NCBI GenBank assembly: GCA_977017645.1
Contig: OZ360222.1
Coordinates: forward strand, 129,766,001-129,830,000
DNA: 64,000 bases
From: Torpedo marmorata
Lineage: Eukaryota
Direction of reading: 5' to 3'
Below, in pieces: positions 1 to 64,000 of the stretch (position 1 is the first letter of the stretch; every line of letters starts with the position of its first letter). Below the pieces are notes generated by a model. That model ran no database searches. It had not been told where the DNA came from and saw only the letters and a list, made by a program, of their open reading frames with translations. The translations under genes were made by a program, and so were the position numbers.

Positions 1-310
1 GTGCTCTCCTCGTTTCTGATGCCCTGTGCCAGTTCTCTGCTCCCACGGAGTCTGCAACCCCTCGTGGTACGATGCCCAGCACAGGCGCCGCCATCTTGGG
101 CACAGACATCCATGGTTGCAGGATTTTTTTAAAAAACACCATCGGCTCCTTTAACAGGCCATTTAAAGCCTGCACGGCGCTGACAGCATCAGGACCAGGC
201 AGTAGGACACTGGGGAGCAGTGCTGTGTCTCTGCTCCCCGCTCTCCCGGGTCCGTACCAGCAGCAGCGATGCCATTACTACAGCTCCAGCAGCGCCATCA
301 TTTGTTTTTT
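1..310 (-). mobile_element. 5' part of non-coding retroposon 'element X' (runs off the window start)
   Basis: Reverse complement aligns by eye to 33159-33460, including gcgccgccatcttgg (reverse complement of CAAGATGGCGGCGC) and ggctcctttaac. Confidence 0.85.
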
Positions 311-349
311 ACAGATTTAGCAGATTTTTACAGTTTGTCTACAGATAAT

Positions 350-590
350 TAAGGTGAGGAGGTGGGATTTAGAAGGGACATGAGAAGACAGTTCTTCACG
401 TAGATGGTGGTGGGCATATGAAACAAGCTGCCAAACAAAGTGGTGTAAGCAAGTACATTAGCTTCGTTTAAGAAACACTTGGATAACAACACACATGGGG
501 AGGCTTGGAGTAGTACGAGGCTAAAGCGAGCAAGAGGGAATAAAGCAGGAAAACACGTCCGTCTGTGCTGTAAGATTCTATGACAATGAC
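350..590 (+). mobile_element. Degraded CR1 LINE 3' end
   Basis: Resembles CR1 C-terminus/3' UTR (ttcttcacgtagatggtggtg...tggataa...ctgtgctgtaagattctatgac); no ORF. Confidence 0.6.
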
Positions 591-1774
591 ACTATGAGAG
601 GCAGATTTTTAATAAGGATTATTTTAAGTTACTGATAGGCAGGATGCAGAAGTGAGGTCAGGCATGACCTTATTAGAAGAGTAGAGCAAGCTCAAGGGGC
701 CAAATGGCTCCTAGTCTTTGTTACTAAACATTACGAGCAATGTGTAACAGCCAAAATAAATTTTTTTTTCAAAACTGTCTATTATTTTTTAAAGAGGGTA
801 ATTTAAAATAAAAAAAAAAGATTGGTACAAACACATTTCCTTTCATATTATATGTATGGACAAACTTTCATCAGTGTCTCAAATTCAGGCCCAATGATCA
901 AAAGAGGATGATCAGAGAAATGAGGGGTATGAGCCAAATTCTCGTGACATTGGCTTTTCTCCTCCCTTGGTCACAATTTGCTTCTGCCACATCAAATCTA
1001 ACAAGGTGTGGCTGATGACCACCACACATGCGTTCCTTCCTCCCCCATGATGCATTTCACTGTGACAGTGCAAGGCTCCAATCAAAATCAAAGATCTGCC
1101 TATTTGCAACAATCAAAAAACCTTTTGTCAAATCTAATGTGCTCAGCTGCTGAATGCACAATAAAATGGTGTTAAAAAGGTTCAAAGATGTGTCTGACAT
1201 CATTAATCCACTTGCCCTCTGACCCAAGGATCTAAGCTGTAACTATGGTAACCACAGCTTGACCTGACAATGCTGAGAAACTTTTAAGCTTTGCCATTAT
1301 TTTTGAGTCACGCTGATAGTATGCAAAATGAAAGAACAAGAGAATAAAGTACCATCGTTGTCGCTGAAGATCAAAAGCTGTAAACCAAACAGATTTGTCG
1401 TCTTCCTTACTGAAGTACAAACCTGCAAAGGTCAACTCCTGCCATTTATAAAGCACCAGTTCACATTCAATCAAATATTAGTCAAAATGGCGAACAGTTA
1501 AAATAACCAAATTGAAAAGTATGTGGGCTTCTTCGTTCTTTCCATCCACAAGTTGGCAAAGTGTGAAAGGTGAAAGAAAAACAGGACAAATCAACACAAA
1601 GCATAATACTGCATCTCAAAAAATGAAAATTAAACATTTTTCGGATTATATTGTAATCTACAAGATTAAAACAATCAAGAGCAAATGAGGATCATTTTTA
1701 AAGCCATAATTCCTTTTTTAATTATTTTTTATTGTCCTGAGAAGAATTCAAAGTGAACTAATAATTGCCAAGGT

Positions 1775-1866
1775 AAACAAGAAGACTGCAGATGCTGGAA
1801 AACTGCAGCACATACAAACGACTGGAGGCCTGATCTGCTGAGTTCCTCCAGCAACTTGTGTGTTTC
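1775..1866. mobile_element. Tiny inverted Penelope-tail remnant
   Basis: ctgcagatgctggaa...ctggagg followed by ctgctgagttcctccagca, the same tail motif as at 28620-28656 and 62360-62400 in both orientations. Confidence 0.5.
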
Positions 1867-2234
1867 TCCAATATTTGCCAAGTCCATTGGCAATGGGAAG
1901 GAGGTACAGGGGAAGGCTAGAAAGTCCTCATTTGGGAGGGAGAAGATTTCTGCTTCACTGGTCTGCAAGGATCTTTGAAATATTAACAAACTCATCACAC
2001 AGACCTCAAGATGCAAGAACATTACATGCCACAAAAGAGAATGTCACTGAAAAGCATTTGAGGGAAGATGAAGTTGGATGAGTGGTGATGTGCAGGAGTT
2101 CTGGAGGGTGGTTTATTTTAAAATCCTGCGACCACGGGGGCTGGGCCCAAGATGGCGGCGCCTGTGTCCGGCAGCAGCCTTGAGGGGTTGTACACTTCAG
2201 GGAAGCAGAGGACTGGTGCAGGGCACCAGAAAAC

Positions 2235-2775
2235 ATAACATAACATAACATAACAATTACAGCACGGAAACAGGCCATTTGGCCCTTCTAGTCCGCACCG
2301 AACCAAACACTCCTCTCTAGTCCCACCTACCTGCACCCCGCCCATAACCCTCCACTTCCTTCTCATCCATATACCTGTCCAACTTTTCCTTAAATAATAA
2401 AATTGACTCTGCCGCCAATACTTTTCCCGGAAGCTCATTCCACACCGCTACCACTCTCTGAGTAAAGAAGTTCCCCCTCATGTTACTTCTAAACCTCTGC
2501 CCCTTAACTCTTAACTCATGTCCTCTTGTTTCAATCTCTCCTACTCTTAACGGAAATAGTCTATCCACATCCACTCTGTCTATCCCTTTCATAATCTTAA
2601 ATACCTCTATCAAATCCCCTCTCAACCTTCTACGCTCCAAAGAATAAAGACCCAATTTGCTCAATCTCTCCTTGTACTCTAGATGCTTAAACCCAGGTAA
2701 CATTCTGGTAAATCTTCTCTGCACTCTCTCCACTTTGTTGATATCCTTCCTATAATTTGGCGACCAGAACTGCAC
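2235..2775 (-). mobile_element. 5'-truncated CR1 LINE (young)
   Basis: ORF 2317-2832 contains the CR1 C-terminus VQFWSP..ERVQRRFTRM..LGLYSLERRRLRGDLIEVFKI..TRGH; (ATAAC)n tail at 2235-2256. Confidence 0.95.
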
Positions 2776-3182
2776 CAAAACGGAGAGAATATCCCCCCAT
2801 TTAAGAGGGAGAAGCAGAGAAGATGACCCCATGGGTAGGTGGCCACCACGGCGGACTAGTGAGGGGCTCTGTAGTTGAAGAACACATAGGCGGCGAGCTG
2901 TTGGTGACTCGAGGAGAGGAACCTATCCAGGCTGCGGGCTGCCTGCAAGAACCTACAAGGACCTACAAGATGGCGGTGCCCGTGATTGCAGCGGGCACTT
3001 CAGCTCCTGACAACGGTGAAATCCCAAACCCACTACATTGTGTCTATGATCAGGAAACTCTCGTCAAAATACAAAACACGAACCGGATTTTCAAATTAGC
3101 GGATCGGTAAGATTCTGTGCGGTTTAACCCTACTGAAGCAGGGAACACAGACTGCCACAAACCACGGAGCAGATCGCGGGAG

Positions 3183-3981
3183 CATGGGCGTATGGGGACT
3201 CTTTGGTTAAGGGGGGCAGAGGGGTTGATTTGCCCGAAATTTTAAACAGATTAGATAAAAACACAAGTACCAATTTCTAATAAAAAGTATTTTTATCAAT
3301 CAACGATACACAGTTAGCACAAATCACACAACATGCAACTTAAAAGAAATATTGTTTTCTGCCTTTCTTAGCAGCAAAAATATCAATTATTTAGTCAACA
3401 TTTTTGCCAACAGAGATGTTGGCATACTTTCGCCTGGGGGCTCGGTGAGAGCCCGGACCCCCCACCCCTAGCCCGGGGGCTCGGTGTGAGCCCGGACCCT
3501 CCCTCGCCCGGGGGCTCAGTGTGAGCACAGACCCCCCTCGCCCGGGGGCTCGGTGGGAGCCCGGATCCCCCTGCCCGGGGGCTCGACGCCACGGCCTCCC
3601 CCTTGGAGTCAGTCGAGGGCTACTCACTGCAAGACGGCGCCAGCCGCTCCATTACTCCACAATTCGCCGCAATAAACAGGCAGGGACAAACACGGGAAGA
3701 TGGTCGGACAGGATCTCCTGCCCCCCTCGATCCTTCAGAGAGCCGGCCTCGAAGTGGCTTTCCCGATGCACAGTCCTCGCCTCTTCGCCATTTTGCTTCT
3801 TTTACACATGCTTGACGGCCCGCCCACAAAATGGCCACCCATGTCAATCGGGTTAATTTGTTTATCTTTTTGCTTTGTCTGTCCGATTTTTTTTCTTCTG
3901 GTTTTGCCCGAATTTTCCCCACTGTTTTGTCCGAATTTGGGAGGGCAGTTGCCCCCTGCCCCCCTGGGTCGTACGCCCTTG
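3183..3981. mobile_element. Non-autonomous hAT element (799 bp) inserted in the LINE
   Basis: Perfect 8-bp TSD cgcgggag (3175-3182, 3982-3989); termini CATGGGCGTA / TACGCCCTTG; subterminal gcccgaa/gtccga motifs. Confidence 0.9.
3431..3585. repeat. GC-rich minisatellite inside the hAT element
   Basis: About 5 units of gcccgggggctcggtgtgagcccggaccc; most units carry a gggctc...gagccc hairpin. Confidence 0.85.
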
Positions 3982-6384
3982 CGCGGGAGACACATGGGAA
4001 GCCGTCGCAAGCACTGCTGTAGAAGGCAGACGCATGGAAAATAGGCTGGCATCAGGGTTAGACTGAGAGTTAACCCCTTCAGACCTGCACTCCCGACGAT
4101 CCTTCTCTCAAATGTAAGATCACTGGAGAAGAAAATGGATTACCTGAGGCTGCAGCTGAACCAGAGAGAACTGCAGGTCTGCTGTGCTCTGGTGATTACA
4201 AAAACGTGGCTCCAGGACACCATTCCAGACTCAGCAATCCAGCTGGATGGCCTTATCTCCTTCAGGGCAGACAGAGACGCTGCTGCTTCTGGCAAGACTC
4301 GAGGACGGGGACTGTGCATTTACATCAATGAGAACTGGTGCACAAATGTCTCTGTTGTGAAGACCTTCTGAAGATAGAGGACCTCCTGGTGAAATGCAGA
4401 CCCTTCTACCCGCCCAGGGAATTTTTAGCCACACTACTGCAGTCTACATTCTGCCTTCGGCTAATGAGGGTGAAGCCATGAAGGAGCTTTACAGTGCCAT
4501 CTGCGAATCCCAGGCTTCCCACCCTCACGGTGCCATGATTGTTGCTGGCGACTTCTATCACGCCATCCTGAAAACAGTCTTACCACGGGTTAAACAGCAT
4601 GTGAACTTTGCCACCAGAGGAGAGAACACCCTGGATCGGGTGTACACTAACGTCCCTGGTGCGAACAAGGTTGCACCTAGCCCCCACCTTGGTTAGTCGG
4701 ATCACATATCTGTCCTGCTACCCCCGGCGTTCAGACCGCTGGCAAAGCAAACGAGGTCAGTTCGCAGGGAGATCAGGACATGGCCGGGGGGGGGGGGGGG
4801 GGGGGGGAGGGGTGGGGGGGAGGGGAGGGCCACAGCAGCGCTGCAAGACTGCTTTGAGACCATGACTGGATCTGTTTCAGGGAGGCAGCCACCAACATCG
4901 GTCATGTAAGCATTGAGGAGTACACGAGTTCAGTGACTTGCTACATCCGAAAGTGCATTGAGGATGTCACCGAGATTAAATGCTTCACAACCAGGGATAA
5001 CCAGAAACCATGGTTGGATGCAGAGGTCCGGGCTCTTCTCAGAGCTCGTGATGCTGCCTTCAGGACAGAGGATAGAATGGTACTAAAATCAGCCAGGGCT
5101 GAACTCTCCTGTGCAATCCGGAAGGCAAAGCGTGGGTACACACAGAAGATCCACAGACAGCTGTGCGACACCGGCGACATGAGGCGCATATGGCAAGGGA
5201 TCAGACTATTACGGATCACAAGTCAACCTTGCGAATTAAGGACAATGACGCCTCCCTTCCGGACAGACTGAACGCCTTCTATGCACGGTTTGATGAGAAG
5301 AACAAGATGATGCCAAAGAAAGCTCCGTATCCTCCTGATGAACGGGCCCCCCACATAGCGCGGCCGAGGTGAGAAGGATCCTATCCAAGGTGAACCCACA
5401 CAAGGCGGCGGGACCAGACAACATACCTGGTTGGGTACTGAAGGACTGCACAGACCAATTGACGGAGGTCTTCACGGACATTTTTAACACCTCACTGCAG
5501 CAGTCCATAGTTCCCGCAGGGTTCAAGAAAGCCTCATATTCCAGGCTGCTGTTCATTGACTTCAGCTCAGCGTTTAATACGATCATTCCCCAGAGGCTGG
5601 TGGAGAAGCTGGCCTCATTGTGACTCAACGCCCCTCTCTGTAATTGTATTCTGACCACAGTCTGTCCGGGTCGGTAGCAGAATATCGAGCAACTTCACGT
5701 TGAGCACTGGCAGACCTCAAGGCTGTATGCTCAGCCCACTCCTGTTCACGCTACTGACAAATGACTGCATCGCCAGATCCAGCTCCAATAGTGTCTTCAA
5801 GTTTGCAGATGACACAACAGTAGTTGGCCTCATCAGCAACAACGATGAGTCGCACTACAGAGAAGAGGTGGAAAATCTCTTGAAATGGTGCGAGAGTAAC
5901 AACCTGAGTCTTAACGTGCACAAGACGAAGGAGATGATCATGGACTTCAGGAGGACAAGGAACAACCACCCTCCACTACACATCAACAACTCTGTAGTAG
6001 AGAGAGTGGACAGCACCAGGTTCCTTGGAGTTCACTTAACTAGTGACCTATCGTTGACATTCAACATCTCCTCATTTGTCAGGAAGGCGCAACAGCGACT
6101 GCACTTCCTGAGAAGACTGAAGCGGGCAAGGCTACCGGCCACCATTATGTCAACCTTCTGTCGGAGCTCTATCGAGAGCATCCTGGCCGGCTGCATTACA
6201 GTGTGGTACGCTTGCTGCAGAGAAATGGATCGGAGGTCAATCCACAGGACCATAAGAGTGGCAGAGAGGATCACTGGAATCTCCCTCCCCACCATCGATG
6301 TGATCTTCTAGGATCGTTGTCTGAAGAGGGCGTGCAAAATCATTGAGGACCCTTTCCACCCTGCACACAGTATCTTTCAGCTGC

Positions 6385-6672
6385 CAGTGCCAGATTTAGG
6401 CATAAGCTAAACAAGCAACAGCTTAGGGCCTCACAATCCGCAGGGGCCTCAAAAATATATTAATGTATGTTAAAACTATTAAAAAATTACATTTAAGTAT
6501 TGTTTCCACGCTATACTATATTATAATCTATGATAGAGATCAAGCCAACCAAATGATAAATATATAATCAGTAAATGCATTCATTTGAAAATAATTTGTA
6601 TTGTAATTTTTTAACAAGGGGCCTCCAAGCTTTATATAGCTTAGGGCCTCACCAAGTCTAAATCTGGCACTG
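6385..6672. mobile_element. hAT MITE (288 bp) inserted in the LINE 3' region
   Basis: 15-bp perfect TIR CAGTGCCAGATTTAG / CTAAATCTGGCACTG; 8-bp TSD tcagctgc (6377-6384, 6673-6680). Confidence 0.95.
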
Positions 6673-8179
6673 TCAGCTGCTCACGTCAGGGAAGAGATAC
6701 AGGAGTATCAGAGCCAGCACCACCAGGCTGAGGAACAGCTTCTTCCCACGGGCAGTGAGAATGCTGAACGATCAAAGGAACTGTTCACACTAACCATCCG
6801 AGACTCTCATTTGTACAAAACATCATTTATTTATTTATTTTTATAGATAAGATATTTGTCCTGCATATGTATTATTTGTCTGTATGTGTGACATATCTGG
6901 TTGTGTGTCTGCATGTTTTGCATCGAGGACCGGAGAACGCTGTTTTGTCGGGTTGTACTTGTACAATCAGATGACAATAAACTTGACTTGACTTGACTAC
7001 GGTCAAAGGACTCACACCAGGCTGTGGTCTACTAGAAACTAGCTGGAGACTGGCTGAAGGGGTACCTGGTATCGGAACTGGGATGTGAGATGGTGCCGAG
7101 GACGCTGAAGGCTTCCTGATTGTGTCGGAGATTTGGATCTGGAGCTCAGTTGCCGATGGTTTGGACTGAAGTCTATGTGGCTGCGGAGGCTGTAGGAGCA
7201 CTGGAGGTGAATCCACAGACACTCAGTGACTTTAGGGGGACTCCCTTTTGCTTCTCTTTCTCTAACTGTAAGGGGCGCCTGGCAATTTCTGCTGATAGCG
7301 AATCTTTGTCTGCCTTACGGCAGACTAAAGTAAATTTCATGTCATATTACACCTGCTTTTATTACATGACAATAAAGGAATCTTGAAAATAAAACATTAA
7401 ATTTAACACCAGGAACTACAATCCTAAAATTCAGTACAAGCTAAAACCACTTGAAATGATAATGCAGAGTAAATTTGTGAAATTGCATCCTGATTTTGTC
7501 CCTTATTTCTTAATGCTTGCTCTCACGTACAGTCCTTTGTGAAATCAAAAATAAATGTCAGAAGTCTATCCAGAAATAGCATAATTGTACAATTCTTTTC
7601 TCTTCCAGGTGTTATGTTTGGTAATTAAGTGCATGTTCCTGCAAGTTGCTGTAGCAGAGCTGCATGCATTGATAATGTATATACAACACTGCTGTATTTC
7701 CCAGAGAGCAACTTCCAATTCTCACTATGAACATCCTTCATGTTTAATTTCCTCTCCCTGTCCAGCTGCTGGAGCTCAGGGCAATCTGCCACTGAGCTGC
7801 TGGATTACTGCATTTCTAATTTTCTTCAGGGAAACAGAACTGGCTTTGAGATGGTGGCACTTCACATTAAGATGGTGCATGTCCTTAAACAGCAATCATT
7901 CACAGCAGACTTTGCTACTTTCAATGACCTGTCATCTAAACTAAATACTGTGATTCTATTACTCACACAATATCTACATTCTATTATTTTCATGCCATTC
8001 TCTTACCATCATTTGGTTGGCTTTTCTAAAATGAATTAAGGTATGTATTGTGGACCAGTTACATTACAATGTAATGCATCATTCATTGTCTGTTAAGAAG
8101 TGCCAGTCATTTGATAGAAACCAATATACTACACATCAAGATTCTGTGTTTAAACTACAACATTTAAGAAAGGCATTTT

Positions 8180-8960
8180 CATTAACTAGTACAGTGCCAC
8201 AGGGATTGCTCCTGGTGCCCAAGTTGTTCACAATCTATATTAATGATTGGAACAGTGCAAGGAGATGGCCTTGCATACATCTGGAATATTATGTGCAAGT
8301 CAAGTTTCCATATATAAGAAAGGATATATTTAAATTAAATTAAATTAAATGTTCACTAGATTGATTCCTAGGATTGCAGATATGTCATTTGAGGAGAGAT
8401 CACGTAAACTGGGCTTACACTTGACTGAATTCAGAAGAATGAGAGGTGTGAAATATTGGATCCAATAGGTTCAGCAATGATCTGATTGAATGGTTGAGCA
8501 GGTATGAGGCAGGCAAGTGACCTGTTCCTGTGTGTGTTCTAAACCTAAATAAAGCACAATTAGTTTTAAATGAGCTGGATGATAATGTAGTCCAGACTTT
8601 GATATGTCTGGGTATGTCTAGAGAACTGAGAGATAGTTGTCATCATGAAAGAATGCAAAGGCTGAATTATTTTCTCCCGAAAAGGAAAAGGTTAATGGCA
8701 AGTGGCTTCACAGGAAAGATGTGGAAAGTGGGTTAAGACAAAGGAACATAAAATTCAAAACAATCAATACATTTCATGGAGAATTCAAGAGAAAGTCGAC
8801 CCATTGAGTGGTGAGAATGTGAAACCTGTGATCACAAGTAGTAATTTAGGCAAACTGCATGGACACATTTAAAAGGACATTGGATAAAGCCTTGAGAGAG
8901 AAAAAGGAATGGAAGAACTCTTCAGGTGAGAGAATGAAAGGTGGGAGTAGGCACCTTTGA
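8180..8960 (+). mobile_element. Old degraded CR1-like fragments
   Basis: Residual motifs (TSTVPQG...LFTIYIND, LEYYVQ, RRMRG) and CR1-like 3' sequence; heavily deleted. Confidence 0.5.
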
Positions 8961-9861
8961 AGTATAAATGGATCATTTAGGGTGCCTGGTTTCTTTGCTG
9001 CAAACCCTGTTAACTGAATGGGAGAGCAGAGCATGATTCCATGCATCTTCCAGTTTCTACAATCAGATTTCTCCAAAGAGTTTATTAGGTTTTCCAAATC
9101 ATTATGATATGTTTCACTCCAGAATCACAGAAATGTATCTCTTGATTGATCCACATGCAGGTAGTAGTGTCCAAATGTCTGGACACGTATACTCCAAGTC
9201 AAGGACAGAATAACTGTGGTCTTTGCAATATAACAGAAGAAGTGAGAATGTTGAACAATTTAATATTACTTTGACTACTCCAAAGTCCTTCATTGGAACA
9301 TTCTTTCAGTGGTGAGTGCGACCCAGGAAAGTTGCAATGTTGCCTTTGTTCAACTTGCTCCAAATCAGTACAAGATTTCTTGACATTATGAATTCTATTT
9401 AAGTCTCAACATTACATTAAGCACTACTCCGCAGGAACCAGCACCTGCAATGCAAAAAGTGACTAATTAAAGCTACACTCTTAAAAAAGAATCGAGGCAC
9501 AGTATGTAATATTTTCACCCCTAACACTTGCATACAAATTAGCTTGATACAGGGGATGAAGAACTCATCTTGATCACTTTCAAAGTGTTCTCTTAGTGAG
9601 ATTAAATTAGGCATCTCATTCCAAGATGTTATTAAACCTACCTCTAAATGACATTTGCAAAGTGTGCTTAGAGTCCAAGCAATTTTCAGATGAAACTTAA
9701 ATTGTTTTCTAATTGGAGGCAGGGCTAGAACTACCGTATATTTCGGCGTATAAGTCGACCCTTGAAACCCTCAAAAATGTCTCAAAAAACGGGGGTCGAC
9801 TTATACGCCGGATATACTTTTGAGACCTTAAATTCAGCTCAAAATCGAGTTCACGCCGATC

Positions 9862-9945
9862 CGGCGTATAAGTCGACCCCTGAAAACACGATTCGGCGTA
9901 TAAGTCGACCCCTGAAAACACGATTCGGCGTATAAGTCGACCCTT
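9862..9945. repeat. 32-bp tandem repeat (~2.6 copies) containing the TIR inner motif
   Basis: cggcgtataagtcgacccctgaaaacacgatt units start at 9862, 9894 and 9926. Confidence 0.9.
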
Positions 9946-10013
9946 GAAAAACCAAAAAAAAACCCGACTGCAACAAATTTTCATTGACATTTTAATTGAA
10001 AACAACAAGACAT

Positions 10014-11351
10014 TTAGAACCCTTCAAAATCACTTTCGCTATCATCGTCTGAGGCAAAGATCTCGGCAAGCACATCCGGGGTCTCACTGTTTAAACAGTC
10101 ATCGTACGGGTCCCAGTCTGTATCTGATGAGGCGTCTTCAGCTTCGTCGTCAGTGTCCCACAATAAATCATCTTCCGTACCATCAATTGCACAAGAGATA
10201 CCGCACTTTTTAAATGATTTTATTATAGTCTCTACTTTCACTTTGTCCCATGCCTTGAGCACGAAGTCACACAGCACATCAAGCGATGCAGCACACATTG
10301 CCCCGCCTTTTGTAAATGATTTTTCTGCACTCGTCATCCATGTATTCCACTCTTCACGCACGTGGTCTTTGAATGGCTTGTTCAAGCAGACATCGAGAGG
10401 TTGCAATATAGACGTCAAACCACCCGGGATAACCGCCATGTGAGTATTATGTTGTGCTAATCTACTTTTAGTCTTCTCAGTTAAGTGGCTACGAAACATA
10501 TCCCAGACCAGCAAACTCCGTTCCTTGCGTAAACCGCCTGGCCGCCTGTTCCACACATTGTCTATCCATAGTTTTACACCATTTTCATCCATCCATCCTT
10601 TTTCATGAAAATGTACAAAAATACCTGCTGGGAAATTTATTTTAGGTTTAAGTTTGCGCTTGAAGATTACCATGGGTCTTAACTTTGTCCCGTCGGCCAT
10701 GCACGATAACGCCACAGTAAACCTGGTCCTTTCATGTCCTGTACTCCTGGTTTGCACAGTTTTCACACCTTTCCATTCCACTGTTCTATTGCCTATCATG
10801 TCAAAATTCATGGGGGTTTCGTCCATGTTTCCAATATTTGCCAATGCAAACTTGTGTTTCTTCCGGTTACGTAAAATAAACTGGTGAAAACTTACAAGTT
10901 TATGATCAAGATCTTTTGGTAGTTTCTGAGCAATTTTAGTTTTTTGTCGTAATACCAGATTTTTCCTGTTCATAAAACGGTTGCACCAGCCTACTGAAGC
11001 TTCAAAATCATTACTGAGTTCTGGGTGCGACTTTGCCCAGTTCAGTGCAAATGTTCTTATTTTATTTCGGGTGACTATGTAGCAATCTTGCCTCTGTTCA
11101 CATACCCATGCTGCTACATGATTTTCCAACTCTGGCCAACGAGTGATTCCTCTTCTCATGGAACATTGCCTTTTTGGTATTTTTCTTAAAGTATCTTCTT
11201 TCTTCCTCCAATCTCTTACCAACTTCTCATATATATCAAATTTTCTTGCAGCAGCACAGTTGTTGGTTTATTTGGCCATTTCTATTACTTTCAATTTAAA
11301 ACTCGCCTCATACTTTCGTCGTTTCAATTGAGCCTTCAATGGAGCCTCCAT
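10014..11351 (-). pseudogene. pogo/Passer transposase (Brinker-like DBD, CENP-B HTH, DDE_1, acidic tail), 445 codons with a single in-frame TAA at 11268-11270
   Basis: ATG at 11351 is in frame with the 402-aa ORF: MEAPLKAQLKRRKYEASFKLKVIEMAK*TNNCAAARKF...; catalytic NMDETP, LVWD and QPLD with 35 residues between the last two Asp. Confidence 0.9.
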
Positions 11352-11377
11352 GATAACAATCACCTCCAGCCAATGCC

Positions 11378-11700
11378 CAGCAGCTCAATGATCGCGATCA
11401 TTGTGGGTCGACCTATACGCCGGTCAACGGCCAGCAGCTCAATGATCGCGATCGTTGTGGGTCGATCTATACGCCAGTCAACGCCCAGCAGCTCAATGAT
11501 CTCGATCGTTGTGGGTCGATCTATACGCCAGTCAACGGCCAGCAGCTCAATCATCGCATTTTTTGAGGGTCGACCTATACGCCGGTCAACGCCCAGCAGC
11601 TCAATCATCGCGTTTTTTGAGGGTCGACTTATCCGCCGGTCAATGCGCAACATCTCAGGCATCGCGTTTTTTGGGGGTCGACTTATACGCCGGATATACC
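11378..11700. repeat. 54-bp tandem array (~6 copies) in the transposase 5' region, each containing the TIR inner motif
   Basis: cagcagctcaat starts at 11378, 11432, 11486, 11540 and 11594; each unit has gggtcga(c/t)(c/t)tatacgcc. Confidence 0.9.
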
Positions 11701-14700
11701 ATAAAACCATTAAAATGAGGCTGAAAAAGGGGGGTCGACTTATCTGCCGGTCGACTTATACGCTGAAATATACGGTAGTAATTCTGTAACTGCAAAGGGG
11801 AATTCAGGAGAAACTTCTTCACACAGAATCATGTTAAGAATGTGGAATTTATTACACACACGATCAGTTGAAATGAGTGGTATTTTTGAAGTTATGAAGA
11901 AGATGAATAAACACCAAAGGGAGGAAAATAAAACATGATGAGACTTTGCTACATTGAGGTGAAGGGTGCTGAAGGCTCAAATGGAACAAACAGAAGCATA
12001 AATGAGTTCAGCCAAGTGATCTGTTTAGGTTCTACAATTATTTTGTTATATTGCAAAAATATTTTCAGGATAATTTTAATACACACTATTGGATCACCTA
12101 ATTCTGAAGTTGGAATATAGCCTTTCGGCCACCTGTTGCACCGCTGTTTCTTCCCATCCATTTTCTTTGTAAATTTGAACTCATCCAAAATGTTACAACT
12201 TGTAACCTTACTCATTGCAAGTCCTGCTTACCCATTGATCCTGTTTGCTGACTAGCATTGTGTTCTGGTAAAGAAATGTCTCAATCTCATCCCATTTTTC
12301 AAATCCCTCCTCGGTTTTCATCCATCCCTGTCTCTGTTATCTCCTTCAGCCCTAAAACCTCAAAAGGTGTTTGGGCTCCTTCAATTCAATGTAGCCAATT
12401 TTAATTATTCTGCCATTCCTGTGCATGCCCTCAGCTGGCAAGTCCTTTAGATTTGCGATTCTTTCTTTCAACCCCCCCGTCTGTGTTCTCATGCACCAGG
12501 GAAAACATCTTCCACACATCTGTCAAATTTTTTCAACATTTTCAGGACATCTATTAAATTATTCCATCTGCCTTGCAGAGGTTTCACCTCAAACAGTGCA
12601 GCTCAAGCAACAAGTGAAGGGCTTTGTAATCGGAGGCCACATGGTTCATCAGGCCTGCTCTATCCAGAAACCAGAGGTAGAAATTCAATTGTGTATGAGT
12701 TACATGTACATCATGGCACGAGACGTGAGCTATACTCCAATGCAATTCTCCTGAAGGAAAAAATAACTGAAATCAGAAACTCCTCAAAAATTGTTGAGGC
12801 AGGGAATTAAACAAAATGTTCAAAACTTAGCTAGAGTATTAAAGGTAATGAAACAAAGGCAGTAAGTTAAAATTCAAAGACAAATAAGGCATGAACTAAT
12901 GGAATGTCAGAACAAATATTTAGACATACAGCACGTTAACAGGCCATTTCGGTATGAGGGACCTCTTCTGGATACTTGTTCCACGTTTCTAAGACTTTGT
13001 TAGAGGAAACTTATTTCATATTTTCAGACATTATCCAAGGGTTTTGAACTTTGCACTTGTGCCCTCTGGACCCCTGCCTGTGGTTCAAGATGAATTACTT
13101 GTTTATTTCCACTTTATCTTGGCCTTCCATTACTTTGAATGCCAGGATCATGTTTCATCTTGGTGTGCATTCCCAAGTGAAAATAAGTTAATTGCTCACA
13201 TTTTACTCAAATTCCTCTTAATTTGAACCCCTTCTGGTGAATTATTTTTGATGTAGTGCATCCCAAACTGGAAACTTTACCTGAGAGCCCACTGGATATT
13301 GTTCTATTCATTGATTGCATGATTTGTTCTGATGCGTATTCTAGCATGTTCACAAGATGCACTTCAATACTGAATTCTAATCTGAACAATCTCCTACTAA
13401 TCAAATCTTTCTAGAGAGACCATCTATCATTTTCCCCAAATCCTTTCTTTTGTCTTTTTATTGAATGTTTGCTGAAAAGAATCAGATTAAATGCTGGACA
13501 AATTCAATTCAATATGCTATTTCTCAGCTCATATGCATAGTTGATTTGATGTGAAGATAACCGATATCCCTTTCTAGTCATGGTATGTCAAATGGCTTTG
13601 TTCTATTAGTTACATGACAGTTAATTTGTTCCATATCATAAAAAATTTCTATAAATATGCATCTGAGATTTATTTTACTCAAAATGCACCTTTTCTCCTT
13701 GTTAGCAGTCTATCTTCTGATGCCAGACCAATTCTTATCCATCTTAATTTATTAGCTTTAAGAAAAAAATTTCAATCTTTTGGGTAATGGATGTGTGAGT
13801 GAATGACATTTCCCAAATTTGACTTGATCAGTTCCTTATGAACAAAACGTCAAAGACACCTTCACTATCAACGAACATCAAGCAGCTGACATCCAGTAAT
13901 ACTCGTGTCAGCAACATCTGATAACAAATGAGGGAACTCTTGGCTCCTAAATAATCCAGCATTTAGGTTTTCCAGCAACATTTCATAAGGAAGTAACAAT
14001 CTAAACGCGACTTAGGAAAAAAATATATACTGCAGGAACAAAATGAAGATATGGATTGCCCACAGGCTCTGTAGTGTGATTCAGCAAGCCTTCTGCAGAA
14101 AATAACGGTGAAGCGCATATTTGAACAAGCATCTGAGGAATAGAAGGGTGGGGGTATTCAACAGTACAGGGATCAGGAAGAAAGGAACTCCACAGGGAGA
14201 AACAGTGTGTGAAGCTTCACTGAGCTTCCTGTATCAACTTCTCAGACTGAAATCTGAGCTGTGGCATACTATTTTCTCATGGAAGTTTGAAATGAACATT
14301 TGAAACATTTAGGATTTTTACTCTGGTAGCTCCACTCAAAGTTGTTGAGAGAACCTTTTGCCCTTTTAAAAGACTCATTCACATTTCAATAGCTTGCTGC
14401 CTCGCAAAATACTACTATTTGTTCATCAATGCACTTAATTAAGCACTTCTTCACTCACACTACGAGAACTAATGTTTATTTTTGTTGATTGGACATTACT
14501 GAAGTGACGACAAAACAAGTGAGTGCAGAATTGAGAACGAAGGACTTTGGGAAAGCTAAATCAATGACAGAACTGAGATTTAAAAATCATGTCAACTTTG
14601 GTATTTCTAATATTATAGTAACTACTGTATATGTAGTATAGTACTTTTTAAAAAAGACGCCCAACATCAAAATAAATAAACCAATGAATGCTGATGACAC

Positions 14701-15834
14701 CATCTGGGGAACAAGCTCGTTAGAGTTGTTTAGCCTGGCAGTGGGAAAGTGCTAAAAAAAATATGCACAGAGAAGCTGAATTATCCAAGGTTAATGACCA
14801 TCTCTGTGGATGTTAGTTTAGCTCCTCACACTGTCACCAAGATTAATATAAGCAATTTAAAAAATCTAAAGAACAAAGAAAGAGATAAAAGAACATTATA
14901 AATGATAATCTCACAATCTGTCAGACAGGTCCACACCTGTGTTCAACAATTATTTAATTGTTAAAGTTATCAAAGGCTTTTGTTCCTTGAATGGCAATAT
15001 GCCAAACTATAACATACCTGCATACCAGTTTTGTTCACTGTTCTGCTGTAAAATAAAAATGACAACATCGAAGAAACTACTTATTCTATGACTTCAATGG
15101 GTTATCTGCATTCCTTATCAAATAATATAGAGTTCCATTGAAGAAATATAGAGTTCCATTGCAGAAAACATGAGTGATTTGATTAAAGTTCAGAATTCTG
15201 ATTCTGATTTGATTAAAGTTACAGGATAAATCTCATGTTACTTTCAATATTTTTCTCTGCATTTCATGAAATATTAGGGCAGATGCAGGGTAATGAAAAG
15301 TGTGAAAGTACGTGTCCCAGTGAACATTCATCCCACAATCAAAATTTCTGAACATGACGTTGACGATTGTGGAATATTGTTGTGCAAACTGCCAAATACT
15401 TTGCCAGGAACATTTCTGAACTCTATTATTTTATCTTACTGAGGTATAAATTAAGGTTTTGTTTTAAGGATAATTTAATAACTAATGTAATAATATTTCA
15501 GTTACTTAAATTGAACAGAAGAATCAAAAAGGCTAGTGAACTAGCTTTCAAAATGAAATCAGGCAAGTATTAAAGAATGGAATATAACTGGGAGTTCACT
15601 GGAAACTATACTAATGATTGTACAGAAAATTAATTAATGTTTCAGACAGCAAATGCTGGTCATATGCTTTCCATTCAATTCAATCAGAGTAAGAGAGGAT
15701 AACTGGAATCACTTTGGGGGCAGGGGGAGGGGAATACAATTTGGTTATGTGACTGTTGCAAACTCCTGCTTTTTCTGAGTTGTTTTTCTGTGGAATTACA
15801 ACAAATCAATATGTTTTAAGTTACTCTCAAGCTT

Positions 15835-18464
15835 GATAATGATGGGTTTTCATCAGAATTTTATAAAGAATTTAAAGATTTATTGATACTTCCATATATG
15901 GAGGTATTAGATCAAATTACGGAAACTCATTTATTACCGAAAACATTTTTAAATGCTATAATTACAGTTATACCAAAGAAGGATAGAGATGTATTAAAAA
16001 CTGAATCATATAGACCTATTTCATTATTAAATGTAGATTATAAAATAATGGCAAAAATTTTAGCAAATAGAATGGCTAAATATTTGCCAGATTTGGTACA
16101 TCTAGACCAAGCTGGTTTTATTAAAAATAGATATTCAAAGGATAATATAGCTAGATTAATTAGTTTAATTAGTTTGCATAAAAAGAAACAAGATTTACCA
16201 TTAGTTGTAACATTAGATGCTGAAAAGGCATTATTTAAGGTATTAGAAAAATTTGGTTTTGGAAATACATTTATAAATTGGATTAAAACTATATATAAAG
16301 AACCATCAGCTAAAGTAATTACAAATGGACAAATATCGCCAATATTTTCTTTGACACGTTCTACGAGACAGGGATGTCCCCTGTCACCAGCTTTATTTGT
16401 TTTGGCGACAGAAACTTTGGCTGAATTAGTTAGAAAAGATCCTAAAATAGTGGGTATTAAAGTTGGTATGGAAGAACATAAGATTAGTTTGTTTGCAGAT
16501 GATGTATTGATATATATGACAAAGTCTATTATATCACTTCAACAATTATCTATTATATTAAGAGAATATGGTGAAATATCTGGATATAAAATTAATTCAG
16601 ATAAGAGTGAAATAATGGCTTTATCTCAAGGTGATTACACTAGATGTAAAGAAATTACACAATTTAAATGGGCTAAAGAAGGAATTATTTGGGGGTTAAG
16701 GTTGATACAAAATTGGAAAACTTGTATAAATTAAATTATCTACCATTATTTGTGAAAATAAAGAAAGATTTAGAGAATTGGAAAGATTTACCCATAACTT
16801 TAATGGGAAGGGTAAACTGTATTAAAATGAATATATTTCCAAGAGTTCAGTATCTTTTTCAATCAATTCCTTTTGGAATTCCTCAAAAAATTTTTAAAGA
16901 TTTAAATTTTATTATTAGGAAATTTTTATGGAAAGGAAAGTTAGCAAGAGTAAGCATGGAAAAGTTAACCTGGAATTATGAGCTGGGTGGATTGCAACTT
17001 CCTAATTTTCAAAATTATTATAAAGCAGCCCAATTAAAATTTGTTAATGAATTTTTTGATTCAACTAAAACTTCTGCTTGGATTAAAATATAATTAAATA
17101 ATATAGGAGAAAATTTTAAAGAAGAGATTATTTATAAATGGGATTCTAAATTCATATCAGTAAAAAAGAAAAATTCACCGATTATTAAGCATTTGTTAGA
17201 AATATGGGGTAAGATGGATAAAGAGATAGGTGGAAGAGGATTAATTTCTTCAAATATGCCATTATACCAAAATGGACTTATATCATTTACTGTTAATAAT
17301 CAGTTATTTGAAATTTGGTCTCAAAAAGGTATTAAGAAGATTAATGATTGTTTTGAAGCTGGAAAATTTATCACGTTTCAAAGAATGAAAGATAAATTTA
17401 ATATATTAGATAATACATTTTTAGCTTATCATCAAGTTAAAGCTTTTTTAACTGAGAAATTAGGTCATGCTTTGATTTTACCAAGACAAAATGAATTAGA
17501 ATTATTAATTACTAATGGAGAAGTTAATAAATTTATTTCTCAAATGTATAAATTGTTTCAGAGGAAAATGCCTAAAATAGGACTGCATAAATCAAGATTA
17601 AAATGGGAATTAGATTTAAATGTAAATATAGATGAAAATCATTGGAAAGATTTATGTAAGTTAAGTATGACGAAAATTATTAATGTTAGATATAGATTAG
17701 TACAATATAATTTCTTTCATCAATTATATTTAACACCTAAAAAATTAAAGAAATTTAATCCGACATTATCAGGATTATGTTTTAGATGCAATAATGAGGA
17801 AGGTTCTTTTGTTCATTCTACATGGTTTTGTCCAAAGATTCAAGATTTTTGGTTGAAAGTTAAAAAAAATTTTGGATAAAATATTTAATATTACATTTCC
17901 AATGGACCCTATGTTATTTTTATTTGGAGATATTAAAAAATTTAGTATTAAAAAGAAATTAAATATGTTTCAAGTAGAATTTTTACGAATTGCTTTAGCG
18001 GTTTCGAAAAAATGCTTGGAAAAATTACTTGGAAATCTGACTTAGATTTAGGATTAGAAAGATGGCATGCAGAGCTCCGTTCGTGTATACCACTGGAAAA
18101 AATTACTTATAATTTACGTAATAAATATCTTTTTTTTTGTGGAAAATTTGGAGCCCATATATGAGAGCTGTGGGTTTAGGGATTTGAAGATCTCTAGATA
18201 TCGGATCTACTGGCACATTTGACCTCCGTAATAGAATTAGTTTATAGATGATATTCCCCTTATTCTATCTTTTCCTTTCTTTCCTTTTTCTATTTTTATT
18301 TTTACTTTTACTTTATATTACTAGATTAGTGGGGATGAAGGGGTTAAGGAGGGGAGGGAGGTGGGGGGGGTGAAAATGTATCACATGTATTTTGACAATT
18401 TTATATTTTATTTTATGTATTTTGTGATTTTAAAGTTTAAATAAAATTTTAAAAAAATAAAAAA
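15835..18464 (+). mobile_element. 5'-truncated, very AT-rich L1-clade LINE (ORF2 RT + C-terminal Cys-rich domain)
   Basis: YRPISLLNVDYKI, QAGFI, RQGCPLSP, FADD and CFRC...H...C motifs across ORFs 15883-16734, 16689-17093 and 17193-17879; G-rich 3' UTR, AATAAA and poly-A; probable TSD aagctt (15829-15834, 18465-18470). Confidence 0.93.
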
Positions 18465-18719
18465 AAGCTTAAGTTTACTTTGAACGTCATTAATTATATA
18501 ATCAGCCCACATTACCTTTCTTCTACAGGTCATTTTACTTCACAGATATTTAATTCCATCACATTTTCAGTTCCTTGCATTTGCTGCCACATTTTCTGAA
18601 GATTTCCCAAGGTTGTATGTGATATCATGTATGTACTCTGACAATAAATTTGAACTTTGCACCCCTATAATACAGAGTATGTTGAACTTGCAATGACAAG
18701 CAAAGCAACGGAGAACTGA

Positions 18720-18955
18720 AATCCTATTCCACTATTTTGAAGAACAGCCAAGTATATTATAGCATGGTAGTCTATGATCACAATCAAAAATGGTCTTCAA
18801 ATAATGATCCAAATGATGAAGATTATTTCATCATTAGCTGACACACTTACTACAGTGCAACAGTGACTGCATGTCAAAAGCGCTTCACTGGCTGGAAATC
18901 AATTTGTGATGCACTCAGGTCATAAAAGATTCTATAGAAATGCAATTTCTTTCTA
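18720..18955 (+). mobile_element. Ancient Deu-domain (SacSINE1-like) SINE 3' half
   Basis: caacagtgactgc...aaaagcgcttcactggctg...tatagaaatgcaatttctttc resembles the recalled DeuSINE 3' region; also similar to 50290-50515 and 51670-52025. Confidence 0.5.
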
Positions 18956-19769
18956 CTAATTGGAGTTTTAAAAGGAAGAAAACATTCAGACAAGTATTTT
19001 CAATCTAAGTGACAGCATTTCTAAGGAAGGAAACCCAGTTTTTTTTATCTCTAAAATTAATTTTTCTCAAAAGGGCTATTCCTCATTTATGAAGTTCATT
19101 CTTTCTCATAGATTGACTGAATGTCTCCTCATAATCATGATGGATATCACTCTCATTAATCCTGCAACATAATTCATCAACATTAACTAATAAACTGCAC
19201 TAAAATTGTATCCATGTAAGCAAGAGAACATGTCCCTTTGGACCCATTGGACACCATCCCAATAAGAAGCAACAAGAGAAATTCTTCAAATTCCAAAAAC
19301 CTCAGCTTAAGAAAAAGTAGAGATAAAAAACCTCAATCAATTTTCTGGTGGTGAGCTTATTGCTTTCATTTCTGCAAATGTATTTGCAATTAACAAGTGT
19401 ATTTTCAATGCAAGTGGTCTCCCATTTCAACCCATCTCACATTTCAATCCTCAGTGCATACAAGAAGCAACATCACAATTTACACAAACTTTACTTGATA
19501 TGTTTACTGTTAAACCTAACACTTCATGATCAACTGCATCATTTGAAGCTAATGGAAACATTATATGCCATCTTTATTTACCAAAACATAACATCCAATG
19601 TTGTCTGGTATATTATTTGCTTAGGCGGAATTTGTCCTTGTGGACTGAACCATTTCAATGTAGCTGAAGATTCAAGATGTTATATTCCAGTCAAACTCTG
19701 ATAACCTGTCACACTTAGGACTTTGGTCGTGCTGGAGTAGATTTTCCATATGATTGGAAGTTCCACATT

Positions 19770-22700
19770 TTAGAACCATAGAACGCAACAGCACAGAAAA
19801 TAGGCCATTCAGCCCTTCTAGTCTGTGCCGACCATTATTCCGCTAGCCCCATTGACCTGCTCCCACTCCATAACCCTCGACCTCTCCCATCCATGTATCT
19901 ATCCAATTTATTCTTAAAACTTTAGATCGAGCCTGCATTCACCACATCAGATGGAAGCTTATTCCACACTTTCCCCTAATTTTCCCCCTAAACCTTTCCC
20001 CTTTCAGCTTAAAACTATGACCTCTCATATTTATCTCCCCAATCTAAGTGAAAAAAGCCTACTCGTATCCACTTTGTCTATACCTCTCATAATCTTGTAA
20101 ACCTCCATCAAATCTCCCCTCATTCTTCTTCGCTCCAAGGAATAAAGGCCTAACCTGTTTAATTTTTCCCTGTAACTCAACTCCTGAAGACCTAGCAACA
20201 TCTGAGTAAATCTTCTCTGCACTCTTTCAATATTATTGATATCCTTCCTGTAATTAGGCGACCAGAACTGCACACAATATTCCAAATTTGGCCTCACCAA
20301 TGTCTTAAACAACTTCAACATAACATCCCAACTCCTATACTCAATACTTTGATTTATAAAGGCTTAGATGCCAAAAGCTTTCTTTACAACCCTGTCCACC
20401 TACAACGCCACCTTCAGGGAACAATGTATCTGTATTCCAAGATCTCTTTGCTCCTTCGCACTCCTCAGTGCCCTACCGTTTACTGTGTATGTCCTACCTT
20501 GGTTTTCCCTTCCAAAATGCAACACCTCACACTTGTCTGCATTAAACTCCATCTGCCATTTTTTGGCCCATTCCAGTTGGTCCAGATCCCTCTGCAAGCT
20601 TTGAAATCTTCCTCGCTGTCCACAATGCCTCTTATCTTTGTGTCATCAGCAAACTTGCTGATCCAATTTACCACATTATTATCCAGATCATCGATATAGA
20701 CAACAAACAACAATGGTCCCAACACAGATCCCTGAGGCACACCACTAGTCACAGGCCTCCAGTCTGAGAAGCAACCATCCACTACTACTCTCTGTTTTCT
20801 CCCACAGAGCCAATTTTGAATCCAGTTTACAACCTCTCCGTGGATACCTAGTGTCTTAACCTTCTGAACTAACCTCCCATGTGGGACCTTGTCAAAGTCT
20901 TTACTAAAGTCCATGTAGACAACATCCACAGCCTTTCCTTCATCTACCTTCTTGGTAACCTCCTCGAAAAACTCTACAAGATTCGTTAAACACGACCTAC
21001 CATGCACAAAGCCATGCTGACTGTCCTTAATCAGCCCATGGCTGTCCAAATACCTATATATCCTATCTCTCAGAACTCCTTGCAATAATTTACCTACTAC
21101 TAACGTCAGGCTCACTGGCCTATAATTACCTGGTTTATTTTTGAAGCCTTTTTTAAGCAACGGGACAACATGAGCTACCGTCCAATCCTCTGGTACCTCA
21201 ACCCGTGGCTAAGGACATTTTGAACATATCTGCCAGGGCCCCTGCAATTTCTACACTAGTCTCCCTCAAGGTCCGATGGAATATCATATCTAGCCCGGGT
21301 GATTTATCTACCTTTATTCGCTGCAAGGCAGCAAGCACCGCTTCTTCCTTAATCTCCATATGTCAAGTCAAGTCACCTTTATTTGTCGTTCATTACCATA
21401 TACACAATAAGATGAGATAGTGTTTCTCCAGGACCATGGGCAAATGTACATAAATATCATAATACAATAAAAAACTATAACATGCTAATACACATATATA
21501 TATAAAAATTGAGGAGCCTGATGGCTTGGGGGAAAGAATTGTTGCACAATCTGGACGTACGAGCCCGAATGCTTCAGTACCTCCTTCCAGATGGCAAAAG
21601 GGAAAAAAGTTTACAAAAGGAGTGTGAGAAGTCCTTCACAATGTTATTAGCCTTCCTCATGCATCGTGTGTTGTAGATGTCCGTTATGGTGGGAAGAGAG
21701 ACACCAATAATTTTCTCCGCTGACCCCACTATCCTCTGCAGGGTCTTTCGGTCCGAGATGGTACAGTTTCCAAACCAAGTGGTGATGCAATTTCTCAGAA
21801 TACTCTCAATACATCCCCTGTAGAATGTAGTAAGGATAGAGGGTGGAAGATGAACTTTCCTCAACCTTCGCAGGAAGTAAAGACGCTGCTGGGCTTTCTT
21901 GGCTATCGATCTGGTGTTGAGGGACCAGGTGAGATTCTCTGCCAAGTGCACTCCAAGAAACTTGGTACTCTTTACGACCTCAACGGTAGAGCTGTCCATG
22001 GTCAATGGAGAATGATCCCCCCGGGCCCTCCTGAAGTCGACAACCAACTCTTTTGTTTTATTTACATTTAGATGCAGGTTGTTGGCTCCGCACCATTCCA
22101 TTAGCGACTGCACCTCATCTCTGTATGCTGACTCATCGTTCTTGCTGATAAGGCCCACCACGGTTGTATCATCAGCAAACTTGATGATGTGATTCGAGCT
22201 GTGTTTTGCTGAACAGTCATGAGTCAGCAGAGTGAACAGCAATGGACTAAGCACAAAGCCCTGGGGAGCTCCCGTGTTCAATGTAATGACCTTAGAAGTG
22301 CTGTTTCCAATCCAGACTGCCTGAGGTCTTCCCGTCAGGGAGTCTAGAATCCAATTACAGAGGGTGTTGTTTAGTCCCAACCCGCTCAACTTCCCTATCA
22401 GGTACTGAGGTATGATCGTGTTGAATGCCGAGCTGAAATCAATAAACAGCATTCGAACATACGCGTCCTTATTTTCCAGGTGGGTGAGGGCTAGATGGAG
22501 GGTGGTAATGATGGCATCATCCGTAGAGCGGTTTGATCTATATGCGAACTGCAGGGGGTCCAGTGAGGGGGGCAGCAGAAGCTTGATGTGCCCCACGACG
22601 AGCCTCTCGAAGCACTTCATGACAGTAGATGTGAGTGCGACAGGGCGGTAGTCATTGAGGCAGGACACCGTCGACTTCTTCAGCACGGGGACGATGGTAG

Positions 22701-24065
22701 CGGCTTTGAAGCACGTTGGAACCACGGCACTGCTCAGGGAGATGTTAAAGATGTCGTTGAGAACATCTGCCAGCTGGGCCGCACAGCCTCCATGACACTT
22801 CTGTTTGTTTTCCTTCCTTATTCACTATGCCAGTTTCCTGACTAAATACTGATGCAAAAAAACTGTTTAAGATCTCCCCCATTACGTGAGGCTCCACACA
22901 TAGTTGACCACTCTGATCCTCTAGGGGACCAATTTTGTCCCTTACCATCCTTTTACTCTTAATATACTTGTAGAAACCCTTTGGGTTTACCTTCACATTA
23001 TCTGCCAAAGCAACCTCATGTCTTCTTTTTGCCTTCCTGATTTCCTTCTTGAGTATTATCTTGCATTTTCTGTACTCTTCAAGTACCTCATTAGCTCCTT
23101 GTTGCCTATACTTGCTATACACCTCCCTCTTCTTCTTAACCAGATCGCCAATATCCCTTGAAAACCAGGGTTCCCTATGCCTGTTAACTTTGCCTTTAAT
23201 CCTAACAGGAACATGCAAACTCTGCACTCTCAAAATTTCGCCTTTGAAGGCCATCCACTTACTTAACACACCCTTGCCAGAAAACAACATATCCCAATCC
23301 ACTCTTCCTAGATCCTTTCTCATTTCCACAAAATTTGCCTTCCTCCAAATTAGAATCCCAACATGAGGACCAGACTTATCCTTTTCCATAATTAACTTGA
23401 AGCTAATGACATTATGGTCACTCGACCCAAAATGTTTGCCTACACATACATCTGTCACCTGACCTGTCTTGTTCCCTAATAGGAGATCAAGTACTGCATC
23501 CTCTCTCGTTGGTACCTCTATATATTGATTTAGAAAACTTTCCTGAACACATTTCACAAACTCGAAGCCATCCAGCCCTTTCACAGTATAGGAGTCCCAG
23601 TCAATATTTGGAAAGTTAAAATCTCCTTCTATCACAACTTTCTGCTTCTTCCATCGGTCTGCTATCTCTCTACAGATTTGCTCCTCCAATTCTCTCTGAC
23701 TATTGGGCGGTCTATAATACAACCCTATCAGTGTGTTCACACCTTTCCCGTTCCTCAACTCCACACATATGGCCTCTGTAGACAAACCCTGCTGGCTGTC
23801 CTGACTTCGCACAGCTGAAATATTTTCCCTGACTAGCAATGCCACTCCTCCCCCTTTCATCCCTCCCCCTCTATCACGTCTGAAGCAACAGAACCCCGCA
23901 ACATTAAGATGCCAGTCCTGCCCCTCCTGCAACCAAGTCTCACTAATAGCAATAATGTCGTAATCCCACGTGTCAATCCATGCCCTAAACTCGTCAGCCT
24001 TTCCAACAATACTCCTTGCATTAAGATAAATACACCTGAGAAAATTTCTATCCACTTTGCCTTTT
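19770..24065 (-). mobile_element. Long CR1 LINE ORF2 (APE + RT), interrupted at ~21363-22787
   Basis: ORF 22745-24094 APE (YLNARSI, SETWL, YYRPP, GDFN, SDHN); ORF 20480-21160 RT (NYRPVSL, QHGF, DFSKDFDKV, GVPQGSVLGP, FADD); C-terminus 20031-20321; tail at 19770. Confidence 0.95.
21363..22787 (-). mobile_element. 5'-truncated Rex1/Babar LINE inserted in the CR1
   Basis: Open 383-aa RT ([41 protein letters not shown]); reverse-complement tail (tcaag)n...tttatt at 21362-21385. Confidence 0.93.
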
Positions 24066-24719
24066 GACTTTTTCTTTAAAAGTACGTTACGCATTATTAT
24101 AATGAGTTTTCAAGTGAACCAGATAACTTGAAAGGCAGCACAGGAACCAGGGCCCCAGTGAGTGAGAAGGGAGTCACCAGATACTGAACTATGGGGATTT
24201 CAGAATCACTGGATAGTGGATTATTGGAGTTGTACTTTATTTTATAAAATGGCATTTTATCATAGTCACATTATTACAAGAGTCTGTCTTATCTTACACA
24301 GTTATTTTTGCCACATATATTTTATAATCTCAAAAGATTGCAAACATTCAAGAGTAAAATCAAGCCCTGGCTCATTTCTGTGAGGCAACAACTACCTGTG
24401 CCACAAAACTTAGTGAATGTGGATTTCTGAAGCTGTGAGGCGGCAGCTCCACAAGATGCACCACTGTGCCCTCCTTTCATTGCAATGACTAATGCAGATA
24501 CTAAAGGTAACTGAAGGTCACGACATAAAACCAAAAGTAATAGATACAAGAAGATAAAATAGTGAAGAGGTAGGCGATAAACAAATACGTATAGCAGAAA
24601 CTAGTTGGGCTGAAAGCAAAAGTATATTCCTTCACACAACAATTTATTAAATGTCCCCTGAGTCAGTGAAGAAAATATCAGCAATCCATCAGTACTGGCA
24701 ACTGTTAATACATTTTGAT

Positions 24720-25030
24720 AATTATATTTATGCACAACCTTGCACAAATCCAAGATGCCCCAATCCACTTTGTATCCAATTAACATAATCTTGGAATACA
24801 GTCATCATTGCAGTTGGCAAACATGGCAGTCGATTTGTGCACAGCATATTTCTGCAAACACCAATGTAAAAAATGATTGGGCAAATGCTTTTGTGATGTT
24901 GTTTGAGCAATTTATATTAGCACAACCCAAAAGTGAGAAGTCCCTTGCACTTCTTTGTAGTACAGATGGAAAATCTTTTACACCACCTGAGAGAGCCAGA
25001 AAAATAGGAGTTTACTGCTCCTTCACTTTC
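24720..25030 (-). mobile_element. Ancient Deu-domain (SacSINE1-like) SINE
   Basis: Reverse-complement match to the Deu core (ggcagtcgatttgtgcacagc, atcttttacaccacctgagag). Confidence 0.5.
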
Positions 25031-26317
25031 TTGTCAGTATCCATGGATACCAGTTAAAATAATCAAACTTGGGCATAATCAAATTGCTTACCATTGATTA
25101 CTTTCAGACAATTATAAAATATAAAAAGACTGGACTGAAAGGGGAAAGATGGGAAAATGTAACACAAAATAGAAAAAAAAACTGATCAGATGTTGTTGGA
25201 GCAGATAGTTTCCTATAAAAATGGAAGGTTGGGGAGAAATCATTTGAACTAATGAATACATGTAATTATCCTTATTCTGTTTGCACTGTTAATAGAACAG
25301 AATTCCTGAAAAATAATCAAAAAAGCACTTAAAAGATTTGAGGGAAAATGCAAACGCATCATTCTCTAATTACATGGTTTTGCTAGTCAACATTGAAGCT
25401 TACTTTTTGAGTAATGCTTGATTAGATAAGCATCCAGTGTTTATGCATGCCTAGCCCCAGGGAAGAAACGGATAGAACAGGTTGTGATTACATTGAGGGG
25501 CACACTACAATTTAAAGGCTTTCCCATTGCCACCAGAGAGAATGAAACACAGCTGAGGAAGTTATTTGTGAGCCTAGTCTGGTGCACAAAGCTAAACAAA
25601 ACCCTAACGAATAAATTTCTAACTGCTTAATCTCTGACGCCACTGATAGTCAAGATGTGTGCTTATGGATATAACAGTCATTCCTTTTCCTATCCAGCCT
25701 CTATATCCTTCATGCTTTGGCAGCACAAAATTGAAGAAAATCTTTAAATGCATGAACATAATTTGCATCTGTTTTATTTGGAGGAGGGGATGGGCGTGAA
25801 AAAATTAAGTTCTTCTTGCCTTCCTGGGAAGAGAAAAAAAATGCAAGTCCCTTCTTGCTTTCCTTACAAGAGAAGACAATGCAATCCCAACTCGAAAGTC
25901 ACAAAGGGGCTTGAAGCCCTGCAGTGTTCAGGCAAACTTGCTCCAGATTTGACCCAATAAATCTGCCAGTCTTCCAAAGCTCTGCCCTGCAAAAATGGTA
26001 ATCTTCGTGATGATCTAAATATCTAAATAGGATAGACGATGTTTTATGATCCTAACAAACATTTACTAAAGTGGTCTCTGATACAGCTGAGATGCTCTTT
26101 AGGAACGTGATCTGTTTGTCAATCTGGACTTATTTTCCAAAGCTACAAATTTTGGACAACATATCATCTTTATAGAATCCATTTTTAGAAGAAAACTATC
26201 CATTTTACAATTCGTTAAACATTTTGAAATGGTATAATTTAGACAGTAGCTGCCAAAAATGACAGCAAAGTGCACAAGAATAAATGGCGTGGATAAAGTA
26301 AACTTAGGATTCCATCG

Positions 26318-27082
26318 AAAAAATGGTGGCGCTGCTGTAACAGCAGTGCTGCCGCTGTGTGTGCCCGGGAGAGCAGGGAGCGGTGACACAGGGCTGCTCA
26401 GCAGGATCCTACCGTCCGGACCATATTCCGATAGCACAGTACAGGCTTTAAATGCCTGTTAAAGGAGCCAACGGTATTTTCCAAATCCAGCAACCACAGA
26501 GGTCTGTGCCCAAGATGGTGGCACCTGTGCTAGGATAGGGGGGGCGGGAGGGGGGGGTGAAGACTCTGGGGGAGCAGTGGACCAGTACAGGGCACAAGAA
26601 ACAGGGAGAATACCCCAACATTGAGAAGGAGAGGCAAAGTAGATGACCCTACTGGATGGTAACCATGGCAGAGGACCAGCGAGGAGCTTAATGGTTGAAG
26701 GACCCACTGTTGGCAACTTGCAGTTGAAGGACTCACACCACACTCCGTCCGGGCTGCTGGAGATTAGTTCATGGGAACCAGGTATTCGAGAGGGTGCTGA
26801 GGGCAAGAAGCCCTGATCGTATCGGAGGTTTGGATCTGGAGCTTGGGTTGCCGATGGATCGAACAGAAGTCTGTGCAGCTGCAGAGGCTGCGAAAGTGCT
26901 GGAGGTGAATCCACAGACACTCAGTTTCTCTGAAAGGATTCACTTTTGCTTCTCTTTCTCCTATTGTTAGGAGCGCAGGGCAATGCTCATGGCAACTCTT
27001 TGTTTGCCTTGAAGCATGTCATGTATATTACATTTTTAATGTATTATTATGTGACAATAAAAGGAAATTTTGAACCTTTGAA
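26318..27082 (+). mobile_element. Element X, full-length copy
   Basis: Starts aaaaaatggtggcgctg, internal ccaagatggtggc, ends gtgacaataaaagg...ttgaac; colinear with 33159-33967. Confidence 0.85.
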
Positions 27083-27675
27083 AGTAAGATGGGGTTTTAA
27101 AGGCACTGGATTCTGATGAACATTTAAAGATCTGTGTGTGATCTTCATTTAAAGGTGAACTATTCTAGAGTCCTGAACACAATTCAAGCTGACACCCTCG
27201 TGCAGTGCTGAAGGATACCACCATTTGAGGTGTGCCTTGCCTATTCAGGTGGACATAAAAGATCCTCACACATAATTCAATTAAGCTACAATTCTGAAAA
27301 ACACCCAGCTCCTGACTTGCTCATGATGTCACATCATTAACATGTCTGGTTCAGTTAAACTGAAGAGTTTTCCCCATTTCCCAGCCAGGATCAGAAAAAC
27401 AACAATAAATTAGGAATTTATCTCATTTTTTTCGTGTGAATCATTTGAGGAAGCTGCTAATATCCAGGGACCATCTTCCACATGTACACGAGAAAGTAAT
27501 AATGAGACCTATCTTCAAAAGTTGGAACAATGTTGAGGGAAAAGGGGCTGCAGGATTTACACCTCTAAGCTCCTTCACTAAGGAGCTATTTTCCAAGTTA
27601 GGATAGATCTGACCTGAAGGCAACTTGCTGATGGTGCTGTCCCCAAGCACCAACTTCTCTTGTCCTTCCTGTGGC

Positions 27676-28656
27676 TGGCCTGGCCCCCTCTGTCCCCAGA
27701 CACAACAAACACAGGATTCCCTTCGTCCTGACCTACCACCCCACCAGCCTCCACATCCAACACATTATCCTCCATAATTTTCGGAACTTACAACGTGATC
27801 CCACAACCAGAAAAATCTTCCCCTCTCCTCCCCTCTCTGCCTTCCGTAGAGACCGCTCCCTCTGTGCCTCCCTCGTGCAGTCATCCCTCCCCACCAATAC
27901 CCCACCCCCCCGGCACCTTCCCCTGTGGCCGTAGGAAGTGCCACACTTGTACCCACACCTCCTCCCCCACCACAGTTCGGAGAACCCAAATAGGCCTTTC
28001 AAGTGAAGCAACACTTCACTTGTGTATCCGCGGAGTGATTTACTGCATCCGGTACTCCCTTTGTGGCCTTCTCTACATCGGAGAGACTGGTCAAAAATTG
28101 GGAGATCACTTCGCTGAGCAACTTTACTCTGTCCCCATCAGTGACAGGGATCTCCCAGTGGCCAACCATTTCAATTCCACGTCCCACTCCCATACTCACA
28201 TGTCTGTCCATGGCCTCATGTACTATCCCATCAAGACCATCCGTAAATTGGAGGAACAACACTTGATTTTCCGTCTGGGCACTCTACAGCCGGATGGCAT
28301 TAGCATCGACCTCTCCATTTTCTGCTAACCTACTCGCCATTCTCCCTCCCTTCCCTTCCCCTTGTCTTCTTTTCCTCAGCTCTCCACCCCCTTCCCTCTC
28401 TATTCACCAAGCCATCCCTCCTCCACCTGCTTGCTTCAGTGCCCTCCCTCCCTTCTCCCTCCACCTATTACCTCCTGCCTTTGGGACCATACTCCTCATC
28501 CCACCCCTCCCCCCTTACCTTTTTGTTCGGACGCTGCCAACATTTGTCCATACCTTAATCAACGGCTCAAGCCTGAAACATTGGTTATGTATCTTTATCT
28601 TTGCTATATAAAGGATACTGTTTGACCTGCTGAGTTTCTCCAGCATTGTGTTTTTA
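27676..28656 (+). mobile_element. 5'-truncated Penelope-like element (GIY-YIG endonuclease region + tail)
   Basis: IPFVLTYHP, PCGRRKCHTC, VIYCI..CGLLYIGETG, VANHF, LEEQHLIFRLGTLQPDG; 11-bp TSD cttcctgtggc (27665-27675, 28657-28667). Confidence 0.92.
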
Positions 28657-29139
28657 CTTCCTGTGGCCATCCCAGATTTGGTAGGTTATGCTAAAGAAGC
28701 CTTGACAAATAACTGAACTTCATTTTGTAGATGGCTCTCATTTGCCAGTACTGGAGGGACTGAATGGGGTCGTAGTCAAGTCAGCTGCTTTGTTGTTGAA
28801 TGATTCTGAGCTTCTCTCTAGAAGCTGGAGTCATCTAAGTAAGTAGACAGTGTTCCATCACAATCTTAATTTGTGTGTTGCATACTTTAGTTAGGCTATG
28901 AGGACTGAGAAGTGAATTGCTTGTTGGAAGTTATCAACCCCTTAATCTATTCTTGCAGCCACAGTGTTTAATTGGTTCAATTAAGCATCTGGCCAATGAT
29001 GGCCCTTAAGATGGTGATGTTGAGCCACTTGTTATGGTAATTCACTTAATGTCAACAGTAAGTTGTCAAGCTCACTCTTGTTGGAAAAGGTCGCAGTCTG
29101 GTTCTTCTGTGACATGATTGTTACTTATAGATTTTTTTA

Positions 29140-29505
29140 CATTTAGATCAAGAGAGATACAGCACTGTAACATGTCCTTCCATGAGCCCACACCCCCCCC
29201 CCCGCATATACACACATGTGACCAATTAACTGATGAACCCCACAAGTCTTTGGAATATGGGAGGAAACTGGAGCAACCAGAGGAAACCTACACAGAGTGA
29301 AACACGAAAGTCTGCAGACGCTGTGATTGTAGTAAAAACACACCAAAATGCTGGGGGATCTCAGCCGGTCTTTCAGCGTCCATAGGAGACAAAGATACGG
29401 ACACGGGGAGAACATACAAACTCCTTAAAGAAAGCGGCAGATTCGAACCTAGGTTGCTGGCGCTGTAATAGCATTGCACTAACTGCTACGCAAACCATGC
29501 TGCAT
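29140..29505 (-). mobile_element. tRNA-derived V-SINE (HE1-like) with a ~100-bp Penelope-tail insertion (~29298-29400)
   Basis: Reverse-complement B-box (gattcgaacc), V-domain (gggaggaaactggagca...gaggaaacc) and CR1-type tail. Confidence 0.8.
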
Positions 29506-29534
29506 CATGCCTAAATTTGGTTATGCAGGCAAAC

Positions 29535-30040
29535 TTAGAACATTACAGCACAGTACAGGCCCTTCAGCCCACAATGTTGTGCCAACCTATATAAACATAC
29601 GCAACGAACTAAACCTTCCCGACATCAAACCTATAACCCTCTATTTTTCTTGCATCCATGTGCCTGTCTAAGAGTCTTTTAAATGTCCCTATTGTACTAG
29701 CCGCCACCACCACCCCTGGCAATGCATTCCAGGCACTCTCTACTCTCTGTGTAAAGCAAACTTACCCTGACATCTCTCCTAAACTTTCCTCCCCTCACCT
29801 TGTATAGATGTCCTCTGGTGTTTGCTACTCTTGCCCTGGGAAAAAGGTGCTGGCTGTCTATCCTATCTGTGCCTCTCATAATCTTGTAGACCTCTGTTAA
29901 GTCACTTCTCATACTTCTTCACTCCAAAGAGAAAAGGCCGAGCTCTGTTAACCTTGCCCCATGAGACATGTTCTCCAATCCAGGCAATATCCTGATAAAT
30001 CTCCTCTGCACCCTCTCCATGGCTTTCACATCCTTCCTGT
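29535..30040 (-). mobile_element. CR1 3' fragment
   Basis: ORF 29697-29912 (DLTEVYKIMRG..TRGH) plus CR1 tail. Confidence 0.85.
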
Positions 30041-30367
30041 TATAATTATCAATTTAAAAACCCACTCCTGACTTTATGATGAAGGAGCTAACATAGTTAG
30101 GTCAAGAATTATGTCCTGAAAAATAATGACAGTGATGTTCAGGAACCAGAATGATTGATCTCCATTGACATATAGAAGAGAATTTTCTCCTTGATGCCAC
30201 CGACTCTACTTCTCGTAAGATCCCTTTATGTCACACTTAGGCAAATCTTGCTTTATTGTCAAAGGCAGTTAATCACAACTCACCTCTTGACTTAAGTAGT
30301 TTTGTTCACACTTTGGACCAAGGATGCAATGAGATCCAGTGAATCCCAAACAGAGCATTAATAAGCA

Positions 30368-30605
30368 ATTAGCGCAACTCTATTACAGCGGCAGTGACCT
30401 AGGTTTGAATCTGGCGCTGTCTGTAAGAAGTTTGTTCGTTCACCCTGTGTCTACGTGGGTTTTCTCCAGGTGCTCCGGTTTCCTCCCACCCTCCAAAACG
30501 TACTGGGTTGTAGGTTAATTTGGGTGTAATTGGGCAGCCGGAGTTTAAATGGCCAGAATCAGATTCTACTGTGCTGTAAATAAAATTTAAAATTTAATTT
30601 TTAAA
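30368..30605 (+). mobile_element. V-SINE (HE1-like)
   Basis: ggtttgaatc B-box, gtgggttttctccaggtgctccggtttcctcccac V-domain, tail ctgtgctgtaaataaaattt. Confidence 0.8.
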
Positions 30606-31090
30606 AATTTAACCAGGTTTTTGATAATGAAATGCTGGTTGAAAGCACTGCCACCAACATGTTCTACTACTTTATTCATAATTGAGGATAGACTGATGAG
30701 CTGATAATTAGGCAAGTTTTTGCCAGAATCCTGCTTTTTGTGACAATGCATTGCCATCTACGAAACTTGTTTGTATGAATTGGTCACTGCATTTGTTGCA
30801 AAATACTGACTGTTTTCAGAAATAATTCACTGTGAAATGCTTGGGTACCAAAGACACGATCTAAATATAACATGTTTCTTTTCATATTAGAGATAGCAAA
30901 CTGCAGCTGGATGAAAAATCAAAGACAGTCATACATTTATATAATGCTTGAAGAAACTGAATACATTGCAAAGTACTTGACAATCACAATGAGCAGTTCT
31001 GAAGATGTTCAGAAAAACAGCAGCACTTTATATGATCTTGATAGACAAATATTGGCTATGATATGGGAAGACCACCCTCATGTAGTAAAT

Positions 31091-31315
31091 GTAACTTTAA
31101 AAACTGAGTTTATCATGTGGTAGGACACAGATATAGTTATACCTGATATTGCTGTATAGTTGAAAATTACTGCCTTCAATAAAGGATGTTCTGGCTTTGG
31201 GTAACTTTAAAAACTGAGTTTATCATGTGGTAGGATGCAGATATAGTTATACCTGATATTGTTGTATAGTTGAAAATTACTGCCTTCAATAAAGGATGTT
31301 CTGGCTTTGGGTAAC
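31091..31315. repeat. 110-bp tandem duplication spanning the L1 5' junction
   Basis: 31091-31200 is repeated at 31201-31310 with 3 substitutions; bounded by gtaac. Confidence 0.95.
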
Positions 31316-32467
31316 AAAATCTTAAACATTTGGCACCAGAAGGGGATCCAGTATATTGAAGATTGTTATGAGAAAGGACAACTTATGTCTTTTGAAGAGT
31401 AAATATGATTTGTCTAATGGAACCTTCTACTGTTTTCTTCAACTAAGGTCCTTCTTGAGGGATAGATGGGGTCCTACAATGACCCCATCTAGGTGTAATG
31501 AAATGGAAAAGCTGCTTCGATTGGGAAGTGCACCTAAATTCATATCTAGAATGTATTTCGTACTCCAAAGCGAAAGCCCTAAGCCAGGCCTACAAAGATC
31601 GAGAGAGAGGTGGGAGTCGGACTTGGGCATAACAATTCACGAACTATGCTGGTCAGACTGGTGTTTAGATAGCATGACAGCAGTCATTAATGCCAGATAC
31701 AGGCTGGTTCAATATAATTTCCTACACCAATTGTATCTCATACCACAAAAACTACACAAGTCAAAATCAGAAATATCAGAAATGTATTTCAGGTGTGGTA
31801 TAGAAATTGGATCCTTTTTACACTCCACTTGGTCATGAGCAAAGGTAAGGCCCTTTTGGCATGATTCAGCTTAACGCACTAACTAGGATTACGGGAGTAG
31901 CCTTTCCACTAGACCCGGAGTTGTATCTTTTAGGAAACCTCATGGACATGAGCAACAGATTATCTAAATTCCAAATTCAATTTGTAAAAGTTGCTCTGTC
32001 TGTAGCAAAAAAATGCATCGCAGTTACTTGGAAGTCCAACTCCCTCCTTCTCATCACTCGATGGTCTACGGAAATGTACAGCTGTATCACGATGGAAAAA
32101 ATTACAAATAGTCTTAGAAATAAATATGATAACTTTGTTAAAGTGTGGCAACCGTACTTGGAGCACATTGGTGCTCAGTTGTAATCAAAGCCCTGAGGTA
32201 TGGTATAATGTAATGTATAATTATTTTAAGGGTGTGACATCCCCAAATACTTGAACAAAAGTTGTAAGCACTGACGGTACTTTTAGTTTTCTTTTATTTT
32301 TCTTTTGTCTTGGTTTTATTCTTTTTCTTTTTTTGGGTGGGGAAGGGAGCGTTAAGGGGTGTAATGTATTCTGTACTTGACACGTTTGAAATTTGTGTAT
32401 ATTTCGCGATTGTTTATTAATGTTTTGTGAAAATTTCTGAAAATGAAAAATAAAATATTTTAAAAAA
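31304..32467 (+). mobile_element. 5'-truncated L1 (second family)
   Basis: ORF2 C-terminus (RYRLVQYNFLHQLYL, MEKIT..W.PY); poly-A; 16-bp TSD aataaaggatgttctg (31288-31303, 32468-32483). Confidence 0.93.
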
Positions 32468-32689
32468 AATAAAGGATGTTCTGCTGATAGCACAATGTCT
32501 GTTACTTGCTTCTCAAAACAGTAACACTGAAGAACCCACTGGTGATGAGGACTAGGTGTTGTTACTAGAGGAGCAAGACAGTGATTTAGTGTAAAGAAAA
32601 TAGAAATTGATGTTCTCTAATTAGAGCAATGATGGTGGCAAGTAATAAATGAGTTGGATATGGTGACCAGCTGGGGCAGACTCAGTCAT

Positions 32690-33158
32690 TTGTCCTGTTT
32701 ATGCAAGAATGGAAACGTTCCTGAGAGCAAACAATATTGTCAACTTTTTGGAGGACACAGAACAGAGAAATATGGAAGTGCAGAAGTGAAAGGTGATATT
32801 TCACTGAATTTCACGACTTGTTAATGACAATAAATTCTGATTCTGATTTTGCTAGTGTTAAAGCCAGAAATACAAATGACATTGGTGAGTTGACTGATTC
32901 CATATTTTACAAATGAACAGAGTGAAACATTTGAAGGCATATCTGAAAACATTAAAAAATTTCAAGAGCCACAAGTCCAACTCATGCAACCAGTGACGAG
33001 AGGAAACAGTTGACGAATATGTGGTCAGGCTAAAAGCACTGGCAAAGAGATGTAATTTCCCAACTCTTTTACCCTGCACATATTACTTGAAAGTGAAAAC
33101 AACTTCCCACAGGATGCAACTTTGAGGTGCAAACAATGAACAGATCCATAGAGACTGC
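32690..33158 (+). mobile_element. Degraded Ty3/Gypsy gag remnant
   Basis: Manual translation gives YARMETFLRANNI (~32700) and Q*REETVDEYVVRLKALAKRCNF (~32990-33060), typical gag N-terminal and major-homology-like motifs. Confidence 0.55.
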
Positions 33159-33967
33159 AAAAAAAAATGGCGGCGCTGCCGGAGCTGCTGTAACGGCAGC
33201 GCTGCCGCTGGTGCGGACCCACGGGGAGCGGAGACACAGTGCTCCCGCAGGATCCAACCGCCCAGTCAACTGCCGTCAGCTCCCTACAGGCTTTGAACAC
33301 CCCGTTAAAGGAGCCGACGGTAGTTTTGTTTAAAATCTCGTGACCATGGGGTCTGGACCCAAGTTGGCGGCGCCTATGATCGGCAGGAGCCACGAGGGGT
33401 TGCAGACTCCAGGGATGTGGAGGACTGGCACAGGGAATCAGAAAATGGGGAGACCACCCCTCCCCCCCCTCTGAGAAGGAGAAGCAGAGGAGATGACCCA
33501 CGAGATGGTGACCACGGCGGCGAACCAGTGAGGGGTCCTGCAGCCGAAGGACCCACACAGGCAGCGGGCTGCTGGATATTGCGGTCAAGGGATTCGCACC
33601 AGGCTGCAGACTGCTGGAAACTGGCTCGAAACTGGCTGAAGGGGTACCAGGTATCGGAACCGAGATGCGAGAGAGTGCCGAGGATGTTGAAGGGTTTCTA
33701 ATGGTATCGGAGGTTCGAATCTAGAGCTCGGGTTGCCGATGGTTTGGACTGGACTCTGTGTGGCTGTGAGGGCTGCGGGAGCACTGGAGGCGAATCTATG
33801 AAACTCGGTGACTCTGGGGGGAACTCTCTTTTGCTTCTCTTTCTCTGACTGTAAGAGGCGCTTCAGGCAATTTCTGCCGATGGTGAATCTGTCTGCCTTA
33901 CAGCAGACAAAAGCAATTTTGTGTAATATGACACTGTTTTTATTACATGACAATAAATTGAATCTTG
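33159..33967 (+). mobile_element. Element X, best-preserved full-length copy
   Basis: AAAATGGCGGCG start with a 5' hairpin; ends ttacatgacaataaattgaatcttg. Confidence 0.88.
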
Positions 33968-34414
33968 TCTTCTTTGTGGCCAATTCACAAAGAGACGACC
34001 TGTGGGTTTGTTAGGAATCCAATAGGTCACCTGATTGCAAAATGCAGGAATTATACTGGTGCTGCAAATAAAATAATACAGAGGCATTGACATGAATATT
34101 ATACATTCAAGATGACCCTGTGCAATAACTGCCACACCCTGAACACACTGCAAGAGAATCCAAGTCCCCGTAGAAAGTAAATAAATAGTAAAATGTGTAT
34201 TATGAAACAAATAAACCATTGGGTTACCATTAGAGACAAATGTATCCAGTTGACATTCGAAGTTGTAGGCTGGTAACATGCTTCAGTGATCAGTGGAACA
34301 GACTGACCAAGTCAACTGTATTGAGGGACTGTTTTCTTCAAATGCACAACGAGGAGATCCAAGTACAATTTGAGAATTTCCATAGCATCCCTGGCTAGTA
34401 GATACTCGTTTACC

Positions 34415-35260
34415 CAGGACACAACAGTAGTTGGCCTCATCAGCAACAGTGCTGAGTCGCATTACAGAGAGGAGGTTGAAAGGCTGATAAAATGGTGTGA
34501 GAACAACAGCCTGATACTCAACGTGGACAAGACAAAGGAGATGATTGTTGACTTCAGGAGGACGAAAGTTGACCATTCTCCTTGACACATCAATGGTTCC
34601 ACCGTGGAGAGAGTGGAGAGCACAAAGTTCTTTGGCATGCATACAAGAGACGACCTATCCTGGAATCACAACACCTCCTCATTTGTCAGGAAGACGTAGC
34701 ACCGCCTACACTTCCTAAGGAGGCTGGGGAGGGCAAGGCTACCGGCCCCCATCTTGACAACCTTTTACAGGAGCACAATTGAGAGTGTCTTATCTGGCTG
34801 CATCATTTTGTGGTACAGTAGATGCAAAGCATCACACCAGAGTCCCTACAGAGGATCATTAAAACAGCTGAGAGGATCACTGGGGTCCCCCTTTCCTCTA
34901 TTGATGACATTTACTGGAAGCGCTGTCTAAATAGGGCTCAAGGAATTATAGAAGATCCTTTTCATCCAGCACACAATATCTTCAATGTACTACCATCAAG
35001 AAGGTGGTACAGGAGCATCAAAATCAGGTTTACCAGGCTGGGGATAGCTTCTTCTCAGTCTGTGAGATTGATGAACAGTGTCCTGTAGCCGTGAAAATCA
35101 TCCCAAATATTTATATATATTTGTTTTGATTATAATTATTTATGTGATCATTATGTACTGTGTATTATGCGTTTTTGTGTGTGCTTCATGGTCTGGAGGA
35201 GAGACACTGTTTTGTTGGTTGTACTTGTACGATCAGATGATAATAAACCTGAACGTGAAT
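34415..35260 (+). mobile_element. 5'-truncated Rex1/Babar LINE
   Basis: [32 protein letters not shown]; closely resembles 5810-6990; tail gataataaacctgaac. Confidence 0.9.
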
Positions 35261-35354
35261 AATGAGAAGCCTGCCAAATGCATCTCTTGGACAGAGACCA
35301 AGCCATCCTATATCCATGGAACTATTTACAAACTTCAGTGGCAAGCAGCTTAGA

Positions 35355-35930
35355 TGAACATAAAACAGTGCAGCACAGGAACAGGTCCTTCAGCCCACCT
35401 GTCTGTGTCGAAACTGATGTCCAAATCAAACTAAAAATCTGCTGCTTGCACCTGATTGATATGCCTCCATCCCCTTCATATTCAGGTATCTATATAGAAG
35501 CCTCTTAAATGCAACCATTCTGTCTGCTTCCACCATTACTTCTGGCACCCTGTTCCAGGCACATACACTTACCCCACACATTTCCCTTAAAATTCCTCCC
35601 CCACAACTTAAACATGTGTCCTCCAGTGTATAACACTTTTGCCTTGAGGAAAAGATTCTGACTATCCACCCCATCAATTCCTCTCGTGATTTTATACACC
35701 TCTATCAGGTCTCCCCTCAGCTTCCTGCACTCCAGAGAAAATAACCCAAGTCCATCCAATCTGTCTTCATAACTCAATCCCTCCAAACCAGGCAACATCC
35801 TGGGAAACATCTTCTGCACCTTTCCAAAACCTCTACATCCTTCGTGTAATGGGGCAACCAGAATTGCACACAGTATTCCAAGTACGCCCTAACCAAATGT
35901 TATGAAGCTGTAATATGACATCCTTACCAA
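35355..35930 (-). mobile_element. CR1 3' fragment
   Basis: ORF 35505-35819 (LGLFSLECRKLRGDLIEVYKI) plus tail. Confidence 0.85.
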
Positions 35931-36068
35931 TGACAGCAAAGTGCAGTCAAGAAAGACTGAAAATAGTCACCGAGCCGTTGAAAGCCTCGGCGACAATCCA
36001 CTCTGGGACAGTCAGAGAAATTAATTTAATGATTACAAAGGTGTCTGATAGAAAGAAGAAGGGTTTTG

Positions 36069-36781
36069 TCAAAATCAGAAATATCAGAAATGTGTTTCAG
36101 GTGTGGTATAGAAATTGGATCCTTTTTACACTCCACTTGGTCAGGTGCAAAGGTAAGGCCCTTTTGGCATGATTTAGCTAACGCACTAACTAGAATTATA
36201 GGAGTAGCCTTTCCACTAGACCCGGAGTTATACCTTTTAGGAAACCTCATGGACATAAGCAACAGATTATCTAAATTCCAAATTCAATTTGTAAAAGTTG
36301 CTCTGTTCCTAGCAAAAAAATGCATCGCAGTTACTTGGAAGTCCGACTCCCCCCTTCTCATCACTCAATGGTCTACGGAAATGTACAGCTGTATCCCCAT
36401 GGAAAAACTTACATATAGTCTGAGAAATAAATATGATAACTTTGTTAAAGTGTGGCAACCGTACTTGGAGCACATTGGTGCTCAGTTGTAATCAAACCCC
36501 TGAGGTACGGTATAATGTAATGTATAATTATTTTAAGGGTTTGACATCCCCAAATACTTGAACAAAAGTTGTAAGCACTAACGGTACATTTAGTTTTCTT
36601 TTCTTTTTATTTTTCTTTTGTCTTGGTTTTATTCTTTTTCTTTTTTTGGGTGGGGAAGGGAGGGTTAAGGGGTGTAATATATTGTGTACTTGACACGTTT
36701 GAAATTTGTGTATATTTCGTGATTGTTTATTAATGTTTTGTGAAAATTTCTGAAAATGAAAAATAAAATATTTTTTTTAAA
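36069..36781 (+). mobile_element. 5'-truncated L1, near-identical to 31760-32467
   Basis: Same C-terminus and 3' UTR; 17-bp TSD aaagaagaa(g/a)ggttttg (36052-36068, 36782-36798). Confidence 0.93.
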
Positions 36782-36941
36782 AAAGAAGAAAGGTTTTGGG
36801 TCCACAGGAAGGCAGAGTTGGAGCCAGGATGCTTGATGGGTTGAAAGATGGAGAACTTTAAGAGACAACCAAAGTAGACATTGTTTCACCTGGACTTATG
36901 GTGTCCAATAAGGTACCAAATACAAAGTAAAATTGTAACTA

Positions 36942-37390
36942 CCGTATACACTCATGTAATAGTTGATCCTGTTTAAAAGTCGACCCCCCCCATTTTTGGG
37001 CCAAAAATGGCGCATTTTCCGTATATCGCGTGTAAAAGTCAACCCCCCCTATTTTTTGCCCTGACCTCTCGCCCATCCAAGCTCCTAACGCCCCGATCGC
37101 GAACTCTCACCTCAACCGCCCACCCATCCGAGCTCCCGACGCTCTGACCACCCGCCCATCGGAGCTCCCAACGACTCGACAGCGGATCCTCACCTCAGCC
37201 GCCCGCCCATCGAGATCCTGACGCCCCGACTGCGGACTTACCAGCCGGTCCTGGCCATCCGAGCTCCCGACACCTTGAATGACGCAGGTACTTACTATAG
37301 TCAAAAGTAGTATCCATGTAAAAGTTGACCCCCCAAATTTGACCTGAAAATTTGGTCCCCAAAACTCGACTATTACATGAATATATACAG
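36942..37390. mobile_element. Non-autonomous pogo/Tc2-type MITE
   Basis: TA flanks; imperfect TIR CCGTATACACTCATGTAATAGTTGA / TCGACTATTACATGAATATATACAG; internal aaaagtcgacccc motifs and gagctcccgac repeats. Confidence 0.8.
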
Positions 37391-38691
37391 TATTGTATTT
37401 GTCAAGAATTATATTGATAGTAATGAATACAAATGATACCACAATGATGATACTCAAAAATACGTAACACAATGTTTTGATGCCAAATATGTGAAAGCAA
37501 TAAATGCTGAACAGAATGCAAGACCAAGTACAAGTTTTGTTTGGAGAAGTATCCACCAGAATTACTAGCACCTGGAGTGAATACATCAAAGTTGGGTGCA
37601 CTTCACAGTGAAGAATTCAGTTAACAGAAAGACCAAGTTGCTTGAATTTATGACTATAATATGATGCAAACTCATCACCTAATTTGGGGAAGCCTTATGG
37701 AGTATGTATAATGTTACTTTCAAGAACTATGTACCAGGTGAGATAACATGAATGTTTATTGCACCAGGCACTGCTGTTAGTTGAGAGTTATTGCCTTCAG
37801 AAAGGATGCCCTGTTGATAGTTCTACTTCTGCAATTAGCTCAGAACAGGAACAGGGCCTTTGGCCCACGGTGTCTGCACTGACCACAATGCAAATTAAAT
37901 CTCTTCTGGCTGCACATGATCCATATCTCTCTATTCCCTGCATACACACAAGTCTATCCAGAATATTCTTGCATGCTTCCACCACGCTAACAGAAAGAAA
38001 CTAGAGAGACACTAAATGCTACTCATCTTCAAAATCTTTCTTCTTAAACAATTCCTCATGATTAAAATGACTTGTTCTGTGGGCTCAGAGATAACTGATG
38101 AGGCCAATTGAACCCATAGATTTTACCACAATGATTGGTGGGACAGGCAGGCAGATACTTTGAGAGGTGACACACAGGATCATTTTTGAGAACAGGCAGT
38201 GCCCTGTTCGAACAACTCACCCAAATGCAGCACCTTCAATAGTGCAGCCATTCGTCAGTAGTGATCTGAAGAGTCAGACGATTTTTCTACTCAAATAATA
38301 TTTTTTGTTTTACTTCCCTCACCTAACCTATTCATAATTTTTCTGTACATGCTAAATCTTCATCAACATACGCCAATAAAACTTGAGTCAGGATTCAGGA
38401 ATTTGAGCCTGAGGAGTTTGCCCAGACAAAGCTGCTTAAATTCAAACAATAAATATTTCTTCCTCAAAACCTTTCACTGTATTATTTGAATGGGATAATG
38501 CAATGACAAAATGCTTTTGATTAATTTTGCAGATGCAAATTCTTCCTGGCTTTACTAGGAAGATTGTTCTTCACAATGCAAGTGGCTGCTGCTGGAACAA
38601 TGTGCTTAGCCTTTGATGTCTGTCTCTAGGCAACAAGAGAAGCCCTGCTATCCTTGTTGCACATCTGCACTACTGCATTTAATAAGGATCT

Positions 38692-39235
38692 AAGATTCAA
38701 GATTCAATTTATTGTCATGCAATAAAACAGTGTCATATTACACAAAATTGCTTTTGCCTGCTGTAAGGCAGACAGATTCGCCATCGGCAGAAATTGCCTG
38801 AAGCGCTTCTTACAGTCAGAGAAAGATAAGCAAAAGAGAGTCCCCCTAGAGTCACCCAGTGTTCGTAGATTCGCCTCCAGCGCCTCCGCAGCCTCACAGA
38901 GTCCAGTCCAAACCATTGGCAACCCGAGCTCCAGATCCGAACCTCCGATACGGTCAGGAACCCTTCAGCGTCTTCAGCACCCCCTCGCAACCTGGTTCCG
39001 ATACCTGGTACCCCTTCAGCCAGTTCAAGCCAGTCTCCAGCAGTCCGCAGCCCGGCGCGAGTCTCCCGTCAGCAGTCTCCAGCAGCCCACAGCCTGCGCG
39101 GTTTCCTCGCCTCGAGTCGCCAGCAGCCTGCCGCATGCACTGGTCTTTCAGCCGCAGAGCCCCCTCACTGGTCTTCCGCCGTGGTCACCGTCCTGTGGGT
39201 CGTCTCCTCTGCTTCTCCTTCTCAGACGGGGGATG
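38692..39235 (-). mobile_element. Element X, 5'-truncated copy
   Basis: Reverse complement of ~33465-33967; tail aagattcaagattcaatttattgtcatg. Confidence 0.88.
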
Positions 39236-39949
39236 AGGGCAGCATAACTAAAAATTGAATCTGATTTCTCTGGGGCTAAGCAGCAAACTAGAACCTGCAT
39301 ACTATCATGAGAGAGAAATGCAAGGAAAACCTGTGCTGAGTGCCTGAAATACAGTGCAATCAATAATACTGTCCTTTTCAAACAGTAGTGAAAAGTTTTT
39401 GAGGTACAAACCATTTTTATATAGGCAAGTTTCACTTTGAAATTAAACAGCTTTCTCCATGCAGGTTCCTAAGGGTCACATCCCTGAATCCTGACTCCAG
39501 TTTTACTGGCCCACACTTTACACTGTCGGACACCTCAAACATGCTTTTTAAAAAAAATAGTGTGGAGCTGCTTTCAAATATTGACACATTCTCACATTAG
39601 CAAATATCAACAGACTACGAACCTCTGCAAATATTGACACTATCCAAGGAAACCACCACCAGCCCCCTGTATCATGGCTTAACATGCAAGATAGCATAAT
39701 CTCCCAGGAGATAAATACCTTTGCAGAAATTATCGAACATGGTTACAACAAAACATAGGATATCCCCTGTCAGTAAGTGGTCCATAGATTAAAAAGCAAA
39801 TGCAGCTCAATCTATTTCAGTTGACTGTGTAATCTATACATTGGCATTACACAAGCCTACATAATTCCATAGTCATGTTTCCAAGGCAGTGGGGATAATT
39901 TGTAGCTGAGTGATCACTAACTTTAAACTTCTTATTTTTGTTTTCAATC

Positions 39950-40295
39950 GTCCTCCCCATCTCTGTAATCTGCTACATCCCTTTCACCTGCTGAGATATG
40001 ATGTGCCCCCAATTGAGGCGTCTTTAGCTTCCCTGATATTAACTGCTCCATGACTAGTGAGTGCTTCCACCTGCCAAAGCCTGAAACTCTGGGAATTCCT
40101 TCCCAAAACATCTTTGTCCATCTCTCCTTCCTTTAAATACACTTTGAAAACTACCTCTTTGACCAAGTTGTTGGTCATCAATACTGATAACTATTTAGTG
40201 TTGTGGTATTAAATTTTGCTTGACAAGAGTTCCATGAAACACTTCAATTTCATTACAATGTTACAACCACAACATAAATGCAAGTTACTGTTGCA
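39950..40295 (+). mobile_element. Old L2-like 3' end
   Basis: ctctgggaattccttccc...aaaactacctctttgaccaag...ataaatgcaagtt resembles L2 3' UTRs. Confidence 0.45.
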
Positions 40296-41359
40296 ACTGC
40301 TGCACATACTCTGAATTCTGATTGCTAAAAAGTCTAACAAAATCAATCTGCTCCTTAAATTTGGGGTAGATTCAGGGAATAAGAATGCTTACCAATAAAG
40401 GAAGACCAACATTTCCCTATATCAACTTTTACAATGTAAAGCTTATCCAAAAGTTATTTGAGGGGCTACTTAGAGCTAACCATTAGTCTCGCATAAAACA
40501 CAACAGTGAATTTCTGCACAGTTACCTGTGAAATTCCAATGAACTAAACAAGATGATCTGTGATTAAGTTTTGCAAGGTACAATCCAAATCTTTCCTTGT
40601 ATTGCAGGCACTTAGTTTATTTGTCACCTAAAGGCCAAAGCAAAAGGCACAGAGGTTATTTAAAGTTTGACCATAAAATGGCCTTGGCATCCCTCTAAAT
40701 CACAAAGCAATTGAAATGAAACATTGTTTTTAATCAGCTATTGACCTTCCTCTTGGATAGTAATGTGTGACGATCGAACAAGTCAATGTCCAGACAAATA
40801 TACTGAAGATAACAAAGGGTTGAATAAATAAAGTTTTGCTAGGTTGTATTTGAGTTACGTTTTAAAAATCTCTTGAAACCTTCCCCAGGGAAAAAAAAAC
40901 ATAGTTTGCTTTGAGAGGAATTGGGCAAGGGGTAGAAATAATTTGCAAGTTCATTTTCTGAAAGCTTTTTGGCCGAATTAATGTGGCATTCAAAGAATAG
41001 TCTTCCTTCATGCTTCTTGTATGCCAAGTGCCGATCAAGAGGATTAGATTTCATTTAAATGTTGATGCAATCTAATATTATTTATAGCCCAAGGACTCTA
41101 CTGTCTAAATATGTTATGTTCTCCAATTTTTATTTTCTATTTCATTGTTAGCAAGTTAGATTTGCAAATAGTAATTCCACTGATTAATAAGGAGCATGCT
41201 TTAGCAAATGAAAAGTCGAATCTATCAACTGTTATCTCAAGACTTGTTCACTTTTCACAACCACCACCACTCCCCCTGCTTTGACTCCCTCTAGTGTCTG
41301 AAATGTATTCGCCTGTGCATGAATCAAGCGTCTTACCTCATCCAAGTCCTGCCTACCTG

Positions 41360-41618
41360 TGACCTCATCAGTCTATTCAATTACTGCTGGACAAAGCTTT
41401 AACTTCAGAATTTCTGGAGCGCTCTACTTGTCTGACTACTCCCACTCGTAACAGTGCACAAGGACTGAATGGGAATGGTACAAGGCAGAGATTCCCTCTG
41501 TTTTTGCTGTTTGGTTTCAAACAGACAAATTGATGGCTTCCTATCCTTTCTCTTAAACTGGAATAATTAACTGGTGTTTTCACAGATGGTGGATGCTTGA
41601 AGTTTTTAAACGGTAAGT
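41360..41618 (+). promoter_or_regulatory. Candidate FLRT3 promoter / first non-coding exon
   Basis: CRE-like tgacctca followed by Inr-like tcagtc (~41360-41373); consensus donor ACG|GTAAGT at 41613; unique sequence 13 kb upstream of the coding exon. Inference only. Confidence 0.35.
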
Positions 41619-41677
41619 GTTTGTTGTTACATTCATAACAAGGATTAGAAATAGCATAATAATAACAACGTGTACTT

Positions 41678-41681
<4 letters not shown>

Positions 41682-41714
<33 letters not shown>
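41682..41714. repeat. (TA)n microsatellite with short (CA) tail
   Basis: Direct observation. Confidence 0.95.
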
Positions 41715-41715
<1 letters not shown>

Positions 41716-44700
41716 GGGTGTGAATAAGGCTACCTTCGAATTTTAATTCTGATAGTTGCAAACAATCAATAGGATTTCAGCACTAGTATATTAAAGCAGA
41801 AAACGTAAAGAATCATTACTTAATGAATTTGAACAGGTTTAAAATCGAGACAATCAAAGAGAGAGAATAACAAATACATTTTTGCACCAAAGTAATAATA
41901 ACATTGAAGTAAAGATACAGATTTATTACTCTATCCTTTTTAAATTCTCAGCATTCCCTTATCTTTATTGGTTCCTACAACACTTCTGTTTGGGGTGTCT
42001 TCCAGGTTATTTAACCTTGTAGGGTGAAAAATTGAAACTGATGAAAAAAATCATCAGTGGATAGTGAAGCGTATCACCTTAACTATTCAGTCACATTTAA
42101 AACCTTGTAACGCAAGGCAACAGTTTTTACTGTGTAGAATCGTGCTTTCTTCATCTCAGCATTTTCAAGTACCTTTACCAAACTGATAGCAAAACATATT
42201 TTCTTGAAAGGAAACATCTATTCATACTTTTCTTTTCATACTTGTATGCACAGTATCAACAACTCACCAGTAGAAAATAAAAAAAAATCACAAAAATGCT
42301 CAGAAAACAGAATAATACCATTTGATTTAATGCCACTGCAATAAACAAACTATTCAGGTCAACATCAGTTTTAGTCAGAAACAAACTGGCAGAAATCCTT
42401 GCAATCCTTACTGGATTTTGGTCATTGTGTTATCACGATTTAGCTCGAGTCGCCTAACCAGAATAATTCGGCCGTAAAGTTTTTTTTTCTTGCGTGACCA
42501 GTCTGAACATGACAACAAGTCATAGCTACTTGCACGTATTGTGAAGTCTAGCTACTAGTATTGGGCTCAAAGTTTTGCAGTTTTATTTTCAAGATGGGTA
42601 AAATCACATTTTTCTCCAAGATATTTTTAGACAAATATTCTCACATTCTTCTACGATTATTACTTGTGGGCTCTGGTTGACAGAAGACAATGGAGAAAAT
42701 CACTGGAGTATTGAACTAAACACAGCACGATTATATCCAACGTGAATAGAGAAGGTTTGAGTTCAGCCTTCTCTTTTATTGAACCACACCACCTCTTCCC
42801 TCTTCTGCATCTTCCACCACCCACCGTAACACCCAAATTCACAAACCAGAGGAAAATCTCCAATCATTCAACATCCACAGCCTCAGGTAGTGTACTTCAA
42901 CAAAGGGTTTATTATTTAACTGTCGGGACCAAAACACAATTATAAATTACTCCCAACTGTGTACAAAACTGGCAGCTGTACAAAGAGAAAGCAGGAGTTT
43001 AAGCAAGCTTCTCTCTGATAAAAATGCATCAATGGCTGAAGTCTGGAACAGCGGAGTAAACAGCACAGGAAGTTACGCTGAAAGAAATCAACTGCCCGGC
43101 AATTCTTTTTTTTTCAAACAAAAGACTGCTGTAGATTCTTTTGACAGAAGATTTTGTCCCAATTAAAGCAATTTAAAATGAACACCACCAGTAAGCATTG
43201 ATTTGAGGGATTATCAGGAGGGCATCTTCCAGTACCTACCACCCCCAAGTGGGCAAAAGCCATATTGGATAAAATGGAACCACTTCCAACCACAGAAAAT
43301 AAAATCTCATCCTTGCAAGGAAGAAAAACATGAGAGTCTTTGACCTCATCTATGAACATGCTGTCAAGCCAGCTTGTTTTGATTAGCTAAATCTGGAAGA
43401 AATTTAGTATCTTGAAACTTTTAGGCCACAAAATTCCAATTAAAAAGGGTATTACCTGATTTTGCATGCTTGAACTTCATTCTGACATGATTTGTTTTCA
43501 AACACAATGTTTGAATTTCATGCAATCCTTTTTTGGACTATTTTAAATAAAATGAGTAATGTAAGTAAAATGTCTGATCCTCGAATTAAATATCTAAATT
43601 AAAATCAGAATTCTAGCATGCTATTTGTAGCAAAGTCGGGAAACATGATATTTAAAACTTTATTCAAAAATATGGAACCCAACAATAACACAATTGTTTA
43701 CAACCAGCAAAAAAAACACAAATAATAATTTAAAAAAGATCAATTAATGCCACAGGAGCTATTACCTTGCAAAGTAACAAATTTAATAATGCAAGACAAT
43801 AATGTACAGGATGTGAAAGGCAGACACACAGAGGAAAAAAATCACATATTTAATAAGAGATAATTAGAACACTGAATTGAAGAAGCTCTCACACATTTCC
43901 AAGTCATCAGTTAACTTCTTTGTACAAGCTGGCTTCAGATTTCAGGACTAGTGCAATCTTTTAATGGTGAAAACACTGAAAAAATTAGGTCTGAACAAAG
44001 GATATCAGTTGAAATAAGGAGAAAAAAAGTGACAGAAAGAATGTCACCATTTAATGGATGGCATTTCATTTTCCAAGCATAGCATACTGTCAGGTCTTCT
44101 GGAGAACCAGTGGAGAATGGTTTAACTTTGCTTGTGGTATTTCATTTGGAGTTCATAAGGAGAAAAAAAAACCAAAAAGCTCCCCTGTACTTGAGGCACA
44201 AACCCTGTCTTTGTTCTCTCCTTTGATGTTTATAGGTACAAGATCCTTAGAAATAAAGCAAGTAACACTTATTGAATAGTCTGCACTATGGAAACTTCAC
44301 TGTTTTGCATAAACTGCAACTGTAAATATTTATTTATCTATCCTTTTATATTTATCTCTTTCTGTCTCATGAATGCATTACAGTAACTTGTTGTTGGGAT
44401 ATCTGGCGTATCTATGTGGCGGAAGCAAGTTAGAATTTTGATGGATCTGTACATTGTACTTGTGTACATGACAATAAGCTCTCATATCAAATAGTGCTAA
44501 AGACCATAAGTGCCACATAGCCAGTGGTAAGAAACTTGCCACAATGGAGAAAATACAAAAGCATGATGTGCTTATTCTAAGATCTGTGGGCAAATTTCAC
44601 AGTTTTAAGATTGGTTATCATGACAAAATTGAATTAAATTTGCAGGATAACACTAACCATGTTAAAATACCTCAAGTATAAAATCTGCTTCTGAAAGTTA

Positions 44701-45649
44701 ATGTGTGTGTTTTTGCTCACAAATTTAATCAGTTCCTACTCCAGAGAAACGTACATCCACAACCTTCAGCTATAGTACTTAGCAATCAACACAATTAATA
44801 TCACATTGATACCCTGAAGAACATACCCAGCTGTAAATTGATTGTACTCAGAATGAAAGAAGTTCCAGGGAGTCTGTTGGAGCACTGGCACTTAATACTT
44901 GCCACAAGAAACTGACACTATCAGTTATTCCACTGTTCAACTGCACAGTGATAACTGAAAAGATAACATGCCATTTGTTTTTAGAAATACTCAATTTAAC
45001 AATGACTTGTGAAATTAATGAAGCAATCATGAGGTCTGTTCATAGTTAACCTCTGCTCACAACCAACGCCAAAATGCGGTAATGAAATTAATGCACTGTT
45101 GTTCAAAAACAAGCATGTTCTCTTCTATCAATAGCATAATTTCCCAGATTAAGGAGCTCCAAAAATCCAGAGGCAAAATCTCATATTTGAATGTAATTGG
45201 AAGCTTCTTCATTTTTTTGCAATGGGGAAACTGCCATCCACCAAGGTCAAGAGGAGGTTAAAAATAGATGGTGGGGAAGCATACCAACTTCTTATGAGGT
45301 GTTATTGCAAGCCAAGTAAAGACCAAAACCTCTTTTGAAAAGGGGATCGATATTTCTCCAAAGACAGCTTTTCTGTAAACTACAAATGCACTAGTTCAGG
45401 CATGATAGTCGACAGATTCATAATTGCAAAATAAACCAAAAACCAATTCAAACGTATTGCAAAAATAGCTGTTTAGTATTTCTATAAAGATGTTCAACTT
45501 TATTAGAAAAATTGAAATGATATATTGTGAAAAATGATGAACATTCACACAGCACTGGTGACCATTACAATAAAGCAGAACAGCCTATATCTTAACAAAT
45601 CAGAAAGGATCATCCTTTGCCAACAATGAGATTTTTTTTTTGTAAGTAA

Positions 45650-45850
45650 AAGATTTAAAGATTTCAAAGATTTCAGATTTATTGTCAGAGTACAATACAT
45701 GACATCACATACAACCCTGAGATTCCTTTTTCCTGCGGGCGCGGCAGAATTACCACTAATTGGTAGTGCAAAAGTAAACATTACACAGCGTAAACATGTA
45801 AACAAATAAAAACTGTAAACAGATAATGAATGTAAACAAACTGACTGTCA
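45650..45850 (-). mobile_element. Retroelement 3' UTR fragment (Rex/L2-type tail)
   Basis: Reverse complement ends gtactctgacaataaatctgaaatctttgaaatc; related piece at 18605-18660. Confidence 0.6.
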
Positions 45851-46324
45851 AAAAACAAAAAGACATACAAGCATATCTAATCGCTGTGCACATAAAACAT
45901 TTCAACGAAACATCAAAAATAGTTTTCCTCCCATTCAATATGATACATTTAGATTCCTTCCAGTTTCTGTACAGACCCCATAATCAAGACTAAACTGTCA
46001 ACCCGTAACTTTTTTTTTTGCCATTTATTATCCTTGACAACGCTCACTGTAAAAGACATGCATTAATCTACTGCAGCTCAGGAAAAAAAACCAGATGGGT
46101 TATTACATGCAGCAGGAAATAAAAAGTGAACTGTTTAGGAATGAAAAGTAATTCTGCCATGATCATTAGCTTTTGCAGGCTACTGATAAGATGCTGACAG
46201 GCCTGTTGGATCAAACTATTTTTCTTACTAATTTGAACATGTACTTAATATATTGTACCACCTTGCATTGGATGAACTGCATCCTATTGATGATGGTGTA
46301 TTCATTAATGATCCTATATTTATA

Positions 46325-46501
46325 CAGTGGTGGCCAACCTTTTAATTTTTAATTTAGACATACAGCACGGTAACACGCCATTTCGGCCCACAAGTACGTA
46401 CCGGGGGTGTAGGTTAATTGGGCGACACGGACCCGTGGGCCGAAATGGCCTGTTACTGTGCTGAATGTCTAAATTAAAAATTAAAAGGTTGGCCACCCCT
46501 G
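46325..46501. mobile_element. Palindromic hAT/Charlie-type MITE (177 bp)
   Basis: Termini CAGTGGTGGCCAACC / GGTTGGCCACCCCTG; inverted arms of ~67 bp; no clean TSD. Confidence 0.8.
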
Positions 46502-47389
46502 ATCTAGTATATCATTAAATTATGAACCTTTACGAAGTACATATACTGGAACGCTGGAAGATTTAAAATAAGGTTTACGGGTAACTAAGACTCGCTTACA
46601 TGCAGCACAACATGGGTCTGAGACAATAAAGGCTACACATTCCAAATGAGTATGCCTGATTATTTATTTCTTTGAGGCAATAATTCCATAGTGAAGTTTA
46701 ATCTTTCCTGGAAGTGATTGAACTATAATGCAGTGCCTGTATGCCAAGAAAAGTACGGCAAGGCAAGTGCTCTCACTGGCACTACAGAATCATTTCCATT
46801 GGTGTCAACATACAAAGCACAAAGGCTGTCTATAGAAGTGGGAAGATGTGTAAATTACAACAGAGAAACTTGTCACAATGAAGAAGAAGAATAGATACAA
46901 TTTAGCGGGATAAAAACTGAAGCCCTTAAACAACTGCTCTTGCCCTGCAGCATCGTGCTAAATGTATTACTAATAATAATGGATGTAACAAAACAAGTGC
47001 CTCAAGCAACTCTGCAGAAATGATAGAGGGTTAAAAAGGGAATACTTTCAGAGATCTTTAGATAAAACACAACACACGTGAAAGAATTATTGCTTTTTTT
47101 TTCATTTTTATTGGAGAATTAGAGTGCATAGTGTGCATTAATTATTTAAGTAAAATTGTTTCCTTTGTGCTTTAATGGTTTTGTGTTTTGTTTTAATTGT
47201 TTTGTTTGTTTGTTGTACCATAGTCTAAAAGGGAGCACTTTTGCCTGACAAGAGTGAACTAAACCAAATGTCTCCTTATTGGCTTACTTTGAAAGAAAGC
47301 ACGAATAATTAAGTCGACTGTTCTTTTGATTGAAATTTTTTTTTTTTAAAAACTACATCCTTGTGCTTTTCACTTCTACTTGGCACTTG

Positions 47390-47543
47390 CCATCAGACTT
47401 CAACAATAATTAACAGATTTCCTTAAACAAAATCAGCCAACACCGTGTGCCTGGCATGGCTCTTTGGGATTAGGTGACAGTGCCTGCACAAAGAGGGTTA
47501 ATTAAATTTTGTACCACAGACACCGTTACGGTGAATGGTGAGT
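47390..47543 (+). promoter_or_regulatory. Candidate alternative FLRT3 non-coding exon end
   Basis: Consensus donor ATG|GTGAGT at 47538 within unique, motif-rich sequence. Inference only. Confidence 0.25.
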
Positions 47544-50500
47544 GACAGCTTCGGAGTAGGCCAGACCGAGAGAAGCAGCAGGATTCCCCACTTTTATTTG
47601 GTTAGGTTCACTGGAGTTTTCGATAATGCAAAGACATTGATGTGAATGGCAGGGCAAGGCCGGTCAGCATGCAAGTTAAGGGGAGCTTTATGAAAATCAG
47701 AACCATAACAACTAATTTGCAAACTAGAAGCAGTGTCCACTTTCAAAGAATTGTCATGCGTTTTGTCCTGCTACAACTTGGAGCGTAGAAAGAAAAATAA
47801 GTCCTTTGGTACACTGACCTTAATGAGTTTCAGTACTTTAACCAAAACAGACTTTTTGCCATTGGAACAACATTACTGCCAGTGGAGGTTTATGTGACAA
47901 ACATGTTTTAGAAACCAGCTCATTTAAAACTTTTATAAAAATACCATTAGACCTTCAGTGTTCGCAGAATTCTAACTATACTGCAGTAACTAAGTATGGT
48001 TGTTTCACTTTAGGCTCAAATAATTTTGGCATAATTTTGAAAGATTGCCTCACCAAGCAACTTTAGTACACTGGATGTTGAAGCCCTGTCAAGCCACTCC
48101 CAGAGTGCATTAATTGCTATTTGAATCTTTTGATCATGTACCAAAAGATTGTTTTTTTCCCCCACAAGCCCAATATGTTCTGCTTTGCAAAATAAAGTTT
48201 GCAGCAATTGAAACGGCAGATGCAAATTTGCTACTGGTATCTAAGAACTGGTAAATCTTGCTATTTTGAATTTACCAAAAATAAACAATGCGTGTCATAA
48301 TCCTTTATTCCTGACAATCTTTTTTTATTCATTTATGAAGGGTCTATTGGCATACAGAAAAACACAACTAGTAAATCAGTTCAAAAGCCTGGACCATTGG
48401 GATCTATAGGTTTTAGAATAGGTTGCCGATTTATCCCTCAGATGAACCAAATGAACAAGTAAATCATGTCCAAGATAACGTTAATCTTCTTATATTCAAA
48501 TATTTTACCTTGTTCAGCTGCAGAACTCTCAAAAAAAAAAACACAGAACAATTAGAAATACCTAAAATATCCTACACATTAACTACTTGTTTTAAATACT
48601 TTGCAATTCAAAATCTTAACCCTAATGCTAACTTTAGAGACAAGTGTGTTTATTTTTTTTTAATGTATGCTTGTCATTTCTAGCTCTCTCAATAGATGTA
48701 ACTTCCAGTGATTTTAAAACGTGATTTCTGTTGTACGTTTGATCTGAAACTATAGTGAAAAGATGAATCTCTGATTTTATTTTAAGAAGTCTTAAGGCTC
48801 CTGGTTCTGAATCTACCTCACAGTCAGCCAATAGCAACACCAAAGTACTGGCTCTGCTGAGGACAGTATACTAGAAATTTACATCCAGCCTGAGCCATGC
48901 AGCCAATTTTACTCTGCACTGCCATACACCATATGGGAACTGCATAGTGGGAAAGTGGCCATGAAACCACATCTAACAGATGACAGAATAGCAGAGCAGC
49001 AGATACAAAAACAGAATTAGCATTACACTATCTGTTGACCAAACAAACTAGATAATTTCCAATTAATGGAGAAAGAGGTACTTATTTCCCTTCTCTTGTA
49101 TAATCTCCAAACAGAATTGTAACGATAAATTTTAAATATTGCACTCATTCCAAGAGGAAAAAAAACTAGATTATTTAATTTTTTTGGATCAAGCTATGTT
49201 AAGGCAGCATTTACAATAGTTGCACTTAAAACATTTACAATTTACAATAGTTGCAATGAGAAGTCCTCCCATAACTATAATCTACAATTTGACAGAAATA
49301 TCTCTCAAAGAACTAATGTACATTTGTCCTCAAACACAGACTATTAATGTAATCATTCCTGATACCTAGCTGTGAAAGACAATATACAATTGAGCCAGTA
49401 TCTCTCACTTTAAAATTGGATTATCAGTTCTGAACTGAAGATTGTGATCTAATAGATTAAGTGGATGGTAGAAAATGGTCTGTCCTTCTCCCAGCTATCC
49501 TTGTAGTTTGCTCAGGGCAAAGAGCAGAGAACGGGATTGCTCAGATTTGCAAGGTTGTTCAACAGATGAGACTGCACTGACACAATGGACTGAACGGCCA
49601 CAGCCGTTCTATGATTATATTACAATTACATAACAGTAAGTTTCAATTTCAAAAATAAAAATATAATTAAAACACATGAAAGCTACACAGACTCCAGCAT
49701 CCACAGGAAACTAGAGGAGCTCATCTCAGAATTTTTATCCAAATGCATTAAGCCATCAATTGTCTGTACAGATGTTGATGGGCAAGTGTTTAGAAGTCAT
49801 TTTTGATAACATAAGTATCACAAGAATTTCAGAAAATCATTCAAGAATGGAGTAACATTTAATGCACAGGACAATGTGTATATACTGTACAATCACACAT
49901 TTTCAAAACAACAAAACATTTAGAGGGTAAAGAGGGAGCATAAGCACTGTATGCACAATTTAAATTTGGTGAATTACAAAGCAAAAAAAAAAAGCCTGCT
50001 GAACGAAAAGATAAAGAGGTCCTTAAACAATTTAAGATACTTTAAATTGAGAAGCATATTCCAGTAAGTTGTTTGCACATCAGGCATTCTCACAACTCCA
50101 ACTCAAAGCCATCAGTTTTCGTCCCATTTAAAAGACTTGAGTGCAAAATTATCAGCTGATTTCATTACCCCCAAAGCAGTGATGAAGTACTGCTGGAACT
50201 TTTCAGAGATGTCAATGCAACATCATGTCTGCTCTTCCAGATGGATCCAAAGATTCCATGATAGTATTCTAAAAAGGAGTAGGGGAATTATCTCAATATT
50301 ATGGTCAATATTTATCCACAAGTAATACTCACCAAAAACAAATTAATCATCATTATCAAATTGGTGAATAAACGAGTTGACAACGTACATAATCTGACTG
50401 CTCGATCTCCAGCATTCCAACTGTGACTAAGCTCCAAAAGTACTTAATAGCTGTAAAGGAGGTTTGTTACATCCTCAAATAACATTGCTCCACAAATGCA

Positions 50501-50617
50501 AGTCTTGTTTTCTTTCAGTTACATTGCCATGTTGTCAAGTAGCTTCTTAGTGTCTTAGACACAAGATTTAAAGCAGCATGTGCATGAAATTGGACTAATG
50601 CGGTGGCCTTGTGATAA

Positions 50618-50835
50618 ACAAGAAGACTGGATGCTGGAAAACTGGAACAACACAAAGTGCTGGAGGAACTCAAGGATGGTGCGCAGCATCCATAGAAAGC
50701 AATAGATAATTGATGTTTCGGGCCAAAAACCCTTCTATCTGCCCAGTTCTTGCTATTCCTGATGAAGGGAACATTGACTGTGTATTGCTTTCCATGGATG
50801 CTTCCTGACCCACTGAGCATTTTGTGAGTTGCTGG
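50618..50835. mobile_element. Inverted pair of Penelope tails
   Basis: tgctggaggaactca...gcagcatccatagaaagc...tttcgggcc versus ctgatgaaggg...gctttccatggatgct...ctgagc. Confidence 0.7.
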
Positions 50836-51519
50836 TGATCATCATCCAGTTTACCAGAAAAATTCAGTTCTTTCCTAAACTTGGCTGAGAGAACTGAGGT
50901 AATGAAAAATAACTAACAACATCAATTAATTCCAAATGTAAATTTCATTTGAAGTGAATTTGATTAAAGAGATTTTGCTCTTGTAAATTGAACCAAATGT
51001 GCTCATGTAAAGAACATTAAAAAGCATAAACTCTGAGAACGGCAGAATATTGAGGCCTTTTTATCTTTTAAAAACATTCACATTATAATTGTGAGTACAT
51101 GCTTTAAATGACTTGGCCTTCATGCTGGTGTTTCAGCTGTTTGAAGTGGAGTGTCACCAGACCGAGCAAAGCACAAGTTCCAGCCCAGATTCACCTGCCA
51201 ATGATTCGATATAGAAGGAAGGTTGAGAGCAAGATTAATCTTGATCGCATTATCACCTCACGTGATAAGGAATGGTCAGCACTCTGAACACCTTGAATGG
51301 AAGGCATTCAGGAAAGAGACATTTTAAGTACTAGTTTCCATCCTTGGGATTGCAAAGTTTAAAAAAAAAAATCTCGGGTTGCAAAGATGTATGAAAATGC
51401 AATTATTTGTTGGATTATTTTCCCACTTGGCAATTGAATTGATTTATCCCAATATCATTTTGGAGTCACAAAAATAATGTTCCTGTGTTTCATTAATGCA
51501 AAGGAAGACTAAATATCAG

Positions 51520-51615
51520 AATAAAAACACAATGCTGGAGGAATTCAGCAGGTCAAACTGTGTACTTTATATAGCAAAGATAAAAATACATAACCAATAC
51601 ATCAAGGGCTCAAGT
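51520..51615 (-). mobile_element. Penelope tail fragment
   Basis: Reverse complement of 28580-28655 and 62320-62395. Confidence 0.75.
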
Positions 51616-54600
51616 ATCTGATCAAATATCTGAGTGCAACTTTTGTGTACAAAAGTCCAACCACGAGATAGTCAGTAATGTTACCTCCAAACTGGAAGGT
51701 TGCGACTTCAATCCCAGTCCAGAGACTTGAACGCATAAGTCAATGCTGTCGAAGATACGATCTTTTGGATGCAATATTAAACTGAAGTTTGGGCTGCTCT
51801 TTCAAACTGACATAAAGAATGACTGGGCACAAATTCATGTAAGAGCAGGAGAACTCTCTCCATGGCTGCAACATTTATCCCATAATGAATGTCACAAGCA
51901 GCATAGATATACTGGGCTTCACTACATTGCTGTATGGAACTTGGCTTTTGTGTCTCCTCCATTACAACAATTACTTTGTTGAAAGCCACTTCATGCTGGT
52001 TGTGAAAGGTGCTAGTTTTTATAAAAAAAAAAGATGGTCCTAAATACAGCTTACTTTTTGAAAAGCTTTCAGAAATTGCACAACAGACGAGATGTTGATG
52101 TTTTTGGGCATTACGTTTTGTGTCCAAGTGCGCTATTTTGCTCCTCCAGCTTGGTAGTTGATTGGTTTCTGTCAATCTTTTCATCCATTTCCTAACATGG
52201 CTCAGTGTTCTGCACTGTTGGTTGGCCTGCATATCACTGAGTCTTTCTCAAGGTGAGTCAAACTTGGCAATTTTATGTTCAGGCATTTCAATTTTAATCC
52301 AATATCATCCAATACTTCTGCAACATCTCAGGCTGAAAAGAGTTGGAGAAATCAATGAATTCAACAGCGTGGATTTTCAAAGATCCAACCACCATTATTA
52401 ATGGCAAAATATATCATTCTAAATATGCTCCAGGAAAACTCTGTCATTATTTCAAATTCTTGTGGCGGCATCCACAAAGTCATATTTTATTTGCTTACTA
52501 TCCTTTTATTAATACCTCTTCACCATTAAAGCAGCTTCCAAGCATTCAAGAAAGAATTACAAAACAACAGCATTTATAAGCATCCATATTGGCTTTCGGA
52601 GCAGAGATATAACAGCATGCAGAGCCTGCTGCATGACTCCAGTGCTATTTATAAAATGGTCGAGGCAGGTGTTGGCAAGTACAAAAACATTTTCCCCCAA
52701 ACTACTGACTTTGACTGCAACTACCATTTTCTTGAACCACAATCACTGTGCATGACAAAAATCTGCCAAGTAATTGCCAAAGGTGATTTCTTGCTGTGAA
52801 CTGCTCCCCAACAACTGAAACATATTGGTAAGGTAGATATGTTCATCATGCAGTAATCAGGCTGTTTCATCCAGCCGCTGACACTATCAGAATTGAATGC
52901 CAGGAGTAATTGATGTCTGAAATACAGCTTTCAGCTTTAATTATGTCAGCTGAAGTTCTATCAAAATTGTGCTTTCAGTCTGTGACCCATTGCCATTTTC
53001 AATTCTGTTCACAGGTCTAAGTTTGGCAGAAGGAATATTCTCTTGAACATTCAGCAACAATGAAGGAGAAAGACCTGATGCGGCATTTTGATTGAAAGCA
53101 AAATATTTCTAGGTGGGAGGCATTAGGAGTTAACATAATCCTCAGTGTCCAGGAATATACAGTTTTGCCTTAAAGGAACTGGAAATTTTCCTCAAAGGAA
53201 AGAAGATAAAACAAAAGAGAAATCATCCCCAAGGACACTAACTCTCCAATGCACATCTTGAGACCAACTAAAAATTTGCAGCCTCCTTAGCAACTGCAAG
53301 ATTGAAAACATCATTGTAAAGCTTCAGTGGGTGAACGGTTCTTCAGATTTAGACTTAGACATTACTGTTTTCCATCACGCTACAGAGAGTGTTCCAAATG
53401 CACAAAAAGACTAATTCAAACTGCAGCTGTGGAAAACAACAAGAGATACAAATGTCTCAGCTCTTTAATATAAAGTGAAGAATCAAAGGAAGCAAAGCAC
53501 AACTTCCCCAAGAGTGGCTTAAAGTTAGAGTTTCTTTCAGCAAAAAAGATATCATTATCTGCTGATCTGGCCATTGCAAATCTTTTTGGCATGTTCACTG
53601 AAAGATTGGGGACAAGTCAGGTGGTCTGGAATGTAAATCAGGATCGGCTGTGTAAACATCAAGACAAAAGAAAATAGCCGCTCTACTAGAGGGAGTTAAA
53701 CTGGTGCACCTTTCAGGAAGAAAGGAAATACTACCTGGAAATGTAATATTTGTGTTCTGAGATTATTTTGGCAAGCACAAGATTTTCTGGGATGCACTAA
53801 ATGTGGTAAGGTTGCTTTCCTTTAACTCGAGCATAGATAACTGTAAGCAGTTACACAATACTGCAACACTTGTGATAAAATTATGTTGACTGTATTTTTT
53901 AGAGGCTATGGTTATTTGAAGTTTCAATTACTGTACAACAACATTCTTCTGGATGCTGGTATGAATCATGAACAAGTAAATAATTTAACCTTCTATATAA
54001 CATGACAAAATATAGTCAACTAAACAGGGCTCTGGGTGCTCTAATAATAGTATCATTTCTACCATGGTACTCTAATCTCGGAGTCAAACTAGATCCTTGA
54101 GCACAATAACTCCAGGTTTACACTCCGAGGGAATGTTGCTTTACTGGAGGTGCAGTCTGTTTTTCCCTCGGAATAACTGAGCCAAAGTTTATCCTAAAGG
54201 CCCTGGGATACTACTATCTATTATACTATTATCCCTCAGTCAGAATCAATGAAACCAATGATCATTCTCAGATTGCTATCTATAGGAGCTCACATGCAAA
54301 CTAGTTGCTGCATTTCCAATATTACCATGTTACACAAAAGTACTAACTTGCCTTTCAATGTTTTGAAATGTTGTGAAGAGCAGCAGAAATGCAAGTTCCT
54401 TTCAGGTGCCATGGACTACATATTTAATTAAGCCAGATTCTACATTGAGCTATGATTAATAGACTTACAATAATGTTTTTATTAAACAGTGACGAATATT
54501 TTGTGTTTACTAAGTACACACTTCGGCAAAAAAAAAAGTATAAACACAAGTGACCAGGGTACCTAATATCAGAGGGCACTCAGAGGCAAGCTTGTAATAA

Positions 54601-54860
54601 AATCAACTGATCTTTATTATCGGAAACCAACAAAAATCACAAAATGACCGAGAGCCTCATATTCTGATCTGAAGAAGGCGAGAATCTTTAGTTGGTGGGA
54701 AACCATTTGAAAGAACTGATGGGGTACAAGTCTTGTCTGAATGATTTCAAAGCATAATTTATTTTGGCAAAACTGGCATTTTTAAAGATTGAAATCAACT
54801 GTTTATTTGTTTAAACTGTTGCTGTTATCTTTCTACAGCCCAGCTCATATTCAAGATGCA

Positions 54861-54880
54861 TCTTTTCTCTGCCTTCTAGG
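54861..54880 (+). promoter_or_regulatory. Splice acceptor of the FLRT3 coding exon
   Basis: Polypyrimidine tract tcttttctctgccttctag|g (AG at 54878-54879); a second possible acceptor ttatctttctacag with AG at 54837-54838. Confidence 0.65.
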
Positions 54881-54924
54881 TTTTAAAGGATTAAATGTGC
54901 TGCCAATCAAAAACACCCTTGAAC

Positions 54925-56880
54925 ATGACCAGCAAGATCTCAAATTGGTTTACGTGGGCTGGCATAGGATTATTTCTTGGACTAATGATGAAGACAGTCA
55001 CTGTGGAATCATGTCCCTCAGTATGTCGGTGCGATCGAGGTTTTGTGTATTGCAATGACAGAGGGTTAACATCTATACCTACTGGCATTCCCGAGGACTC
55101 CACAACCCTTTTCCTACAGAACAATCATATTAAAAATGCTGGAATTCCAAGGAAGCTCCTGACCTTAGTTAAGGTGGAAACTATTTACTTGTACAGAAAT
55201 AGTCTGGATGAATTTCCCACCAATATACCAAAATACATTAAAGAACTTCACTTGCAGGAAAACAATATAAGGGCAATCTCCTTGGATTCCCTTTCCAAAA
55301 TACCCTATTTGGAAAGGCTGCATTTGGATGATAATTCAGTATCTGCCGTTAGCATTGAAGAAGGCGCCTTTCAAGAGAGTAAATATCTCAGATTAATTTT
55401 TTTGTCAAGGAATCATCTCAGCAGTATACCCTTTGGACTCCCCAACACTATTGAAGAGTTAAGATTGGATGACAATCGTATTGCCACGATTTCAGAGGAT
55501 GCCCTGAGACAGCTTACTGGCCTGAAACGTTTGGTATTAGATGGGAACTTGCTAAGCAACCAAGGGCTCCAAGATAACGTTTTCAATAACCTTGTGAACC
55601 TTATAGAGTTGTCTCTTGTACGCAATGTTCTTACTTCTCCCCCAATTCTACCCATAACAAGCTTACAGAAGCTCCACCTTCAAGAAAATCATATTAATTT
55701 GATCCCCACCAATGCCTTTTCCTATCTGAGACAATTACATCGGTTAGACTTGTCTAATAATAATTTAACCCACTTGCCTCAGGGAATCTTTGATAATCTG
55801 AATAACCTAACCCAGTTGTTACTCCGCAACAACCCCTGGTATTGTGGCTGCAAAATGAGGTGGGTTCGGGATTGGCTTCGCTCACTTCCAACCGGTGTCA
55901 ATGCCCGTGGGCTGATGTGCCAATCACCTGAAAAAGTTAGAGGCATGGCTATTAAGGACCTTGCAGTTGCAATGTTTGGCTGCAAAGAAATCACCTCAGA
56001 AACTATCCTCACCTCCACATCACGCACCCCTGTAACTTCAGTTCTGTTACCAGCCACACAAGGACAATGGCCTTCATTTGAAACGAAACAGCCATTTGGG
56101 AAAAAAAGACACCATGGTTACTACCATCCTACAGATGTTCCTGGGGGCATAGCTGTGCGACTCAGTGTGGAATCTGTGAGTGTAGATACTATTCATATCA
56201 CCTGGAAGACATTCCTGCCTCTGACGGCACTCAGGCTCAGCTGGCTCAAGATGGGACATAATCCTGCATTGGGATCTATTACTGAAACCATTGTGCACAG
56301 TGAGAGAAGTGAATATTTACTTACAGCCCTTGAACCCGAGTCGTTCTATCGCATCTGTATGGTTCCCATGGAAACCAGCAATGTGTATCTGTTGAATGAG
56401 ACCCCAGTCTGCACAGAAACAGAGACTGCGTCTCTGAAGACACACAACCCTACAACCACCCTTAACAGGGAGCAGGAGAAGGAACTTTACAGAAAGACAA
56501 GCCTGACTTTGGCAGGCATCATAGGGGGTGCGGTGGCTGTCGTGGTAATCGCTTTACTCGCACTGGTCTGCTGTTACTTACACAGAACTGGAACCCCTTT
56601 CTCAAAGAATTGTGTGTACAACAGAGGGCGGAGAAGGAAGGATGATGATTATGCAGAGGCCGGAACTAAAAAAGACAACTCAATTTTAGAAATCAGAGAA
56701 ACTGCATTTCAGATGATTCCAATGAACAGTGAGCAAGCAGTGAAAGAAGAATTTGTAATACACACTATATTTCCACCGAATGGGATGAGTTTGTACAAAA
56801 ACAACCACAGTGAAAGTAGCAGTAGCAACAGAAGCTACAGGGACAGTGGAATACCAGATTCAGATCACTCACACTCGTGA
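54925..56880 (+). CDS. FLRT3: Leucine-rich repeat transmembrane protein FLRT3 (signal peptide, LRRNT, LRRs, LRRCT, FN3, TM, cytoplasmic tail); in-frame upstream ATG at 54895
   Basis: Intact ORF; [63 protein letters not shown] and the terminal [14 protein letters not shown] match the recalled vertebrate FLRT3; 54925 has the better Kozak context (A at -3). Confidence 0.97.
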
Positions 56881-58000
56881 TAATTGCAGAACAGCTAACT
56901 GAAAGTGACTACAGAATTGGCTGTATTACTTGGAAACACTGGATTTGTGAATACTGGAGGAAACATGACTGCACATTTGCCATATAATTTATATTTAATG
57001 AACTTTGTATCAATAAAGTTGCAGTATCCAGGTGATTATTGCTGAATTGTGCAGTACGGATATCTGACCACCAATTCTATATTTTAGTAACTTCTAGTAA
57101 TTTGTATTTTTTTTCTTTGATAACCTTGAAAGATTTCAGAAAAATTAAATTTTGTGTTCTATTGATGGAAGGTTGCTTGTCAGCTGTGAAGGTGGTTTTC
57201 TTTCAAGTGCTAACATTCAGAGACCTTTTTAAAGTGTATTTGAGAACCTTGTAGTGGAAGCACAGGTCCTTTTACTTGCTACTGAGACTAGGTATCTTGC
57301 AGATGAATAGTACAGGCAGTCCCCGGGTTACGAACAAGATCCGTTCCTAAGTCTGTCTTTAAGTCGAATTTGTAGGTAAGTCGGAACTTGCTGCACGTGC
57401 AGCTTTTAAATCATTGAAAAGGCTTCGAGCCTTTTCTTGCACTGAAGTACAGGCAAACAGGCATATTACGCTGATTTTGATCGTCAACGGCAACGTTAAT
57501 GGCAACGTGATCTGACTTAAAATGGCGGACGGCGTTCTCCTTCCTCGAGCTGACAAACTGCTGAAGCCGCGCGTAGACCATTCGTAAGTACGAGTTGTCC
57601 GTAATTCGGACGTATGTAACCCTGCCTGTGTACTGAATTTTAATTCGGGATTTAAGAGGAAACTATGTATGTTGTTCATGCCCAAGTATGTTGCACAGAA
57701 ATAACTCAATACCAGAAATATGATAGTGTTTGTAACACATCATTACACCTTAAGGTATACGTTATTTGCTATTGTGTTTAGACTTGGAATCACAGAATTC
57801 TTTATGGCCACAAGAAAAGGTACTTTTTAAAAATAAAATTAAACCAAAGTGCATTGTTCGCCCTTTGGCCAGTTTTGTATGTGCCTTGACCAAATGTTAA
57901 TTGTATTCAGCGTTTTAAAATACGATAACTTTTTTTTCACTCCATTCTTGTCAATGAGATAAAAGTGGTCTTTCTGCAGAATAAAACTGAACAAAATTAA
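56881..58000 (+). other. Probable FLRT3 3' UTR
   Basis: AU-rich unique sequence with AATAAA at ~57012, ~57832 and ~57980; the end point is uncertain. Confidence 0.5.
57313..57628. mobile_element. Tigger-type MITE
   Basis: TA + CAGGCAGTCCCCGGGTTAC left end; right end GTAACCC-TGCCTG (partly deleted TIR). Confidence 0.8.
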
Positions 58001-60214
58001 ACTGTTGAGTTATTTGTCTAATGACACAAAGACTGCTCGCATTTCTTGAAAACAATAACAATTTTAAACACTAGCTTTCCAAGGTGATCTTCGGAGACAG
58101 GAGAATCTTTCACAGGCTTGCCACTAATCGGTACAATTCAAAGTACTCAGGCATATGATTCCTTAAAAGATATTGATGCAGCTTCAGCACTGTTTGGTCC
58201 CACATTAATAAAGAAAGAGTACAAAATCATGACCTTTACCACCAATAAAACAACAACTGAATAATACAGTGACTGTAAAATAGTTTTTCCATCACTTAAG
58301 GTGTTGCAACTCCTACTTAGACAGTTAAAATTGAAACAATGGCAGAAGGAGTGTCGGACCACATTATTGTTCAGAATTCTTCTTGGTCAAGATGAGACAA
58401 CATACAAAATACATCTTTGCTGCTCATATTTGGGGAAAATTAAAAATGGCAAAGACAACTTAATTAGATTTCAGGAAGTAATCAAGTTTTACTCCTTTTC
58501 TGGTGAGGAATTAACTTGCTCAGATTTACCATTTTTGAACATTGGAGGGATGCTGAATAAAATTTAGGTTGATCTGAGTGGAACTAAATTGGTCAGAACA
58601 AAGCAAGTCTCTGGGCATGTAAACCAAAGACTGCACTGTAAATGGGGATCAAGAAAGAGTTATGAGATATATGTTATCTTCTAGTTGCATCTTAGCGATT
58701 TCTTGCCTCAGTTAATTTTGATTTTGGCATTTGAAGGACAGTTTTGGTCCACATAGGTTAAGGTTCAGAAATAAAGAAATTCCCCAAAAAACAGTATTTA
58801 TAGAGCAGTTAGGTCCTCGGGGCAACATAAATACTTGAAAAATTATCACTTCTGAACTTTAGCCATTTTAAATGGGCAAACAAGGCTGTCAAATCTGGAA
58901 AACTAACGGGTGAACAGATAATACAGTCCCAACTATTTAAAATGATACACATCTAAATAGATGAAGATGTCGATTGTTAATTTGATCATTCAAGAATATT
59001 AAGTTCAGGCTTATAATTTGAGGCACGGTAACAATATCAATAACTATCTTTGAGGCATTTTTAGTATCGTACATCATACCAAAAGGACTTTGCAGAACTT
59101 TATTAAACAAATTTGTCACCAAACCACAAAAACATAATAGGACTGGTGAAAGTCAGAAGGGAAATCCAATGCTTGGGAGCTAAGCTGCCAACAACTTAAA
59201 TACTGGGAGCAATAAAGAAGAAGACAGAAATGGAGGAATGCAGACATTAGAGCAAATTTTACTTCAAAAAGAAATCTTACAGGACTGTAATAATTTTCAC
59301 ATGTTACTTCTTCCTCATTTTTCTATGGTCTTATTTTCCATTTATTTTATTGCTTTGCCACCCAAGTCAGATCATATGCACAAGACTGCATCAGCATAAT
59401 TTACAAGCCTCTTGAGATTTCTGGATTCTCTTCACTTACAAGCCTACAACCATCACTGACTTACTTTGGACCAAATGGAAATTCAGTCATCTTCTCAACT
59501 CTCACTCTGTCCTGCCCGCCCCTCATTTAGTGTCATATCTAACTGACTGACTGCTAAGAGCACCCTCCTCAAGGATCTAGATAGTTTTGGAATGTGTGCA
59601 TTGGCCTCTTTGCATTTGGCTCAGTCATTTCTAATTAATTAGATTGGACACTAAATAATAAAGATATAAGATCACTGCTGGTAGTTTACAAAACCAACAA
59701 TGATTTTCAACATTTCGACTAAATCACTCTTAACCTTGTCTGCTCCAGGAAGAACCATCTCAATCTCTCTTGTTCCTAATGGCATTACTTACTGGCATTT
59801 CTCCTCTACAGCTTTTCCAAGGTGTTGACTACCTCTCTAAAACCTGTGGTGCCCAAAATTGGAGAACTGAGCAGAACTGAGCTGCAGTCCAACCAGAATG
59901 GATTTCTGCAAACTGTTGTTGATACTTATATTTTAATCTCATTTTCAATCTGAATGTTTCTGCTATTAATCAGTACAGCTTCATTTAAGTCACCTTATGA
60001 ATTGAAAATATCAAAATGCAGATTACTTAATTCGCTCCTTGAATACTCATTGCAATAAAACACAGGCTGGTGACTATGAATTAGAGAACTATTCATTTGT
60101 TCTGTCACCTGGAGACTCATGATGATGCAGAAGAAATGAAAGGAAAAGGTTGAAACAATTTCAGTATATTTCCCTCAAGAAAGACTCTTTTGAGGTTATT
60201 TCCAATTATGGGAA

Positions 60215-60915
60215 ACACAAAAGCTGCAGATGCTAGAATCTTGAGCAAAGAACTGGTGGAGGAACTCAAAAGGTCAGACAGCATCCATGGGTATAAAAAT
60301 GGTCAGTCATCGTTTCGGGTCTGAACTCTTTATCAAAATTAAGATTGAACTGGTGAAATTGTAAATATAAATATAAAGGGGGACAGAAGGAGAGTGAGAA
60401 GAGGAGAGACAGGTAGAGGAAGAAACCATTTGGGGGGAGGGGTGGTTGGAAAAGAGAAGTTAGTGAGAGCGAGAAAAAAATTAGTAGGTAAAAAGAGATG
60501 GAAACAGTGGAATCAGATGGAGCAGGGGTTACCTGAAAAAAGATCAATGTTCATGCAATGAGGCCAAACACAAACTTGAAGAACAACATATCATATTCCT
60601 CCTGGACAGCCTTAAACCTAACAGTATAAACATTGATTCCACTGTTTCCATCTCTCTACCTACTCAGGTACATAGTTTTTCTCTCTCTAAATTTTCTTTC
60701 CCCTCCTAATGGGTTCTCCCTCTACCTATCTCTCCACCTCCCACAGCTCTGTCCCATCGCCTCCAGGCACCTTCCCCAGCTTCTTTCTCCCTTTATATTT
60801 GTAACTTCCCCTCTTCGATCTTAGTCTTGATATAATATTCAGACCCGAAAAGTTGACTGACTATTTCTACCCATGGATGCTATCTGACCTGCTGAGTTTC
60901 TCCAGCAATTCTTAT
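60215..60915. mobile_element. Penelope remnant with inverted terminal (pseudo-LTR) arms
   Basis: 60250-60555 is the diverged reverse complement of 60625-60915; the centre encodes KLEEQHIIFLLDSLKPNSINID (GIY-YIG C-terminus). Confidence 0.8.
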
Positions 60916-62289
60916 TTCCAATTGTGTTGGCAAGATTACAAGAATTGTAAGATTAAATAAAATGGCCAAAATCTTTCTTGTTTACCAGGTTCTATCTTCA
61001 TGATAAACTCACAATACATTTAAATAGGAACATATGAACAAGACCAACCCATTAAGCCATTCAAGTCAGTTCCCTTACCCAGTTAACGTTTTGGTTAACC
61101 TCTTTTATAATATCTATTCTGCTACATTCCTTTCATAGTGTTTGGTTCTACAGTGGACTATGTTGATGATTTCATGAACTTATTCATATTTTCCTTTCTG
61201 TCAATTGTCATGAAGTAAGAGGTATTACATAAAATTACTTTGCCCACTTGGTCAATCTTTCACAGTGACTGGGCCCAAAAAAGATGTGCATGATTGAACT
61301 GAGAATATTTGAGAAAAAAAATCAATGTCTTGATTCAGTAGACATATTGATCTTGCATGTGGAAATATGGGAGAGAGAAATCTGACAGTCCAGCATTATT
61401 TGAAACATCAGAATGGATAAATTATCCGTACTGCAAGCTACCTAAATACTAATGTTTTAAATCATATAGTAACTTAAGCAATATCAAATATATTTAGTTA
61501 TTATGTGGAGTATATACAATCTCACTGGGACAAGGTATTGGTGAATCAAATTTCAAGATGGTACTGATCGCTAAACATAATAATAATCTTAGTAATATTG
61601 ACAAATTACAGTGATTGCCACAGATTCAACTTTCTATTGGAAATGAGCCTTAAGCACATTTGAAAGAAAAAGATAAATATGAAATATATCATTTCTTTCT
61701 CAGGGCTGAATGTAAATTCATTCATATCACAAAATCTTCAGTAATACAAATAATTAGAGTCCAAGGCATTTACCCACCCTGGCTGCTTTCCAAATTGATA
61801 CATTCTTCCAAGCAGCGAGCAATTAAAAAAAGAGGCAAAACACAAATAGGACTCCACCAGTCATTTTAAACTCCTTTTGAAATTGCTAGACAATTATTAG
61901 AACTTGTGTTTCAGCTATAAGGCAAGCCTTCCAGTATTTTATGAACCATATGCTTAATAAATCTGTTGATTTACACATGAACTTTTTATTTCATTCTGAC
62001 GAATGAAATAATGTCAGAAATACCCTTTGGGTGGATAATTAAACCAAAAGAAATGAATGTTTATGCATAAATAAAATGGGAAATGGCAGGTGATAGGTGG
62101 AGTGGCGAGTTCATTGAAGGGAATTAATTTTATCTGTGCACTTTAAAGCGTTTTCACACAATTCATGCAATTTCCAGTTCATTGTTATCAAATCATTCCT
62201 CCTGGAGAAAAGATTAACAAGAATCAGGTGCTTGAAAGGGACAAAGTTGCCAATAATATGAATACTAACTGATTGGTCAGCTGGAAACT

Positions 62290-62432
62290 CATACCTTGAT
62301 GATGGGCTCAAGCCCGAAATGTTGGTTATGTATCTTTATCTTTGCTATATAAAGTACACTGTTTGACCTGCTGAGTTTCTCCAGCATTGTTTTTATTTCA
62401 ATCATGGTGTCTGCAGGCTTTTCGTGTTTTAC
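62290..62432 (+). mobile_element. Penelope 3' tail with hammerhead-like core
   Basis: Near-identical to 28549-28656; ttgatga-t-gggc-tcaa-gccc-gaaa. Confidence 0.8.
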
Positions 62433-63081
62433 TCCTGTGAAATTTCTTTAAAATTTGCCATGTTGGAATGGACCAATGGAAACAAGAATCACCCTGTTTA
62501 AAAACTTATTAATTTAATAACAGCTGGATGGATAGTTTAGTGGCACCAAGATATGAAAGGTTAAAAATAAAGTTCAATAAATTAACATGTCAAGGGCCAC
62601 AGCAATCTCATTCTGCCTTGAAAATCACACTGGGCCTGAATTTAAAGCTCCTCTATGCCAAGGTCAAATGATACATTGAAATCACATTTTTTTAATTTGA
62701 TTGCCCACAGACAACTTGGCCTTGGTCCAAACTTGGACCAAATAACTAAATTTTAGGGCAAGGTAAGAATGACTGCTCTTCATACCAATGGAACTTTGTT
62801 TGAGTGTGGTGTCAAAGAGCTATGTGAAAATGAAATCAAGCATTGAACGGAAAACTCCAATTGTTGGAATTGCACCTCCCACAAATGGAAGATGTTGTAT
62901 TTTTTGGAGGTCAATCATCCCAGCTCCAGAATATCCCTGCAGAAGTTGCTCAGAACAGTGTCCCAAAAGTGTTCTGCTGATGTCAGTAACCATGGGACAC
63001 AGTCTCAAAATAAGGGGTCAGGGATTCAGGACAGAGGTGTGGAGAAATTCCTTTATTCAGAAGAGAGAAAATTGTTCAAAA

Positions 63082-63675
63082 TTAAGCACAGAAAATGTTC
63101 TGTTTGCTCTGTTTCTCTTCCCTCAGATGGGGTCTGACCTGCTGAGTATTTCCAGTATTTTCTGTTTTTATTACAGACGAGCAGGATACCCGGCGTTGCC
63201 CGGGCTTTGCTCCACAATGTTGGCATACCTCTGACATGGAGCCAATTACAACTGCATCAATGGAAGAATACTCAATGTCAACTGAGTAATTGAATGCAGC
63301 ATTTAGCAGGTTGGCTGTAGTAAATGGTGCTGCCCTTCGGCTGGTGGCTTTTGTTCGCATTGCTTGGAGTCTTGCTTGTTCTTCCTCAGCAGGCTCTTGT
63401 TGTCTGCTCATGGAATGCCTGGCGGCATCAGCACTGAGGCAGGCTTGGCGTTGTTCCTCAGTTTCCTGCTGCCTGCTCCTTGTTTGTCTGGAGGCCTGAG
63501 CACTGAGGTGGGCCTGGTGTTGCTGTTCTGTTTCCTGCTGCCTGCTCCTTGCATGTCTGGAAGCATCAACAGTGAGGTGAGACTGATGTTCCTCTGCTGT
63601 CTCTTGCTTTCTCCTTTGTCTAACTCTACGGGCTTGTGAAGAGCTGCCAATGTTGCTTCGCTTTTTTGGGCCCAT
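63082..63675 (-). CDS. Truncated Helitron RepHel N-terminus: four 23-aa STPR-like repeats + AFNY..IG.M..VC..C.AK, reading through the deletion junction
   Basis: MGPKKRSNIG start at 63675; repeats QETAEEHQSHL.., QETEQQHQAHL.., QETEEQRQACL.., QEPAEEEQARL.. at 23-aa spacing; expression unknown. Confidence 0.6.
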   Translation of the reverse strand: MGPKKRSNIGSSSQARRVRQRRKQETAEEHQSHLTVDASRHARSRQQETEQQHQAHLSAQASRQTRSRQQETEEQRQACLSADAARHSMSRQQEPAEEEQARLQAMRTKATSRRAAPFTTANLLNAAFNYSVDIEYSSIDAVVIGSMSEVCQHCGAKPGQRRVSCSSVIKTENTGNTQQVRPHLREEKQSKQNIFCA

Positions 63676-64000
63676 ATTGAACTGGGTTTGGCCACTTGTT
63701 TTTATTCTGAATGTACATTGATGCACAACACTGTAACTAATTGAGGTGTCCCTGGTGCAAGTTCAATTTATTTTTGAACTTTTGAACTTCATATGACCTT
63801 AAAGGTTAAATTCAATGTGGTCATGACATTCAGCATCAAATGTCACCACAATTATAGTAAACAGTAATGCAAGTCAGTGCATAGTAAATACTTGTATAAT
63901 AAACAGTAATGCAAGTCAGTGGAAGCTGGTCAAAAAACACTTTTGAACTTCATAAAAATTGCTATATCGATTCCCTGAGGCTGTACAGACATTTTCACCA
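63178..64000 (-). mobile_element. Internally deleted Helitron (5' end probably beyond the window)
   Basis: Minus-strand 3' end: hairpin CCCGG-gcaacg-CCGGG, then tatcctg-CTCG|T (variant of CTAG|T); directly upstream lies a RepHel-like N-terminal ORF. Confidence 0.8.

Follow-up and report, generated by a model that had tools for sequence, protein, structure and literature searches.

A stop-interrupted Passer transposon in Torpedo marmorata belongs to a high-copy family with a probable DMRT1-carrying partner

A 64,000-nucleotide stretch of the Torpedo marmorata genome (referred to here as the window) contains a DNA transposon whose transposase reading frame is interrupted by one stop codon. Does this locus hold an enzyme that is one codon short of intact and possibly still active, as a preliminary description proposed, or is it a decayed member of a larger family, and what else may that family have mobilized? 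Judged from its sequence, the element is full-length but broken by a stop codon, and it belongs to a Passer (pogo, DD35D) family of high copy number. The transposase of this family very probably also mobilized a non-autonomous partner carrying the 5′ end of DMRT1.

Results

Structure of the element in the window

The window copy is 2,042 bp long and lies on the minus strand (9734–11775), between TA target-site duplications at 9732–9733 (3′ side of the element) and 11776–11777 (5′ side). The inverted arms 9730–9760 and 11749–11779 are 97% complementary and correspond to 27-bp terminal inverted repeats (TIRs) with a single mismatch inside the flanking TA; the 3′ TIR (9734–9760, minus strand) equals the family majority and the 5′ TIR (11749–11775, minus strand) differs from it by one change. 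Subterminal tandem repeats, also on the minus strand, are found at both ends: a 32-bp unit in 2.9 copies containing the TIR-core motif at the 3′ end (9857–9950), which likely provides extra transposase-binding sites, and a 54-bp unit in six copies with degenerate TIR-core motifs at the 5′ end (11371–11693), the copy number of which differs among subfamilies. The CpG observed/expected ratio is 1.08 in the element and 0.36 in the remaining window. As genomic context, a coding exon of FLRT3 lies on the plus strand at 54895–56880 (98% identity to FLRT3 of Narcine bancroftii, 93% to Pristis, and 91% to Mobula); it served to assign the lineage of the host.

The transposase frame (10014–11351, minus strand) has 445 codons, encodes an acidic C-terminal tail, and runs from an ATG at 11351 to a TAA at 10014, with one internal stop, a TAA at codon 28 (11270–11268). 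This premature stop splits a Brinker-type DNA-binding domain (residues 11–56, 11184–11321; PF09607, E = 1e-14 on intact siblings), which is followed by a CENP-B-type HTH_Tnp_Tc5 DNA-binding domain (residues 72–135, 10947–11138; PF03221, with a match to CENP-B structure 1hlv) and a DDE_1 catalytic domain (residues 209–380, 10212–10727; Pfam PF03184, E = 3e-29, span taken from an intact sibling). All three Pfam matches exceed the cut-off. The catalytic triad consists of D177 (10823–10821), D284 (10502–10500), and D320 (10394–10392), the last two spaced by 35 residues, and these positions are Asp in 38, 39, and 40 of 40 aligned homologues, respectively. The predicted fold of the transposase matches Mos1, SETMAR, and Sleeping Beauty, with the Mos1 mariner transposase (PDB 5hoo, 4u7b, and 3hot) giving the top matches (E = 1e-9 to 9e-8), although Mos1 belongs to a different superfamily branch and shares only 12–14% identity with the ray protein. 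All structural features listed in the preliminary description, from the target duplications and TIRs to the interrupted frame, the intact DD35D triad, and the retained CpGs, were thus reproduced.

Its assignment to Passer also held, and is based on domain layout, triad, TIR and target-site duplication, and ORF size; a quick tree was built as well, with 49 rows that carry no pogo family labels and include 48 of 120 listed homologues, selected by rank, name, and a length of at least 380 residues. Published Passer elements likewise have a DD35D triad, a BrkDBD plus HTH_Tnp_Tc5 arrangement, and a single ORF of 400–500 amino acids (PMC7386202, PMC9976928), as well as TIRs shorter than 30 bp that start with CCGTA, a TA duplication, and a palindromic AT-rich target. 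In Gao 2020 (PMC7386202), the BrkDBD plus HTH_Tnp_Tc5 layout is given for Passer and not for Fot, Tigger, pogoR, or Lemi. An ORF of 445 codons in 2,042 bp falls within the described range of a single 400–500-residue ORF in a 1.6–4.0-kb element. The TIR of Latimeria PasserC, as published, equals the ray TIR at 25 of 27 positions, and a Latimeria protein is 66% identical to the ray transposase among the matches listed.

Size, integrity, and selection in the family

The exact 29-mer formed by TA and the TIR has 17,063 matches in the genome (8,568 + 8,495) and its control none, which shows that the element pattern is not due to chance. A transposase-internal 22-mer has 9,008 matches, again with no matches for the controls. 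To describe the family, we used a position-ordered sample of 70 TIR sites, eight of which were dropped because only one TIR was within reach, leaving 62 elements (24 autonomous-type and 38 other). TA is present at both sides in 61 of these 62, with A at position −5 in 51 and T at +5 in 51. The resulting target pattern, A-W-N-TA-N-W-T, resembles the fish Passer consensus AAGTACTT reported in PMC9976928.

The 29 close siblings examined are 98.3–98.8% identical to the window copy, in keeping with the low divergence expected in the preliminary description, and all of them carry AAA at codon 28, meaning that the stop is private to the window copy. Stop-free frames are present in 21 of the 29, and 19 run from ATG to stop with the DDD triad, proportions that overstate intactness because these siblings were chosen by likeness to the window copy; in the position-ordered sample, a full-length frame is present in only nine of the 24 elements of autonomous type. 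Scaling nine full frames per 62 motif matches to 9,008 roughly puts the number of open transposase frames on the order of a thousand. The window copy differs from the family majority by five missense changes (R84C, V152L, V214A, T297R, and R353C), and position 214, Ala in the window copy, is Val in 38 of 40 aligned homologues. Hence, the proposal that the copy is one codon short of an intact enzyme, and as such a candidate for resurrection, does not stand. Repairing codon 28 as a route to an active enzyme was rejected and is pointless, since open siblings are plentiful and native active Passer transposases are already in print (PMC9976928).

Private coding changes comprise 96 nonsynonymous or stop changes and 33 synonymous ones (ratio approximately 0.73, near neutral), whereas changes common to at least three copies amount to 10 and 10 (ratio approximately 0.25, constrained; Fisher p = 0.034 versus private), a contrast that weakens when changes common to at least two copies are used (p = 0.10). 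Near-neutral private changes combined with constrained shared changes fit copies that die after insertion and descend from constrained source elements. In a relative, organism C, the orthologous site is empty, with a contig joining both flanks directly, and copies of the family sit among many different flanks.

Three copies (L008, L009, and L178) have a common flank. Segmental duplication was rejected as the origin of these look-alike flanks because the copies belong to different subclades and the flank is a repeat also found without an insertion; they are therefore independent insertions at one favored site. Two other pairs (L131/L132 and L124/L125) are possibly true local duplicates.

A non-autonomous partner carrying the 5′ end of DMRT1

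The transposase is absent from 38 of the 62 sampled two-TIR elements, and all 38 contain a match to the sequence just upstream of the DMRT1 ATG. Their cargo also includes a stretch matching DMRT1 intron 1, and part of exon 1 is retained in older copies. A diagnostic cargo 23-mer occurs 8,727 times in the genome, and that all these matches lie inside TIRs is an extrapolation from samples on one chromosome arm. Both Passer TIRs are present around 26 of 30 matches to DM fragments, and TA occurs at both sides in 24 of those 26. The alignment of a basal copy (L146) with DMRT1 contains 339 matches and 26 mismatches and runs into intron 1. The donor gene is located at C2:246.427–246.566 Mb, where four exon matches extend across 140 kb, and shows an 88–94% match to batoid DMRT1; downstream of it lie DMRT3- and DMRT2-like exons. 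Neither the window nor 200 kb of sequence surrounding DMRT1 contains a donor for approximately 100 bp of the 3′ part of the cargo. Letters spanning the Pack junction appear as loose ends in sequencing runs of organisms B and C.

On sequence grounds, these elements are Pack-TIRs, with host DNA between TIRs flanked by a target duplication, an identifiable intact donor, and capture at the DNA level. As judged from listings of open-access literature, we found no description of TIR elements that carry DMRT sequence. In another instance, a DM exon of DMRTA type is present in full within a hAT element; these DMRTA-type copies have hAT-type ends, and no Passer TIRs were found around them.

Discussion

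Proposed mechanism and the fate of the cargo

We propose that an intact transposase of this family would use its two helix-turn-helix domains to bind the TIRs and, in all likelihood, the subterminal repeats as well, and that the DDD core would excise the element and insert it at TA within A-W-N-TA-N-W-T, a chemistry modeled on Mos1 and published Passer elements. The window copy was inserted and, like most others, has since decayed. An older element with Passer ends gained approximately 560 bp of DMRT1 as DNA, a stretch that the alignment shows to start 184 bp before the ATG and to reach into intron 1; the route may have been gap repair or template switching. In later waves, in an order that we reconstruct, most coding sequence was deleted, the intron-derived repeat expanded to form a 27-bp minisatellite, and the ends were exchanged for those of the younger autonomous family.

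The DMRT1 cargo is most likely a passenger. A functional cargo, acting as germline regulatory modules, as a source of small RNAs or a decoy affecting DMRT1, or as an aid to the spread of the element, seems improbable, although all 38 sampled copies keep the upstream-of-ATG segment but have lost coding parts, and the non-autonomous elements are CpG-island-like (median GC 56%, CpG observed/expected 1.09). This retention can, however, be explained by simple descent from a single founder. Moreover, the second half of the DM domain is retained in none of the 26 DM-type copies, the DM start is in frame with the ATG in only eight of them, and GC-box, CCAAT, and E-box-like motifs lie just upstream of the captured stretch, which suggests that the core promoter was missed by the capture. 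Other observations speak for a function: the DMRT1 capture is common to at least two other organisms, the first exon of a second DMRT gene was taken up by the unrelated hAT element, and bat Helitrons with 5′ gene parts outnumber others in copies, as reported in PMC4224331. A broader form of this idea, to which we give little credence, is that electric rays carry the largest known animal cut-and-paste amplification of one gene's 5′ end (DMRT1 leader, start, and intron repeat at no fewer than 8,700 sites) and that this amplification is not inert. It would either act back on DMRT1 through germline small RNAs or through regulatory modules, or confer a germline advantage on the element; together with the hAT-borne DMRTA exon, DM first exons would then be favored targets of capture, open in the germline, and a pool from which new sex-determining duplicates could arise.

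Activity, origin, and nature of the family

That the Passer family is transposing now, with natural intact copies usable at once as a gene-transfer tool, is possible but doubtful. In the two youngest clades, 27 of 30 copies are open with the DDD triad, and eight copies differ from the majority sequence of their clade by two to seven substitutions in 2,041 bp, each with flanks of its own; organism A, whose flanks are approximately 99% identical, may lack the window insertion, though the indication, 29 letters before the junction that did not align to the TIR, is weak. Yet identical pairs are absent among the 30 young copies, the closest being four bases apart, which weakens the earlier suggestion that the element is possibly still active. 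A divergence of 0.10–0.15% would correspond to about 1.4–2 million generations if each site mutates at 7e-10 per generation, as in the epaulette shark (PMC10587355), a rate with a wide interval and from another lineage, and active fish families reach 99.97–100% transposase identity (PMC9976928, Table 1). Recent entry into electric rays by horizontal transfer, also raised in the preliminary description, is unlikely. The element is CpG-rich inside a CpG-depleted genome, Passer is patchily distributed over animals (PMC9976928), and eleven organisms have words in common with the element. However, CpG sites in the element decay 3.4 times faster than other sites, so that CpG retention only reflects youth; the matches listed include no near-identical protein of a distant named taxon, the best being 76% identical and the closest newt, coelacanth, and turtle proteins being at 63–66%; and older related subfamilies in the same genome (a 441-codon type 2–4% away and basal Pack copies with ends approximately 80% alike) point to long residence. 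Orthologous DNA flanking the window locus was seen in three of six sequencing runs, which indicates that those runs come from relatives; the other three (X14, X2, and X6) have no flank coverage, X2 and X6 being covered over the element only. As for the reading of the locus as a domesticated POGK-like host gene, which we consider extremely improbable, a POGK/POGZ-type gene would be single copy, lack TIRs, be present at orthologous positions, and be under purifying selection, whereas the locus has TIRs and a TA duplication, is broken by a stop codon, exists in thousands of copies, and shows near-neutral private changes; the empty site in a relative and the copy number refute this reading.

Comparison with known systems and implications

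Taken by itself, the copy in the window is an unremarkable addition to the known Passer family. What sets its family apart is scale: approximately 9,000 transposase-bearing sites, where Table 1 of PMC9976928 gives no more than 294 copies in total and no more than 83 intact ones; the five chondrichthyan rows found in its supplement under six order names other than Torpediniformes give at most one intact copy each. Compared with Passer elements as described there, the ray family also has long arrays of subterminal repeats and a non-autonomous partner that carries part of a gene. In animal Pack-TIRs, too, TIRs with distinct target duplications enclose DNA from host genes, frequently 5′ UTR (Tan 2021, PMC8277862), and carriers of TcMariner type are common (115 of 370). 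That survey of 100 animal genomes reports only four multicopy Pack-TIRs, its depicted example having three copies; the ray cargo word, in contrast, occurs 8,727 times, an autonomous partner with open frames is present, and several subfamilies record stepwise deletion and repeat expansion. The bat HelibatN3-NUBPL (Thomas 2014, PMC4224331) similarly carries a promoter, 5′ UTR, first exon, and part of the first intron in about a thousand copies, and bat Helitron capture is likewise biased toward 5′ gene ends, but this element is rolling-circle, has about one-ninth as many copies of a single gene, and carries no regulator of sex development. In medaka, a DNA transposon is also linked to dmrt1 (review PMC7786948; primary report PMC2820524), but Izanagi was inserted beside the duplicate dmrt1bY and rewired it, whereas the ray transposon carries a dmrt1 fragment off.

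Passer has expanded to a very large size in this cartilaginous fish, which provides a natural series of alleles and makes enzymes readily available. The DMRT1-carrying partner breaks the pattern of animal Pack-TIRs being almost always single-copy, and its subfamilies preserve stepwise capture, trimming, minisatellite birth, and end swapping. The cargo gene has been recruited repeatedly as a vertebrate sex-determining gene, and its expression is male-biased in juvenile shark gonads, as reported in bioRxiv 2025.03.13.642935. Scattered DM-domain copies will confound DMRT annotation and searches for sex markers in these rays, and whether transposon silencing in an animal germline spreads to the gene that donated the captured sequence can now be tested directly.

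Structure of the window copy

On the minus strand of the window, a Passer element occupies positions 9734–11775, with a TA dinucleotide on each side and terminal inverted repeats (TIRs) of 27 bp each that differ at a single base. The transposase frame, read on the minus strand from the ATG at 11351, comprises 445 codons with one internal stop, at codon 28. Coordinates and translation bear out the preliminary description on these points, as well as on the intact DD35D triad (Asp 177, 284, and 320) and the retained CpGs (observed/expected 1.08 inside the element versus 0.36 in the rest of the window). The transposase contains the Pfam domains BrkDBD, HTH_Tnp_Tc5, and DDE_1, and every testable Passer feature was observed (DD35D, BrkDBD plus HTH_Tnp_Tc5, TA, short TIRs, and a single ORF). 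An intact sibling, modelled with a mean pLDDT of 77, gave fold matches to Mos1, SETMAR, and Sleeping Beauty, and TIR-core motif arrays are present at both element ends.

Near the start codon (window 11319–11342), a duplication of 12 bp divides the 445-codon subfamily from a more diverged 441-codon one; organism B, one of the other organisms compared, has the short form in the single contig covering this site. Elsewhere in the window, an intact single-exon FLRT3 frame (54895–56880) matches Narcine bancroftii at 98% and other rays at 91–93%, which makes an electric ray the likely host. Several reading frames, at 2317–2922, 5655–6311, 15820–17879, 20480–24109, and 27732–28328, resemble LINE and Penelope remnants.

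Family size, intactness, and age

In the 6.2-Gb host genome, the best 40 scored of 3,517 nucleotide search candidates were all near full length, with 98–99% identity. Genome-wide, there are 17,063 exact matches to the TA+TIR word and at least 9,008 to a transposase-internal word picked for conservation in sampled copies. Among 29 siblings, selected by likeness to the window copy, codon 28 is lysine in all, 21 lack an internal stop, and 19 read from ATG to stop with DDD. In a sample taken in order of position, comprising 100 TIR matches from the start of chromosome C1 (70 sites), 62 elements had both TIRs, 24 of them autonomous-type; nine of these 24 have a full-length frame. The preliminary description saw the window copy as one codon from intact and a candidate for resurrection, and proposed a search for siblings without the stop; all 29 siblings lack it, and the window transposase has five further missense changes, including one that replaces a valine conserved in almost all homologues. 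The window copy is an ordinary decaying copy and no special near-intact relic.

The 30 top-ranked copies lie 0.54–1.08% from their own majority (window copy, 0.68%). Among 30 young copies compared, the closest pairs are 4 bases apart and no two are identical. Copies of the youngest clade are 2–7 substitutions from the clade majority. Coding changes private to single copies are close to neutral, and those shared widely show constraint (p 0.034; 0.10 under a looser cut). At 7e-10 mutations per generation (PMC10587355), the sole shark rate found, which comes from the epaulette shark, another lineage, and has a wide interval, even the youngest clade would be more than a million generations old. 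The label "very recent" is therefore relative. An organism C contig joins the two flanks without an insertion (36 differences over about 650 flank bases), and the site is probably likewise empty in organism F, where a unique contig extends 2.3 kb beyond the junction; the insertion is therefore younger than those splits. Horizontal acquisition, also proposed earlier, is unsupported, since the best protein homologue among the matches listed is 76% identical and older related subfamilies co-reside in the host genome.

Three copies from different subclades (L008, L009, and L178) are inserted at an identical position of a host repeat. Passer-type proteins were found in the newt Pleurodeles waltl; Wang 2023 (PMC9976928) lists Caudata as without Passer. 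A quick tree (49 rows; 48 of 120 listed homologues) groups newt, rattlesnake, and softshell-turtle proteins in a tight clade, and horizontal transfer among these animals is possible.

A partner element carrying the 5′ end of DMRT1

Non-autonomous elements make up 38 of the 62 in the position-ordered sample. These are 676–2,078 bp long and retain about 100–160 bp of the left end and 150–215 bp of the right end around a non-transposase interior. All 38 match the 150 bp preceding the DMRT1 ATG, three retain part of exon 1, and in one the DM-domain start is readable. The donor exon, found by DM-domain search, has 88–94% identity to ray DMRT1 proteins, with three more exon matches downstream. Genome-wide counts are 8,727 for a 23-mer that spans leader and ATG and has the variant sequence of the element, distinct from that of the gene, and 1,901 for a 29-mer from the DM start. 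Both Passer TIRs flank 26 of 30 sampled DM-start matches, and none of 26 DM-type copies keeps the whole DM domain. We rate the DMRT1 cargo as a passenger far above the alternative that it is functional.

L146, the most complete copy, can be aligned with DMRT1 starting 184 bp ahead of the ATG and reaching the first repeat of intron 1, with 339 matches and 26 mismatches. Two deletions interrupt it: one of 44 bp, followed by one of about 140 bp that takes out the remaining DM domain and the splice donor. Because this alignment runs into DMRT1 intron 1, it shows capture from DNA. Divergence from the majority is 6.2% (median) for DM-type copies and 1.5–1.7% for the trimmed type, each figure mixing subfamilies, which suggests that the trimmed type spread later, alongside the present autonomous family. 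Runs of organisms B and C also contained junction letters of the Pack element.

Intron 1 of DMRT1 contains a GC-rich minisatellite with 22.7 copies of a 30-bp unit (L112:1702–2373), which the Pack element's 27-bp repeat (6–56 copies) matches at 75–79%; the basal Pack copy (L146) has about one unit, and separate expansion of the two repeats is suggested. The introns of DMRT1 itself contain two elements, an autonomous Passer and a DMRT1-carrying one (L156/L157 and L160/L161; G000:C2:246.467 and 246.507 Mb).

Other DM-domain loci

Of 3,769 candidates from the genome search, 150 were scored, and 87 of these matched the DM domain. Thirteen of the best 20 DM-domain hits (L104, L105, L108–L111, and L113–L119) are copies, scattered through the genome, of the first exon of a DMRTA-type gene, holding the DM domain and intron start at 87–93% to donor L103 (G000:C2:256478365). 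In five of six copies checked, 15-bp hAT-type TIRs stand on both sides with 8-bp duplications (three exact, two with one mismatch). Unlike the DMRT1 cargo, these copies have the potential to encode an entire DM domain. Another three exons with DM domains are clustered at G000:C22:158.07–158.18 Mb (L100, L107), in a layout paralogous to the DMRT1-3-2 cluster on C2; two of the three are presumably DMRT3-like and DMRT2-like.

Discussion

Ends, target pattern, copy numbers, donor, and subfamily structure are shown by the sequence data. By analogy with Mos1 and fish Passer, transposition would follow cut-and-paste chemistry. The partner would be mobilized in trans via the ends common to both element types. 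DMRT1 DNA may have been taken up by gap repair or template switching, after the models of Tan 2021, and ends may have been exchanged between successive waves. Passer is described as preferring insertion near active transcription starts (PMC9976928); that this preference, together with DMRT1 being a gonadal gene, explains the cargo is plausible but speculative.

Working Passer tools already exist, derived from stickleback and zebrafish elements (PMC9976928). Tan et al. 2021 (PMC8277862) surveyed 100 animal genomes and reported 370 Pack-TIRs, of which only four were multicopy; the copy number of the DMRT1-carrying Pack element is far above these. The nearest precedent for its scale is a bat Helitron that amplified the 5′ end of NUBPL to about a thousand copies (PMC4224331). 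No DMRT-carrying TIR element was found in searches of the open-access literature; repeat databases or paper supplements could hold one. By itself, the window copy is a further member of a known family; that family reveals a high-copy DMRT1 Pack element, and following it up also showed that a hAT element has captured part of another DMRT gene.
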